Virus record (IMG/VR): IMGVR_UViG_2778261463_000018
Length of the DNA stretch: 6,829 nucleotides
Reading direction: 5' to 3' (one strand)
From: a virus
Lineage: Duplodnaviria; Heunggongvirae; Uroviricota; Caudoviricetes
In this document: one piece after another, positions 1 to 6,829 of the stretch
Position numbering within the stretch: the first letter of the stretch is position 1
Layout of the letters: every line of letters starts with the position of its first letter
The notes under the pieces: model-generated
The model's database searches: none
Told to the model about the DNA's origin: nothing
The model's input: only the letters and a program-made list of their open reading frames with translations
Translations under genes and position numbers: made by a program

Positions 1-1230
1 ATGCGCAGAGCACTTAACAAACTGAGCGATACACAGCTAAGGAAAATCAACGGCACACCCGCCCAAAAAACAGCCTTTCTTAATGACGGTGGAAACCTGA
101 CCGTCAGGCATTCAACCAGCGGCCTTTTAACCTGGTATTTCACTTACAGGGCCGGAACGGGAAGGGGCGCACCACCGGAACGCATTAAGCTGGGAAATTA
201 TCCTGATCTGAGCCTGAAATCAGCCAGGGAAAAAGCCGCCCAGTGTCGCGCATGGCTGGCTGAGGGGAAAAATCCACGTCATGAGATGAATTACACCGTA
301 CAGGAAGCGTTAAAGCCTGTAACGGTTGGCGATGCGCTCACCTACTGGCTTGAGTCGTACGCAAAGGAAAACCGTGTGGATTATGACCCACTGAAAAAGC
401 GGCTAAATAATCACGTAATACAGCACATTGGCCCTATGCCGCTGGATAAATGCGAGCTACGGCACTGGCTGGCCTGTTTTGATCGGGTGGCAAAGCAAGC
501 CCCTGTTTCCGCCGGGTTCCTGCTACAGACATGCAAACAGGCGCTTAAGTTCTGCCGGAAGCGGCGCTATGCAATCAGCAACGTTCTTGATGATATGAGT
601 GTGGCTGACGTTGGGAAAAAACCGGATATAAGTCAGCGTGTCTTAAGTAACAAAGAACTTGGCGAATTATTGCAGGCACTGGACAAAAAAATATTTTCCC
701 CTTACTACGTCGCGTTAATCCGCCTCCTGATTGTTTTCGGATGCCGGACAGTAGAACTGAGGTTATCGGAGATCGGCGAGTGGGATTTTACCGAAATGCT
801 CTGGACCGTTCCGAAGGAGCACAGCAAAACGAAGGTAGCCATATTCCGGCCCATACCGGAAGCGATACTGCCGTTCGTCACGCAGCTGGTGGAGCAGAAC
901 AGGCACACGGACTTATTGCTGGGGGAAGTGAAACAGGAAACCAGCGTGTCGCAGTACGGCAGATTAGTGCACAGGAGGCTTAAACACCCTCACTGGTCAC
1001 TGCATGACATCCGGCGCACCTTTACAACGATGCTGAACGATTTAGGCGTGGATCCTCACGTCGTGGAGCAGCTTACAGGCCACCAGATGCCAGGAATGCA
1101 GCGAGTTTATAATCATTCCCGTTATCTGGATGCGAAACGCAATGCGCTGGATATGTGGGTGGAGCGGTTGGAGATACTGGCGGGAGCACATGAAAACGTA
1201 ACCACGCTACCAGTAGCCAGAAGAAAATAA
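1..1230 (+). CDS. int: Tyrosine site-specific integrase, P4/CP4-57 IntA-like (409 aa; start at window edge, may extend upstream)
   Basis: Long ORF ending TAA 1228-1230. N-terminal LSDTQLRKI...GGNLTVRHSTSG...YFTYR region typical of P4-family integrase N-terminal domains; C-terminal catalytic signature LHDIRRTF (H-x-x-R) and LTGHQ...VYNHSRY (catalytic Tyr region). Confidence 0.9.
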   Translation: MRRALNKLSDTQLRKINGTPAQKTAFLNDGGNLTVRHSTSGLLTWYFTYRAGTGRGAPPERIKLGNYPDLSLKSAREKAAQCRAWLAEGKNPRHEMNYTVQEALKPVTVGDALTYWLESYAKENRVDYDPLKKRLNNHVIQHIGPMPLDKCELRHWLACFDRVAKQAPVSAGFLLQTCKQALKFCRKRRYAISNVLDDMSVADVGKKPDISQRVLSNKELGELLQALDKKIFSPYYVALIRLLIVFGCRTVELRLSEIGEWDFTEMLWTVPKEHSKTKVAIFRPIPEAILPFVTQLVEQNRHTDLLLGEVKQETSVSQYGRLVHRRLKHPHWSLHDIRRTFTTMLNDLGVDPHVVEQLTGHQMPGMQRVYNHSRYLDAKRNALDMWVERLEILAGAHENVTTLPVARRK

Positions 1231-1247
1231 TTTTTTTCGTGTTTTTT

Positions 1248-1263
1248 CAGTATGCGCATACTG
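1248..1263. promoter_or_regulatory. 16-bp perfect palindrome CAGTATGCGCATACTG just 3' of int
   Basis: Exact self-reverse-complement read directly; preceded by T-runs (1231-1247), not followed by a T-run on either strand, so more like a protein-binding site than an intrinsic terminator. Confidence 0.3.
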
Positions 1264-1286
1264 GATAAGTGCACAGATACAACGGC

Positions 1287-1322
1287 GAACAATGTGAAAC
1301 AACGTGGAACAACCACGAACAA
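1287..1322. repeat. Four direct GAACAA (one GAAACAA) repeats with exact 10-bp phasing
   Basis: GAACAA at 1287, AACAA at 1298, GAACAA at 1307 and 1317; one helical turn apart, typical of arrayed sites for a DNA-bending or recombination-directionality protein. Confidence 0.4.
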
Positions 1323-1417
1323 GAGGCGAAAAAGTATACAGACTTATAAGTTGCTGATTTTTAATGCTCAACTGGTTTTTTATACATTAGCGAATAACGC
1401 TTTAAATAGTGAGAAAA

Positions 1418-1444
1418 AAGGCATAAAACGAGATTTTATGCCTT
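1418..1444. promoter_or_regulatory. Perfect inverted repeat AAGGCATAAAA-cgaga-TTTTATGCCTT (11-bp arms, 5-nt spacer)
   Basis: Read directly. Preceded on + strand by GAGAAAAA, so on the minus strand the hairpin is followed by a U-tract; could be an operator or a minus-strand terminator. Confidence 0.35.
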
Positions 1445-1514
1445 TGCATAACACTGAATTAAAATGTTTTTTATTAAAATCACCCCGTTTCTGTAAAATG
1501 CCCGCCACCAACAT

Positions 1515-1543
1515 TTGCCAACTCTGAATCACCCTGACACAAT
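1515..1543 (+). promoter_or_regulatory. Candidate sigma70 promoter for alpA (TTGCCA-N17-CACAAT with TG at -15/-14)
   Basis: -35 TTGCCA 1515-1520, 17-bp spacer, -10 CACAAT 1538-1543 preceded by TGa (extended -10 like); about 55 nt upstream of the alpA start. Hexamer match is moderate. Confidence 0.25.
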
Positions 1544-1604
1544 CAGACACATACCAACGCAATAGAACACGAAATAACTCTTTAAGAAACGAAAGGGGGC
1601 AATA

Positions 1605-1793
1605 GTGTTAAGCACTGATCGGTTTATACGTGAAAAAGAATGCGAAAAGCTAACAGGCCTTAGCCGCTCATGCCGCTACCGCCTGGAAAAGGCCGGACAA
1701 TTCCCATCACGGCGTAAGCTGGGCGGTCGTTCCGTTGGCTGGTCTTTATCCGAAGTTCTGGCATGGAAGGAAAGCTGCGAGGCAGTTCACTAA
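1605..1793 (+). CDS. alpA: AlpA-family (phage Vis/AlpA-type) HTH transcriptional regulator / excision regulator, 62 aa, GTG start
   Basis: GTG start at 1605 with strong SD AAAGGGGG 1592-1599; sequence CEKLTGLSRSCRYRLEKAGQFPSRRKLGGRSVGWSLSEVLAWKESC fits the AlpA/Vis signature (tGlSrstiyr...FP...lg.r.vgW...ev..W); located directly downstream of int. Confidence 0.85.
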   Translation: MLSTDRFIREKECEKLTGLSRSCRYRLEKAGQFPSRRKLGGRSVGWSLSEVLAWKESCEAVH

Positions 1794-1800
1794 AAAGACT

Positions 1801-1817
1801 GGCGGCACACAGCCGCC
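1801..1817. terminator. GC hairpin GGCGGC-acaca-GCCGCC between alpA stop and the convergent minus-strand units; possible bidirectional terminator
   Basis: 6-bp all-GC stem, 5-nt loop, read directly; on the minus strand it is followed by AGUCUUUUUA; on the plus strand no U-tract follows, so alpA termination here would be weak. Confidence 0.3.
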
Positions 1818-1934
1818 ACCCATCCACTAATACAGAGATTTAACCATGAAGACTGGATATACGCCCGAACAGGGGCGGGGCTTCGTTCGGCCTTGTGAAA
1901 CTGAAAAACAACAAAATCGCGGTTTTTCAGACAT

Positions 1935-1962
1935 AAAAAAAGCGGCCCCGATAAGGAGCCGC
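1935..1962 (-). terminator. Rho-independent terminator (minus strand): GCGGCUCC-uuauc-GGGGCCGC followed by UUUUUUU
   Basis: 8-bp GC-rich stem (one G-U wobble), 5-nt loop, 7-U tract (complement of A-run 1935-1941); read directly. Confidence 0.6.
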
Positions 1963-2008
1963 CTTTCTGAACAATTAACCTACTGCGCAAAAAATGAATA
2001 TGAGCAGT
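1935..2008 (-). ncRNA. Candidate ~70-nt small RNA (promoter-to-terminator unit with no start codon)
   Basis: Bounded by an extended -10 element (TGaTATAAT, + coords 2020-2012) and an intrinsic terminator (1962-1935); the predicted transcript contains no AUG; lies immediately downstream of the terminator of the Arc-like operon, so it is an independent unit. Confidence 0.4.
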
Positions 2009-2011
2009 GGG

Positions 2012-2020
2012 ATTATATCA
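2012..2020 (-). promoter_or_regulatory. Extended -10 promoter element TGaTATAAT (minus strand) for the candidate sRNA
   Basis: Reverse complement of + strand 2011-2020 GATTATATCA reads TGATATAATC: perfect TATAAT with TG at -15/-14. No good -35, which is permissible for extended -10 promoters. Confidence 0.4.
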
Positions 2021-2058
2021 ACCGTGTGGCGAAGCGCCACAATTGCCGGATAACGGGC

Positions 2059-2086
2059 AAAGAAAAGGCCACCTGTCACGGTGGCC
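2059..2086 (-). terminator. Rho-independent terminator of the Arc-like/63-aa operon: GGCCACC-gugaca-GGUGGCC followed by UUUUCUUU
   Basis: 7-bp GC stem, 6-nt loop, U-rich tract (complement of 2059-2066), located 35 nt after the stop of the 63-aa ORF. Confidence 0.55.
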
Positions 2087-2120
2087 AATGTGATCAGTGT
2101 CCTGGCTTGCTGGTGGATTG

Positions 2121-2312
2121 TCAGCCAGGTGGGCGGTTTTTGTTTGCTTTTAAGCGCCGAGGGTATTTCTCGACAAAAGGATCAAGGGCGAACTTATCAG
2201 GAACTTTAAGATTTTCAGTACGGGTTAATGCCTTATTTATTTCCCTGCGGGTTTTCTCACGCTGGCGCATGATAATTGATAATGCTTTATTTTGTAGTTC
2301 CTGGTTATTCAT
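2121..2312 (-). CDS. Hypothetical 63-aa highly charged (K/R/E-rich) protein co-transcribed with the Arc-like repressor
   Basis: ATG at 2312 with SD AGGTGA 5 nt upstream (the track's 66-aa version starts at an upstream GTG with no SD); 57 nt downstream of the Arc-like stop; followed by an intrinsic terminator. No recognisable motif. Confidence 0.5.
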   Translation of the reverse strand: MNNQELQNKALSIIMRQREKTRREINKALTRTENLKVPDKFALDPFVEKYPRRLKANKNRPPG

Positions 2313-2369
2313 AATTATCACCTTTAAAACAATGCGCCGCAGTACCTCACACCACGGCGCTGATAGTTT

Positions 2370-2543
2370 TTATCCTTTGGGTTCTATGCCGCGTTGCTGT
2401 AATTCTTTGCGGAGAACGCGTTTAATCCAAGTGGCTAAAGATGTGTCGCCATCGGCCTTAGCTGCTTCTTCTAGCTGCGCTCTGAAGTCTTCCGGTAATC
2501 GCATTTGGTATGGAGGCGAACGTTTTTCTAATGGTGTTGACAT
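2370..2543 (-). CDS. Arc/MetJ-type ribbon-helix-helix DNA-binding protein, 57 aa (not in ORF track, below length cutoff)
   Basis: Minus-strand ORF MSTPLEKRSPPYQMRLPEDFRAQLEEAAKADGDTSLATWIKRVLRKELQQRGIEPKG: N-terminal arm, beta-strand-like YQMRLPEDF, then two helices, matching the Arc pattern (PQFNLRWPREV...helix A...RSVNSEIYQRV). SD GAAGGG; start codon abuts a palindromic operator. Confidence 0.7.
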   Translation of the reverse strand: MSTPLEKRSPPYQMRLPEDFRAQLEEAAKADGDTSLATWIKRVLRKELQQRGIEPKG

Positions 2544-2555
2544 GGTAATTACCCT
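2542..2555. promoter_or_regulatory. Operator O1: ATGGTAATTACCcT (perfect 10-bp core palindrome GGTAATTACC 2544-2553) overlapping the SD/start codon of the Arc-like gene
   Basis: Read directly; the 14-mer ACATGGTAATTACC at 2540-2553 is repeated exactly at 2570-2583. Confidence 0.55.
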
Positions 2556-2571
2556 TCATTACTATACCTAC

Positions 2572-2585
2572 ATGGTAATTACCAT
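2572..2585. promoter_or_regulatory. Operator O2: ATGGTAATTACCAT, perfect 14-bp palindrome, centre 30 bp from O1
   Basis: Exact self-reverse-complement; three helical turns from O1, suggesting cooperative binding by a dimer/tetramer of an RHH repressor. Confidence 0.55.
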
Positions 2586-2611
2586 TGTACTTGCCATTAC
2601 ACAAAAATCAA
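2584..2611 (-). promoter_or_regulatory. Candidate sigma70 promoter of the Arc-like operon (TTGATT-N16-TACAAT on minus strand)
   Basis: -35 TTGATT (+ coords 2611-2606), 16-bp spacer, -10 TACAAT (2589-2584); -10 overlaps operator O2 and the predicted start site falls inside it, as expected for autorepression. Confidence 0.35.
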
Positions 2612-2644
2612 CGCCCCGCAGTGCTGGGAACACATACGGGGCGT
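2611..2644. promoter_or_regulatory. Stem-loop ACGCCCCG-(18 nt)-CGGGGCGT between the operator/promoter region and the first plus-strand operon gene
   Basis: 8-bp GC-rich inverted repeat read directly; on the minus strand it is followed by UGAUUUUUGUG (terminator-like insulator); on the plus strand it would sit in the operon leader. Loop is large, so uncertain. Confidence 0.25.
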
Positions 2645-2673
2645 CTAACCAACAACGTAAACTAGGAGCCGTT

Positions 2674-2871
2674 ATGGTTGCCGTAAATCATATACCACAC
2701 CTTGTACACACACAAACCGCCTTTGTGTGGCGTTTTCTGGCACTGAGTGCCGGAGAATCTCAAATTATCCACGTGACCGCCTGGACAGAACGCGAAGCGC
2801 GTAACCGTTGCCCGTCCGGTTGTGTCGCTGTATTCGCCGCCCGTATTCGTCAGGAGGTGTGCCATGATTAA
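2674..2871 (+). CDS. Hypothetical protein, 65 aa (first gene of plus-strand operon)
   Basis: ATG 2674 with strong SD AGGAG 2664-2668 (5-nt spacing); stop TAA 2869-2871 overlaps the next start. It is the only supported part of the track's 341-aa ORF. Confidence 0.5.
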   Translation: MVAVNHIPHLVHTQTAFVWRFLALSAGESQIIHVTAWTEREARNRCPSGCVAVFAARIRQEVCHD

Positions 2872-3232
2872 CCTGTCACTTACCGATCTTAACCGCGTTC
2901 AGTTTCGTGAGAAATTTACCGGACAGCTACTGGTCAATGTAGAGAATGGACGCGTAGTAAGTAATTATCACCTGCCGGATGGTGCAATTGCCGGAAGCGT
3001 TGAAGCATTGCTGGAACTGGCGGAACGCGCGCGGCTGATGAAACCGTCAACGTGCCATCACGATGATGATCCGCATTTTACCGGGCGCATAGTGAGCCAT
3101 TACGAAAACGGCGTTGAGGTATCCTGCGAACAGCTACGCACTGATTGCTGTTTTGGCACTCTGCCGGAATTTATCGAATTGCTGACCAGTTGCGGATATC
3201 AGGTTATTCAGGGGGTGCGCCATGTGCAATAA
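2864..3232 (+). CDS. Hypothetical protein, 122 aa
   Basis: ATG 2864 with SD AGGAGGTG 2852-2859; the track's start at 2822 is upstream within the previous gene; stop overlaps next start (ATG...TAA at 3222-3232). Confidence 0.6.
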   Translation: MINLSLTDLNRVQFREKFTGQLLVNVENGRVVSNYHLPDGAIAGSVEALLELAERARLMKPSTCHHDDDPHFTGRIVSHYENGVEVSCEQLRTDCCFGTLPEFIELLTSCGYQVIQGVRHVQ

Positions 3233-3461
3233 CCCACGTCCGGACGCAGCCGCCGCCGCGCTCACTACGCTGATGCACGCGCTTATTGATATTTCTGTTA
3301 TTGCAGACATGGCGCATAAGCACGCCACCAGTGAAACAGAATATGCCGGGGCTTTCATTCCTCATTCGCTGGCGGTTATGCAACTTAGTGCTGATATGGC
3401 GCTGAATGAGGCCAAAGCTATCCTGATTGCTGATTGTGAAAATGGTGGGGGTTATGCGTGA
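3222..3461 (+). CDS. Hypothetical protein, 79 aa, Ala-rich
   Basis: ATG 3222 overlapping upstream stop; ends TGA 3459-3461 overlapping next start; coding-like composition; no recognisable motif. Confidence 0.5.
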   Translation: MCNNPRPDAAAAALTTLMHALIDISVIADMAHKHATSETEYAGAFIPHSLAVMQLSADMALNEAKAILIADCENGGGYA

Positions 3462-3675
3462 TGATCGTTTTAATTCCCTGAAACAGGAATTTTCCGGCGT
3501 TCCTGATAATGCGGCTGATGCGCTTTCGTCAATATCTGAAATTATGCGGGTGGCTTTTTTCTTTCTTTGCACTGATGAGCACAGGGATACAGGGCTAAAT
3601 ATTCTTGATATCGCCGCTAACTATGCTGATTTCGTAACGGAAACTGTTTTAAGAAAAACAACGGGTGGGGATTAA
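3454..3675 (+). CDS. Hypothetical protein, 73 aa
   Basis: ATG 3454 preceded by SD GGTGGGGG; the track's upstream TTG start at 3427 lacks an SD; overlaps the previous gene by 8 nt. Confidence 0.5.
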   Translation: MRDDRFNSLKQEFSGVPDNAADALSSISEIMRVAFFFLCTDEHRDTGLNILDIAANYADFVTETVLRKTTGGD

Positions 3676-3676
3676 T

Positions 3677-3910
3677 ATGCGTGATATTTACCTAGAAACA
3701 ATAGACCGCGCATTTAGTGCCATTGTTTACGCTGAAGGTATGTACGAAATATTGCAAATGTATCCAGATACATTTGGCGATAATGAGCGTGATGTAAAGA
3801 ATGCGCGGATTATTAAATCTCTGATAACTCTCCTTGAACCTGTAATAACAGAGTTGCAGGAAATAGACCTATTGCACGACAGATATAAAGAACAGCACAC
3901 CGGAGAATAA
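3677..3910 (+). CDS. Hypothetical protein, 77 aa, acidic
   Basis: ATG 3677 preceded by SD GGGTGGGG (6-nt spacing); the track's start at 3665 is a GTG inside the SD; stop TAA 3908-3910. Confidence 0.5.
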   Translation: MRDIYLETIDRAFSAIVYAEGMYEILQMYPDTFGDNERDVKNARIIKSLITLLEPVITELQEIDLLHDRYKEQHTGE

Positions 3911-3915
3911 AAATA

Positions 3916-4203
3916 ATGAAACTTAAATATTCTGGCTTAACTGCCAGTGGCAAAACTCGCACTAAATTCATGCGCGGCGATATTTACCGCGATAAGTACG
4001 GCGGCACGGTCATGATTAAGGGCGTGGAGGAACGTCGCATCACTTACCGCCGTGATGGCTACGAATATGACTGCGTGATGCCTGTTTATCAGTTCCGGCG
4101 TGATTTCACGCTGGTGGGCCATCGTAAAGCCGTTAATCAGAAACGTGCAGCAATCTATATCCGCAAAATCCGTGAAATGCTGGTCGCAGGGGGTAAAAAA
4201 TGA
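3916..4203 (+). CDS. Hypothetical basic protein, 95 aa (R/K-rich, possibly nucleic-acid binding)
   Basis: ATG 3916; stop TGA 4201-4203 overlaps the ATPase start (ATGA coupling); high Arg/Lys/Tyr content. Confidence 0.55.
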   Translation: MKLKYSGLTASGKTRTKFMRGDIYRDKYGGTVMIKGVEERRITYRRDGYEYDCVMPVYQFRRDFTLVGHRKAVNQKRAAIYIRKIREMLVAGGKK

Positions 4204-5606
4204 AACTGGCACCGAACGTAAAACTGTTACCGAAAAATAAACACACTGAGGCGGTTATTTTTGCGGGTGATAATGCTCACTCCTTTGCAGAACATTACAT
4301 GATTGCACAGGCCAAAAAAGCAGGCGATCCCATCCCTCCGGTTTACCTGGGCCGTTATCAGTTAAGCGAACTGGACAACTTACAGATTGTTGATGAAGGA
4401 CGATACAGGGCAAAGGTCATACGCGCCGGAAACCTGGACGATATGCAGATGCTGACCATTGCCACAAAACTGGCGATCGCCGGAGTCCTGGAGGCGCGGC
4501 TACTTTCTGAAAATTTCGAACTGCTGGAGGACTGGAGCGACCAGCTACCACGACTACGGGAAACATGGGAGAGAGGGGAAAGCCTGGTCATGAATGGCGG
4601 AAAGCGAAAAATCACACTTCCCATCTCATGGGGTTCTGAGGGATTCGATGCGCAGCAAAGCTACGTCATTAAGGGGCTTATTCCGGCTGAGTCATTATGC
4701 AGCACCTACGGGGCCAGCGGTTCTTATAAATCGTTCCTCGCCATTTCCTGGTCGTGCCATGTTGCCACAGGTATGGCATGGGGAGGCCGCAGGGTAAGTA
4801 AGGGTGCGGTTATCTATATCGCTGGCGAAGGCAGCATGGGCGTAAAACGCCGCGTTAAGGCGTGGGAGATAACCCACGAAAAAATGGTTACAGATTTGTG
4901 CATCATTAACGCGCCGGTATTCCCCGCATCGCCTGACTATGTGGAGCAGGTTATCAGGACTGCCGGACTTGTTAAGAGCAGAACGGGCGAAAATGTGCGG
5001 CTGATTGTGATCGACACGCTGGCCCGTTGCTTTGGTGGGAATGATGAAAATGATTCCCGTGATATGGGCGCATTTATCCAGGGGTGTGACGCGATAAAGC
5101 AGGCTACAGGGGCCACGGTGCTGGTGGTTCACCATTCCGGCAAGGATGAAACAAAGGGGGCGCGTGGTTCCAGCGCATTCCGTGCCGCGCTTGATGCAGA
5201 GTACCGAATCAGCCGGGAAAATTCAGACGTTACAGCACTGGTGGCGGCGTGTACGAAGATGAAAGACGCAGAGGAGCCAAAAGAGAGCGCATACGACCTT
5301 AAAAGCGTGGAGGTGTTTACCGATACCGATGGCGAAGAGATTGTGTCCATGGTGGTGATTGACGTTCCCCGCGCCCCTGCTGAACTGGAGCGCATAGAGG
5401 AGGCAGGCAACAAGACGGAAAACCATACCGCGCTATGGGGGTGCATCCGTTCACGCACACAGAACGGCGACAAGTGCACGATCCCGCTGTTACGTGATGA
5501 CATGAAACGGCTTGGGTATGACGTGAAAAATATGCGGCGATGGTTAGCCAAACTGGAAAAAGACGCCGTGATTTACATTGATGGTGATGATGTAGGACCA
5601 CTGTAA
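4200..5606 (+). CDS. P-loop NTPase of the RecA-like/AAA_25 (RepA/DnaB-type replicative helicase) family, 468 aa; putative island replication protein
   Basis: P-loop-like YGASGSYKS (4707-4733), Walker B-like RLIVIDTLARCF, and VLVVHHSGKD...GARGSSAF motifs characteristic of RepA/DnaB-like helicases; SD AGGGGG; immediately followed by an iteron array. Confidence 0.75.
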   Translation: MKLAPNVKLLPKNKHTEAVIFAGDNAHSFAEHYMIAQAKKAGDPIPPVYLGRYQLSELDNLQIVDEGRYRAKVIRAGNLDDMQMLTIATKLAIAGVLEARLLSENFELLEDWSDQLPRLRETWERGESLVMNGGKRKITLPISWGSEGFDAQQSYVIKGLIPAESLCSTYGASGSYKSFLAISWSCHVATGMAWGGRRVSKGAVIYIAGEGSMGVKRRVKAWEITHEKMVTDLCIINAPVFPASPDYVEQVIRTAGLVKSRTGENVRLIVIDTLARCFGGNDENDSRDMGAFIQGCDAIKQATGATVLVVHHSGKDETKGARGSSAFRAALDAEYRISRENSDVTALVAACTKMKDAEEPKESAYDLKSVEVFTDTDGEEIVSMVVIDVPRAPAELERIEEAGNKTENHTALWGCIRSRTQNGDKCTIPLLRDDMKRLGYDVKNMRRWLAKLEKDAVIYIDGDDVGPL

Positions 5607-5806
5607 AAAGTGAGTAGCAAAAGTGAGTAATGGTGATGTTTTTACAAAATATTAACACAATTACTCACTTTCTCACCTGTATACATGCTCAAAAGTGAGG
5701 AGTGAAAAAACACTTATGAAACATGCACATACAAAACACAAAAATCTCAAGTGAGACGAAGCGAGACGCTTTAAAAAGTGAGTAGTAAAAGTGAGAGATG
5801 GTGAGC
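5607..5806. repeat. Iteron-like array with core AAGTGAG(T/A) (at least 7 direct and 2 inverted copies) around an AT-rich spacer; putative replication origin
   Basis: AAAGTGAGTA at 5607, 5620, 5775; AAAGTGAGA 5788; AAAGTGAGG 5691; AAGTGAGA 5750; GGTGAGC 5800; inverted copies TACTCACTT 5662-5670 and TCTCACC 5672-5678; AT-rich 5638-5665; palindrome TGTATACA 5678-5685. Confidence 0.5.
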
Positions 5807-5807
5807 A

Positions 5808-6176
5808 ATGAATAAAAATCGAACAGCAGGACAAAATACCGAAGGTAAATTTATGAACACTGAAATTGAAACACTGAGCATATCAACTGCCCTTCCTGGC
5901 TGGTGGGCTAAGTTCAAAGACGACGACGGCACGGAATGGTATAGCCCAATTGCTGCATGGGCGCTTTGTGAGATCCACCATTTCGGTACCAGGGATACTT
6001 ACCGCGAAATCTTACCCGTGCTGGCCAGTGAGCTGGGCGTGAGTCCGCATAGTCCTGATGAGGGAATGTTCGAGTGCCTTTATCTGCCAGATAAGAAGTT
6101 TGTTCACTGCGGTGAGTCATGGGTATTTGCCTGGTATCCGGTTAACGACAGCAGCAATAGCGGTACTCTGGAGTAA
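5808..6176 (+). CDS. Hypothetical protein, 122 aa (or 107 aa from ATG 5853, which has the better SD)
   Basis: ORF in frame 3; ATG 5808 has a short 3-nt SD spacing, ATG 5853 has GAAGG at 7-nt spacing; Trp-rich, no recognisable motif; stop TAA 6174-6176. Confidence 0.5.
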   Translation: MNKNRTAGQNTEGKFMNTEIETLSISTALPGWWAKFKDDDGTEWYSPIAAWALCEIHHFGTRDTYREILPVLASELGVSPHSPDEGMFECLYLPDKKFVHCGESWVFAWYPVNDSSNSGTLE

Positions 6177-6179
6177 ATC

Positions 6180-6422
6180 ATGAAGGTAAACCACAAAAAG
6201 ACAGATCACCGCGCCATTGACCTTACAGAGCACTGGCTGAGGGTGGCGATAAAAATCATCGACCGCAACGCGGGAGAAGGATACGCGAAAGCACATCCCG
6301 AACTGATAAGCGCATTCATGACAACGACGGCGGCAAACTTTGCCACGCTGACAGAGCGGGATATTGCCCAAGCGGAACAGGTGACAACCATCAACGTTAA
6401 AACCAGTGAGGTGGAATCATGA
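6180..6422 (+). CDS. Hypothetical protein, 80 aa
   Basis: ATG 6180 preceded by GGAG 6169-6172; stop TGA 6420-6422 overlaps the ssb start (ATGA coupling). Confidence 0.5.
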   Translation: MKVNHKKTDHRAIDLTEHWLRVAIKIIDRNAGEGYAKAHPELISAFMTTTAANFATLTERDIAQAEQVTTINVKTSEVES

Positions 6423-6829
6423 CAGCACAGATAGCGGCTTACGGGCGGCTGGTGGCTGACCCGCAGTTAAAGACCACCAGCAAGGGGACACAAATGGCGA
6501 TGGCGAGTATGGCGGTTCCCCTGCCATGCAGCCAGGCAGATGACGGAACGGCGACGATGTGGTTATCCGTCCTGGCGTTTGGCAGACAGGCCGACGCACT
6601 GGCCAGACACCACAAAGGCGAACTGGTGAGCGTGGCGGGTAACATGCAGGTGAGCCAGTGGACCGGACAGAACGGGGAAACGCGGCAGGGCTGGCAGGTT
6701 ATCGCAGACAGCGTAATCAGTGCGCGGACAGTGCGACCTGGCGGAAAAACACGCAAAACCACAGGCACACAGGGGAATAAGCCACCAGCGGGAGGCGATG
6801 ACCCTTACGGTGATGATATTCCGTTCTGA
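6419..6829 (+). CDS. ssb: Single-stranded DNA-binding protein (SSB-like), 136 aa, complete; stop at last base of window
   Basis: N-terminal YGRLVADPQLKTTSKGT...WLSVLAFGRQADALARHHKGELVSVAGNMQVSQWTGQNGETRQ fits the SSB OB-fold pattern (GrL..DPE.R...G...W..V..FG+.AE....+KG..V...G.L....W.D..G..R); Gly/Pro-rich linker; C-terminal acidic tip DDPYGDDIPF matches the canonical SSB tail (E. coli ...DDDIPF). Confidence 0.8.
   Translation: MTAQIAAYGRLVADPQLKTTSKGTQMAMASMAVPLPCSQADDGTATMWLSVLAFGRQADALARHHKGELVSVAGNMQVSQWTGQNGETRQGWQVIADSVISARTVRPGGKTRKTTGTQGNKPPAGGDDPYGDDIPF

Follow-up and report, generated by a model that had tools for sequence, protein, structure and literature searches.

A 10-bp phased array between int and alpA of an EcCICFT073-like island recurs, inverted, in both att arms: candidate AlpA boxes

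Introduction

What binds a row of short direct repeats, spaced one helical turn apart, that lies between the integrase gene and alpA of a mobile element, and which process does it serve? The question arose from a 6,829-nt stretch of DNA from a tailed-phage record (IMG/VR IMGVR_UViG_2778261463_000018), referred to here as the window, in which a sequence-only reading had noted four GAACAA repeats. In Gram-negative phage-inducible chromosomal islands (PICIs), such as EcCICFT073 and the capsid-forming EcCIEDL933, induction runs through alpA. Descriptions of AlpA sites in PICIs, or of cis elements of an alpA promoter, were not found in the literature searched.

Results and Discussion

Left end of an EcCICFT073-like island

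The two genes that enclose the array are as follows.

1-1230, plus strand: int, a P4-type tyrosine integrase with an N-terminal Arm-DNA-bind_3 domain (PF13356) and PF00589.
1605-1793, plus strand: alpA, encoding a 62-aa protein (PF05930, E 5e-18), the proposed binder of the units.

The domain matches agreed with the earlier placement of the array between int and alpA. A RepA-type helicase gene is present at 4200-5606, 2.9 kb from the array. The segment from the int 3' end to alpA had homologues in 878-889 of 5,426 complete E. coli genomes, at 80-99% identity and at four or more chromosomal sites (tqsA, roxA/phoQ, yifB/ilvG and abgR); a search of the phage collection with the window DNA gave no match. 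A complete island copy of ∼11.6 kb is carried by E. coli Ch1, in the order int, alpA, a divergent YlcI/YnfO gene, an icd-like gene, DUF4222, RepA helicase, SSB, PerC, and major-capsid and decoration homologues. EcCICFT073, which adjoins roxA in CFT073, shares this gene order and the spacer family, and its Int and AlpA protein accessions are those of loci L007 and L014.

The window genes, the Ch1 copy and EcCICFT073 fit an EcCICFT073-type PICI, with co-oriented int and alpA at the left end, a length of ∼11-12 kb and a flanking direct repeat; the type is also defined by a replication module (DUF4222 with primase or RepA helicase), SSB, PerC and capsid/decoration homologues. Because the gene order is equal in Ch1 and EcCICFT073 and the Int and AlpA accessions are shared with L007 and L014, we identify the window as the left end of an EcCICFT073-like PICI. 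Identification as a capsid-forming PICI had been considered and was dropped, since the published description of EcCICFT073 itself includes the capsid/decoration homologues c1499 and c1500.

Through this membership the published genetics of EcCICFT073 becomes applicable to the spacer family. In that island pBAD-alpA switches on a PalpA reporter, i.e. AlpA activates its own promoter, and over-expression of AlpA leads to Int-dependent excision and replication (PMC6092414). An effect of AlpA on Pint was not seen (Fillol-Salom et al.). Helper phages induce alpA from a plasmid-borne promoter fragment (PMC6092414; PMC11773190), and alpA of EcCIMP1 is still partly helper-induced when AlpA is missing (PMC11773190); the helper-phage inducer of alpA was stated to be unidentified (PMC6092414).

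Structure of the array in the int-alpA spacer

The repeats and the sequence directly downstream were resolved as two features.

1275-1324, plus strand: distal phased array of five 10-bp units (AGATACAACG, GCGAACAATG, TGAAACAACG, TGGAACAACC and ACGAACAAGA) with the core (G/A/C)A(A/C)CAA.
1326-1333, plus strand: conserved A-run GCGAAAAAG, which keeps the array phase and of which A129, A130 and A132 are invariant in alignment A1.

The sequence-only reading had described four GAACAA repeats one turn apart. Exact GAACAA was found at 1287-1292, 1307-1312 and 1317-1322, and the second unit is AAACAA at 1297-1302, which had been entered as 1297/1298 because G1296 precedes it. A position-weight-matrix (PWM) scan added a fifth in-phase unit, ATACAA at 1277-1282. 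The one-turn spacing stood, at a period of exactly 10 bp, and the window sequence around the array reads ...cagATACAAcggcGAACAAtgtGAAACAAcgtgGAACAAccacGAACAAgagg...; on the minus strand the units appear as TTGTTCG, TTGTTCC, TTGTTTC, TTGTTCG and TTGTATC. The A-run may represent a sixth, degenerate unit, or else an A-tract.

By itself the GAACAA hexamer was unenriched in the window (4.8 expected, 5 observed). The phased pattern GAACAANNNNGAACAA was observed 3 times with at most one mismatch against an expectation of 0.05, a number reached in 0 of 200 shuffles, and Tandem Repeats Finder called a period-10 array at 1288-1313. The array is non-coding: a CDS is absent from the RefSeq annotation of the region in the copies examined, and the mechanical ORFs over it (1252-1527 on the plus strand, 1122-1322 and 1207-1371 on the minus strand) are disrupted in relatives by 10- and 11-bp indels. 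The distal array has a G+C content of ∼40%, no RNA structure was found in it on either strand (z −0.9 and +0.5), and a search of 1150-1900 against Rfam gave no match at E ≤ 1.

Conservation among related islands

The comparison comprised 75 loci that reach from the int 3' end across the spacer to alpA; 66 were IMG/VR contigs and the rest came from E. coli and Shigella. They yielded 57 distinct spacers of the array family, the divergent L017 being excluded. A look at related islands had been proposed together with the repeats, in case flanks were kept and the array was not; the opposite was found. The array was kept in all 57 spacers, with 5-7 units and the 10-bp register throughout. In a 10-sequence alignment and in the 57 spacers the ACAA cores were invariant or nearly so, the 4-bp spacers and the flanks varied, and G or A was preferred two bases upstream of the core. 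This pattern of kept cores and drifting spacers resembles the signature that a binding site would leave.

Unit number changed in whole 10-bp steps, L059 having exactly one extra unit on the side far from the promoter, and the spacer lengths grouped at 353, 364, 374 and 384 bp. From the last distal core to TTTGCCA, which contains the predicted −35 of alpA described below, 54 of the 57 spacers measured 195-199 bp and two measured 207 bp; L009, the only other one, has a degenerate last unit.

The region upstream of alpA

Between the distal array and alpA the following features were recognised.

1340-1500: AT-rich spacer of almost fixed length, with 27-36% G+C, that separates the distal array from the promoter.
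1417-1445, plus strand: conserved hairpin with a 12-bp stem, AAGGCATAAAA-cgaga-TTTTATGCCTT (−16.5 kcal/mol, z −5.7).
1515-1543, plus strand: candidate sigma-70 promoter of alpA, with −35 TTGCCA at 1515-1520, a 17-bp spacer and the TG-extended −10 CACAAT at 1538-1543 (TTGCCA-17-TGnCACAAT).
1535-1571, plus strand: weaker proximal phased array GACACAAtcaGACACATaccAACGCAAtagAACACGA, with the units GACACAAtca, GACACATacc, AACGCAAtag and AACACGA in the orientation of the distal array and a PWM match at 1535.

The predicted alpA promoter was the sole promoter-like site that a scan of 1150-1900 returned, and its TTTGCCA was invariant in 57 of 57 spacers. The proximal array overlaps the −10 and the start region of this promoter. 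Relatives keep CACAA or GAACAA units at the proximal position, including variants with a 10-bp deletion right after the −35, in which AACAAT of the next unit takes the −10 position. Just 3' of the distal array the scan gave no promoter, and only poor hexamers were seen there by eye. A promoter on the minus strand, from which an antisense RNA could run up to the hairpin and end there, was likewise sought, with no convincing candidate.

The variants of the hairpin stem form a series of A-U, G.U and G-C pairs, of which G.U is tolerated only in a plus-strand RNA, and the hairpin is probably the int terminator or an insulator. As it most likely terminates int transcripts, the distal array would lie in the int 3' untranslated region. 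Near 1390-1410 an IHF consensus with two mismatches was noticed by eye.

The repeats had been suggested to control alpA or int. Simple promoter-proximal control of alpA by the distal array is unlikely, because the array is ∼195 bp upstream of the predicted −35 and the terminator-like hairpin stands in between; for int, the published data argue against an AlpA effect, Pint having shown none. The suggestion keeps some ground in that AlpA acts on the alpA promoter region of EcCICFT073 (PMC6092414).

Sister arrays in the att arms

The window begins at the int ATG, and the units of the arms were read from relatives, Ch1 and EcCICFT073. In both att arms the array units recur in inverted orientation, beside a 12-bp-period pair, GGTGTAGTCA. 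The plus strand of Ch1 upstream of int reads cTTGTTCCAgcTTGTTTCAcgTTGTAgccctTTGTGCAA, with TGTTYCA-like units going on every 10 bp towards the core, and in the P' arm GGTGTAGTCACTGGTGTAGTCACT stands directly after the 10-bp units. At the far end of the Ch1 island cTTGTGCCtatTTGTTCCAcgTTGTTTCA is followed by GGTGTAGTTAATGGTGTAGTCAAT and then, ∼70 bp on, by the core repeat ATAACAGCA. An 18-mer of the attR arm, TTGTTCCACGTTGTTTCA, recurs unchanged on the minus strand at window positions 1297-1314. Arm units are also present in L019, the closest relative with an upstream flank (95% identical), and islands at each of the four integration sites keep the P' arm module.

A PWM scan over the complete Ch1 island showed phased clusters at three places only, the spacer and the two arms. 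In the 18 kb covered for EcCICFT073, at least three ACAA cores at exact 10-bp spacing were found only in the spacer (six, plus strand), the P' arm (four, minus strand) and the P arm (three, minus strand); a first-order Markov model gave an expectation of 0.006 such clusters per 18 kb, and three clusters occurred in 0 of 1,000 simulations. The array is real, non-random and conserved in register, and it occurs at these three places only.

The earlier opinion that the repeats are unlikely to be classical att arm sites was right about the distance: the int-alpA array is ∼1.4 kb from the att core, past the int gene, and arm-type sites were expected within ∼200 bp of the core. It did not foresee that the same units stand, inverted, in both att arms, and these are the strongest clue to what binds.

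Two motif classes in the arms

The 10-bp-period units and the 12-bp-period pair adjoin in the arms. In 30 loci the pair follows the Int N-terminal variant while the units stay unchanged; it is the GGTGTAGT(C/T)A pair, and not the ACAA units, that goes with these variants, as listed here.

Int N-terminal variant ...KPAEKNTFYSDGGNLSVKYLTSGKL: pair GTGTAGTCACT.
Int N-terminal variant ...TPAQKTAFLNDGGNLSVRHSTSGLL: pair GTGTAGTTAAT.
Int N-terminal variant of L017: pair GTGTGGTCAGT.

The covariation may be plain linkage, because the pair and the codons are 20-40 bp apart. At a single locus, L086, the Int N-terminus is 29% and AlpA 64% identical; there the pair is replaced by two copies of TGGTCCAAA and CTGTTTCAgaCTGTTTCGtg remains, although the two units at this locus may be chance. 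The units themselves vary by lineage, from TTGTTCG to TGGTTCG in L084 and GTTCAT in L088, and where they differ, in L084, L088 and L017, Int and AlpA have both changed as well.

The pair resembles the arm consensus TGKTGGTATC of IntS of ICEMlSymR7A (PMC11963761) and looks like an integrase arm-type site. In the window its motif GTGTRGTYA had four one-mismatch matches (4.5 expected), none of them in the int-alpA spacer, and an arm-type pair is therefore absent beside the int-alpA array.

AlpA and related DNA-binding proteins

The AF2 model of AlpA (pLDDT 87) had the order helix-helix-strand-strand-helix. Its best fold match was the GIsul2 excisionase 8c3t (TM 0.83), which AlpA also matches by sequence, followed by RdfS, TorI, Pukovnik Xis and BldC (BldC-DNA). 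On the strength of this model AlpA is predicted to be an excisionase-type winged helix. TorI and AlpA are 26% identical over 42 aa, and TorI is outside PF05930; the TorI sequence used agrees with PDB 1z4h.

Lambda Xis binds its sites X1, X1.5 and X2, which neighbour an Int arm site, as head-to-tail winged-helix protomers spaced by roughly one turn. These sites are comparable to the arm units described here; they differ in being three sites in one arm only. We know of no promoter array of Xis sites that regulates lambda xis. P4 Vis, an AlpA-like satellite protein, is an excision factor that binds between int and the attP core and regulates late promoters; in gene content and organisation PICIs are unlike P4. 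Head-to-tail binding with one protomer per turn, as shown for P2 Cox (PMC3936717) and BldC (PMC5859096), was described as lambda Xis-like in the BldC and RdfS papers (PMC5859096; PMC11963761).

P2 Cox, a small multifunctional excisionase and regulator that controls a phage satellite, binds at least six direct boxes with 10-11-bp spacing, one protomer per turn, much as the units here are arranged, and its boxes are at P2 attP and at promoters (P2 Pc and upstream of P4 PLL), in an orientation that varies by target (PMC3936717). Cox belongs to another family than AlpA, its box is TTAAAG/CNCA, it is encoded by the helper and not by the satellite, and its binding has been demonstrated, whereas that of AlpA is predicted. 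TorI, a winged-helix recombination directionality factor (RDF) of an E. coli element, has the sites GTTCG, GATCG and GTCCG (I1-I5 of KplE1 attL), which are near TTGTTCG; three of them are separated by 2 nt, i.e. have a 10-bp period, and they stand beside Int arm-type sites, between the core and int (PMC2951348). TorI also affects a promoter but represses int, and a third array upstream of torI is not described in the parts of PMC2951348 drawn on here.

RdfS of ICEMlSymR7A, the second-best fold match of the AlpA model, is likewise a winged-helix RDF. On attP it binds immediately upstream of an arm-type site for Int, and it also binds promoters including its own; it forms filament oligomers and has a site ∼170 bp upstream of rdfG, and activation of a promoter from a site at that distance together with a proximal one is described for RdfS and for a homologue (PMC11963761). 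Unlike the case proposed here, a consensus motif was not definable for RdfS, its autoregulation is negative, and it has an extra N-terminal helix (PMC11963761). BldC of Streptomyces, a MerR-like winged helix of ∼68 aa lacking a dimerisation domain, regulates transcription and binds a variable number of direct repeats head-to-tail, one DNA turn per protomer (PMC5859096); it differs as a chromosomal developmental regulator with the motif AATTxxxxC and no recombination role.

The AlpA of Pseudomonas aeruginosa, with Q-type antitermination, was considered as a model and rejected. That protein is larger, with its HTH at ∼128-142 (PMC9371919), and the protein here has 62 aa and belongs to PF05930. 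The GGGACG element (ABE) of the P. aeruginosa type of site is absent from the 17-bp promoter spacer (1521-1537), and the hairpin is upstream of the predicted promoter, not downstream.

Proposed function of the array

The 10-bp units are assigned to AlpA with moderate confidence, because they resemble TorI sites, the modelled AlpA fold is excisionase-like, and AlpA of EcCICFT073 acts on PalpA and on excision. An excisionase-, Vis- or AlpA-type protein that binds cooperatively to one helix face had been suggested from the repeats, and this remains the best-supported class of binder; we infer that AlpA is the protein, that its binding is cooperative and that it activates the promoter from a distance. 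Judging by the site pattern, the predicted fold and the parallels above, it seems fairly probable that AlpA binds the units cooperatively, as boxes used for excision at the arms and for autoregulation upstream of alpA.

The operator would be made of head-to-tail AlpA boxes with the core TTGTTC/GAACAA, one 10-bp unit per turn, and the 62-aa protein would bind them cooperatively as a short nucleoprotein filament with one protomer per turn. At the att arms the filament would bend the DNA beside the Int arm sites and promote excision, AlpA acting as an RDF. The distal boxes, together with the weaker units over the −10 and +1 of alpA, would bring about positive autoregulation, either by looping or bending of the fixed-length AT-rich spacer or by counteracting its silencing. 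A small burst of AlpA triggered by the helper could then enter positive feedback with a sharp threshold and result in an all-or-none switch. That an RDF can be multifunctional, its phased boxes lying at promoters as well as at att sites, is a well-known principle, of which the putative AlpA boxes would be a new example.

Some observations count against AlpA as the binder. The place of the distal array, ∼195 bp upstream of the −35 and behind a hairpin, is unusual for an activator, AlpA showed no effect on Pint in the published work even though the P' arm boxes are upstream of int, and the relation of TorI to AlpA is only remote. Units over the −10 would, moreover, more naturally repress, which suits a repressor such as Int instead. 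In such an account the units would be arm-type sites of the Arm-DNA-bind_3 domain of Int, the spacer copy would repress or insulate alpA or titrate Int, and the pair GGTGTAGTCA would be the RDF site. The units are on both att arms, as arm-type sites are, lambda P'1-P'3 are contiguous 10-bp direct repeats, and islands with TTGTT-type units have Int N-terminal domains that are 55-100% identical. We nevertheless regard Int as an unlikely owner of the units. In the single natural swap, L086, TGTTTC units persist next to an Int N-terminus of 29% identity and it is the pair that changes; two pair variants track two Int N-terminal variants with the units constant, linkage being possible; the pair resembles the published IntS arm consensus (PMC11963761); PalpA is activated by AlpA alone in trans (PMC6092414); and a distance of ∼1.4 kb from the core is beyond any known intasome. 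A further possibility, to which we give a similarly small chance, is that the array senses the helper phage: an early small phage DNA-binding protein, with the phage excisionase as candidate, would fire alpA, and AlpA may share the sites later. It is just as improbable, in our estimate, that a helper excisionase (lambda, phi80 or Kapi1 Xis) gives the first AlpA burst and that AlpA then takes over the spacer and arm boxes. Induction of alpA from the plasmid promoter fragment, in EcCIMP1 even without AlpA, is in line with a helper sensor (PMC6092414; PMC11773190), as is P2 Cox, itself an RDF, which activates satellite P4 via phased cox-boxes (PMC3936717). Kapi1 Xis is reportedly identical to TorI (PMC11773190), of which the GTTCG sites have a 10-bp period, and in the lambda attP sequence X1 shares GTTGT with the units. 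The case is circumstantial, the likeness to lambda Xis sites amounting to one pentamer; the excisionases of the helpers lambda, phi80, HK106 and Kapi1 are dissimilar, EcCIMP1 is reported to be far removed from EcCICFT073, and the presence of boxes in the att arms of the island itself favours a binder that the island encodes. If the array did sense the helper, it would be the mirror image of P2 Cox acting on P4, and excisionase cross-talk would be a general induction signal of this satellite family.

Two other explanations were considered. A host factor or intrinsic DNA shape (curvature, a winged-helix response regulator, or H-NS, Fis or IHF) could affect silencing upstream of alpA. The spacer has only 27-36% G+C, and P' arm units such as TTGTTCATTAT resemble the TorR box CTGTTCATAT; control of P4-like alpA genes by H-NS and Hha, reported in work cited in PMC7379572, also fits. 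We consider this very unlikely: the conserved ACAA core with its preferred upstream G/A goes beyond A/T richness in an array of ∼40% G+C, the units beside arm-type sites in both arms point to the recombination machinery, and their change with the island lineage (L084, L088) is unexpected for host-factor sites. Least probable of all, with hardly any chance in our judgement, is an RNA element of the int 3' untranslated region (a platform for Hfq, ProQ or CsrA, or an sRNA) or a set of replication iterons. The array follows the int stop codon, precedes the terminator-like hairpin and is probably co-transcribed with int, and iterons are likewise tandem direct repeats. The RNA element was rejected because the array does not fold and the Rfam search was empty, and the att-arm units are in the opposite orientation. 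Iterons are usually 17-22 bp, against 10 bp here, and PICI origins are described as adjoining pri-rep, whereas the array is 2.9 kb upstream of the rep gene and its sister arrays at the att arms have no origin logic.

For Gram-negative PICIs the AlpA boxes proposed here provide a defined set of cis elements to mutate: the array of five to seven units, its proximal partner, and the twins in both arms. These elements bear on the coupling of excision with transcription by AlpA, on the cooperativity of the switch and on the entry of the helper signal. The array is, in addition, a simple sequence signature by which att arms and regulatory regions can be annotated in this family of islands.

Islands without the spacer array

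In L017, L074-80, L084 and L088, of which AlpA is 61-71% identical, the int-alpA array was absent; TTGTT units were nonetheless present in the P' arm of L017. Because islands with such AlpA proteins do without it, the int-alpA array is, as judged from this comparison, lineage-specific and not a general requirement for AlpA autoregulation. A search for AlpA homologues returned 19 proteins, four of which gave useful gene contexts, and a scan of genome contigs with AlpA yielded at least three loci. In L017, L084 and L088 a hairpin sequesters the alpA ribosome-binding site, and GTGATATCAC palindromes were observed in L017 and L088.

Architecture of the int-alpA interval

The spacer between int and alpA (1231-1604 of the window) was compared with those of 57 relatives with distinct spacers. 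Spacer lengths were quantised, at 353, 364, 374 and 384 bp, and the underlying indels measured 10-11 bp and lay at differing positions, as if helical phase between the elements were being kept up. Three elements were located in the interval in addition to the distal phased array of ACAA units (1275-1324, plus strand):

1249-1264: CAGTATGCGCATACTG, a perfect palindrome of 16 bp shortly before the distal array
1417-1445: strong, conserved hairpin with arms AAGGCATAAAA/TTTTATGCCTT
1535-1571: second, weaker phased array of ACAA-like units with a 10-bp period, in the orientation of the distal array

The palindrome was restricted to the window-type subgroup; the EcCICFT073-type subgroup is 11 bp shorter at this position and non-palindromic. 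The second array overlaps the predicted alpA -10/+1 region, and in relatives carrying a 10-bp deletion the next unit provides the -10 element (AACAAT).

Variants of the 1417-1445 hairpin form the series A-U, G.U, G-C, which is consistent with a structure in the plus-strand RNA. Read on the minus strand, the hairpin is followed by T6. It is likely to terminate int transcription or to act as an insulator in both directions.

Three islands (comparison loci L017, L084 and L088) encode AlpA proteins 61-71% identical to that of the window. The phased array was absent before alpA in all three, and alpA is instead preceded by a hairpin (L017 2878-2967, L084 3948-4000, L088 2385-2477) with the Shine-Dalgarno sequence inside its 3' half; L017 and L088 additionally carry two GTGATATCAC palindromes. 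As judged from these sequences, the control logic of alpA differs from that of the array-bearing islands.

Region downstream of alpA

Two further features follow alpA:

1797-1820, minus strand: G+C-rich hairpin with a T-run after it on that strand, directly past the alpA stop codon
1846-2871: mechanical ORF of 341 aa

The hairpin looks like a terminator for the divergent YlcI/YnfO-type gene (2370-2543), which is transcribed leftward, and does not look like an alpA terminator. The ORF as it stands is probably no real gene. At its position in relatives, RefSeq annotation is limited to pseudogene fragments, either frameshifted or partial, or to other genes (BRO-N, antirepressor, hypothetical); the segment is a variable accessory slot behind alpA.

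Mosaic integrase and motif resemblances

Compared with loci L001 and L007, the integrase of the window is a mosaic. Its N-terminal arm-binding domain (residues 1-95, window 1-285) shares 96% identity with the EcCICFT073-type Int and only 79% with the copy in E. coli strain Ch1, although over the rest that copy is the closest full-length relative. The GGTGTAGTTAAT pair accompanies the EcCICFT073-type N-terminal variant and the GGTGTAGTCACT pair the Ch1 variant.

Phage lambda attP (L093 181-224, the region of the Xis sites X1 and X2) contains GTTGT, common to the island's units, and TGTAGTC, common to its GGTGTAGTCA pair; with matches this short, the resemblance may be due to chance. Units of the P' att arm such as TTGTTCATTAT (L001 12760-12790) resemble the TorR box CTGTTCATAT of the torCAD promoter. 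This likeness is curious because TorI, the KplE1 excisionase with GTTCG sites, was originally found as a TorR inhibitor.

Follow-up and report, generated by a model that had tools for sequence, protein, structure and literature searches.

A predicted antisense small RNA gene convergent with alpA in the regulatory region of Escherichia coli PICI/cf-PICI phage satellites

At the left end of a phage satellite of Escherichia coli, a short non-coding unit that faces alpA from the opposite strand is likely a real antisense small RNA gene, as judged from its own sequence and from that of its relatives, and this sRNA gene is conserved and apparently undescribed. That it is an independently transcribed gene of the PICI/cf-PICI regulatory region that brakes the read-through from alpA is a proposal to which we give about even chances, and for the mode of action that could go with it, i.e. 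pairing with the alpA read-through transcript, then block or cleavage and early termination, the chances appear even or slightly lower. In Gram-negative PICIs, the global repressor is unclear, and AlpA is the activator that is induced by the helper phage (founding paper, PMC6092414). For the negative control of these islands, the sRNA behind alpA is a concrete candidate that can be mutated, and further candidates for such a control are an Arc-like repressor, which has paired operators, and the open long frame that shows no amino-acid constraint. The island family is present in roughly a fifth of the complete E. coli genomes, O157:H7 and Nissle 1917 included.

The RNA unit and its surroundings

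The window, by which we mean the whole stretch of 6,829 nt that was analysed, represents the left end of a PICI/cf-PICI (capsid-forming) phage satellite of E. coli. The features needed for the argument are the following, in coordinates of the window.

1-1230, plus strand: tyrosine integrase gene (int)
1605-1793, plus strand: alpA, an activator/excisionase gene, convergent with the sRNA (Pfam Phage_AlpA, E = 5e-18)
1800-1818, minus strand: second terminator, which abuts the alpA stop codon
1846-2871, plus strand: open frame of 341 aa, the antisense partner of the sRNA, which lies opposite codons 31-54
1935-2005, minus strand: predicted sRNA of about 71 nt, with start at G2005 as deduced from where the -10 hexamer lies, and 3' end falling within the T-run
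1935-1962, minus strand: predicted intrinsic terminator with 8-bp stem, 5-nt loop and seven U
1960-1987, minus strand: conserved central RNA segment, CGCAGTAGGTTAATTGTTCAGAAAGGCG
2012-2020, minus strand: extended -10 element TGATATAAT, 6 nt ahead of the predicted start
2025-2041: perfect palindrome TGTGGCG-AAG-CGCCACA, which covers the -35 region of the sRNA promoter
2067-2086, minus strand: terminator of the leftward Arc-like operon, which insulates the sRNA unit from upstream transcription
2321-2121, minus strand: 66-aa ORF, second of a leftward pair with the Arc-like gene
2543-2370, minus strand: gene of an Arc-like ribbon-helix-helix repressor (PHROG 228 'Arc-like repressor', E = 1.5e-6)

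The Arc-like gene, the product of which is named YlcI/YnfO family protein in RefSeq, is the first gene of the leftward operon whose end adjoins the sRNA unit, and the rightward genes further on in the window comprise the Icd-like gene and the genes of a RepA helicase and an SSB. The strain sequence NZ_CP029741 is identical to the window over 1800-2150, and its island goes on to PerC, the major capsid protein, a head decoration protein and a head-tail connector. In O157:H7, the island copy is the prophage Sp7 of strain Sakai, which corresponds to EcCIEDL933 in EDL933, and the family also occurs in Nissle 1917. Start sites of alpA have been mapped in EDL933 under most of the conditions tested (supplement to PMC10469882).

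The initial annotation of this DNA had placed an extended -10 element on the minus strand, and it is indeed present there (TGATATAAT, 2020-2012). The motif TGNTATAAT has a single copy in the window against 0.17 copies expected, and at least one copy is found in 33 of 200 shuffles, so that the motif is not significant alone and its significance rests on its conservation. The promoter in the window has no match to a -35 element, and a generic promoter and terminator scan of the window detected neither the -10 element nor the hairpin, the former because of the missing -35 match, and the latter presumably because the stem can extend into the T-run, which leaves too few T. The palindrome over the -35 region may be an operator. 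In relatives, one of its halves varies, or ATGGTC..GACCAC is found instead, with the symmetry kept, and no second copy of it was found across the window, e.g. near the alpA promoter.

The predicted RNA contains no ATG, in agreement with the initial statement that no AUG exists in the interval, and there is no coding signature in any of the six frames. Covariance model R1, which is described below, gives the stretch 1935-2005 a score of 91.4 bits. For most of the central segment (about 1987-1966), little or no pairing is predicted, and its final GCG (1962-1960) opens the stem of the terminator, in which GCGGCTCC (1962-1955) pairs with GGGGCCGC (1949-1942) around the loop TTATC (1954-1950), followed by the T-run at 1941-1935. 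This terminator had been described as a textbook example with an 8-bp GC stem; its place, the 5-nt loop and the seven T stand, but the stem is not purely G-C, as it consists of seven G-C pairs and one U.G pair. The fold of the 81-nt stretch has an energy of -30.3 kcal/mol with z = -5.35, which was equalled by none of 200 shuffles. In the minus direction, the terminator at 1800-1818 would catch any read-through past the sRNA terminator.

Conservation of promoter, core and hairpin

The element is widespread and its position is constant. With a 111-nt query (window 1925-2035), matches were obtained in 1092 of the 5426 complete E. coli genomes, and many of these matches span only the 3' 64 nt of the query, i.e. 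the core and the terminator. Covariance model R1, which was built from 17 variants, found the element in all 69 of 69 IMG/VR viral loci, which had been picked solely by an encoded AlpA relative, and the element lies on the strand opposite to alpA every time. In every context that was inspected, it is located just downstream of alpA and convergent with it, and the surrounding genes are mosaic. With a strict core pattern, a search of species-representative genomes yielded Shigella flexneri only. Two types of islands, A and B, differ in length by 12 nt, and the central segment GGUUAAUUGUUCAGAAAGG is strongly conserved across both despite their differing flanks, whereas the segment varies in islands of type C and in distant islands.

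The promoter is retained even where its surroundings are not. Type-A islands have TGATATAA[T/C] in 72 of 72 loci, with variable neighbouring bases, and the terminator at 2067-2086 is part of a conserved type-A module (window 1937-2086). Type-B islands (O157, Nissle) have TTGCCC-17-TATCAT, and type-C islands have TTCACT-17-TATAAT with a terminator just upstream as in type A. There are hence three non-alignable upstream contexts, each of them with a good sigma-70-type promoter at equal distance from the core, and three of the promoters of relatives were called independently by promoter scan. In 12 distant islands, the AlpA proteins of which are 62-66% identical, the core match is lost. Ten of these 12 have, in this order, the alpA stop, a start codon, an A-run with a GC hairpin, which the other strand reads as a terminator, and, 50-105 nt inside, a promoter. 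This promoter is TTGACC-17-TATCCT preceded by TG, or TTGACC-17-TACGAT, and it is homologous to that of type B (TTGACCACCAGC vs TTGCCCACCAGC), with a diverged RNA body behind it. Because of this homology, the distant promoter does not constitute an independent fourth case.

The conserved promoter, together with the co-varying terminator, the real upstream terminator at 2086-2067 and the lack of a coding signature, argues for a separate non-coding minus-strand unit of about 70 nt, as had been proposed at the outset. It had also been considered that the region might turn out to be the 3' UTR of a longer minus-strand transcript. Such an arrangement does exist in the distant island L202, where the equivalent hairpin follows 30 nt after the end of a ribbon-helix-helix gene and an own promoter is absent, but in the window, the unit is set apart from the upstream operon by a terminator and by its own promoter. 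A related explanation is that the element is a terminator or insulator only, which would serve to end the leftward repressor operon and to protect alpA and int from antisense transcription, that the -10-like motif is incidental, and that no discrete small RNA is of importance. The three minus-direction terminators in a row (2086-2067, 1962-1935 and 1818-1800) would fit to this, as would the hairpin of L202 that follows the ribbon-helix-helix gene after 30 nt without an own promoter, and the Hfq-crosslinking catalogue of O157 Sakai, in which no sRNA is listed in prophage Sp7 and thus none from this island. However, an insulator leaves unexplained the conserved 45-nt segment upstream of the terminator, the promoter that is kept at a fixed distance in the three non-alignable contexts and the type-B-homologous one, and the extra terminator that is found just upstream of the promoter in types A and C, which is why we regard this explanation as quite unlikely.

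The hairpin itself has changed in a manner that retains pairing. In the alignment of variants, 98.9% of the cells are paired, and three pairs have changed on both sides (C-G to U-A, C-G to A-U, and one swap between two alleles). Between the main alleles, of which there are two, one base is lost per arm and the loop is closed into GCAA, and the stem still has 8 bp. The covariation score is 0.406 as compared to 0.203 in shuffles, with none of 500 shuffles reaching 0.406 and slid controls all far lower, from an alignment that was fitted to the model and hence favours the structure. Only in the minus-strand RNA is the pairing kept with the fixed U.G pair and with most single C-to-U changes, which are opposite G, and the energy of the hairpin is -19.2 kcal/mol in the minus-strand RNA versus -13.1 kcal/mol in the plus-strand RNA, i.e. 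about 6 kcal/mol weaker in the latter, in which there is an internal C.A mismatch and no U tail. The pairing changes and the strand asymmetry together suggest that the hairpin is under selection as a terminator of the minus direction, and as it is predicted to act in this direction only, rightward transcripts should pass it. The examination of conservation and covariance across related islands that had been suggested in the initial annotation has thus turned out in favour of the unit, since the -10 element and the terminator are conserved and the hairpin co-varies. By this comparative evidence, the predicted sRNA unit is real, with the reservation that the sequences share descent and that the alignment used for counting pairs was fitted to the model, both of which inflate the apparent support.

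Three further structures were considered and dismissed. The first stem of the 81-nt fold draws on bases upstream of the likely start site, a 5' hairpin of type B is disrupted in the commonest type-B variant, and a small hairpin in the middle is weak and does not co-vary.

The open frame on the opposite strand

According to the initial annotation, the unit was an orphan in an interval for which the ORF track shows nothing. Neither of these points can be maintained, as the 341-aa plus-strand ORF 1846-2871 spans the interval, and the RNA is antisense to the 5' part of this long plus frame, which is open in most related islands. The start of the frame (ATG 1846, MKTGYTPEQGRGFVRP...) is what remains of the N-terminus of an Ant/Bro-type gene, and its end is formed by an Icd-like domain (NCBIfam NF033153, residues 293-336). 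In type-C islands, the Ant/Bro-type gene is intact (266 aa), and the plus-strand gene stops about 20 nt short of the element. In RefSeq, 'hypothetical' or 'Icd-like' pseudogene calls are placed over the element, as in NZ_CP029741, where a plus-strand pseudo-CDS is annotated over the sRNA interval. This has a bearing on annotation, as such pseudogene calls currently overlie the sRNA element.

It could be supposed that the interval belongs to a Bro/Eta-type protein that runs into the Icd-like domain, and that the signals on the minus strand are by-products of this coding. Of 56 unique variants, 55 have a plus frame that is open over the element, and in most islands this frame continues into the Icd-like domain: 68 of 104 distinct islands have no stop in the plus frame from the element to the Icd motif, with spans from 572 to 1568 nt in 61 different lengths, and the other two plus frames of the 104 islands contain a median of about 20 stops, with a minimum of 3. 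In the distant island L206, the frame is likewise open, with 421 codons. Coding would also agree with the genuine Bro-N domain (Pfam E = 2.2e-14) of the L024-type islands, which ends inside the hairpin, the hairpin there encoding K-S-A-P-L-P-E-R, and with the 12-nt length difference of types A and B, which is a multiple of three. The substitution pattern speaks against it, however. Over 1846-2120, the synonymous fraction is between 0.17 and 0.28 in all six frames and amounts to 0.21 in the long plus frame, as in the non-coding frames, whereas it is 0.69 and 0.73 in the true frames of the Icd-like gene and alpA, respectively, and no three-base periodicity was found in the variable columns. The translation of the long frame is rich in Cys, Arg and Ser, which is as expected for the antisense of real genes, the frame lying antisense to the real Arc-like gene with the codons exactly in register, and it has no family match outside the last ~60 residues. 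In addition, the changes in the hairpin are compensatory at the RNA level. We therefore regard a coding function of the interval as very improbable. For the same lack of a coding signature in the substitution pattern, coding by the minus-strand ORFs 1790-1990 and 1827-1934 was rejected along with that by the plus frame.

As the frame is open and yet lacks amino-acid constraint, it is its openness that looks selected, and not the amino-acid sequence. Roughly one island in three lacks the open long frame. An antisense RNA gene can coexist with an open frame.

The distance between the sRNA and the start of the frame differs among the islands. Islands of the L004 and L005 types, as well as the distant ones, have the start codon of the frame about 5-10 nt past the 3' end of the sRNA, so that the sRNA would pair from about +8. 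The distant islands and the L005 type have an SD-like motif ahead of this start, which is weak in the L004 type. In the window, the pairing of the sRNA begins 89 nt downstream of ATG 1846, and a block of ribosome loading thus would not be the universal mode.

Proposed role, alternatives and related systems

The complementarity of the sRNA to any rightward transcript coming out of alpA is perfect. Two ideas on the function had been put forward, a cis-antisense brake on the read-through from alpA and a trans-acting regulator like that of P4, and the brake appears to be the better-fitting of the two, given that the unit is always convergent and that its terminator is predicted to be a minus-only one. 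In such a brake, a constitutive-looking extended -10 promoter would drive an RNA of about 71 nt that ends at the minus-only terminator, rightward transcripts from the alpA promoter would read through the sRNA terminator, and the sRNA would pair perfectly with these read-through transcripts. In the relatives with a close start codon, pairing from about +8 could block the loading of ribosomes, and in the window, where pairing would extend over codons 31-54, a cleavage of the duplex would be more likely. The long frame would then be untranslated and the transcript exposed to premature, Rho-type termination, and convergent transcription itself may add to the effect. This would establish a threshold, as weak basal transcription of alpA would fall short of the Icd-like and replication genes, and strong transcription, induced by the helper and self-activated by AlpA, could titrate or overrun the sRNA.

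Several observations count against a brake. The Hfq-crosslinking catalogue shows no sRNA in Sakai Sp7, the only partners of the sRNA in type-C islands would be a 3' UTR or a read-through transcript, the core is conserved beyond the needs of a purely cis-acting antisense RNA, and the geometry varies by island type, with the long frame being closed in about a third of the islands.

The effect might be exerted by transcription as such, i.e. the collision of convergent polymerases would matter and the RNA product would not. The convergent promoters are ~400 nt apart or less, the -10 element is strong and extended, and the promoter is kept even where the RNA body diverges, all of which would be in line with interference. 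On the other hand, the transcribed unit has just 50-105 nt and ends at a strong terminator, which makes the collision zone small, and there is also the conservation and co-variation of terminator and RNA body, so that we hold it for decidedly improbable that collision is what matters. Transcriptional interference could also operate alongside RNA pairing.

The conserved segment also calls to mind a base-pairing sRNA that acts in trans, with an unpaired seed for mRNAs of the host or of helper phages, in which case the antisense position would be secondary. The architecture, in which a terminator with its U tail comes after an unpaired seed, resembles that of an Hfq-type sRNA, and the strong conservation of GGUUAAUUGUUCAGAAAGG in type-A and type-B islands with different flanks also counts in favour of a seed. 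Scans for duplexes with the whole sRNA are dominated by the GC hairpin, but in a seed-only scan of 14 kb of the island, the energies were no better than those of shuffled seeds, and the longest complementarity to phage lambda is 14 nt, as compared to 13-21 nt in shuffles. The target prediction that had been recommended in the initial annotation has thus given nothing better than shuffled controls in the island and lambda. Moreover, type-C and distant islands retain the architecture with an altered segment, and there is no Hfq-bound peak in Sakai Sp7. From the scans of island and lambda and from these observations, a function in trans is considered unlikely.

The idea of a P4-like regulator was examined by comparison with known RNA families. 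An Rfam scan of the window found no family match, C4 and isrK included (no C4/isrK hit at E <= 1), and with P4 as positive control, C4 (RF01695) and isrK (RF01394) are recognized with 74.9 and 60.8 bits, respectively. At gathering score, an Rfam scan of 11 related and 12 distant islands yielded tRNA only, and model R1 has no match in P4 and lambda. The sRNA is thus not a member of the P4 CI/P1 C4 families, and with the lack of a site above shuffles in the island or lambda, the suggestion of a trans-acting P4-like regulator is not supported. The sole Rfam hit in the window, isrD (E = 0.99, 2096-2061), was discarded as a chance resemblance to a terminator, as it lies on the neighbouring one.

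Among the classical cis-antisense RNAs, it is probably the sar RNA of phage P22 that comes closest in its setting. P22 sar is a cis-antisense RNA of about 70 nt that is made from a promoter of its own and ended by an intrinsic terminator, and its sequence is complementary to the region where the opposed gene starts. It is encoded in immI (arc, ant, mnt, sar), where it was reportedly described by Liao, Wu, Susskind and McClure in Genes Dev in 1987. The island sRNA resembles sar in size, in its predicted cis-antisense nature and in having an own promoter and an intrinsic terminator, and both are located in the immunity region of a mobile element, together with an Arc-type repressor and an antirepressor-type gene. 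In island relatives, the sRNA abuts the start codon of the plus frame, and the neighbouring gene in type C is Ant/Bro-like. Unlike sar, the target of which is ant, the sRNA of the islands would have as target the long frame downstream of alpA, and the overlap in the window begins only 89 nt into this frame. The likeness is one of setting, and no sequence relationship is claimed.

Other short constitutive antisense RNAs with a strong 3' hairpin are OOP of lambda and RNA-OUT of IS10, which oppose the transcript of a switch gene and set a threshold. The island sRNA shares with them its shortness, the strong terminal hairpin and the antisense position. The differences lie in the site of overlap, which is the 3' end of cII in case of OOP and the ribosome-binding site of the transposase gene in case of RNA-OUT, and in the long leader frame that is translated through, to which neither OOP nor RNA-OUT is tied.

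Such a leader frame is known from P4, in which the long frame eta contains kil and is translated only from the transcript of the upstream vis gene (AlpA-like), and in which eta translation prevents termination (PMC10111431). As would be the case in the island, the CI RNA of P4 and the C4 RNA of P1/P7 represent an RNA-based control in the immunity region of a satellite or phage, upstream of a toxic gene of the Icd/Kil type. CI and C4 are processed from the strand of their own targets and pair with separate target sites, whereas the sRNA of the island lies on the opposite strand, has its own promoter, and has no separate target site in the island above shuffled controls. It is a possible, if rather doubtful, extension of the brake that Gram-negative PICI/cf-PICI islands have an RNA-based immunity in which the constitutive sRNA at the head of the spacer frame would decide about the translation of this frame, and hence about the survival of the transcript in face of Rho, and thereby set the threshold of induction, an analogue of P4 CI/eta-kil and P1 c4-icd that would be made of unrelated parts. 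With such an immunity, the frame would be open only for the ribosomes that carry alpA transcripts across the antisense repressor operon and on to the Icd-like and replication genes. For some PICIs, C4/isrK-type immunity RNAs are mentioned in one PICI paper, and our literature search for small or antisense RNAs of PICIs found none described at this position, nor did a search for the core sequence find it in any paper.

In the same strains, there are other sRNAs of about 50-80 nt that are encoded on islands or prophages and that have intrinsic terminators, namely Esr41 (Rfam RF02676) and the EcOnc sRNAs (Tree et al. 2014, PMC4104026). EcOnc33 (~71 nt, Sakai 1,557,089) had come into question by its size and was rejected, as it sits beside the sialate esterase gene of another prophage. 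With Esr41 in SpLE1, EcOnc33 in Sp6, and none of them in Sp7, these sRNAs belong to other loci than the island sRNA.

Open frame and pseudogene calls over the sRNA element

From just 3' of alpA, a stop-free frame runs antisense through the Arc-like operon and into the Icd-like domain, and an equivalent frame is found in the distant island L206. In four related islands (L001, L003, L004 and L005), RefSeq has placed pseudogenes across the sRNA element.

1846-2871, plus strand: stop-free long frame
L206 1104-2369: equivalent stop-free frame
L001 7047-7190: pseudogene call spanning the sRNA element
L003 3550-4143: pseudogene call spanning the sRNA element
L004 3586-4065: pseudogene call spanning the sRNA element
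L005 3876-4109: pseudogene call spanning the sRNA element

The long frame stays open in 68 of the 104 distinct islands, at varied lengths, and is similar to the nested frames of P4 eta/kil. It is nevertheless free of amino-acid constraint, and its translation has a composition typical for the antisense of real genes. The pseudogenes are labelled either "hypothetical" or "Icd-like" and are flagged "missing C-terminus"; rather than decayed genes, they seem to be side effects of the frame's openness.

The sRNA locus and its surroundings in other islands

Between alpA and the sRNA terminator lies a block that is missing in the Nissle-type and TUM9812-type islands, and that contains a terminator adjoining the alpA stop as well as a gene remnant, the N-terminus of which matches an intact 266-aa gene in the related island L190 (647-1447).

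1797-1935: block missing in the two island types
1818-1800, minus strand: terminator in minus direction
ATG 1846: remnant start of an Ant/Bro-type gene

In the distant island L202, a ribbon-helix-helix repressor gene ends 30 nt ahead of the equivalent terminator without a separate promoter, and the antisense segment there (minus strand, about 30-100 nt downstream of alpA) simply belongs to the repressor mRNA as its 3' UTR, an arrangement that is possibly ancestral. The sRNA covariance model gave weak matches (E = 0.003-0.05) on the minus strand of the distant islands L204, L208, L211 and L212, at positions 27-243, more than 2 kb upstream (left) of alpA. Their layout resembles that of the sRNA element, with a GAACUGAUAC...AAAAAGGCGC hairpin and then a U-run; they may be related to it or may just be terminators.

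In the 24 loci of the L009 type, a small ORF on the plus strand lies just outside the sRNA terminator. It encodes a hydrophobic stretch (MTYDQSSGKHEILQKWKMKIFIVLVGKNKKRP...) and crosses the terminator in a frame different from that of the long ORF.

Candidate regulatory sites

Two copies of ACATGGTAATTACC(C/A)TT, each containing the palindrome GGTAATTACC, are placed between two divergent promoters, one for the Arc-like gene and the other for the Icd-like operon; they are probably operators of the Arc-like repressor. The int-alpA interval holds three direct repeats and a perfect inverted repeat, which are candidate binding sites controlling the alpA promoter.

2540-2556 and 2570-2586: ACATGGTAATTACC(C/A)TT copies, spaced by 30 bp
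1279-1322 and 1417-1445: direct repeat ACAACGNNGAACAA in three copies, and the 12-nt inverted repeat (AAAGGCATAAAA / TTTTATGCCTTT)
2360-2334, minus strand: 12-bp hairpin in the interval separating the Arc-like gene from the 66-aa ORF

The hairpin, which might act in attenuation or as a linker for recombination, lies in one of the few blocks (2321-2376) common to nearly all of the mosaic islands, with 87-97% identity and differing flanks.

Follow-up and report, generated by a model that had tools for sequence, protein, structure and literature searches.

A probable leftward operon of a Gram-negative phage satellite carries a candidate RHH repressor and a separate cargo cassette antisense within an eta-like reading frame

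Several described regulatory regions resemble the locus reported here. In the vis-eta/kil-cI region of phage P4 (PLE/PLL), which lies right after the alpA/vis homologue and contains an internal promoter, a long ORF termed eta (8168..8812) has an Icd-like domain at its end, where a short gene in the same frame is nested, and a passage of PMC10111431 (citing Forti 1999) states that translation of eta from the upstream promoter prevents termination. In the immI region of phage P22 (arc-ant, with the divergent mnt), a small Arc-class RHH gene comes first, tandem palindromic operators lie at the promoter, and a second gene follows downstream on the same transcript. The RHH-type toxin-antitoxin systems such as ParDE, CopG/RelE and CcdAB likewise combine a leading RHH gene with a small second gene, likely autoregulation and a mobile element as the setting. 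Among the phage-inducible chromosomal islands (PICIs), the Stl/Rpr repressors of the Gram-positive members (SaPIs) are encoded divergently from the excision/replication operon, while the Gram-negative members have a four-zone layout (PMC10111431 and PMC6092414), and whether these possess a global repressor was left unclear in PMC6092414. Finally, prophage cargo ('moron') genes, for example lambda rexAB after cI, occupy a variable slot downstream of a repressor on the maintenance transcript.

The window analysed here is a whole 6,829-nt stretch of viral DNA. Because its genes match the protein families of int, alpA, an Icd-like gene, DUF4222, a RepA-type helicase and SSB, and because it agrees with the four-zone layout of PMC10111431 and PMC6092414 (int, alpA, a dynamic zone, then a replication zone with primase/helicase, SSB and an iterated ori, mostly unidirectional), we assign it as a Gram-negative PICI, a phage satellite. 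Within this island we consider it reasonably likely that the 2059-2543 interval is a leftward PICI operon composed of a candidate RHH repressor and a separate cargo cassette, placed antisense within an eta-like ORF. The position right after an alpA homologue, the internal promoter and the long ORF ending in an Icd-like domain are all shared with P4. Unlike P4, however, the window lacks the C4 (cI) and isrK (seqA) RNA elements in an Rfam search, even at E ≤ 1, carries an RHH gene and candidate operators at the internal promoter, and has a whole two-gene operon antisense inside its eta-like ORF. C4/isrK elements are present in P4 and in the sister loci L002, L004, L006, L009, L013, L023 and L025, and the idea that RHH and RNA immunity are mutually exclusive was rejected, as L002 and L025 have both a first gene and C4/isrK. 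The window shares with P22 immI the leading RHH gene, tandem palindromes at its promoter and a presumed common transcript, but its second gene is 63 aa long and unrelated to Ant, a second divergent RHH is absent, the RHH operators would also control the divergent replication operon, and the two genes recombine independently. The RHH-type toxin-antitoxin systems differ from the window in that it has no toxin fold, antitoxin extension or co-inheritance, and has a long structured spacer. Its candidate repressor gene is divergent from the replication operon, as with Stl/Rpr, yet the product is a 57-aa RHH protein of another fold and size, and the slot behind it resembles that of prophage cargo, although the 63-aa gene has no defence-family match in PADLOC.

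The first gene of the interval is a 57-aa ORF (2543..2370, minus strand) that encodes an Arc-class DNA-binding protein. It matched PHROG 228, 'Arc-like repressor', with E = 1.5e-6, and the AlphaFold2 monomer has the strand-helix-helix topology, with an extended N-terminus followed by helices at residues 18-31 and 36-50. In a Foldseek search of this model against the PDB all 50 of the 50 listed matches were RHH proteins (AmrZ, Arc, CopG, ParG) at E-values above 1, the top match being AmrZ with 37% identity and an rmsd of 1.4 Å (E > 1). The predicted helices finish at residue 50, leaving the 57-aa protein without a toxin-neutralising C-terminal extension. The scores for Pfam Arc (14.3 bits) and NCBIfam YlcI_YnfO_N (18.7) were under their respective cutoffs of 20.4 and 30, and weak matches to HicB-like antitoxin PHROGs were also found (E = 0.039). 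Homologues form 93 clusters of 60-98% identity spread over the Gammaproteobacteria, with a constant length of 56-58 aa. Used as a profile against the PDB, the RHH alignment matched designed helical repeat proteins alone, which we judged spurious, and a literature search on YlcI/YnfO/DUF3950 returned nothing useful; the EcCIMP1 paper deals with another regulator, which is PerC/ANR-like.

A palindrome scan combined with conservation points to two candidate operators at the start of this gene. O1 (ATGGTAATTACCCT, 2542..2555, with the core GGTAATTACC at 2544-2553) falls between the two hexamers of the rightward promoter and overlaps the start codon of the RHH gene, and O2, a perfect 14-bp palindrome (ATGGTAATTACCAT, 2572..2585, core 2574-2583), spans the sites at which both divergent promoters are predicted to start transcription. 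The core occurs exactly twice in the window versus 0.2 occurrences expected. Relative to the RHH ATG the two palindromes stand at -10 and -41, and both are kept in Oceanimonas, Xenorhabdus, Photorhabdus, Pantoea, Shigella and one Gilliamella locus, while Yersinia and Yokenella keep the -10 palindrome and have a more degenerate upstream copy. The predicted sigma-70-like promoter of the Icd-like/replication operon (TTGACA, 17 nt, TACTAT; 2537..2565, plus strand; 10/12 matches) has its -35 within RHH codons 1-3, and its position, -35 and -10-like hexamer are kept across genera. For the RHH operon, a leftward promoter-like site (TTGATT, 16 nt, TACAAT; 2584..2611, minus strand) has its TACAAT, also conserved across genera, adjoining O2. 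Just upstream of this site, in the leader of the Icd-like mRNA, is a conserved GC hairpin (2611..2645; -27 kcal/mol and z = -4.5 on the minus strand) with a stem that covaries between genera, and UUGAUUUUU comes next on the minus strand.

Because these conserved palindromes bracket the Icd-like/replication promoter and overlap the RHH's own promoter, the RHH is most likely the autoregulated, operator-binding repressor of the island, the repression step being drawn from operator/promoter geometry and co-conservation across genera. As a dimer of dimers it would bind the two ATGGTAATTACCAT palindromes 30 bp apart. Bound at O1, within the spacer of the rightward promoter, it would keep the replication operon off, and bound at O2, over the start sites of the rightward promoter and its own, it would regulate itself; the placement of O1 and O2 on both promoters is what suggests this dual repression. 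An RHH of 57 aa whose putative operators are conserved in several genera and lie over the promoter of the replication operon is a concrete candidate for the global repressor of a large subset of Gram-negative PICIs.

The eta-like ORF (1846..2871, plus strand; 341 codons, stop-free from 1831 to 2868) starts 53 nt past the alpA stop and crosses, in antisense orientation, the terminator, the two small genes, the hairpin and the promoter/operators, ending in the Icd-like domain. Nested in frame at its end is the 65-aa Icd-like gene (2674..2871, plus strand), which has its own SD (AGGAG), scores 64.8 bits against NCBIfam NF033153 (cutoff 25) and matches PHROGs too. By comparison with P4 the eta-like ORF is the counterpart of eta and the Icd-like gene that of kil. 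In simulation the stop-free frame of the window has P = 6.5e-4, and among the loci, compared without phylogenetic correction, an open antisense frame is associated with a convergent alpA; the eta-like ORF is by these sequence criteria kept open by selection. The prevention of termination by eta translation, as stated in the passage of PMC10111431, would explain this, because the eta-like ORF would have to stay translatable, as in P4, for transcripts from the alpA promoter to read through into the replication genes. It is a rare case in which selection appears to favour translatability over the encoded protein, and across a whole opposite operon.

More tentatively, since we hold it to be possible but short of likely, the nesting of a regulatory operon, complete with RHH repressor, small effector gene, promoter, operators, hairpin and terminators, antisense in an ORF selected only for the absence of stops might constitute a protein-based bistable switch set off by helper-induced alpA. 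A helper phage would turn on alpA and thereby ribosome-coupled read-through of the eta-like ORF, the read-through would let transcription pass the promoter under RHH control and reach the replication genes, and convergent transcription would silence the RHH operon. Such a switch would replace or supplement the CI RNA of P4, and the RHH would in that case be the master repressor that has been missing for a large part of the Gram-negative PICIs.

Downstream of the RHH gene, after a spacer of exactly 57 nt (2369..2313), comes a basic 63-aa ORF (2312..2121, minus strand), with the Shine-Dalgarno AAGGUGA (2324..2318, minus strand) 5 nt before its ATG at 2312. The two genes are closed by an intrinsic terminator (2059..2086, minus strand) with the stem GGCCACC-GUGACA-GGUGGCC at 2086..2067 followed by UUUUCUUU; a sub-threshold isrD match on this terminator was the only match in the Rfam search of the window. 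The spacer contains a junction hairpin (GCGCCGUGGUGU-GAG-GUACUGCGGCGC, then AUUGUUUUAA; 2360..2334, minus strand) that folds at -19.5 kcal/mol (z = -2.6) as minus-strand RNA versus -14.1 kcal/mol on the plus strand. Its consensus is a 10-bp stem with G.U pairs and 3 compensatory pairs, and the junction element CAGCGCCGTGGTGTGAGGTACTGCGGCGCATTGYTTTACAGG stands before each gene of the 63-aa family in the E. coli and Shigella loci. Action on plus-strand RNA was considered less likely, because the G.U pairs make the stem stable on the minus strand only. As the RHH and 63-aa genes share a strand, the promoter scan gave no promoter-like site between them and the U-tract of the hairpin is weak, we infer that they are co-transcribed, and while the island is quiescent the 63-aa gene would probably be expressed at a reduced level by read-through of a leaky hairpin.

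The 63-aa protein contains 8 K, 8 R, 5 E and 2 D (net charge +9, pI 10.7) and is identical to WP_001064590.1, which is annotated as 'hypothetical'. Its family is tiny, found almost only in E. coli, and has the C-terminal hallmark FALExF[VL]xKYPRRLKxxKNRPPG; homologues of 52-57% identity preserve the SD, start, stop and length of the ORF. The AlphaFold2 model (pLDDT 82) has a helix at residues 3-33, a linker, a helix at 44-49 and a tail; the predicted product combines a long helix at its N-terminus with a linker that varies and a C-terminal motif, made of a short amphipathic helix and a basic tail, that is invariant. No hydrophobic segment suited to a membrane toxin is present. Scans of Pfam, NCBIfam, PHROGs and PADLOC returned only noise, Foldseek of the model gave no PDB matches and one meaningless BFVD match, and searching PDB sequences with the family profile yielded a single Fab match that we regard as spurious. 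The protein had no tblastn match in phage genomes, its three tblastn matches in the plasmid collection look like chromosomal islands, and a literature search on its peptide motifs turned up nothing useful. A sequence-only reading of this DNA had described an Arc-like RHH gene, a 57-nt spacer with a GC hairpin, a highly charged 63-aa ORF behind a strong SD and an intrinsic terminator closing the pair, and each of these features is recovered here; the small ORF proved to be conserved, with its ends kept. It had also placed the small protein in no recognised toxin family, which agrees with the failure of every curated family and fold to match, and had allowed that it might turn out to be a known unrelated domain, which the profile and Foldseek searches did not find.

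The same reading had suggested that the two genes might form a functional pair, of type II toxin-antitoxin or arc-ant type, and had named co-occurrence as a check. This pairing is unsupported, because the genes recombine freely, with partners swapped and each gene found alone, and because the RHH has no toxin-binding tail. The identical 63-aa protein is found behind at least five different first-gene alleles (four at other loci plus the window's own), and in the commonest E. coli arrangement a different gene, of 58 aa (phrog_21027), comes after the identical RHH. Co-inheritance is not seen, the RHH and 63-aa genes being matched together in at most 1 of 5426 complete E. coli genomes, and there at 76% identity. 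At the 79 RHH loci of other species the RHH is solitary or stands before unrelated ORFs, a related small gene being present at one locus only, and the ORFs downstream of it in other genera are of lipoprotein, membrane, MazE-like and DUF1543/HNH types. Islands of O157:H7 carry a member of the 63-aa family without a recognisable first gene, and recombination breakpoints fall at about 2376 and 2395 of the window. Of the earlier interpretation, the Arc-class assignment of the first gene and the lack of a known family for the second hold, and the pairing is left unsupported.

In its place, we read the 63-aa gene as an independently exchangeable cassette, consisting of junction hairpin, SD and ORF, which occupies a cargo slot of variable content after the repressor gene. 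Loci in which a FALE-motif small gene stands behind an RHH-type first gene are nevertheless recurrent in E. coli, and the two types may be linked functionally in some generic way, for instance through dosage or a promoter in common. The uncharacterised family that the 63-aa protein defines is confined to satellites and exchanged as a cassette, a distribution expected of accessory factors in conflicts between satellite, helper and host. Our best guess is that this small protein would bind, in trans, some component of the host or of a helper phage that does not change from island to island; a partnership with the variable first-gene product is unlikely, and the protein would be neither a toxin neutralised by the RHH nor an antirepressor of the RHH. 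Under the more tentative switch reading given above, proteins with the FALE motif would make up a novel class of small effectors that satellites encode.

Three other functions for the 63-aa protein were weighed against the cargo reading. It could be a second immunity factor that keeps the island silent, a protein counterpart of the P4 CI RNA that works perhaps by binding to Rho, to RNA polymerase or to nascent leader RNA, or by titrating AlpA. The strongly basic protein with its invariant basic tail, its presumed expression along with the repressor, the lack in the window of the RNA immunity elements C4/isrK seen in many sister islands, and the established tie between P4 termination control and this region, as described in PMC10111431, are all in line with such a role. 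We nonetheless regard it as unlikely, given that family members co-occur with C4/isrK in every sister locus listed above except L002, that the same 63-aa protein occurs alongside AlpA proteins of 62, 69, 74 and 98 aa, and that it is absent from most RHH-bearing satellites of other genera.

A quite improbable alternative makes the 63-aa protein a small antirepressor whose synthesis the RHH would keep low, as in arc-ant, and which would act on a helper repressor or on the RHH, the model for the helper-directed variant being P4 epsilon acting on P2 C. The order of an RHH gene and a presumably co-transcribed second gene behind a promoter predicted to be RHH-controlled does parallel P22, a constant small gene with varying first genes would fit a target not encoded by the island, for instance a helper repressor, and the family is diverse within one species. 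Yet no similarity to Ant/AntA/Bro, Epsilon or any known antirepressor was seen in Pfam or PHROG, and the AntA and Bro proteins of related islands are separate genes on the opposite strand. Moreover, the gene would lie on the maintenance-side transcript, where a constitutive helper derepressor would be costly, and an effect on the RHH itself is unlikely because first genes swap freely.

The type II toxin-antitoxin reading, with the RHH as antitoxin and autorepressor and the 63-aa protein as a novel small toxin, is very improbable: gene order, a likely autoregulated promoter, the mobile element and the weak HicB-like antitoxin matches of the RHH (E = 0.039) would suit it, but a 57-nt hairpin spacer takes the place of overlap or tight coupling, the 57-aa RHH lacks a toxin-binding tail, matches to a toxin family, a toxin fold and PADLOC are all absent, the 63-aa protein has no hydrophobic segment of the membrane-toxin kind, and the partners are freely shuffled, with either found without the other.

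The 63-aa ORF is a real gene, more than a chance ORF: its homologues keep its ends and length, and substitution patterns that differ between the two overlapping frames show that its amino-acid sequence is under selection. Amino-acid replacements are conservative in the 63-aa frame and radical in the antisense frame, for example with mean BLOSUM62 scores, in comparisons with L025, of +0.1 to +0.4 versus -1.7 to -2.1. We give very little credence to the contrary view that the ORF encodes no functional protein and owes its conservation to the overlapping eta-like ORF or to RNA/DNA elements, for although the long opposite-strand ORF is kept open, wobble positions coincide and PGAP at times annotates the long ORF in place of the small gene, the replacement patterns, the SD, start codon, stop and length preserved at 52-57% identity, and an antisense translation that is Cys/Ser/Arg-rich and unconserved all speak against it. 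The idea that the small ORFs are mere shadows of the long plus-strand ORF, with this one as the sole real gene, was likewise rejected on the replacement patterns, the conservation of the RHH and the kept SD and starts. The stop-free antisense ORF also explains a recurrent mis-annotation, in which PGAP calls 'Icd-like' proteins of 340-670 aa, or pseudogenes, across the small genes of such islands.

The locus that follows alpA in the window is best described as a new form of satellite immunity architecture. Judged by its gene content, the window is a Gram-negative phage-inducible chromosomal island (PICI), and many E. coli chromosomes carry near-identical segments of it. Islands of this kind comprise integration, dynamic 'Bro', replication and late zones (PMC10111431), and the layout of the window agrees with these four zones of Gram-negative PICIs: a tyrosine integrase (1-1230), AlpA (1605-1793; Pfam E = 5e-18), an Icd-like gene (2674-2871, plus strand; NCBIfam NF033153, 64.8 bits versus a cutoff of 25), short overlapping ORFs that match PHROG families without assigned function, DUF4222 (3916-4203), a RepA-type AAA_25 helicase (4200-5606), an iteron-rich stretch (5601-5804) and SSB (6419-6829). 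The short rightward plus-strand genes (2864-3232, 3222-3461, 3451-3675, 3677-3910, 3916-4203 and 4200-5606) overlap or abut at their starts and stops, and the overlaps of 4-11 nt in several genes of the 2864-4203 run suggest translational coupling along the whole rightward operon. Just 3' of the helicase gene, 5601-5804 contains iteron-like copies of AAAGTGAG in both orientations, as well as two 36-nt direct repeats, 168 nt apart, around an AT-rich stretch; this is probably the replication origin of the island.

Two small genes lie on the minus strand, and their description in the sequence-only reading (an Arc-like gene, a 57-nt spacer with a hairpin, a charged 63-aa ORF with a strong Shine-Dalgarno sequence, and an intrinsic terminator of their own) was borne out. 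The first (2543..2370) encodes a 57-aa ribbon-helix-helix (RHH) protein that matches PHROG 228 'Arc-like repressor' (E = 1.5e-6) and scores under threshold for Pfam Arc and NCBIfam YlcI/YnfO. In its AlphaFold2 model an extended N-terminal stretch leads into two helices, and all 50 listed Foldseek matches in the PDB, among them AmrZ, CopA, Arc, CopG, ParG and NikR, are RHH proteins, albeit with weak E-values. The family counts 93 clusters of 60-98% identity, nearly always 56-58 aa long, from Enterobacterales, Pasteurellales, Aeromonas, Oceanimonas and Gilliamella. The spacer carries its hairpin at 2360..2334, AAGGUGA stands 5 nt upstream of the ATG at 2312, and the 63-aa ORF (2312..2121; net charge +9, pI 10.7) is followed by a GC hairpin and U-run at 2086..2067. 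A promoter scan of the region between the two genes gave no promoter-like site, and co-transcription is therefore plausible. Further minus-strand terminator-like hairpins occur at ~1966-1941 (site 1934-1966; seven-U run, -23.3 kcal/mol, z = -5.1) and at 1818-1800 (site 1797-1818, then UCUUUUU), so that three tandem terminators (2086-2067, ~1966-1934 and 1818-1800) separate the operon from alpA, and would jointly provide triple insulation of alpA against convergent transcription.

The global repressor in Gram-negative elements has been described as unclear (PMC6092414), and the region upstream of the RHH gene points to a candidate. GGTAATTACC occurs exactly twice in the window (2544-2553 and 2574-2583; 0.2 expected), and the full sites, O1 (2542-2555) and O2 (2572-2585), are ATGGTAATTACC(C/A)T palindromes 30 bp apart, situated between divergent promoter-like sites. 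O1 falls within the spacer of the rightward promoter-like site for the Icd-like/replication operon (2537-2565, plus strand), and O2 lies over the predicted start sites of both this promoter and RHH's own (2611-2584, minus strand). Where loci of other species have an RHH of ~75% identity or higher, they carry these palindromes too, at -10 and -41 relative to its start codon, positions that are kept in several genera and more than one order. In a cross-genus alignment O1 and O2 likewise keep their places, as do the TTGACA inside RHH codons 1-3, a -10-like hexamer lying between O1 and O2, and TACAAT adjoining O2. From this O1/O2 geometry at both promoters we infer an RHH that would repress the replication operon and regulate its own expression. 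The alignment also keeps a strong upstream hairpin (2611-2645; minus-strand energy -27 kcal/mol, z = -4.5) whose stem covaries between genera. The UUGAUUUUU that comes after it on the minus strand also serves as the -35 region of the RHH promoter, and the hairpin is in addition part of the 5' leader of the Icd-like mRNA; it may be an insulating terminator or a leader structure.

The 63-aa protein had been proposed as a possible new partner without a toxin-family match. Profile and Foldseek searches of family, PDB and viral fold collections indeed gave no match, and the protein does belong to a new, uncharacterised family; what found no support is a matched pairing with RHH. Clusters numbered 7 in a word-indexed search, all from E. 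coli, 16 when 1.84 billion representatives were searched exhaustively by HMM, and 38 in a profile search, where the organism-named ones are all E. coli. Members (56-92 aa) share a variable helical N-terminus with a '(I/L)(I/L)xRQxEK' motif, a variable Pro-rich linker and a near-invariant C-terminus, FALExF[VL]xKYPRRLKxxKNRPPG (the FALE motif); the model (pLDDT 82) shows a helix at 3-33, a linker, a helix at 44-49 and a tail. Nucleotide differences in the conserved C-terminal block fall mostly at third codon positions, and replacements are conservative in the 63-aa frame versus radical in the overlapping antisense frame; the peptide itself is therefore under selection, and the gene is a real one. 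Our working guess is that this small protein uses its C-terminal motif to bind a host or helper target that does not vary.

The sequence-only reading had further raised the possibility that the two genes form a toxin-antitoxin or repressor-antirepressor pair. Megablast breakpoints at ~2376 and 2395 lie at the 3' end of the RHH gene. An identical 63-aa protein follows, always 57 nt downstream, three YlcI/YnfO-type alleles, a divergent RHH or the RHH of the window, and elsewhere in the family the first gene is of DUF3950 type, or encodes 67 or 101 aa, or, in O157:H7, none is recognisable. Conversely, several hundred complete E. coli genomes encode an identical RHH, and in the E. coli arrangement examined (L002) it precedes a 58-aa protein of phrog_21027 that has only the 17-residue FALE motif in common with the 63-aa family (hhalign probability 79%). 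At most 1 of 5426 complete E. coli genomes matched both genes together, at only 76% identity. This free shuffling, together with an RHH that lacks an antitoxin tail and a partner without toxin similarity, speaks against the toxin-antitoxin pair, and partner exchange and no similarity to Ant speak against an arc-ant pair. The slot behind the repressor behaves instead, on these comparisons, as a cargo slot. The same junction hairpin, with G.U pairs and three compensatory pairs, stands upstream of each FALE-type gene, making hairpin, Shine-Dalgarno sequence and ORF the exchangeable unit.

Across 79 loci of other species RHH is solitary or precedes unrelated ORFs (small lipoproteins, membrane proteins, a MazE-like gene, DUF1543 with HNH), and a FALE-type gene follows in one only, a Shigella locus. 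In three loci (L086, L088 and L091) an ORF begins ~4 nt after the RHH stop. What fills the slot in other genera (L043 and L031 among the loci) is small ORFs of signal-peptide or lipoprotein-like type, or else a MazE/AbrB-like gene, or DUF1543 and HNH beside SIR2- or AAA_13-type genes, and the position looks like a general site for cargo or defence genes.

The two small genes, together with their hairpin, their terminator and the promoter/operator region, lie antisense within a 341-codon plus-strand ORF (1846-2871) that ends in the Icd-like domain. Its frame is stop-free over 1831-2868, versus 17-24 stops in each of the other five frames across the scanned 1800-2900, and it is likewise open in every related E. 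coli locus examined and in Serratia and Pasteurella loci (including L004, L006, L009, L013, L016, L018 and L106-L115). When the minus-strand proteins were held fixed, synonymous codons resampled and intergenic DNA shuffled, 6.6 stops were expected in the window (P = 6.5e-4), with P < 5e-5 for L006 and L009 and 7.5e-4 for the Pasteurella locus L016. All the small minus-strand genes use one common reading frame, in which the wobble positions fall on those of the long ORF. Across species, an open antisense frame covering RHH for 130 codons or more was present in 21 of 26 loci with a convergent alpA nearby and in 15 of 53 others (Fisher P = 1.2e-5, kinship between loci ignored). P4 eta (8168..8812) matches it in position and in its Ash/Icd-like C-terminus, and termination is reportedly blocked when eta is translated from the promoter upstream (PMC10111431, citing Forti et al.). 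By this parallel and the stop-free frame we read 1846-2871 as an eta-like ORF, presumably held open so that translation-coupled read-through can occur, and the Icd-like gene as the likely nested counterpart of P4 kil. PGAP labels such ORFs as 340-670-aa 'Icd-like protein' or as pseudogenes, and the ~1966-1934 hairpin lies inside the ORF.

Many sister islands (L002, 3474-3659; L004, 3584-3774; L006, L009, L013, L023 and L025) share the C4 (cI RNA) and isrK (seqA leader) immunity elements with P4, in some cases as two copies. Neither was found in the window, nor in L001, L020, L085 or the islands from Serratia and Pasteurella. These islands therefore combine protein- and RNA-based control differently, and RHH may be the sole immunity factor in the window. 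In L006 and L009 family members sit in tandem arrays of related small genes. Such arrays (L006, 3758-4747; L009, 4001-4804; L023, 2758-3237) hold two to four genes each, encoding a charged helix and a FALE-like motif in one shared reading frame, with a junction hairpin before most, and look like a cassette array inside the eta-like ORF.

Follow-up and report, generated by a model that had tools for sequence, protein, structure and literature searches.

The immI region of phage P22 encodes two repressors, Arc and Mnt, and combines the overlapping promoters Pant and Pmnt with an antisense RNA, sar; the P22 Arc operator is 21 bp long. The Stl proteins of the SaPIs are large helix-turn-helix proteins, and they are released through the binding of helper-phage proteins. 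For the Gram-negative PICIs, the founding paper calls a global repressor "unclear", and the contrast to the repressor-based Gram-positive islands "a mystery" (PMC6092414). Experimentally, induction of EcCIEDL933 and of EcCICFT073 needs AlpA, the over-expression of which is sufficient for EcCICFT073, and the capsid-forming PICIs (cf-PICIs) produce capsids without an inducing phage. Later papers on PICIs, cf-PICIs and satellite surveys describe AlpA, Bro-type proteins and immunity RNAs; in those that could be searched, the small gene that is our subject, here called arc, is omitted, or its relatives are listed as accessory or toxin-antitoxin (TA) genes. A sequence-only reading of this DNA had held that Gram-negative PICIs are usually described as AlpA-driven and without such a repressor, and the literature searchable indeed contains none: an arc-type candidate repressor at the replication-packaging promoter would, within that literature, be new for Gram-negative satellites.

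The window, by which we mean the whole stretch of 6,829 nucleotides analysed (virus record IMGVR_UViG_2778261463_000018), agrees with the layout of Gram-negative PICIs and cf-PICIs, that is int, alpA and a replication module in one orientation, in an element of about 10-16 kb with its own att site. Its order is int and alpA, followed on the opposite strand by orf63 and arc, and then a rightward operon made of an icd-like gene (2674-2871), several small ORFs, DUF4222, a RepA-family helicase (AAA_25, 4200-5606, E 1.6e-42) and SSB. The AlpA protein matches Phage_AlpA with E 5e-18, and the integrase is a tyrosine recombinase according to the annotation of the closest RefSeq relatives. The same junction order is found in related loci, where the context was taken from ORF listings and record annotations, the rightward genes being mostly too diverged for tblastn with the window proteins. 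The closest relatives in E. coli are located at either roxA or allE, and they extend further, with genes for PerC, major capsid, head decoration and connector; the window stops short of the capsid genes. O157:H7 genomes have the same arc allele, at roxA, which is where the literature puts the cf-PICI EcCIEDL933, and the identification of their island with EcCIEDL933 rests on that description. The features of the junction are the following, with + and - for the two strands:

2067..2086, -: intrinsic terminator, which closes the leftward arc-orf63 unit.
2121..2312, -: orf63, coding for a small basic protein; downstream of arc and not conserved with it.
2334..2360, -: terminator-like hairpin downstream of arc; the cassette is bounded by it on the left.
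2370..2543, -: arc-like gene, ATG start, 57 aa (MSTPLEKRSPPYQMRLPEDFRAQLEEAAKADGDTSLATWIKRVLRKELQQRGIEPKG); predicted ribbon-helix-helix (RHH) protein, candidate repressor.
2537..2565, +: P_R, predicted promoter of the icd-like/replication operon; -35 TTGACA at 2537-2542, 17-bp spacer, -10 TACTAT at 2560-2565 (consensus scan, 10/12 positions).
2544..2553: O1, predicted operator, perfect palindrome GGTAATTACC; between the Shine-Dalgarno (SD) and ATG of arc, within the P_R spacer.
2572..2585: O2, predicted operator, ATGGTAATTACCAT, a perfect palindrome of 14 bp that covers the start site of P_R and abuts the P_L -10.
2584..2611, -: P_L, predicted arc promoter; -35 TTGATT at 2611..2606, 16-bp spacer, -10 TACAAT at 2589..2584 (consensus scan, 9/12 positions).
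2601..2644, -: conserved hairpin (2644..2611) followed by a U-tract (2610..2601); a minus-strand terminator that marks the right edge of the cassette and would supply the 3' stem-loop of the candidate antisense RNA.
2601..2682, -: candidate cis-antisense RNA, about 80 nt long, that runs over the icd-like SD and AUG; its 5' end is a prediction.
2674..2871, +: icd-like gene, with which the P_R operon opens (NCBIfam phage_ICD_like, E 5e-18; RefSeq annotation).
2687..2692, -: candidate -10 of the antisense promoter, TATGAT with TGG before it, inside icd-like codons 5-7.

The minus-strand ORF of 57 codons, first proposed from the letters of the window, has proved to be real. It has 93 homologues, most of them 56-58 aa long and with identities of 54-98%, in Escherichia, Salmonella, Enterobacter, Yersinia, Xenorhabdus, Photorhabdus, Pectobacterium, Pantoea, Gilliamella, Pasteurellaceae, Aeromonas and Oceanimonas. 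The frame is uninterrupted in 41 of 41 homologous loci, and the mean pN is 0.16, low against a mean pS of 0.77. By these comparisons arc is a genuine, conserved gene under purifying selection, whose length, start and stop are kept. Of the 5,426 complete E. coli genomes, 355 carry it, O157:H7 among them, and true phages are nearly devoid of the family: 50,697 phage records gave four matches, the best of which is a 15-kb satellite. Those E. coli records of RefSeq that were listed or inspected do not annotate arc under the match and cover it with an opposite-strand "Icd-like" pseudogene. The finding offers a correction of genome annotation: a gene hidden beneath an opposite-strand pseudogene call.

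The protein appears to be of RHH character; members of the Arc/MetJ superfamily have a strand, helix A, helix B topology spanning some 45 residues, and are obligate dimers that place their paired beta-strands in the major groove. PHROG 228, "Arc-like repressor", matches its residues 6-55 with E 1.5e-6; hhalign sets its segment PPYQMRLPED on the PQFNLRWPRE strand of P22 Arc, in the correct register (P 4e-4), with an identity to P22 Arc of about 19% over 27 aligned columns; and two homologues are named "Arc family DNA-binding protein" by NCBI. The Pfam Arc model (PF03869) gives the window protein 14.3 bits (E 0.038), which does not reach the curated cut-off of 20.4 bits, and it matches 18 of 45 family members, with a best E of 1.5e-4. 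Of the arm, beta-strand and two-helix layout claimed earlier, the AF2 monomer model has two helices, at 18-31 and 36-50, and the strand register is that of the hhalign alignment, but the beta-strand itself is not formed in this single-chain model. Searches of PDB sequences with the protein and with the family profile returned as best matches designed helical repeat proteins (DHR14), which we rejected as a compositional artefact of helices rich in EE and KK. AmrZ of Pseudomonas aeruginosa (PDB 3qoq) appeared in these searches with E 0.47 only; it differs in its 108 aa, its C-terminal oligomerisation domain and its role as a chromosomal global regulator, and its scores are not significant. Foldseek of the 57-aa protein against the PDB gave no significant E-value and was used qualitatively only.

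We now turn to the palindromes. The window contains exactly two copies of GGTAATTACC, one at 2544-2553 and one at 2574-2583, the two starts being 30 bp apart, and the second copy is the core of the longer ATGGTAATTACCAT palindrome. The expected number of exact matches by chance is 0.01 (mean of 200 dinucleotide-preserving shuffles), and no shuffle had at least two. O1 adjoins the arc start codon (CAT at 2541-2543 on the + strand), and the arc Shine-Dalgarno AAGGG (2556..2552, minus strand) shares two bases with it. This geometry, with a palindrome against the SD and start codon, a 14-bp copy over the start site and both placed between arc and the divergent operon that leads to the replication module, is as the sequence-only reading had described it. 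It is conserved: among the 44 scored loci, a palindrome begins 10-11 nt ahead of the arc start codon in 36, and 33 have a second copy, 27-35 bp upstream, that departs from O1 at two positions at most. In related loci of 10 kb the motif is nearly confined to the arc junction. There are exceptions, two loci (L052 and L055) having no recognisable palindromes and a third (L053) only one. The gene and its twin palindromes are kept in related islands, which the earlier reading had asked BLASTP to decide, and the outcomes visible in silico that would speak against it, such as absent homologues or palindromes gone from related islands, did not occur.

The palindrome sequence varies with the subgroup of the protein, and O1 and O2 change in concert: GGTAATTACC palindromes accompany ..SPQYQMRL, GGTATATACC accompany ..SPQFPMRL, TGTAATTACA accompany ..TDQYQIRL and GTGTAATTACAC accompany ..NPPFQFRL. 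Since these differences follow clades, the correlation between protein and operator could partly be shared ancestry; the joint change of O1 and O2 within each clade is the sole part independent of it. Palindromes of 10-14 bp are short compared with the 21-bp Arc operator, which makes the stoichiometry of the predicted binding hard to read.

The position of P_R places O1 in its spacer and O2 over its start site, just downstream of the P_L -10: as in Arc/MetJ systems, a repeated palindromic predicted operator overlaps the promoters to be regulated. The -35 of P_R sits inside the arc coding sequence, where it is made of codons 1-3. A perfect TTGACA is found in 35 of 35 loci because, out of the six codons available for Ser, Ser-2 of arc invariably uses TCA. 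In most loci a -10 with four to five of six matches lies 16-18 bp from TTGACA, and hexamers of type TAnnnT, read from the sequences, stand immediately upstream of O2. The location of this -35 within arc had escaped the earlier reading.

The comparison of the window with E. coli AR_0085 delimits the unit to which arc belongs. The two sequences are near-identical up to the hairpins on both sides and wholly different between them, where AR_0085 has a YlcI/YnfO protein and other repeats; EcCICFT073 has an allele of the YlcI/YnfO type in the same slot. Judged from this comparison, arc is exchanged together with its predicted operators, as a swappable cassette that lies between two hairpins, at about 2368-2605. 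The YlcI/YnfO allele (NF041551) resembles the arc cassette in its slot, its flanking hairpins, its similar size (59 aa) and in having its own repeats around a rightward promoter, TTGAC(G)-17-TATAGT. It differs in its operator sequences, and the arc protein is not a member of its family, scoring 18.7 bits (E 0.0014) against the YlcI_YnfO_N model, under the curated cut-off of 30 bits. In the literature searchable we found no description of YlcI/YnfO function. Cassette swapping with this allele is another element absent from the earlier reading.

The right-hand hairpin is also part of a candidate RNA. Compensatory changes occur in 11 of its 14 pairs, and its wobbles are 51 G.U on the arc strand versus 7 A.C; the z-score for the fold of the whole candidate RNA is -3.6 on the antisense (minus) strand versus -1.2 on the + strand, where the leader folds no better than shuffled sequence. 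Upstream, 24 of 28 loci have by script a TAnnnT hexamer 7-14 nt before the complement of the start codon. In three loci the script had chosen a CAT 5 nt off; with their register set by hand, the hexamer is exactly 10 nt away in 27 of 28, against a background of 1.5% per position. The peptides encoded at this hexamer differ among loci. The candidate antisense RNA would add a second layer to the locus, one that the first reading did not contain.

It is natural to conjecture that the 57-aa protein is an Arc-family RHH repressor and that it supplies the protein part of a small, swappable immunity cassette in a Gram-negative PICI or cf-PICI, a reading that we consider probable. Most likely the arc product would be an autoregulated repressor of the early operon. 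Arc-like dimers would bind O1 and O2; since O1 lies in the 17-bp spacer of a near-consensus P_R and O2 over its start, their occupancy should silence the operon, namely the icd-like gene, DUF4222, the RepA-helicase and SSB, and in close relatives also PerC and the capsid. O1 and O2 being at the RBS and at the +1 of the arc transcript, the protein would be expected to limit its own synthesis as well. As a second lock, the antisense RNA would start within the icd-like gene, run as far as the hairpin that directly precedes the arc promoter, and pair with the RBS of leaky rightward transcripts. A master-switch role like that of Stl, for which arc is a candidate, has to be reconciled with AlpA-dependent induction: this dependence, together with capsid production free of phage, implies that repression, if any, is leaky, or bypassed, presumably by AlpA or the helper phage.

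Other explanations of these data have to be weighed. The minus-strand ORF might be a mere shadow of a long + strand ORF (1846-2871, 341 aa) ending in an Icd-like domain. This frame is open over 1026 nt in the window and over 945 nt in E. coli O145 RM9872, despite divergence with indels in the middle region; in the inspected records of O145 and O157:H7, as in one more STEC record, PGAP covers it with a pseudogene called Icd-like, and nearly every complete-length match listed has "Icd-like" as the feature beneath it. The two frames, however, have a common wobble position, the relation in which shadow ORFs are commonest; codon-position variability cannot tell them apart for this reason, and was replaced by the openness of the frames across homologues and by pN/pS. 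On both counts arc prevails: the + frame is open in 22 of the 41 homologous loci and broken within arc in the other 19, and the selection acts on arc. The long frame would also cross four hairpins and the promoter region, and it is not annotated as open in the YlcI/YnfO allele, all of which leaves this explanation highly implausible. It is also very doubtful that we are dealing with a type II TA system in which the protein is the RHH antitoxin, orf63 is the toxin and the palindromes serve for TA autoregulation only. RHH antitoxins do autoregulate through palindromes, some homologues are named "HicB family antitoxin" by UniRef and JGI, and in a 2026 survey HicB and YlcI/YnfO figure among the accessory or TA genes that satellites carry. 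But an adjacent toxin is what the loci lack: a homologue of orf63 stands beside arc in 0 of 66 related loci, no other partner is conserved, and arc is often directly followed by convergent alpA or int, which leaves no room for one. A terminator-like hairpin separates arc from orf63, which occurs with either repressor allele, as arc does with either of two different downstream genes; and the divergent promoter that contains O1 is conserved, its -35 being fixed by the arc coding sequence.

An RHH autoregulator could be genuine and yet tune only arc and orf63, with AlpA alone governing replication and induction of the island. Both palindromes are indeed in the 5' region of arc, and the requirement for AlpA, with its sufficiency in EcCICFT073, agrees with such a division of roles. 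We regard it as unlikely: O1 is in the spacer and O2 at the start of a near-consensus P_R that is preserved at the DNA level in all 35 loci, and the repressor is swapped jointly with its promoter-operator region, which would be hard to explain if P_R were not the target. Nor do we give much credence to the palindromes being some other cis element, be it an origin of replication, a site of recombination or a structured RNA, which seems extremely improbable. AT-rich palindromes do occur in origins, and the O2 region can fold as a small 5' hairpin of the rightward transcript, but the leader fold on the + strand does not exceed that of shuffled sequence, and the palindromes are fixed in position with respect to the arc start codon and both promoters, are found almost only at the junction, vary by repressor subgroup and are swapped along with the repressor allele.

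Read as a repressor cassette, the locus resembles P22 immI in three ways: a small, here predicted, RHH repressor (about 53-57 aa) with an N-terminal arm; a predicted operator within a strong promoter that overlaps an oppositely oriented one, with autoregulation expected; and a candidate small antisense RNA complementary to the RBS of the regulated gene. It differs in that two separate perfect palindromes of 10-14 bp, 30 bp apart, take the place of a single operator, and in that the operon to be regulated opens with an icd-like gene and goes on to genes of replication and capsid where P22 has an antirepressor; no Ant-family protein was matched among the window proteins scanned. The element that hosts arc is moreover a satellite. 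With SaPI Stl and PICI Rpr, arc shares its place at a divergent junction, by the integration module and facing the replication-packaging operon, and, if it acts as proposed, it would also keep the island quiescent. Unlike them, it is convergent with int and alpA, no release by a helper protein has been described for it, and induction needs the activator AlpA; Pfam, NCBIfam and PHROG scans of the 57-aa protein returned no Stl- or Rpr-type family.

We tentatively conjecture, with somewhat less than even confidence, that Gram-negative PICIs and cf-PICIs, including the two laboratory models EcCICFT073 and EcCIEDL933, have a dedicated swappable immunity module, in which a tiny RHH repressor, Arc-like or YlcI/YnfO-like and with its own operators, would combine with a cis-antisense RNA to lock the replication-packaging operon. 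On this view AlpA would not simply activate but override the lock, perhaps through transcription that runs from the alpA promoter across the cassette without termination. What gives the junction its interest is that a conserved gene of apparent RHH type and matched predicted operators sit directly on the replication-packaging promoter, and that the gene occurs in E. coli and in many other genera. The finding offers a basis for satellite immunity groups, and the role of arc, O1 and O2 is open to cheap experiment on existing model strains.

An RNA lock upstream of an icd-like gene in a satellite, a candidate here, recalls the immunity RNAs P4 CI and P1 c4-icd and the "Bro zone" of Gram-negative PICIs (PMC10111431). 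The candidate differs from P4 CI and P1 c4-icd in being a simple cis-antisense RNA with two stem-loops. An Rfam scan of the whole window with E up to 1 had as sole match the terminator-like isrD (2061-2096), with none for C4, isrK or int-alpA RNA. In design it comes closest to SymR, which scores 30 bits, below threshold. One relative, L031, has true isrK, C4 and c4-a1b1 elements just downstream of its promoter predicted to be under arc control.

The closest E. coli relatives of the window, 92-95% identical across most of it, carry PerC, major capsid, head decoration and connector genes beyond it, and thus have the gene content of capsid-forming phage-inducible satellite islands (cf-PICIs); roxA or allE adjoins the island.

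Features of the window (other loci named where they apply)
1-1230, plus strand: tyrosine integrase gene, so annotated in the closest RefSeq relatives
1605-1793, plus strand: alpA (Phage_AlpA, E 5e-18)
1846-2871, plus strand: 341-aa ORF, antisense through orf63 and arc and into the icd-like gene (compare L001, E. coli O145, 4598-5542, and L069, 2567-3160)
2086..2067, minus strand: clean intrinsic terminator
2312..2121, minus strand: orf63, a 63-aa ORF
2360..2334, minus strand: terminator-like hairpin after arc
about 2368-2605: cassette in which the candidate repressor gene and its promoter-operator region lie between two similar hairpins with the repeat CAAYGCSCCGCAGT (L068, E. coli AR_0085, 11367-11670; L072, EcCICFT073, 3974-4300)
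2543..2370, minus strand: arc, the 57-aa ORF, between alpA and icd
2537-2565, plus strand: P_R, rightward promoter of the icd-like/replication operon: TTGACA, 17 bp, TACTAT (promoter scan)
2611..2584, minus strand: P_L, leftward promoter of arc: TTGATT, 16 bp, TACAAT (promoter scan)
2644..2611, minus strand: right-hand hairpin and U-tract, conserved
2692..2687, minus strand: candidate -10, TATGAT, preceded by TGG, within codons 5-7 of the icd-like gene
2674-2871, plus strand: icd-like gene, after a gap downstream of alpA
between the icd-like gene and DUF4222, plus strand: several small ORFs
3916-4203, plus strand: DUF4222 gene
4200-5606, plus strand: RepA-family helicase gene (AAA_25, E 1.6e-42)
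from 6419, plus strand: SSB gene

The 341-aa ORF and arc have a common wobble position. In related loci, the arc frame is open in 41 out of 41, whereas the opposite frame is interrupted in 19 of the 41; the 22 arc genes of identical length have a mean pS of 0.77 against a mean pN of 0.16. The possibility that arc is a shadow ORF is thus rejected: judged by these comparisons, arc is a genuine gene, and the 341-aa ORF, because its frame is broken in so many homologous loci, is the shadow. The long frame also stays open over the diverged stretch 1846-2369 in two alleles. The gene is conserved: a search returned 93 arc homologues, 54-98% identical and mostly 56-58 aa long, from numerous genera of Enterobacterales and from Gilliamella, Pasteurellaceae, Aeromonas, Oceanimonas and Oceanisphaera. 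The sequence-only reading had remarked that arc is unannotated, and the RefSeq records inspected (O145, O157:H7 and STEC) supply the reason: PGAP labels the upstream part of the opposite ORF an 'Icd-like protein' pseudogene, a call that covers arc and leaves it uncalled. The DNA of arc plus operators is found in 355 of 5,426 complete E. coli genomes, and 'Icd-like' is the feature beneath the match in nearly all complete-length hits, among the matches listed.

The same reading took the protein for an Arc/MetJ-type repressor, and it is probably a ribbon-helix-helix (RHH) protein. Pfam Arc scores 14.3 bits against it, under the 20.4-bit cut-off, and the model hits 18 of 45 relatives, at best with E 1.5e-4; residues 6-55 match PHROG 228, 'Arc-like repressor', with E 1.5e-6; and hhalign places PPYQMRLPED on PQFNLRWPRE, the DNA-reading strand of P22 Arc. 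The AF2 monomer (pLDDT 77) has helices at 18-31 and 36-50 and a disordered N-terminus, which is how an RHH monomer modelled without its partner strand should look. About 45 of the best 50 Foldseek matches are RHH proteins, none of them significant, and two homologues are already named 'Arc family DNA-binding protein' by NCBI. These lines of evidence agree; that each of them is weak is no surprise with only some 45 residues to compare. The Pfam, NCBIfam and PHROG scans brought up no family of Stl or Rpr type for the protein, whose predicted function is that of an RHH transcriptional repressor, a known kind.

The palindrome GGTAATTACC occurs exactly twice in the window, at 2544-2553 (O1) and 2574-2583 (O2), at a spacing of 30 bp, against a chance expectation of 0.01 exact copies; the palindrome at O2 reaches further, to ATGGTAATTACCAT at 2572-2585. 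O1 borders directly on the start codon of arc, overlaps the Shine-Dalgarno of the gene and, given the predicted coordinates of P_R, thus lies inside the spacer of that promoter; O2 covers the predicted P_R start site and lies directly below the P_L -10. The twin palindromes had been described accurately, in spacing as in position. In 36 of the 44 loci scored, a palindrome begins 10-11 nt ahead of the start codon of arc; 33 of the 44 have, 27-35 bp upstream, a further copy that differs at no more than 2 positions. Within 10-kb loci, the motif is almost confined to the arc junction. The palindrome sequence varies by clade, and O1 and O2 change together.

Palindromes (proposed operators) by clade, with the residues of the protein strand
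GGTAATTACC: Escherichia, Shigella, Citrobacter, Oceanimonas, Xenorhabdus and others; ..SPQYQMRL or ..SPPYQMRL
GGTATATACC: Photorhabdus and one Citrobacter; ..SPQFPMRL
TGTAATTACA: Pectobacterium, Brenneria, Buttiauxella and others; ..TDQYQIRL
GTGTAATTACAC: Leminorella, Pantoea and Enterobacter soli; ..NPPFQFRL

Shared ancestry could be a partial cause of the correlation between strand residues and operators; it cannot explain the concerted change. Conserved position and concerted change together give good support to the proposal that the palindromes are the operators of the Arc-like protein, as predicted from the sequence. In 35 of 35 loci, arc encodes Ser-2 by TCA, which on the opposite strand yields the perfect TTGACA -35 of P_R, and a P_R -10 with 4-5 matches out of 6 lies 16-18 bp from it in most loci. 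The invariant codon is a constraint at the DNA level, and it shows P_R to be a real promoter that physically interlocks with O1 and the arc gene.

With 2 mismatches, GGTAATTACC is matched 9 times in total in the window, versus 2.7 in shuffles; the sites at 193, 2960, 3683, 3979, 5312, 5994 and 6122 are not palindromic. A third palindrome, of GTAATTAC type, lies about 12 bp upstream of O2 in some Oceanimonas, Yersinia and Serratia relatives (L002, 4948-4959), and is absent from the window.

The window and AR_0085 are near-identical up to about 2367, a stretch that takes in orf63 and the left hairpin, and again from about 2606 onward, at the right hairpin; between the two hairpins, their sequences are unrelated. 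The AR_0085 cassette encodes a 59-aa 'YlcI/YnfO family' protein, with a strand and two-helix layout by eye, and its intergenic region has its own inverted and direct repeats. The Arc-like protein matches the YlcI_YnfO_N model, though below threshold (E 0.0014), so a distant relationship between the two alleles is probable. The model Gram-negative PICI, EcCICFT073, has a YlcI/YnfO allele in the slot of arc, with GTGGGCCACACCT repeated around TTGACG, 17 bp, TATAGT, and downstream of it lies the same small gene that in O145 and O157 accompanies the Arc allele. These comparisons imply that the repressor gene and the promoter-operator region move as one unit, independent of their neighbours; in the immunity regions of temperate phages, repressor and operators are likewise exchanged as a unit. 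The gene downstream of arc assorts independently of the repressor allele. In the window it is orf63, small, basic and without family match; in O145, O157 and CFT073, its place is taken by an unrelated Arg-rich protein of 57-62 aa (L001, 4810-4998; L072, 3743-3916).

That the palindromes are exchanged with the repressor, keep their position, change in concert and hardly occur outside the junction makes it unlikely that they are a non-operator element. It is also unlikely that the protein regulates only its own gene, with no control of P_R: the -35 of P_R is enforced within arc, and O1 sits in the spacer of P_R. A toxin-antitoxin reading was rejected: across 66 related loci arc has no constant partner gene, and the next gene after it is often alpA or int, in convergent orientation.

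The right-hand hairpin shows compensatory changes at 11 of 14 pairs, with 51 G.U wobbles on the arc strand versus 7 A.C, an excess that points to an RNA made from the arc strand. On the arc strand upstream of this hairpin, a script counted for 24 of 28 loci a TAnnnT hexamer 7-14 nt ahead of the sequence complementary to the first rightward gene's start codon; read by eye, with three loci re-registered (CAT 5 nt off), the hexamer stands at exactly 10 nt in 27 of 28, the background being 1.5% per position. The peptides encoded over the hexamer vary (NHI, KFT, KHT, NSN, KCT, NYT and others); T is invariant at the wobble position of codon 6, as is A at the first position of codon 7. Between the -10 and the terminator, a second conserved stem-loop also has compensatory changes, and its loop shows an anti-Shine-Dalgarno CUCC/CCUC; the fold z of the 84-nt minus-strand RNA is -3.6, versus -1.2 for the plus-strand leader. 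On the strength of the covariation, the conserved -10, the second stem-loop and the fold score, we propose a candidate cis-antisense RNA of about 80 nt (about 2682 to 2601, minus strand) against the Shine-Dalgarno and AUG of the icd-like gene. A scan of the window found no Rfam 15 counterpart; the nearest Rfam match, in a relative, is SymR-like and sub-threshold. In L031 (4504-4736 and 7529-7594), a Testudinibacter satellite (Pasteurellaceae), true isrK, C4 antisense RNA and c4-a1b1 targets (Rfam) lie just downstream of the promoter that arc would control, with an int-alpA RNA further on; Rfam detects none of these in the window.

In the mechanism that we propose, RHH dimers on O1 and O2 would occlude P_R, the same sites would limit P_L, resulting in autoregulation, and the antisense RNA would silence leaky rightward transcripts. 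AlpA, needed for induction by experiment, would have to override this lock, and we may speculate that it does so by read-through from the alpA promoter across the cassette. Such read-through is possible because the four hairpins between alpA and icd (1797-1820, 2067-2086, 2334-2360, 2611-2644) have T-runs on the minus strand only, and there is nothing obvious to keep plus-strand transcription that starts at alpA from crossing the cassette and entering the replication operon. Because cf-PICIs form capsids even when no inducing phage is present, repression may be leaky. The initial observation is confirmed, its identity and operator parts being well supported; the role of master switch is plausible but unproven.

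The closest design is that of P22 immI, with an Arc/Mnt-type RHH repressor on overlapping opposed promoters and a small antisense RNA, here a candidate, but the window differs in operator form, regulated genes and host element. What is new is the place of an Arc-like repressor gene: Gram-negative PICIs, in which the global repressor has been called unclear (PMC6092414). Later PICI and satellite papers describe AlpA, Bro-zone proteins and immunity RNAs; in the literature open to search, with subscription-only papers outside it, the small gene is omitted, or its relatives are listed as accessory or toxin-antitoxin genes.

True phages hardly ever carry the Arc-like family: 50,697 phage records gave 4 matches, the best of them to a 15.3-kb Pasteurella element that is filed as phage (L073; OR544139, 'Pasteurella phage Pmp8') but resembles cf-PICIs in gene content. 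It has an integrase remnant, an AlpA-like excisionase, primase, capsid, protease, portal and terminase, and its arc homologue, 79% identical and annotated 'hypothetical protein', lies at the same divergent junction. Five Photorhabdus loci (L033-L037) have two tandem arc homologues, at about 3773-3943 and 4989-5159. In L033, the one with ORFs listed, both copies have GGTATATACC-type palindromes, and after each comes a convergent ORF pair that looks, by eye, like a RelE/HigB-HigA toxin-antitoxin pair.

Follow-up and report, generated by a model that had tools for sequence, protein, structure and literature searches.

A chain of six small genes ahead of the replicase in a predicted EcCICFT073-type PICI

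Results

Six small ORFs are chained to a replicase gene

The window, that is, the whole stretch of DNA analysed here (6,829 nucleotides; IMG/VR record IMGVR_UViG_2778261463_000018), contains six ORFs on the plus strand within positions 2674-4203. O1 (2674-2871; 65 residues) opens the operon and resembles the short, Kil-like form of Icd-like proteins. It is followed by O2 (2864-3232; 122 residues), a variable module with an acidic product (pI 5.4), and by three other genes for acidic proteins, namely O3 (3222-3461; 79 residues, pI 4.8), predicted to be a helical hairpin, O4 (3454-3675; 73 residues, pI 4.5) and O5 (3677-3910; 77 residues, pI 4.6). The product of O6 (3916-4203; 95 residues) is very basic (pI 10.3) and is an orthologue of RgdR (DUF4222). 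The chain runs into, and is presumably coupled to, a plus-strand replicase gene (4200-5606; 468 residues), which encodes a RepA-type helicase with an AAA_25 domain (PF13481, E 1.6e-42).

The stop and start codons of successive genes overlap or abut. The O1/O2, O2/O3 and O3/O4 junctions are ATGATTAA (offset -8), ATGTGCAATAA (offset -11) and ATGCGTGA (offset -8), respectively; O4 and O5 are joined by TAAtATG (offset +1), O5 and O6 by TAAaaataATG (offset +5), and O6 and the replicase, which starts at 4200, by ATGA (offset -4). The overlapping ORFs, with their overlapping stop and start codons, and their location, with a divergent repressor switch on one side and the replicase on the other, are therefore as a preliminary description of this DNA had reported. 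The same description had attributed a Shine-Dalgarno (SD) sequence to every ORF. This is true of O1 (AGGAG, 5-nt spacing), O2 (AGGAGGT, 5-nt spacing) and O6 (GGAG at 10 nt), whereas O3, O4 and O5, as well as the replicase gene, are preceded by G-runs only, without a canonical SD.

All six ORFs match a PHROG family (E 1e-27 to 1e-42), and pairwise dN/dS values with respect to orthologues in other islands range from 0.05 to 0.56 (O1, 0.05-0.28; O2, 0.16-0.30; O3, 0.17-0.55; O4, 0.14-0.29; O5, 0.24-0.37), values comparable to the 0.16-0.24 of the neighbouring replicase. Therefore, the six ORFs are genes under purifying selection and are not chance ORFs.

The window has the gene order of the island of CFT073

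Besides the replicase, the window carries an integrase gene (1-1230) and an AlpA gene (1605-1793; PF05930, 5e-18), all in one orientation. Integrase, alpA and an early operon that includes a replicase follow each other as expected of a Gram-negative PICI, which carries them in one orientation at a dedicated att site, and the layout is collinear with the island of strain CFT073, where the order is int, alpA, two minus-strand genes, an Icd-like gene, four small ORFs, DUF4222, replicase, SSB and PerC. An SSB gene follows the replicase in the same operon also in the window, which ends within it. Both EcCICFT073 and OI-51/Sp7 of E. coli O157 (EcCIEDL933) have the same integrase and AlpA as the window (about 94% identity; 94% for the two CFT073 proteins) and the same order of Icd-like gene, small overlapping ORFs, DUF4222 (RgdR/C1493) and replicase, the last joined through ATGA. 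The CFT073 orthologues of O3, O4, O5 and O6 are 54-76% identical. The window and EcCICFT073 differ in the replicase, which is a RepA-type helicase in the window and a primase-type Pri-Rep in EcCICFT073, and in the second gene, a duplicated O2 module in the window and a 76-residue gene in CFT073.

A close relative of the window is the AR_0085 island, located between allE and allC, which is 94.5% identical over the aligned 92% of the window. This island is about 10.7 kb long and has capsid, decoration and connector genes only; PICIs are expected to measure about 10-15 kb and to be without tail or lysis genes. Judging from its integrase, AlpA and gene order, the window is an EcCICFT073-type PICI, which bears out the earlier suggestion of a satellite. 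Helper-phage induction and packaging have been demonstrated experimentally for EcCICFT073 only.

At the DNA level the region is matched by 1535 of 5426 complete E. coli genomes. The architecture was compared in 14 annotated islands and in 97 loci selected by motifs. The middle genes differ in family, number (1-5) and order between islands that have near-identical replicases, so that the proposed variability of the gene set between otherwise conserved islands is indeed seen. The chain is not peculiar to the window and its layout is already present in the prototype EcCICFT073.

Our favoured reading, with a probability of roughly 60%, places the six ORFs at the promoter-proximal end of an early (replication) operon in a PICI of the EcCICFT073 type, with the switch and the gene roles proposed below.

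A candidate repressor diverges from the operon and a predicted antisense RNA covers the O1 start

A promoter scan of the plus strand found a rightward promoter at 2537-2565 (TTGACA, 17 nt, TACTAT; score 10/12). Among 12 aligned islands, the -35 element keeps TTGAC in 10 and reads TTGAA in 2. The promoter is overlapped by presumed operators, consisting of two plus-strand copies of ACATGGTAATTACC (2540-2553 and 2570-2583) with the palindromic core GGTAATTACC, and these repeats vary by island. A gene divergent from the six-ORF operon (2370..2543, minus strand) encodes a candidate RHH repressor of 57 residues, of the YlcI/YnfO or Arc-like kind. It matches PHROG 228 ('Arc-like repressor') at 1.5e-6, Pfam Arc at 0.038 and NCBIfam YlcI_YnfO_N at 1.4e-3, the last with 18.7 bits, under the 30-bit cut-off. 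Homologous islands have different alleles of this gene, each with its own operator repeats, and the repressor and operator allele of the window differs from that of CFT073. According to published work, the master regulator of PICIs of this type is AlpA, not a repressor.

A second control element is predicted over the start site of O1, where the minus strand (2598..2692) may encode a cis-antisense RNA of about 80 nt. Its -10 box is TATGAT (2692->2687), with a weak -35 element in the window; its 5' region is complementary to the start codon and SD of O1 and to an invariant leader motif (2645-2658), and its 3' end has a terminator hairpin (2644->2611) followed by a T-rich tail (2610->2600). TATRAT is present in 55 of 55 unique variants and TGn in 31 of 55, with a T-rich tail. 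Compensatory changes were found in 8 of the 12 hairpin pairs, with 88% of cells paired, a level that 0 of 500 shuffles attained, and a folding energy of -33.6 kcal/mol was obtained for the 84-nt RNA (z = -3.8). A functional plus-strand leader hairpin was considered and rejected, given that the T-tail lies on the minus strand, which also gives much the more stable fold in 13 of 15 variants (-22 to -27 vs. -13 to -19 kcal/mol).

Rfam found C4, c4-a1b1 and isrK in P4 and none of the three in the window (E<=1) or in the 2560-2700 region (E<=10); the sar RNA family gave no match in the window. When the leader was searched on both strands, no family was obtained, the best matches being at chance level (CRISPR-DR32, E 0.98; isrD, E 0.99). 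The antisense gate is therefore a new prediction, that of a conserved cis-antisense RNA over the O1 start supported by covariation.

O1 is an Icd-like protein related to the Kil part of P4 Eta

Residues 17-60 of O1 match the Icd-like model NF033153 with 64.8 bits (cut-off 25; E 5.2e-18), and the protein also matches PHROG 1743 and 29966. The P4 ORF at the eta/kil position matches the same model (73.9 bits, E 7.8e-21) and the same PHROG 1743, and O1 is homologous to its C-terminal part. Judging from these profiles, O1 is a small Icd-like protein with homology to the Kil part of Eta in P4. As expected for this family, it is the first translated and chained gene of an early operon, located immediately downstream of the promoter and overlapping O2 by 8 nt. 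The processed antisense RNA of C4/CI type which, together with its targets, precedes Icd-like genes elsewhere was not found in the window by Rfam. A tblastn search with O1 gave no link to any deposited P1 sequence, and the connection with Icd is therefore one of profiles. Among deposited phage genomes O1 had one match, a 16.5-kb 'induced prophage' resembling a capsid-forming PICI, and the PDB sequence search gave no match. The O1 allele is of the Sakai type (97% identical, vs. 46% to the CFT073 type). Each of the 14 annotated islands has an Icd-like gene at the head of the chain, as do 96 of the 97 motif-selected loci, the remaining locus being a fragment of 533 bp.

Kil is a truncated Eta that kills cells, and translation of Eta prevents termination (Mageeney et al., PMC10111431). 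O1 is likely to be a growth or cell-division inhibitor produced upon induction. The O1 frame is open upstream to 1846, adding 276 residues antisense to the repressor genes. The possibility that the long ORF 1846-2871 encodes an Eta-like protein extended at its N-terminus was rejected, considering that the extension matches no family; likewise, ORFs of 247-248 residues at the same position in Sakai and 2012C-4502 have no family match.

The middle genes are exchangeable and encode small acidic proteins

O2 is a tandem duplication of a unit of about 45 residues ('FTGxxLV..NG.V'; internal repeat z = 7.2) and matches PHROG 340 and 2512, both function-unknown families. The module is present in 6 of the 14 islands; single-repeat versions of 70 residues exist, and its position in the chain is different in loci L007 and L010. 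A match to designed armadillo repeats in the PDB search was discarded as an artefact, in which one 29-residue stretch is summed over the repeats, no single stretch being significant.

O3 and O4 correspond to the N- and C-terminal halves of phrog_2512, respectively. O3 matches PHROG 5146 at 3e-31 and 2512 at 4e-30, and O4 matches PHROG 24341 at 6e-42 and 2512 at 5e-29. L001 and L006 have the two fused, whereas they are separate in CFT073. Whether O3 and O4 of a relative form one frame or two overlapping ORFs is determined by a pure run of G7-G11 or an interrupted one of G12 length. Tract lengths in the 97 loci are G7 (25), G8 (43), G9 (19), G10 (4), G11 (3) and G12 (3), a spread that may in part reflect sequencing error, and from G7 to G12 they cover all three frames. 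O3 and O4 are in one frame in 29 of the 97 loci (G7 or G10), and two G7 loci that were translated gave a single ORF of 150-154 residues. Protein clusters with GG, GGG and GGGG linkers were seen, and PGAP labels one split copy 'frameshifted'. In the window, the tract at the O3/O4 junction (3444-3451, plus strand) is interrupted by a T (GGTGGGGG), and the split state is therefore fixed. An AF2 model of a natural O3-O4 fusion homologue is all-helical with low confidence (pLDDT 54, pTM 0.39). A model of this quality shows no complex and is no basis for a fold search or for a view on the packing of the two halves.

O5 matches PHROG 2196 at 3.5e-30, again a function-unknown family. It is the conserved partner gene directly 5' of the DUF4222 gene, with its family present in 12 of the 14 islands; the gap between the two genes is +5 nt in 11 of them, including the window, and +17 nt in L015.

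None of O2-O5 has a Pfam match (O3 gave only a chance-level Replic_Relax, E 0.23), and none is therefore matched by the Derepression model, which P4 epsilon hits at 9e-51. Profile searches with Pfam, NCBIfam and PHROG did not connect O2-O5 to any replication family. In PADLOC-DB 2.0, O1, O2, O3, O5, O6 and the replicase have no match at E<=0.1, and the sole match, of O4 to a Type II methyltransferase model (E 0.025), is at chance level; the defence role left open in the preliminary description thus finds no convincing PADLOC model among the six ORFs. O2-O5 are exchangeable small acidic proteins.

O6 is an RgdR orthologue and a fixed partner gene of the replicase

O6 matches DUF4222 (PF13973) with 86.8 bits (gathering score 27; E 7e-25) and is 71-76% identical to the experimentally studied RgdR/C1493 (71% over the full length to RgdR, ECs1581). 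Its RGD occupies residues 20-22, and residues 19-26 (M-R-G-D-I-Y-R-D) are the same as in Sakai ECs1581; in RgdR the RGD is required for activity, the R20C variant being inactive. The two genes share their genomic position, directly upstream of the replicase, and differ in the C-terminal tail, which is 4 residues shorter and divergent in O6. Structure prediction gives RgdR an SH3/Tudor-like barrel as its core and a C-terminal helix. For O6, similarity is at the level of a generic SH3 barrel (Foldseek best E 0.02); the PDB sequence search gave a chance match only (E 0.38), and no match was found in deposited phage genomes. A scan of the genome collection with patterns derived from the DUF4222 alignment, which were too strict, returned 2 loci only.

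DUF4222 closes the chain in the 14 annotated islands and in every complete chain among the 97 motif-selected loci. In all 14 annotated islands it overlaps the replicase by ATGA, be the latter of RepA, primase or DUF927 type. Whatever the replicase type, its partner gene is invariably RgdR/DUF4222. Over roughly its N-terminal 122 residues the window replicase is about 45% identical to the N-termini of the primase-type enzymes of Sakai Sp7 and CFT073, and an N-terminal domain of about 125 residues is common to the three types.

These observations could mean that the small proteins are accessory replication subunits, engaged in origin binding, helicase loading or host-factor recruitment, which would account for their co-translation with the replicase. 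The ATGA overlap with any replicase type, the common N-terminal domain and the SSB gene that comes next in the operon agree with such a role, as does O6, which is basic, has an orthologue that binds DNA and finds helicase-appended Tudor domains among its closest folds. However, obligate subunits are not expected to vary in number, family and order as the middle genes do beside near-identical replicases, the O1 family is tied to growth inhibition and not to replication, RgdR expressed alone affects host promoters, and O2-O5 lack a replication-family match. We consider this explanation improbable.

RgdR binds DNA non-specifically and alters host transcription. It activates LEE1 and type III secretion and represses motility, phenotypes published for ECs1581 and C1493 only, and deletion of OI-51 lowered sheep colonisation. 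Considering also that PerC-family regulators occur in the same islands, the genes might be 'moron'-type cargo that reprograms the host, as regulators of virulence or motility, with no part in the satellite life cycle. Nevertheless, they lie in a presumably repressed early operon ahead of the replicase and not in accessory regions, DUF4222 is found also in islands of commensal and LEE-negative strains, and the fixed order of the first and last genes and the link to the replicase point to a role within the island. Pure cargo is for us a very unlikely reading.

Within an early replication operon, as we propose, two of the six proteins can thus be assigned, O1 and O6, where the preliminary description had seen no assignable motif in any of them; O2-O5 remain, as it said, without known function.

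Discussion

The organisation of the locus suggests how the operon might be controlled. Transcription would begin at the strong rightward promoter at 2537-2565, which the divergently encoded RHH repressor probably shuts, given that two operator repeats overlap the promoter. A second gate would be provided by the predicted cis-antisense RNA of about 80 nt that covers the start codon and SD of O1. Since the ORFs overlap or abut one after the other and then enter the replicase through ATGA, a block of O1 translation could silence the whole chain through lost coupling or polarity. The logic of such gating would be that of c4-icd-ant in P1 and of CI-eta/kil-epsilon-alpha in P4.

The left (early) operon of P4 has the order eta/kil, epsilon, orf151, orf106 and alpha; like the chain in the window, it follows an AlpA/Vis homologue, has a first ORF with an Icd-like domain and ends in a primase/helicase, and eta/kil, epsilon and orf151 are joined by 8-nt overlaps. 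Its small gene epsilon acts on the repressor of the helper. In P4, however, the operon is controlled by a processed CI RNA (C4 family) and its targets, which Rfam finds in P4 and not in the window, and there is no divergent RHH repressor. The marks of a P4-like satellite, namely an epsilon of the Derepression family, the CI RNA and the alpha primase, were not found in the window, whose replicase is RepA-type. Direct relationships of the small genes were tried and rejected: a 22-residue BLAST match between P4 epsilon and the O3 family was not confirmed by hhalign (probability 0.7%), and for P4 orf151 and DUF4222 the hhalign probability is 6.7%.

In the immI region of P1 (c4-icd-ant), a first gene of the Icd family is chained to later genes and a small RNA is aimed at the start site, a combination that the window would share. 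In the immI region of P22 (mnt / arc-ant, sar RNA), RHH repressors are found where divergent promoters overlap, and a short antisense RNA begins within the first codons of its target and stops at a leader hairpin; the candidate RHH repressor, the divergent promoter and the predicted antisense RNA of the window would be laid out in a similar way. The window differs from both phages in that its RNA is cis-encoded and predicted, and in that the downstream genes are not antirepressor homologues.

The preliminary description had mentioned helper-phage sensing or interference as functions often found at this position, and there is an experimental precedent for such a role. In the preprint of Silas et al., a block in ECOR61 that comprises a primase, small ORFs and an Icd-like gene is reported to cause cell death upon expression of the phage accessory gene orf24, and suppressor insertions that relieved this effect hit the Icd-like gene and two neighbours of 186 and 192 nt (overlaps of -8 and -1). 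This geometry equals that of the Icd-like, 61-residue and 63-residue genes of Sakai Sp7 and L015, an equivalence drawn from coordinates and not from sequence. The block with the replicase could then be chiefly a device for abortive infection or superinfection exclusion, in which one or more small proteins sense a phage protein and release the Icd-like effector, so that the cell stops; the middle genes do vary like arms-race sensors. On the other hand, there is no convincing PADLOC match, and the small genes of ECOR61 belong to families H and G of our clustering, which are absent from the window, so that what the window has in common with ECOR61 is limited to the Icd-like gene and, presumably, to DUF4222 and the replicase. 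Reconstitution required all 6 linked genes, primase included, and its effect was described as 'muted'. Moreover, death may simply be a side effect of a derepressed satellite and its runaway replication, as suggested by EcCICFT073, whose uncontrolled replication reduces viability. A block devoted chiefly to abortive infection is a possibility that we hold doubtful.

For an early operon of a satellite, the position of O2-O5, the analogy with P4 epsilon and the ECOR61 block, and the mosaic variation together make helper-phage or host proteins their most probable targets. A more specific and speculative proposal, which we regard as a tentative one with the odds against it, is that of a phage-sensing licensing module, where the novel cis-antisense RNA would silence the chain from the start site of the Kil/Icd-like toxin gene, O2-O5 would bind particular proteins of helper or competitor phages and so decide between replication and spread of the island and arrest of the cell, and the Tudor-like barrel of RgdR would link the replicase to RNA polymerase. 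If this were true, the allele mosaic would encode the helper range of each island.

The locus bears on how Gram-negative PICIs stay silent and sense their helper phage. It offers a control region that can be tested, made of an allele-specific repressor and operator, a predicted antisense RNA and a Kil-like gene chained to the replicase. The middle genes are the variable part of a fixed frame and the expected seat of helper specificity or interference. Finally, the locus gives RgdR, known only as a virulence regulator, a native context, that of the gene constantly paired with a satellite replicase.

Genetic context of the six-ORF chain

The window opens with genes for a tyrosine integrase (1-1230) and an AlpA-family regulator (1605-1793; PF05930, 5e-18), followed by two small minus-strand genes (2121-2321 and 2370-2543), of which the second encodes a ribbon-helix-helix (RHH) protein of the YlcI/YnfO or Arc kind. 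After these come the chain of six small ORFs, O1 to O6 (2674-4203, +), the gene of a 468-aa RepA-type helicase (replicase, 4200-5606; AAA_25, 1.6e-42) and, up to the window end, two further small ORFs and the start of an SSB gene. The location of the chain between repressor switch and replicase, as given in the preliminary description, is therefore confirmed. The integrase and AlpA are about 94% identical to those of the phage-inducible chromosomal island (PICI) EcCICFT073 and of OI-51/Sp7 of E. coli O157 Sakai, and both islands share the gene order of the window. The window is therefore the left half of a PICI of the EcCICFT073 type, with a RepA-type replicase allele. By megablast, related DNA was found in 1914 of 5426 complete E. 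coli genomes. The island of strain AR_0085 (about 10.7 kb, between allE and allC), 94.5% identical with 92% of the window aligned, goes on with PerC, capsid, decoration and connector genes.

The 2121-2321 gene, downstream of the RHH gene, encodes a basic 66-aa protein (pI 10.7), 98% identical in AR_0085, which could be placed in no family; the one model it hit, a ZorE HNH model (E 0.004), was matched weakly and probably by chance. A strong terminator-like hairpin follows it at 2086-2067. In the phage collection, the sole record with an O1 homologue (LR881103.1, 'Escherichia phage vB_KppS-Ant', 16.5 kb, 'induced prophage') contains an integrase, small ORFs, primase, capsid, portal and terminase genes; its only tail gene is an ORF that carries the annotation tape measure. 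The record resembles a capsid-forming PICI that was submitted as a phage.

The six ORFs are genes with a fixed frame and a variable middle

O1 (2674-2871), O2 (2864-3232), O3 (3222-3461), O4 (3454-3675), O5 (3677-3910) and O6 (3916-4203), all on the plus strand, are joined with offsets of -8, -11, -8, +1 and +5, and O6 overlaps the replicase by -4 (ATGA), exactly the chain and junctions first described. Since each matches a PHROG family (E 1e-27 to 1e-42) and their dN/dS against orthologues in other islands (0.05-0.56) is comparable to that of the replicase (0.16-0.24), O1-O6 are genes. A Shine-Dalgarno sequence had been attributed to every ORF; it is canonical 5' of O1 and O2 and reads GGAG at 10 nt for O6, whereas O3, O4, O5 and also the replicase have only G-runs in that position. 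Similarly, the absence of an assignable motif holds for O2-O5, whose PHROGs are of unknown function, but not for O1, which is Icd-like, or for O6, a DUF4222 protein.

The chain was compared across 14 annotated islands and 97 loci from IMG/VR and E. coli, the latter found through the O3/O4 junction motif and hence biased to islands having O3 and O4. The Icd-like gene leads every complete chain and the DUF4222 gene always closes it, while the middle genes differ between islands in their families, their order and their number, which ranges from 1 to 5; the variability between otherwise conserved islands is hotspot-like, a behaviour that the preliminary description had put forward as a check, but limited to the middle of this frame. 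Junction offsets recur across islands, the junction sequences (..CATGnnTRA) are found again at every boundary, and in two islands (L007, 3002-3798; L010, 3226-4037) an O2-type gene lies between O3-type and O4-type genes, as if module exchange took place at the overlaps. The DUF4222/replicase ATGA overlap is present in 14/14 annotated islands, with replicases of RepA, primase or DUF927 type. In direct comparison, residues 1-122 of the replicase (4200-4570) share about 45% identity with the N-terminal ends of the primase-type enzymes of Sakai Sp7 and CFT073, and the DUF927-type replicase falls into one cluster with them; this common domain of about 120 aa, which matched no Pfam family, always lies directly 3' of the DUF4222 gene.

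O1 and its control region

O1 scores 64.8 bits against the Icd-like domain model NF033153 (cut-off 25). The P4 ORF long annotated as 'cI, 137 aa', at the eta/kil position, carries the same domain in its C-terminal part (7.8e-21) and matches the same PHROG. In the summary of Mageeney et al. (PMC10111431), Kil, a truncated form of Eta, kills cells, and the translation of Eta prevents termination. Considering also that the O1 start has its own AGGAG, these likenesses indicate that O1 is a Kil-like short form. An open frame of 341 codons (1846-2871, +) runs from just past alpA and continues in frame into O1, antisense to both minus-strand genes; its first 276 aa, 5' of O1, match nothing, and in relatives PGAP annotates this stretch variously, either as a partial pseudogene ('Icd-like' or 'ash family') or as a hypothetical protein of 247 aa. 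Inside O1, 35 nt from its start, lies an intrinsic-terminator-like hairpin (CACACAAAC...GTTTGTGTG then GCGTTTTCTG, 2709-2739, +), which could form only while O1 is untranslated; in CFT073-type O1 alleles the matching place is occupied by a GC-rich hairpin, without the T-run.

The control region sits just outside 2674-4203. A promoter (TTGACA, 17 nt, TACTAT; 2537-2565) scored 10/12 in the promoter scan and is overlapped by two copies of ACATGGTAATTACC (repeat region to 2583). Its -35 TTGAC is retained in 10 of 12 aligned islands, the other two having TTGAA. The operator-like repeats (GGTAATTACC in the window vs. GTGGGCCACA in CFT073) vary between islands in step with the RHH repressor allele (2370-2543, -), and this joint change suggests that PICIs form a set of distinct immunity types. 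To our knowledge, no repressor of PICIs has been established.

A hairpin and the invariant 14-nt leader motif TCTAACCAnCAACG lie 30 nt 5' of the O1 ATG. Among 17 distinct hairpin variants (out of 29 found), compensatory changes occur at 8 of 12 pairs and 88% of cells are paired, a covariation reached by 0/500 shuffles and collapsing in slid controls. In 13 of 15 variants the hairpin is far stabler on the minus strand (-22 to -27 vs. -13 to -19 kcal/mol), since G.U pairs take the place of what are A.C mismatches on the plus strand, and a T-rich tail follows it there. Moreover, a minus-strand -10 box, TATRAT, at O1 codons 4-6 is present in 55/55 unique variants (as TGnTATRAT in 31) and is kept in both O1 allele groups despite their differing N-termini. 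Taken together, covariation, strand stability, T-tail and conserved TATRAT lead to the prediction of a cis-antisense RNA, about 80 nt long, running roughly from 2680 to 2600 (region 2598-2692, -) and covering the O1 start codon and Shine-Dalgarno sequence. For its 84-nt sequence the folding energy is -33.6 kcal/mol (z = -3.8). Rfam gave no family for the leader on either strand, while the same test on P4 gives C4, isrK and c4-a1b1. The layout of the predicted RNA is like that of P22 sar, and antisense gating of O1 would follow a logic like that of P1 c4-icd-ant.

The middle genes and O6

O2-O5 are acidic (pI 4.5-5.4). O2 is an internally duplicated unit of about 45 aa (z = 7.2); O2-type genes carry one or two repeat units, and 70-aa single-unit versions exist. 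O3 matches one half of phrog_2512 and O4 the other, and at their junction lies a G-tract, GGTGGGGG (3444-3451). In the 97 loci its length is G7 in 25, G8 in 43, G9 in 19, G10 in 4, G11 in 3 and G12 in 3, and the comparison, which took in the loci L001, L003 and L006 and 90+ IMG/VR loci, gave either O3 and O4 fused in a single frame of about 150 aa or two ORFs that overlap. The tract of the window is interrupted by a T, so that the split state is fixed.

O6 (DUF4222, 7e-25) is 71% identical to ECs1581 (RgdR) of O157 Sakai and 76% to its CFT073 counterpart C1493, and its residues 20-22 form the RGD motif. RgdR is an activator of LEE1 and of type III secretion and a repressor of motility; its DNA binding is non-specific, and its R20C variant is inactive (PMC3378721, PMC10877973). 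These phenotypes would fit a block of host-reprogramming cargo, although placement within a repressed operon does not. The DUF4222 assignment would in turn fit small proteins that are accessory subunits of replication, a rival with which the variable middle genes are at odds.

Proposed mechanism

We propose instead that the six ORFs form the front part of the early operon of the island, gated by the RHH repressor at the promoter and by the predicted antisense RNA at the O1 start site, with the ORF overlaps carrying the on/off decision along the chain to the replicase. Upon induction, O1, being Kil-like, would arrest the cell, O6 (RgdR) would work together with the replicase and also act on transcription, and the targets of O2-O5 would be proteins of the helper or the host. 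This last role is supported by two precedents. P4 epsilon, in an equivalent position, derepresses the helper prophage. In ECOR61, the phage gene orf24 triggers cell death, suppressor insertions fell in an Icd-like gene and two adjoining genes of 186 and 192 nt, and the effect was reconstituted only with all six linked genes, primase included (Silas et al., preprint). The ECOR61 overlaps (-8 and -1) and geometry are those of the Icd-like, 61-aa and 63-aa genes of Sakai Sp7, and from these coordinates only we infer that the ECOR61 block is equivalent; its two small-gene families are absent from the window. Such cell death makes a dedicated abortive-infection device possible, but it could be a mere by-product of induction, and a PADLOC search gave no convincing defence-system match.

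The earlier interpretation of the block is partly supported. An early operon of this type is already known, the window carrying another allele with two of the six genes in named families; what may be new is the predicted antisense RNA, the variable O3/O4 G-tract and a predicted Tudor-like fold of RgdR.

Follow-up and report, generated by a model that had tools for sequence, protein, structure and literature searches.

Gene content of the island and layout of the repeat array

The DNA analyzed here is a stretch of 6,829 nt (hereafter the window), the genes of which are all annotated on the + strand except one small ORF, and it stops inside the island to which they belong. The recognizable genes are as follows:

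1-1230, + strand: tyrosine integrase of the island (Pfam Phage_integrase and Arm-DNA-bind_3)
1605-1793, + strand: alpA-like regulator, a hallmark of Gram-negative PICIs (Pfam Phage_AlpA, 5e-18)
3916-4203, + strand: DUF4222 gene, overlapping the start of rep (ATGA)
4200-5606, + strand: rep, encoding a 468-aa RepA-family (RecA-fold, SF4-like) helicase-initiator (AAA_25 and 1G8Y matches, RefSeq name, AF2 model)
6419-6829, + strand: island SSB, complete as an ORF, with its end on the final base of the window (phrog_44 at 2.4e-39; RefSeq annotation in relatives)

Two small ORFs lie between the repeats and ssb, the length of which matches that of the 411-nt ssb in relatives, and several further small ORFs are located elsewhere. 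Based on the set int, alpA, DUF4222, rep and ssb, the window can be identified as the left portion of an EcCICFT073-family PICI from E. coli. The DUF4222 gene was found directly upstream of rep in every annotated relative examined in which the region is present, with either initiator type, and its product is predicted to be a likely replication accessory factor. An ORF at 1846-2871 encodes 341 aa, of which only the last ~48 residues match an Icd-like host cell-division inhibitor (NCBIfam, 8.2e-17; phrog 'transcriptional repressor'), a protein of about 65 aa in other islands. Its N-terminal extension gave no match in Pfam, PADLOC or NCBIfam, and PADLOC returned nothing for the accessory ORFs; the ORF may have been called too long, or it may represent a fusion or an accessory gene.

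A 99.3%-identical copy of 5500-5900 was identified in E. coli ECCNB12-2 (L001), where the island is inserted between roxA (ycfD) and phoQ. The roxA-phoQ interval measures roughly 10-11 kb, a value for the interval and not from att to att, and the downstream part of this island contains perC followed by a prohead-protease/capsid fusion gene. CFT073 has the same gene order, and its island EcCICFT073, the prototype PICI of E. coli, uses ycfD-phoQ as att site (Table S1, PMC6092414). Rightward unidirectional genes, an integrase, an alpA gene and a dedicated att site, which together with a size of about 8-12 kb make up the island context of a PICI, were thereby all found. Among 5,426 complete E. coli genomes, 1,914 contain matches to parts of the window, at up to 12 places each, and an E. 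coli genome often holds several related islands with different rep-ori cassettes.

The repeat array was delimited as the 201-nt gap between the rep stop and the next + strand ORF, and was studied as 5607-5806; RefSeq shows a 200-bp gap without annotation. Its first iteron starts 1 base past the TAA stop (5604-5606) of the helicase gene. Exact AAGTGAG occurs seven times in the window, always within 5608-5795, with six copies on the + strand and one on the - strand. The shorter AGTGAG occurs 14 times in the window versus 1.9 ± 1.3 expected, and a count of at least 14 was reached in 0 of 200 shuffles. When one mismatch was allowed, 11 AGTGAG cores were counted in 5607-5806 (nine direct and two inverted), whereas 125 other windows of 200 nt hold 1.55 on average and never more than 5. 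The initial annotation, which had proposed at least seven direct and two inverted copies, was thus correct. A degenerate twelfth core, GGTGAT at 5632, has the counterpart GGTGAG in three related E. coli loci (L004-L006) and GTGGG in a fourth (L003). The extended consensus of the iteron is aaAGTGAGta, with a core of 6-9 bp, an irregular spacing of 7-17 nt and copies in both orientations. The elements of the array are arranged in the following order:

5608-5637, + strand: left iteron block, with direct copies at 5609 and 5622 and the degenerate copy at 5632 (spacing 13 and 10 nt)
5636-5661, no strand: AT-rich spacer 1 (16% GC over 5637-5661), the least stable duplex of the region, with convergent iterons on either side
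5662-5677, - strand: two inverted iterons, CTCACT (5664-5669) and CTCACC (5672-5677)
5678-5685, no strand: (TA)-rich dyad centre TGTATACA, abutting the inner inverted iteron 5672-5677
5693-5706, + strand: central direct iterons, AGTGAG at 5694 and AGTGAA at 5701
5703-5748, no strand: spacer 2 (28% GC), the most variable sequence, in which A-tracts are kept
5749-5806, + strand: right iteron block, with five direct copies at 5750, 5760 (AGCGAG), 5777, 5790 and 5800 (GGTGAG), the end of which coincides with the start of the next ORF

The two near-identical blocks reported previously are real, since 5601-5636 and 5769-5804 (36 nt each) share 89% identity. The blocks were also described as flanking one AT-rich segment; low-GC DNA does lie between the blocks, but it forms two spacers (5637-5661 and 5703-5748) instead of one, and the flanking genes have 53% GC. 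The palindrome TGTATACA is indeed present between the inverted copies and the central direct copy. The start of the next ORF is ambiguous, being either ATG 5808 or ATG 5853, the latter of which is the RefSeq start in relatives. Homology between islands breaks exactly past the last iteron, and the differing downstream genes begin 0-3 nt further on (window 5807-5860; ~1798-1810 in L005/L006). The last iterons (GAGAG/GGTGAG) may at the same time form the ribosome-binding region of the gene that follows.

Other identities for this stretch were examined. A CRISPR array, with regular 24-40 nt repeats and unique spacers, is ruled out by repeats of 6-9 nt that are unevenly spaced and lie on both strands, in agreement with the initial annotation. 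A coding ORF was likewise rejected, as no + strand ORF of at least 40 aa exists within 5607-5807; in two metagenome contigs, gene calls span the array and look like caller artefacts. An Rfam scan of the whole window at E ≤ 1 detected nothing in the array and a chance isrD match at 2061-2096.

Thermodynamic analysis showed that the least stable 20-mer of 5400-6000 is 5636-5655, with a nearest-neighbour dG of -19.2 kcal/mol versus a mean of -26.9 (sd 2.7), and spacer 1 is a candidate DNA-unwinding element. Some relatives (EcCIRM12579, Pantoea) lack an AT-rich spacer 1; the site of unwinding is therefore uncertain, and first melting could equally well occur at the conserved TA-rich centre. The dyad centre TGTATACA is unchanged in five E. 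coli alleles and independent of the iteron sequence. TGTATA/TATACA was found at most 130 nt past the rep stop in 52 of 91 loci and in 0 of 91 coding controls, and the remaining loci, judged by eye, mostly carry ATATATA-like tracts at the same position. Owing to the inverted iterons, the region has an unusually strong fold when single-stranded (z -3.8).

This layout is kept in about 90 loci from Enterobacterales and Oceanospirillales. The plan is shared by E. coli, Xenorhabdus, Pantoea, Trabulsiella, Kosakonia, Rosenbergiella, Klebsiella and an Oceanospirillaceae MAG, while the iteron sequence varies. From the rep stop, it consists of two to three direct iterons, a spacer, one to two inverted iterons, a (TA)-rich dyad centre (TGTATACA, TGTATATA or ATATATA) and one direct iteron, followed by a variable spacer of 45-60 nt with A-tracts, four to five direct iterons and the next gene.

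The helicase Rep and its C-terminal winged helix

Bioinformatic analysis divided Rep into an N-terminal region (aa 1-126), an AAA_25 core (aa 146-317) with the Walker A motif GASGSYKS, and a C-terminal winged helix (aa ~400-468). The protein matched Pfam AAA_25 at 1.6e-42 and, over aa 155-320, the sequence of RSF1010 RepA (PDB 1G8Y) at 1.9e-5, and its homologues are named 'helicase RepA family protein' in RefSeq. The full-length AF2 model had a pTM of 0.42, with low confidence in the helicase core. A Foldseek search with this model gave no match at E ≤ 0.001, and the weak matches were RecA-like (Rad51, RadA, KaiC and T7 gp4). For fold comparison, the full-length model was replaced by a domain model, in which the C-terminal domain adopts a winged-helix fold. 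The parts of rep that matter most for the array are as follows:

5397-5603, + strand: winged-helix codons, aa 400-468 (helices 407-421 and 428-437, recognition helix 445-454 and a beta-hairpin wing)
5529-5531, + strand: Asn444 codon AAT, for the residue directly before the recognition helix (helix 3)
5402-5806, + strand: putative specificity cassette, comprising winged-helix codons and the whole repeat region, delimited by the identity profile

Pfam searches with the isolated aa 1-126 and with the isolated C-terminal domain gave nothing significant. Rep has no recognizable primase domain, unlike the Pri-Rep of EcCICFT073. Its aa 1-126 (window 4200-4577) share 45% identity with the N-terminus of this Pri-Rep (L002 5242-5634), the two proteins being otherwise unrelated. 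This segment was modeled by AF2 as alternating strands and helices with pLDDT 82-95, and it looks like an adaptor domain common to PICI initiators.

Covariation between Rep residue 444 and the iteron core

Comparison of closely related alleles linked the winged helix to the array. Rep of strain AR_0085 (L003) is near-identical to that of the window at residues 1-405 and carries about 19 changes in the last 63 residues. All of its aligned iterons, direct and inverted, read AGTGGG where the window has AGTGAG, and both inverted copies become CCCAC in concert. Conversely, the helicase cores of L004-L006 are only 65-77% identical to that of the window, whereas their C-termini show one substitution at most, and they carry AGTGAG iterons. 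The nucleotide identity profiles follow the same boundaries. In the comparison with L003, identity is mostly 93-100% in the flanks, with a single 100-nt bin at 84%, and only 53-76% over 5402-5801; against L004-L006, identity is 42-90% upstream and 96-100% over 5402-5701, and in L005/L006 all similarity to the window stops at about 5806. From these profiles, the last ~67 codons of rep and the array therefore form one exchange unit, and the alignments indicate that winged-helix codons and repeats are co-inherited and exchanged as a single cassette, 5402-5806.

To cover a wider range of relatives, a survey included 80 loci, with one genome per species, together with E. coli alleles, EcCIRM12579 and a Klebsiella element. 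A locus was scored when the recognition-helix motif RW[LVI]xK[LFM] was recognizable and at least four copies of one core were present, which left 79 loci. The residue at position 444 predicted the core in 79 of 79 loci with no discordant case, although these loci are kin by descent and therefore correspond to far fewer independent events, perhaps four to six switches. The residues and cores were distributed as follows:

Asn (N) at position 444: GTGAG, 30 of 30 loci
His (H) at position 444: GTGGG, 14 of 14 loci
Lys (K) at position 444: GTGGG, 25 of 25 loci
Ser (S) at position 444: GCGGC, 9 of 9 loci
Gly (G) at position 444: GCGGC, 1 of 1 locus

The same core, for which a search in related islands had been suggested earlier, is also present as AGTGAG in EcCIRM12579 and L004-L006. 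In a prospective check, seven further E. coli Rep alleles were picked by residue 444 before their DNA was retrieved, and all seven carried the predicted core. The closest pair of alleles, P0082 (N) and P0095 (H), differ solely at position 444 across 74 aligned C-terminal residues; P0082 has eight GTGAG and no GTGGG iterons, while P0095 has eight GTGGG and one GTGAG.

From the fold and the covariation, we infer that residue 444 directly contacts base pair 5 of the core, and Asn444 is proposed as the determinant of iteron base 5, the A in AGTGAG. The covariation proves a partnership between Rep and the iterons and not replication, because an operator read by the same protein would covary alike. 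Five loci (L044 from Gilliamella, L027, L084, L070 and L076) contain fewer than four copies of any of the three cores after rep. Among them, the Gilliamella locus has N at the 444 position with AATGAG-like cores, and the array was apparently lost from L027 and L084. Such low-copy relatives are possibly decayed origins or represent further specificities.

The array as a putative replication origin

In Gram-negative PICIs, the ori lies immediately 3' of the initiator gene and has an AT-rich region with a set of iterons on either side (Fillol-Salom et al. 2018, ISME J, PMC6092414). In the case of EcCICFT073, deletion of rep abolished plasmid maintenance and deletion of the ori reduced it (PMC6092414). 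The array in the window begins 1 base past the rep stop, and its two outer sets of iterons (5608-5637 and 5749-5806) enclose the spacers of 16% and 28% GC. Island context, literature, covariation and architecture all support the earlier proposal of an iteron origin next to an initiator/helicase gene in the style of PICIs and SaPIs, and by analogy with these systems 5607-5806 is very probably the replication origin of a Gram-negative PICI. The Rep-iteron partnership, the winged-helix fold and the conserved architecture are established here; binding, melting, self-loading and priming by Rep would be expected by analogy with EcCICFT073 and the SaPIs.

A mechanism can be suggested along these lines. 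Rep would act as a hexameric RepA/DnaB-like helicase that reads ~12 short iterons through its C-terminal winged helix, in the order of three direct copies, the AT-rich spacer, two inverted copies, TGTATACA, two direct copies, the A-rich spacer and five direct copies. Rep hexamers or their precursors would dock on the blocks, with the convergent and divergent copies positioning molecules at either side of the AT/TA-rich segments. Opening of the duplex may follow there, allowing the RecA-fold helicase to self-load on the single strands, and the island SSB, host primase and host polymerase would complete the replisome, so that the excised island is amplified after induction by a helper phage. In this scheme, residue 444, which caps the recognition helix at its N-terminus, would set part of the specificity (Asn-A and His/Lys-G at core position 5), and the winged-helix domain and the iterons would move together as the exchangeable cassette 5402-5806.

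Alternatively, the repeats might serve only as operator or promoter elements for Rep or a regulator, controlling the downstream orf, ssb, perC and the capsid genes, or as a roadblock to read-through, with no origin at all. Several observations would fit such a role. The array ends exactly at the next ORF, its last copies overlap the possible ribosome-binding region, the downstream gene set switches straight after the last iteron, and the covariation of iterons and protein is expected equally for an operator. Against this, a consensus scan of 5400-6000 revealed no sigma-70-like promoter or terminator, the presumed binding partner is a helicase, and convergent and divergent iterons around AT/TA-rich segments reproduce the layout of the tested EcCICFT073 ori and of SaPI oris. 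An exclusive regulatory function is accordingly regarded as improbable, whereas a dual role as origin and operator would be compatible with these observations.

Direct repeats beside an AT-rich stretch also resemble plasmid oriVs in general, which would suit a classical iteron-plasmid origin that depends on the host initiator, uses DnaA and IHF, and has long iterons of 17-22 bp to which a Rep_3-type protein binds. Sites resembling DnaA boxes show no enrichment, however, with no notable site at ≤1 mismatch in the array, and an IHF consensus search of the region found none. The idea that DnaA might footprint on the repeats is unsupported because DnaA boxes are not enriched. Moreover, the cores measure 6-9 bp and follow one another at uneven distances of 7-17 nt, the window contains no Rep_3-type gene, and the adjacent protein combines AAA_25 with a winged helix, making this kind of origin very improbable. 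Lastly, satellites carry cos or pac and some pac sites contain short repeats, yet a packaging (pac/cos) or recombination site, or chance low-complexity intergenic DNA, is barely credible here, given that the repeat enrichment is far above chance, that the repeats change in concert with the helicase winged-helix domain, and that packaging functions lie at the opposite island end in published relatives, namely a terminase small subunit in EcCIRM12579 and carriage of the helper's cos sequence (PMC6092414).

The replication origin proposed here can be compared with known systems, of which EcCICFT073 is closest in context. The two share the island family and the order int, alpA, ..., DUF4222, rep, ori, ssb, perC and capsid genes, as well as the ycfD-phoQ att site (in the window's relatives) and an ori 3' of rep with bidirectional iterons and AT-rich DNA. 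The initiator of EcCICFT073 is a 584-aa 'DNA primase family protein', in contrast to the 468-aa RepA/AAA_25 helicase of the window, and similarity is confined to the first 126 aa at 45% identity. Inspection of the gap sequence of EcCICFT073 showed the iteron GGTAGA(C/T)A in both orientations at the same place, where the window has AGTGAG. Of the two, the EcCICFT073 module is the one with a functional test, the origin in the window being putative.

The nearest catalogued system by initiator is EcCIRM12579 from E. coli O55:H7 RM12579 (Table S1, PMC6092414), the RepA-type Rep of which is 63% identical overall to that of the window with N at the 444 position. After its rep come AGTGAG iterons and CCTGTATACAT; TGTATACA and the order of blocks are shared with the window. 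Its spacer 1 is GC-richer, its downstream genes are different, and a terminase small subunit is encoded on the island. Literature searches found nothing specific on the EcCIRM12579 ori, on RepA-type PICI initiators or on their winged-helix specificity.

Through a C-terminal winged helix, SaPI Rep binds penta- or hexanucleotide iterons, 6-12 in number, that lie directly past the rep gene, and the SaPI origin has an AT-rich centre with oppositely oriented iterons on each side, on which the helicase self-loads (PMC9371898). The Rep/ori modules of S. aureus SaPIs (Rep1 and PriRep5) thus resemble the window in the C-terminal winged helix, the short iterons downstream and the AT-rich centre, and the modeled fold together with the covariation points to iteron specificity of the winged helix in the window as well. 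The motor of SaPI Rep is an AAA+ (SF3/MCM-like) 3'-5' helicase, whereas that of the window Rep is RecA-fold and RepA/DnaB-like, and no AAA+ or SF3-MCM-like motor was found in it. Because the Rep motor is RecA-fold (AAA_25) and not AAA+, the resemblance is one of architecture and not of a homologous motor.

As for RSF1010/IncQ, the helicase core of RepA (PDB 1G8Y) is homologous to that of the window Rep. In the window, helicase and winged helix form a single fused protein, and the iterons measure 6-9 bp. In RSF1010, RepA has no origin-binding domain, a separate RepC reads 20-bp iterons and RepB' primes. An IncQ replicon, which combines the RepA helicase with RepC, the RepB' primase and ssiA/ssiB, was rejected, as only the helicase core is homologous and no RepC- or RepB-like family was recognized among the window ORFs. 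A classical Rep_3/pi/TrfA iteron origin, with regularly spaced 17-22 bp iterons, DnaA boxes and a Rep_3-like WH-WH initiator, was also rejected, as the window shows cores of 6-9 bp spaced by 7-17 nt, no DnaA-box enrichment and no such gene. Another replication protein of an E. coli satellite, P4 alpha, unites a primase with an SF3 helicase and recognizes short repeated octamers by means of a C-terminal winged helix. The ori and crr of P4 are separate and do not adjoin the 3' end of the gene.

By position, organization and context, the origin appears to be a member of the published Gram-negative PICI rep-ori kind, with EcCIRM12579 as a catalogued homologue. The finding mainly confirms the annotation, because the PICI literature already predicts an origin there, and the cassette, the dyad centre and the residue-444 rule refine a known system incrementally. 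In the text of the papers searched, no statement was found of a 400-bp winged-helix-plus-ori cassette, a conserved TA-rich dyad centre or an N / H,K / S,G rule. The new detail, as indicated by the alignments, is that residue 444 of an island helicase tracks one repeat base.

Taken together, these data lead us to lean, with some reserve, towards a joint reading in which RepA-type PICI initiators would be self-loading SF4-like helicases with an origin-reading winged helix gained independently of the AAA+ SaPI Reps. Specificity would be set largely by residue 444 (Asn-A, His/Lys-G, Ser/Gly-GCGGC), and a single N-to-H change with a concerted A-to-G change in all ~12 iterons would create an orthogonal replicon, the 400-bp cassette being shuffled among islands against cross-talk. 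Orthogonal Rep/iteron pairs would have selective value because related islands often coexist. Cassette swapping could explain how many related satellites coexist per E. coli genome without initiator competition, and engineering would gain a set of orthogonal helicase/origin pairs. What the comparison contributes is a simple rule of protein-DNA recognition and a natural cassette in which domain and site are swapped together, and the design of helicase, winged helix and short iterons would have arisen on two unrelated helicase motors.

Among the relatives, K. pneumoniae pKp_Goe_795-4 (L098, CP018459.1) is deposited as a circular 16,971-bp 'plasmid' record and typed as non-mobilizable. It encodes an integrase, a small DNA-binding protein, a Rep homologue, a capsid protein, a head-tail adaptor and a terminase, and no second replication-type protein was recognized among its generically annotated CDSs. 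On this circumstantial evidence, it looks like an excised, self-replicating and capsid-forming PICI-type satellite and not a plasmid. The record shows the same origin plan as the window, with GCGGC iterons.
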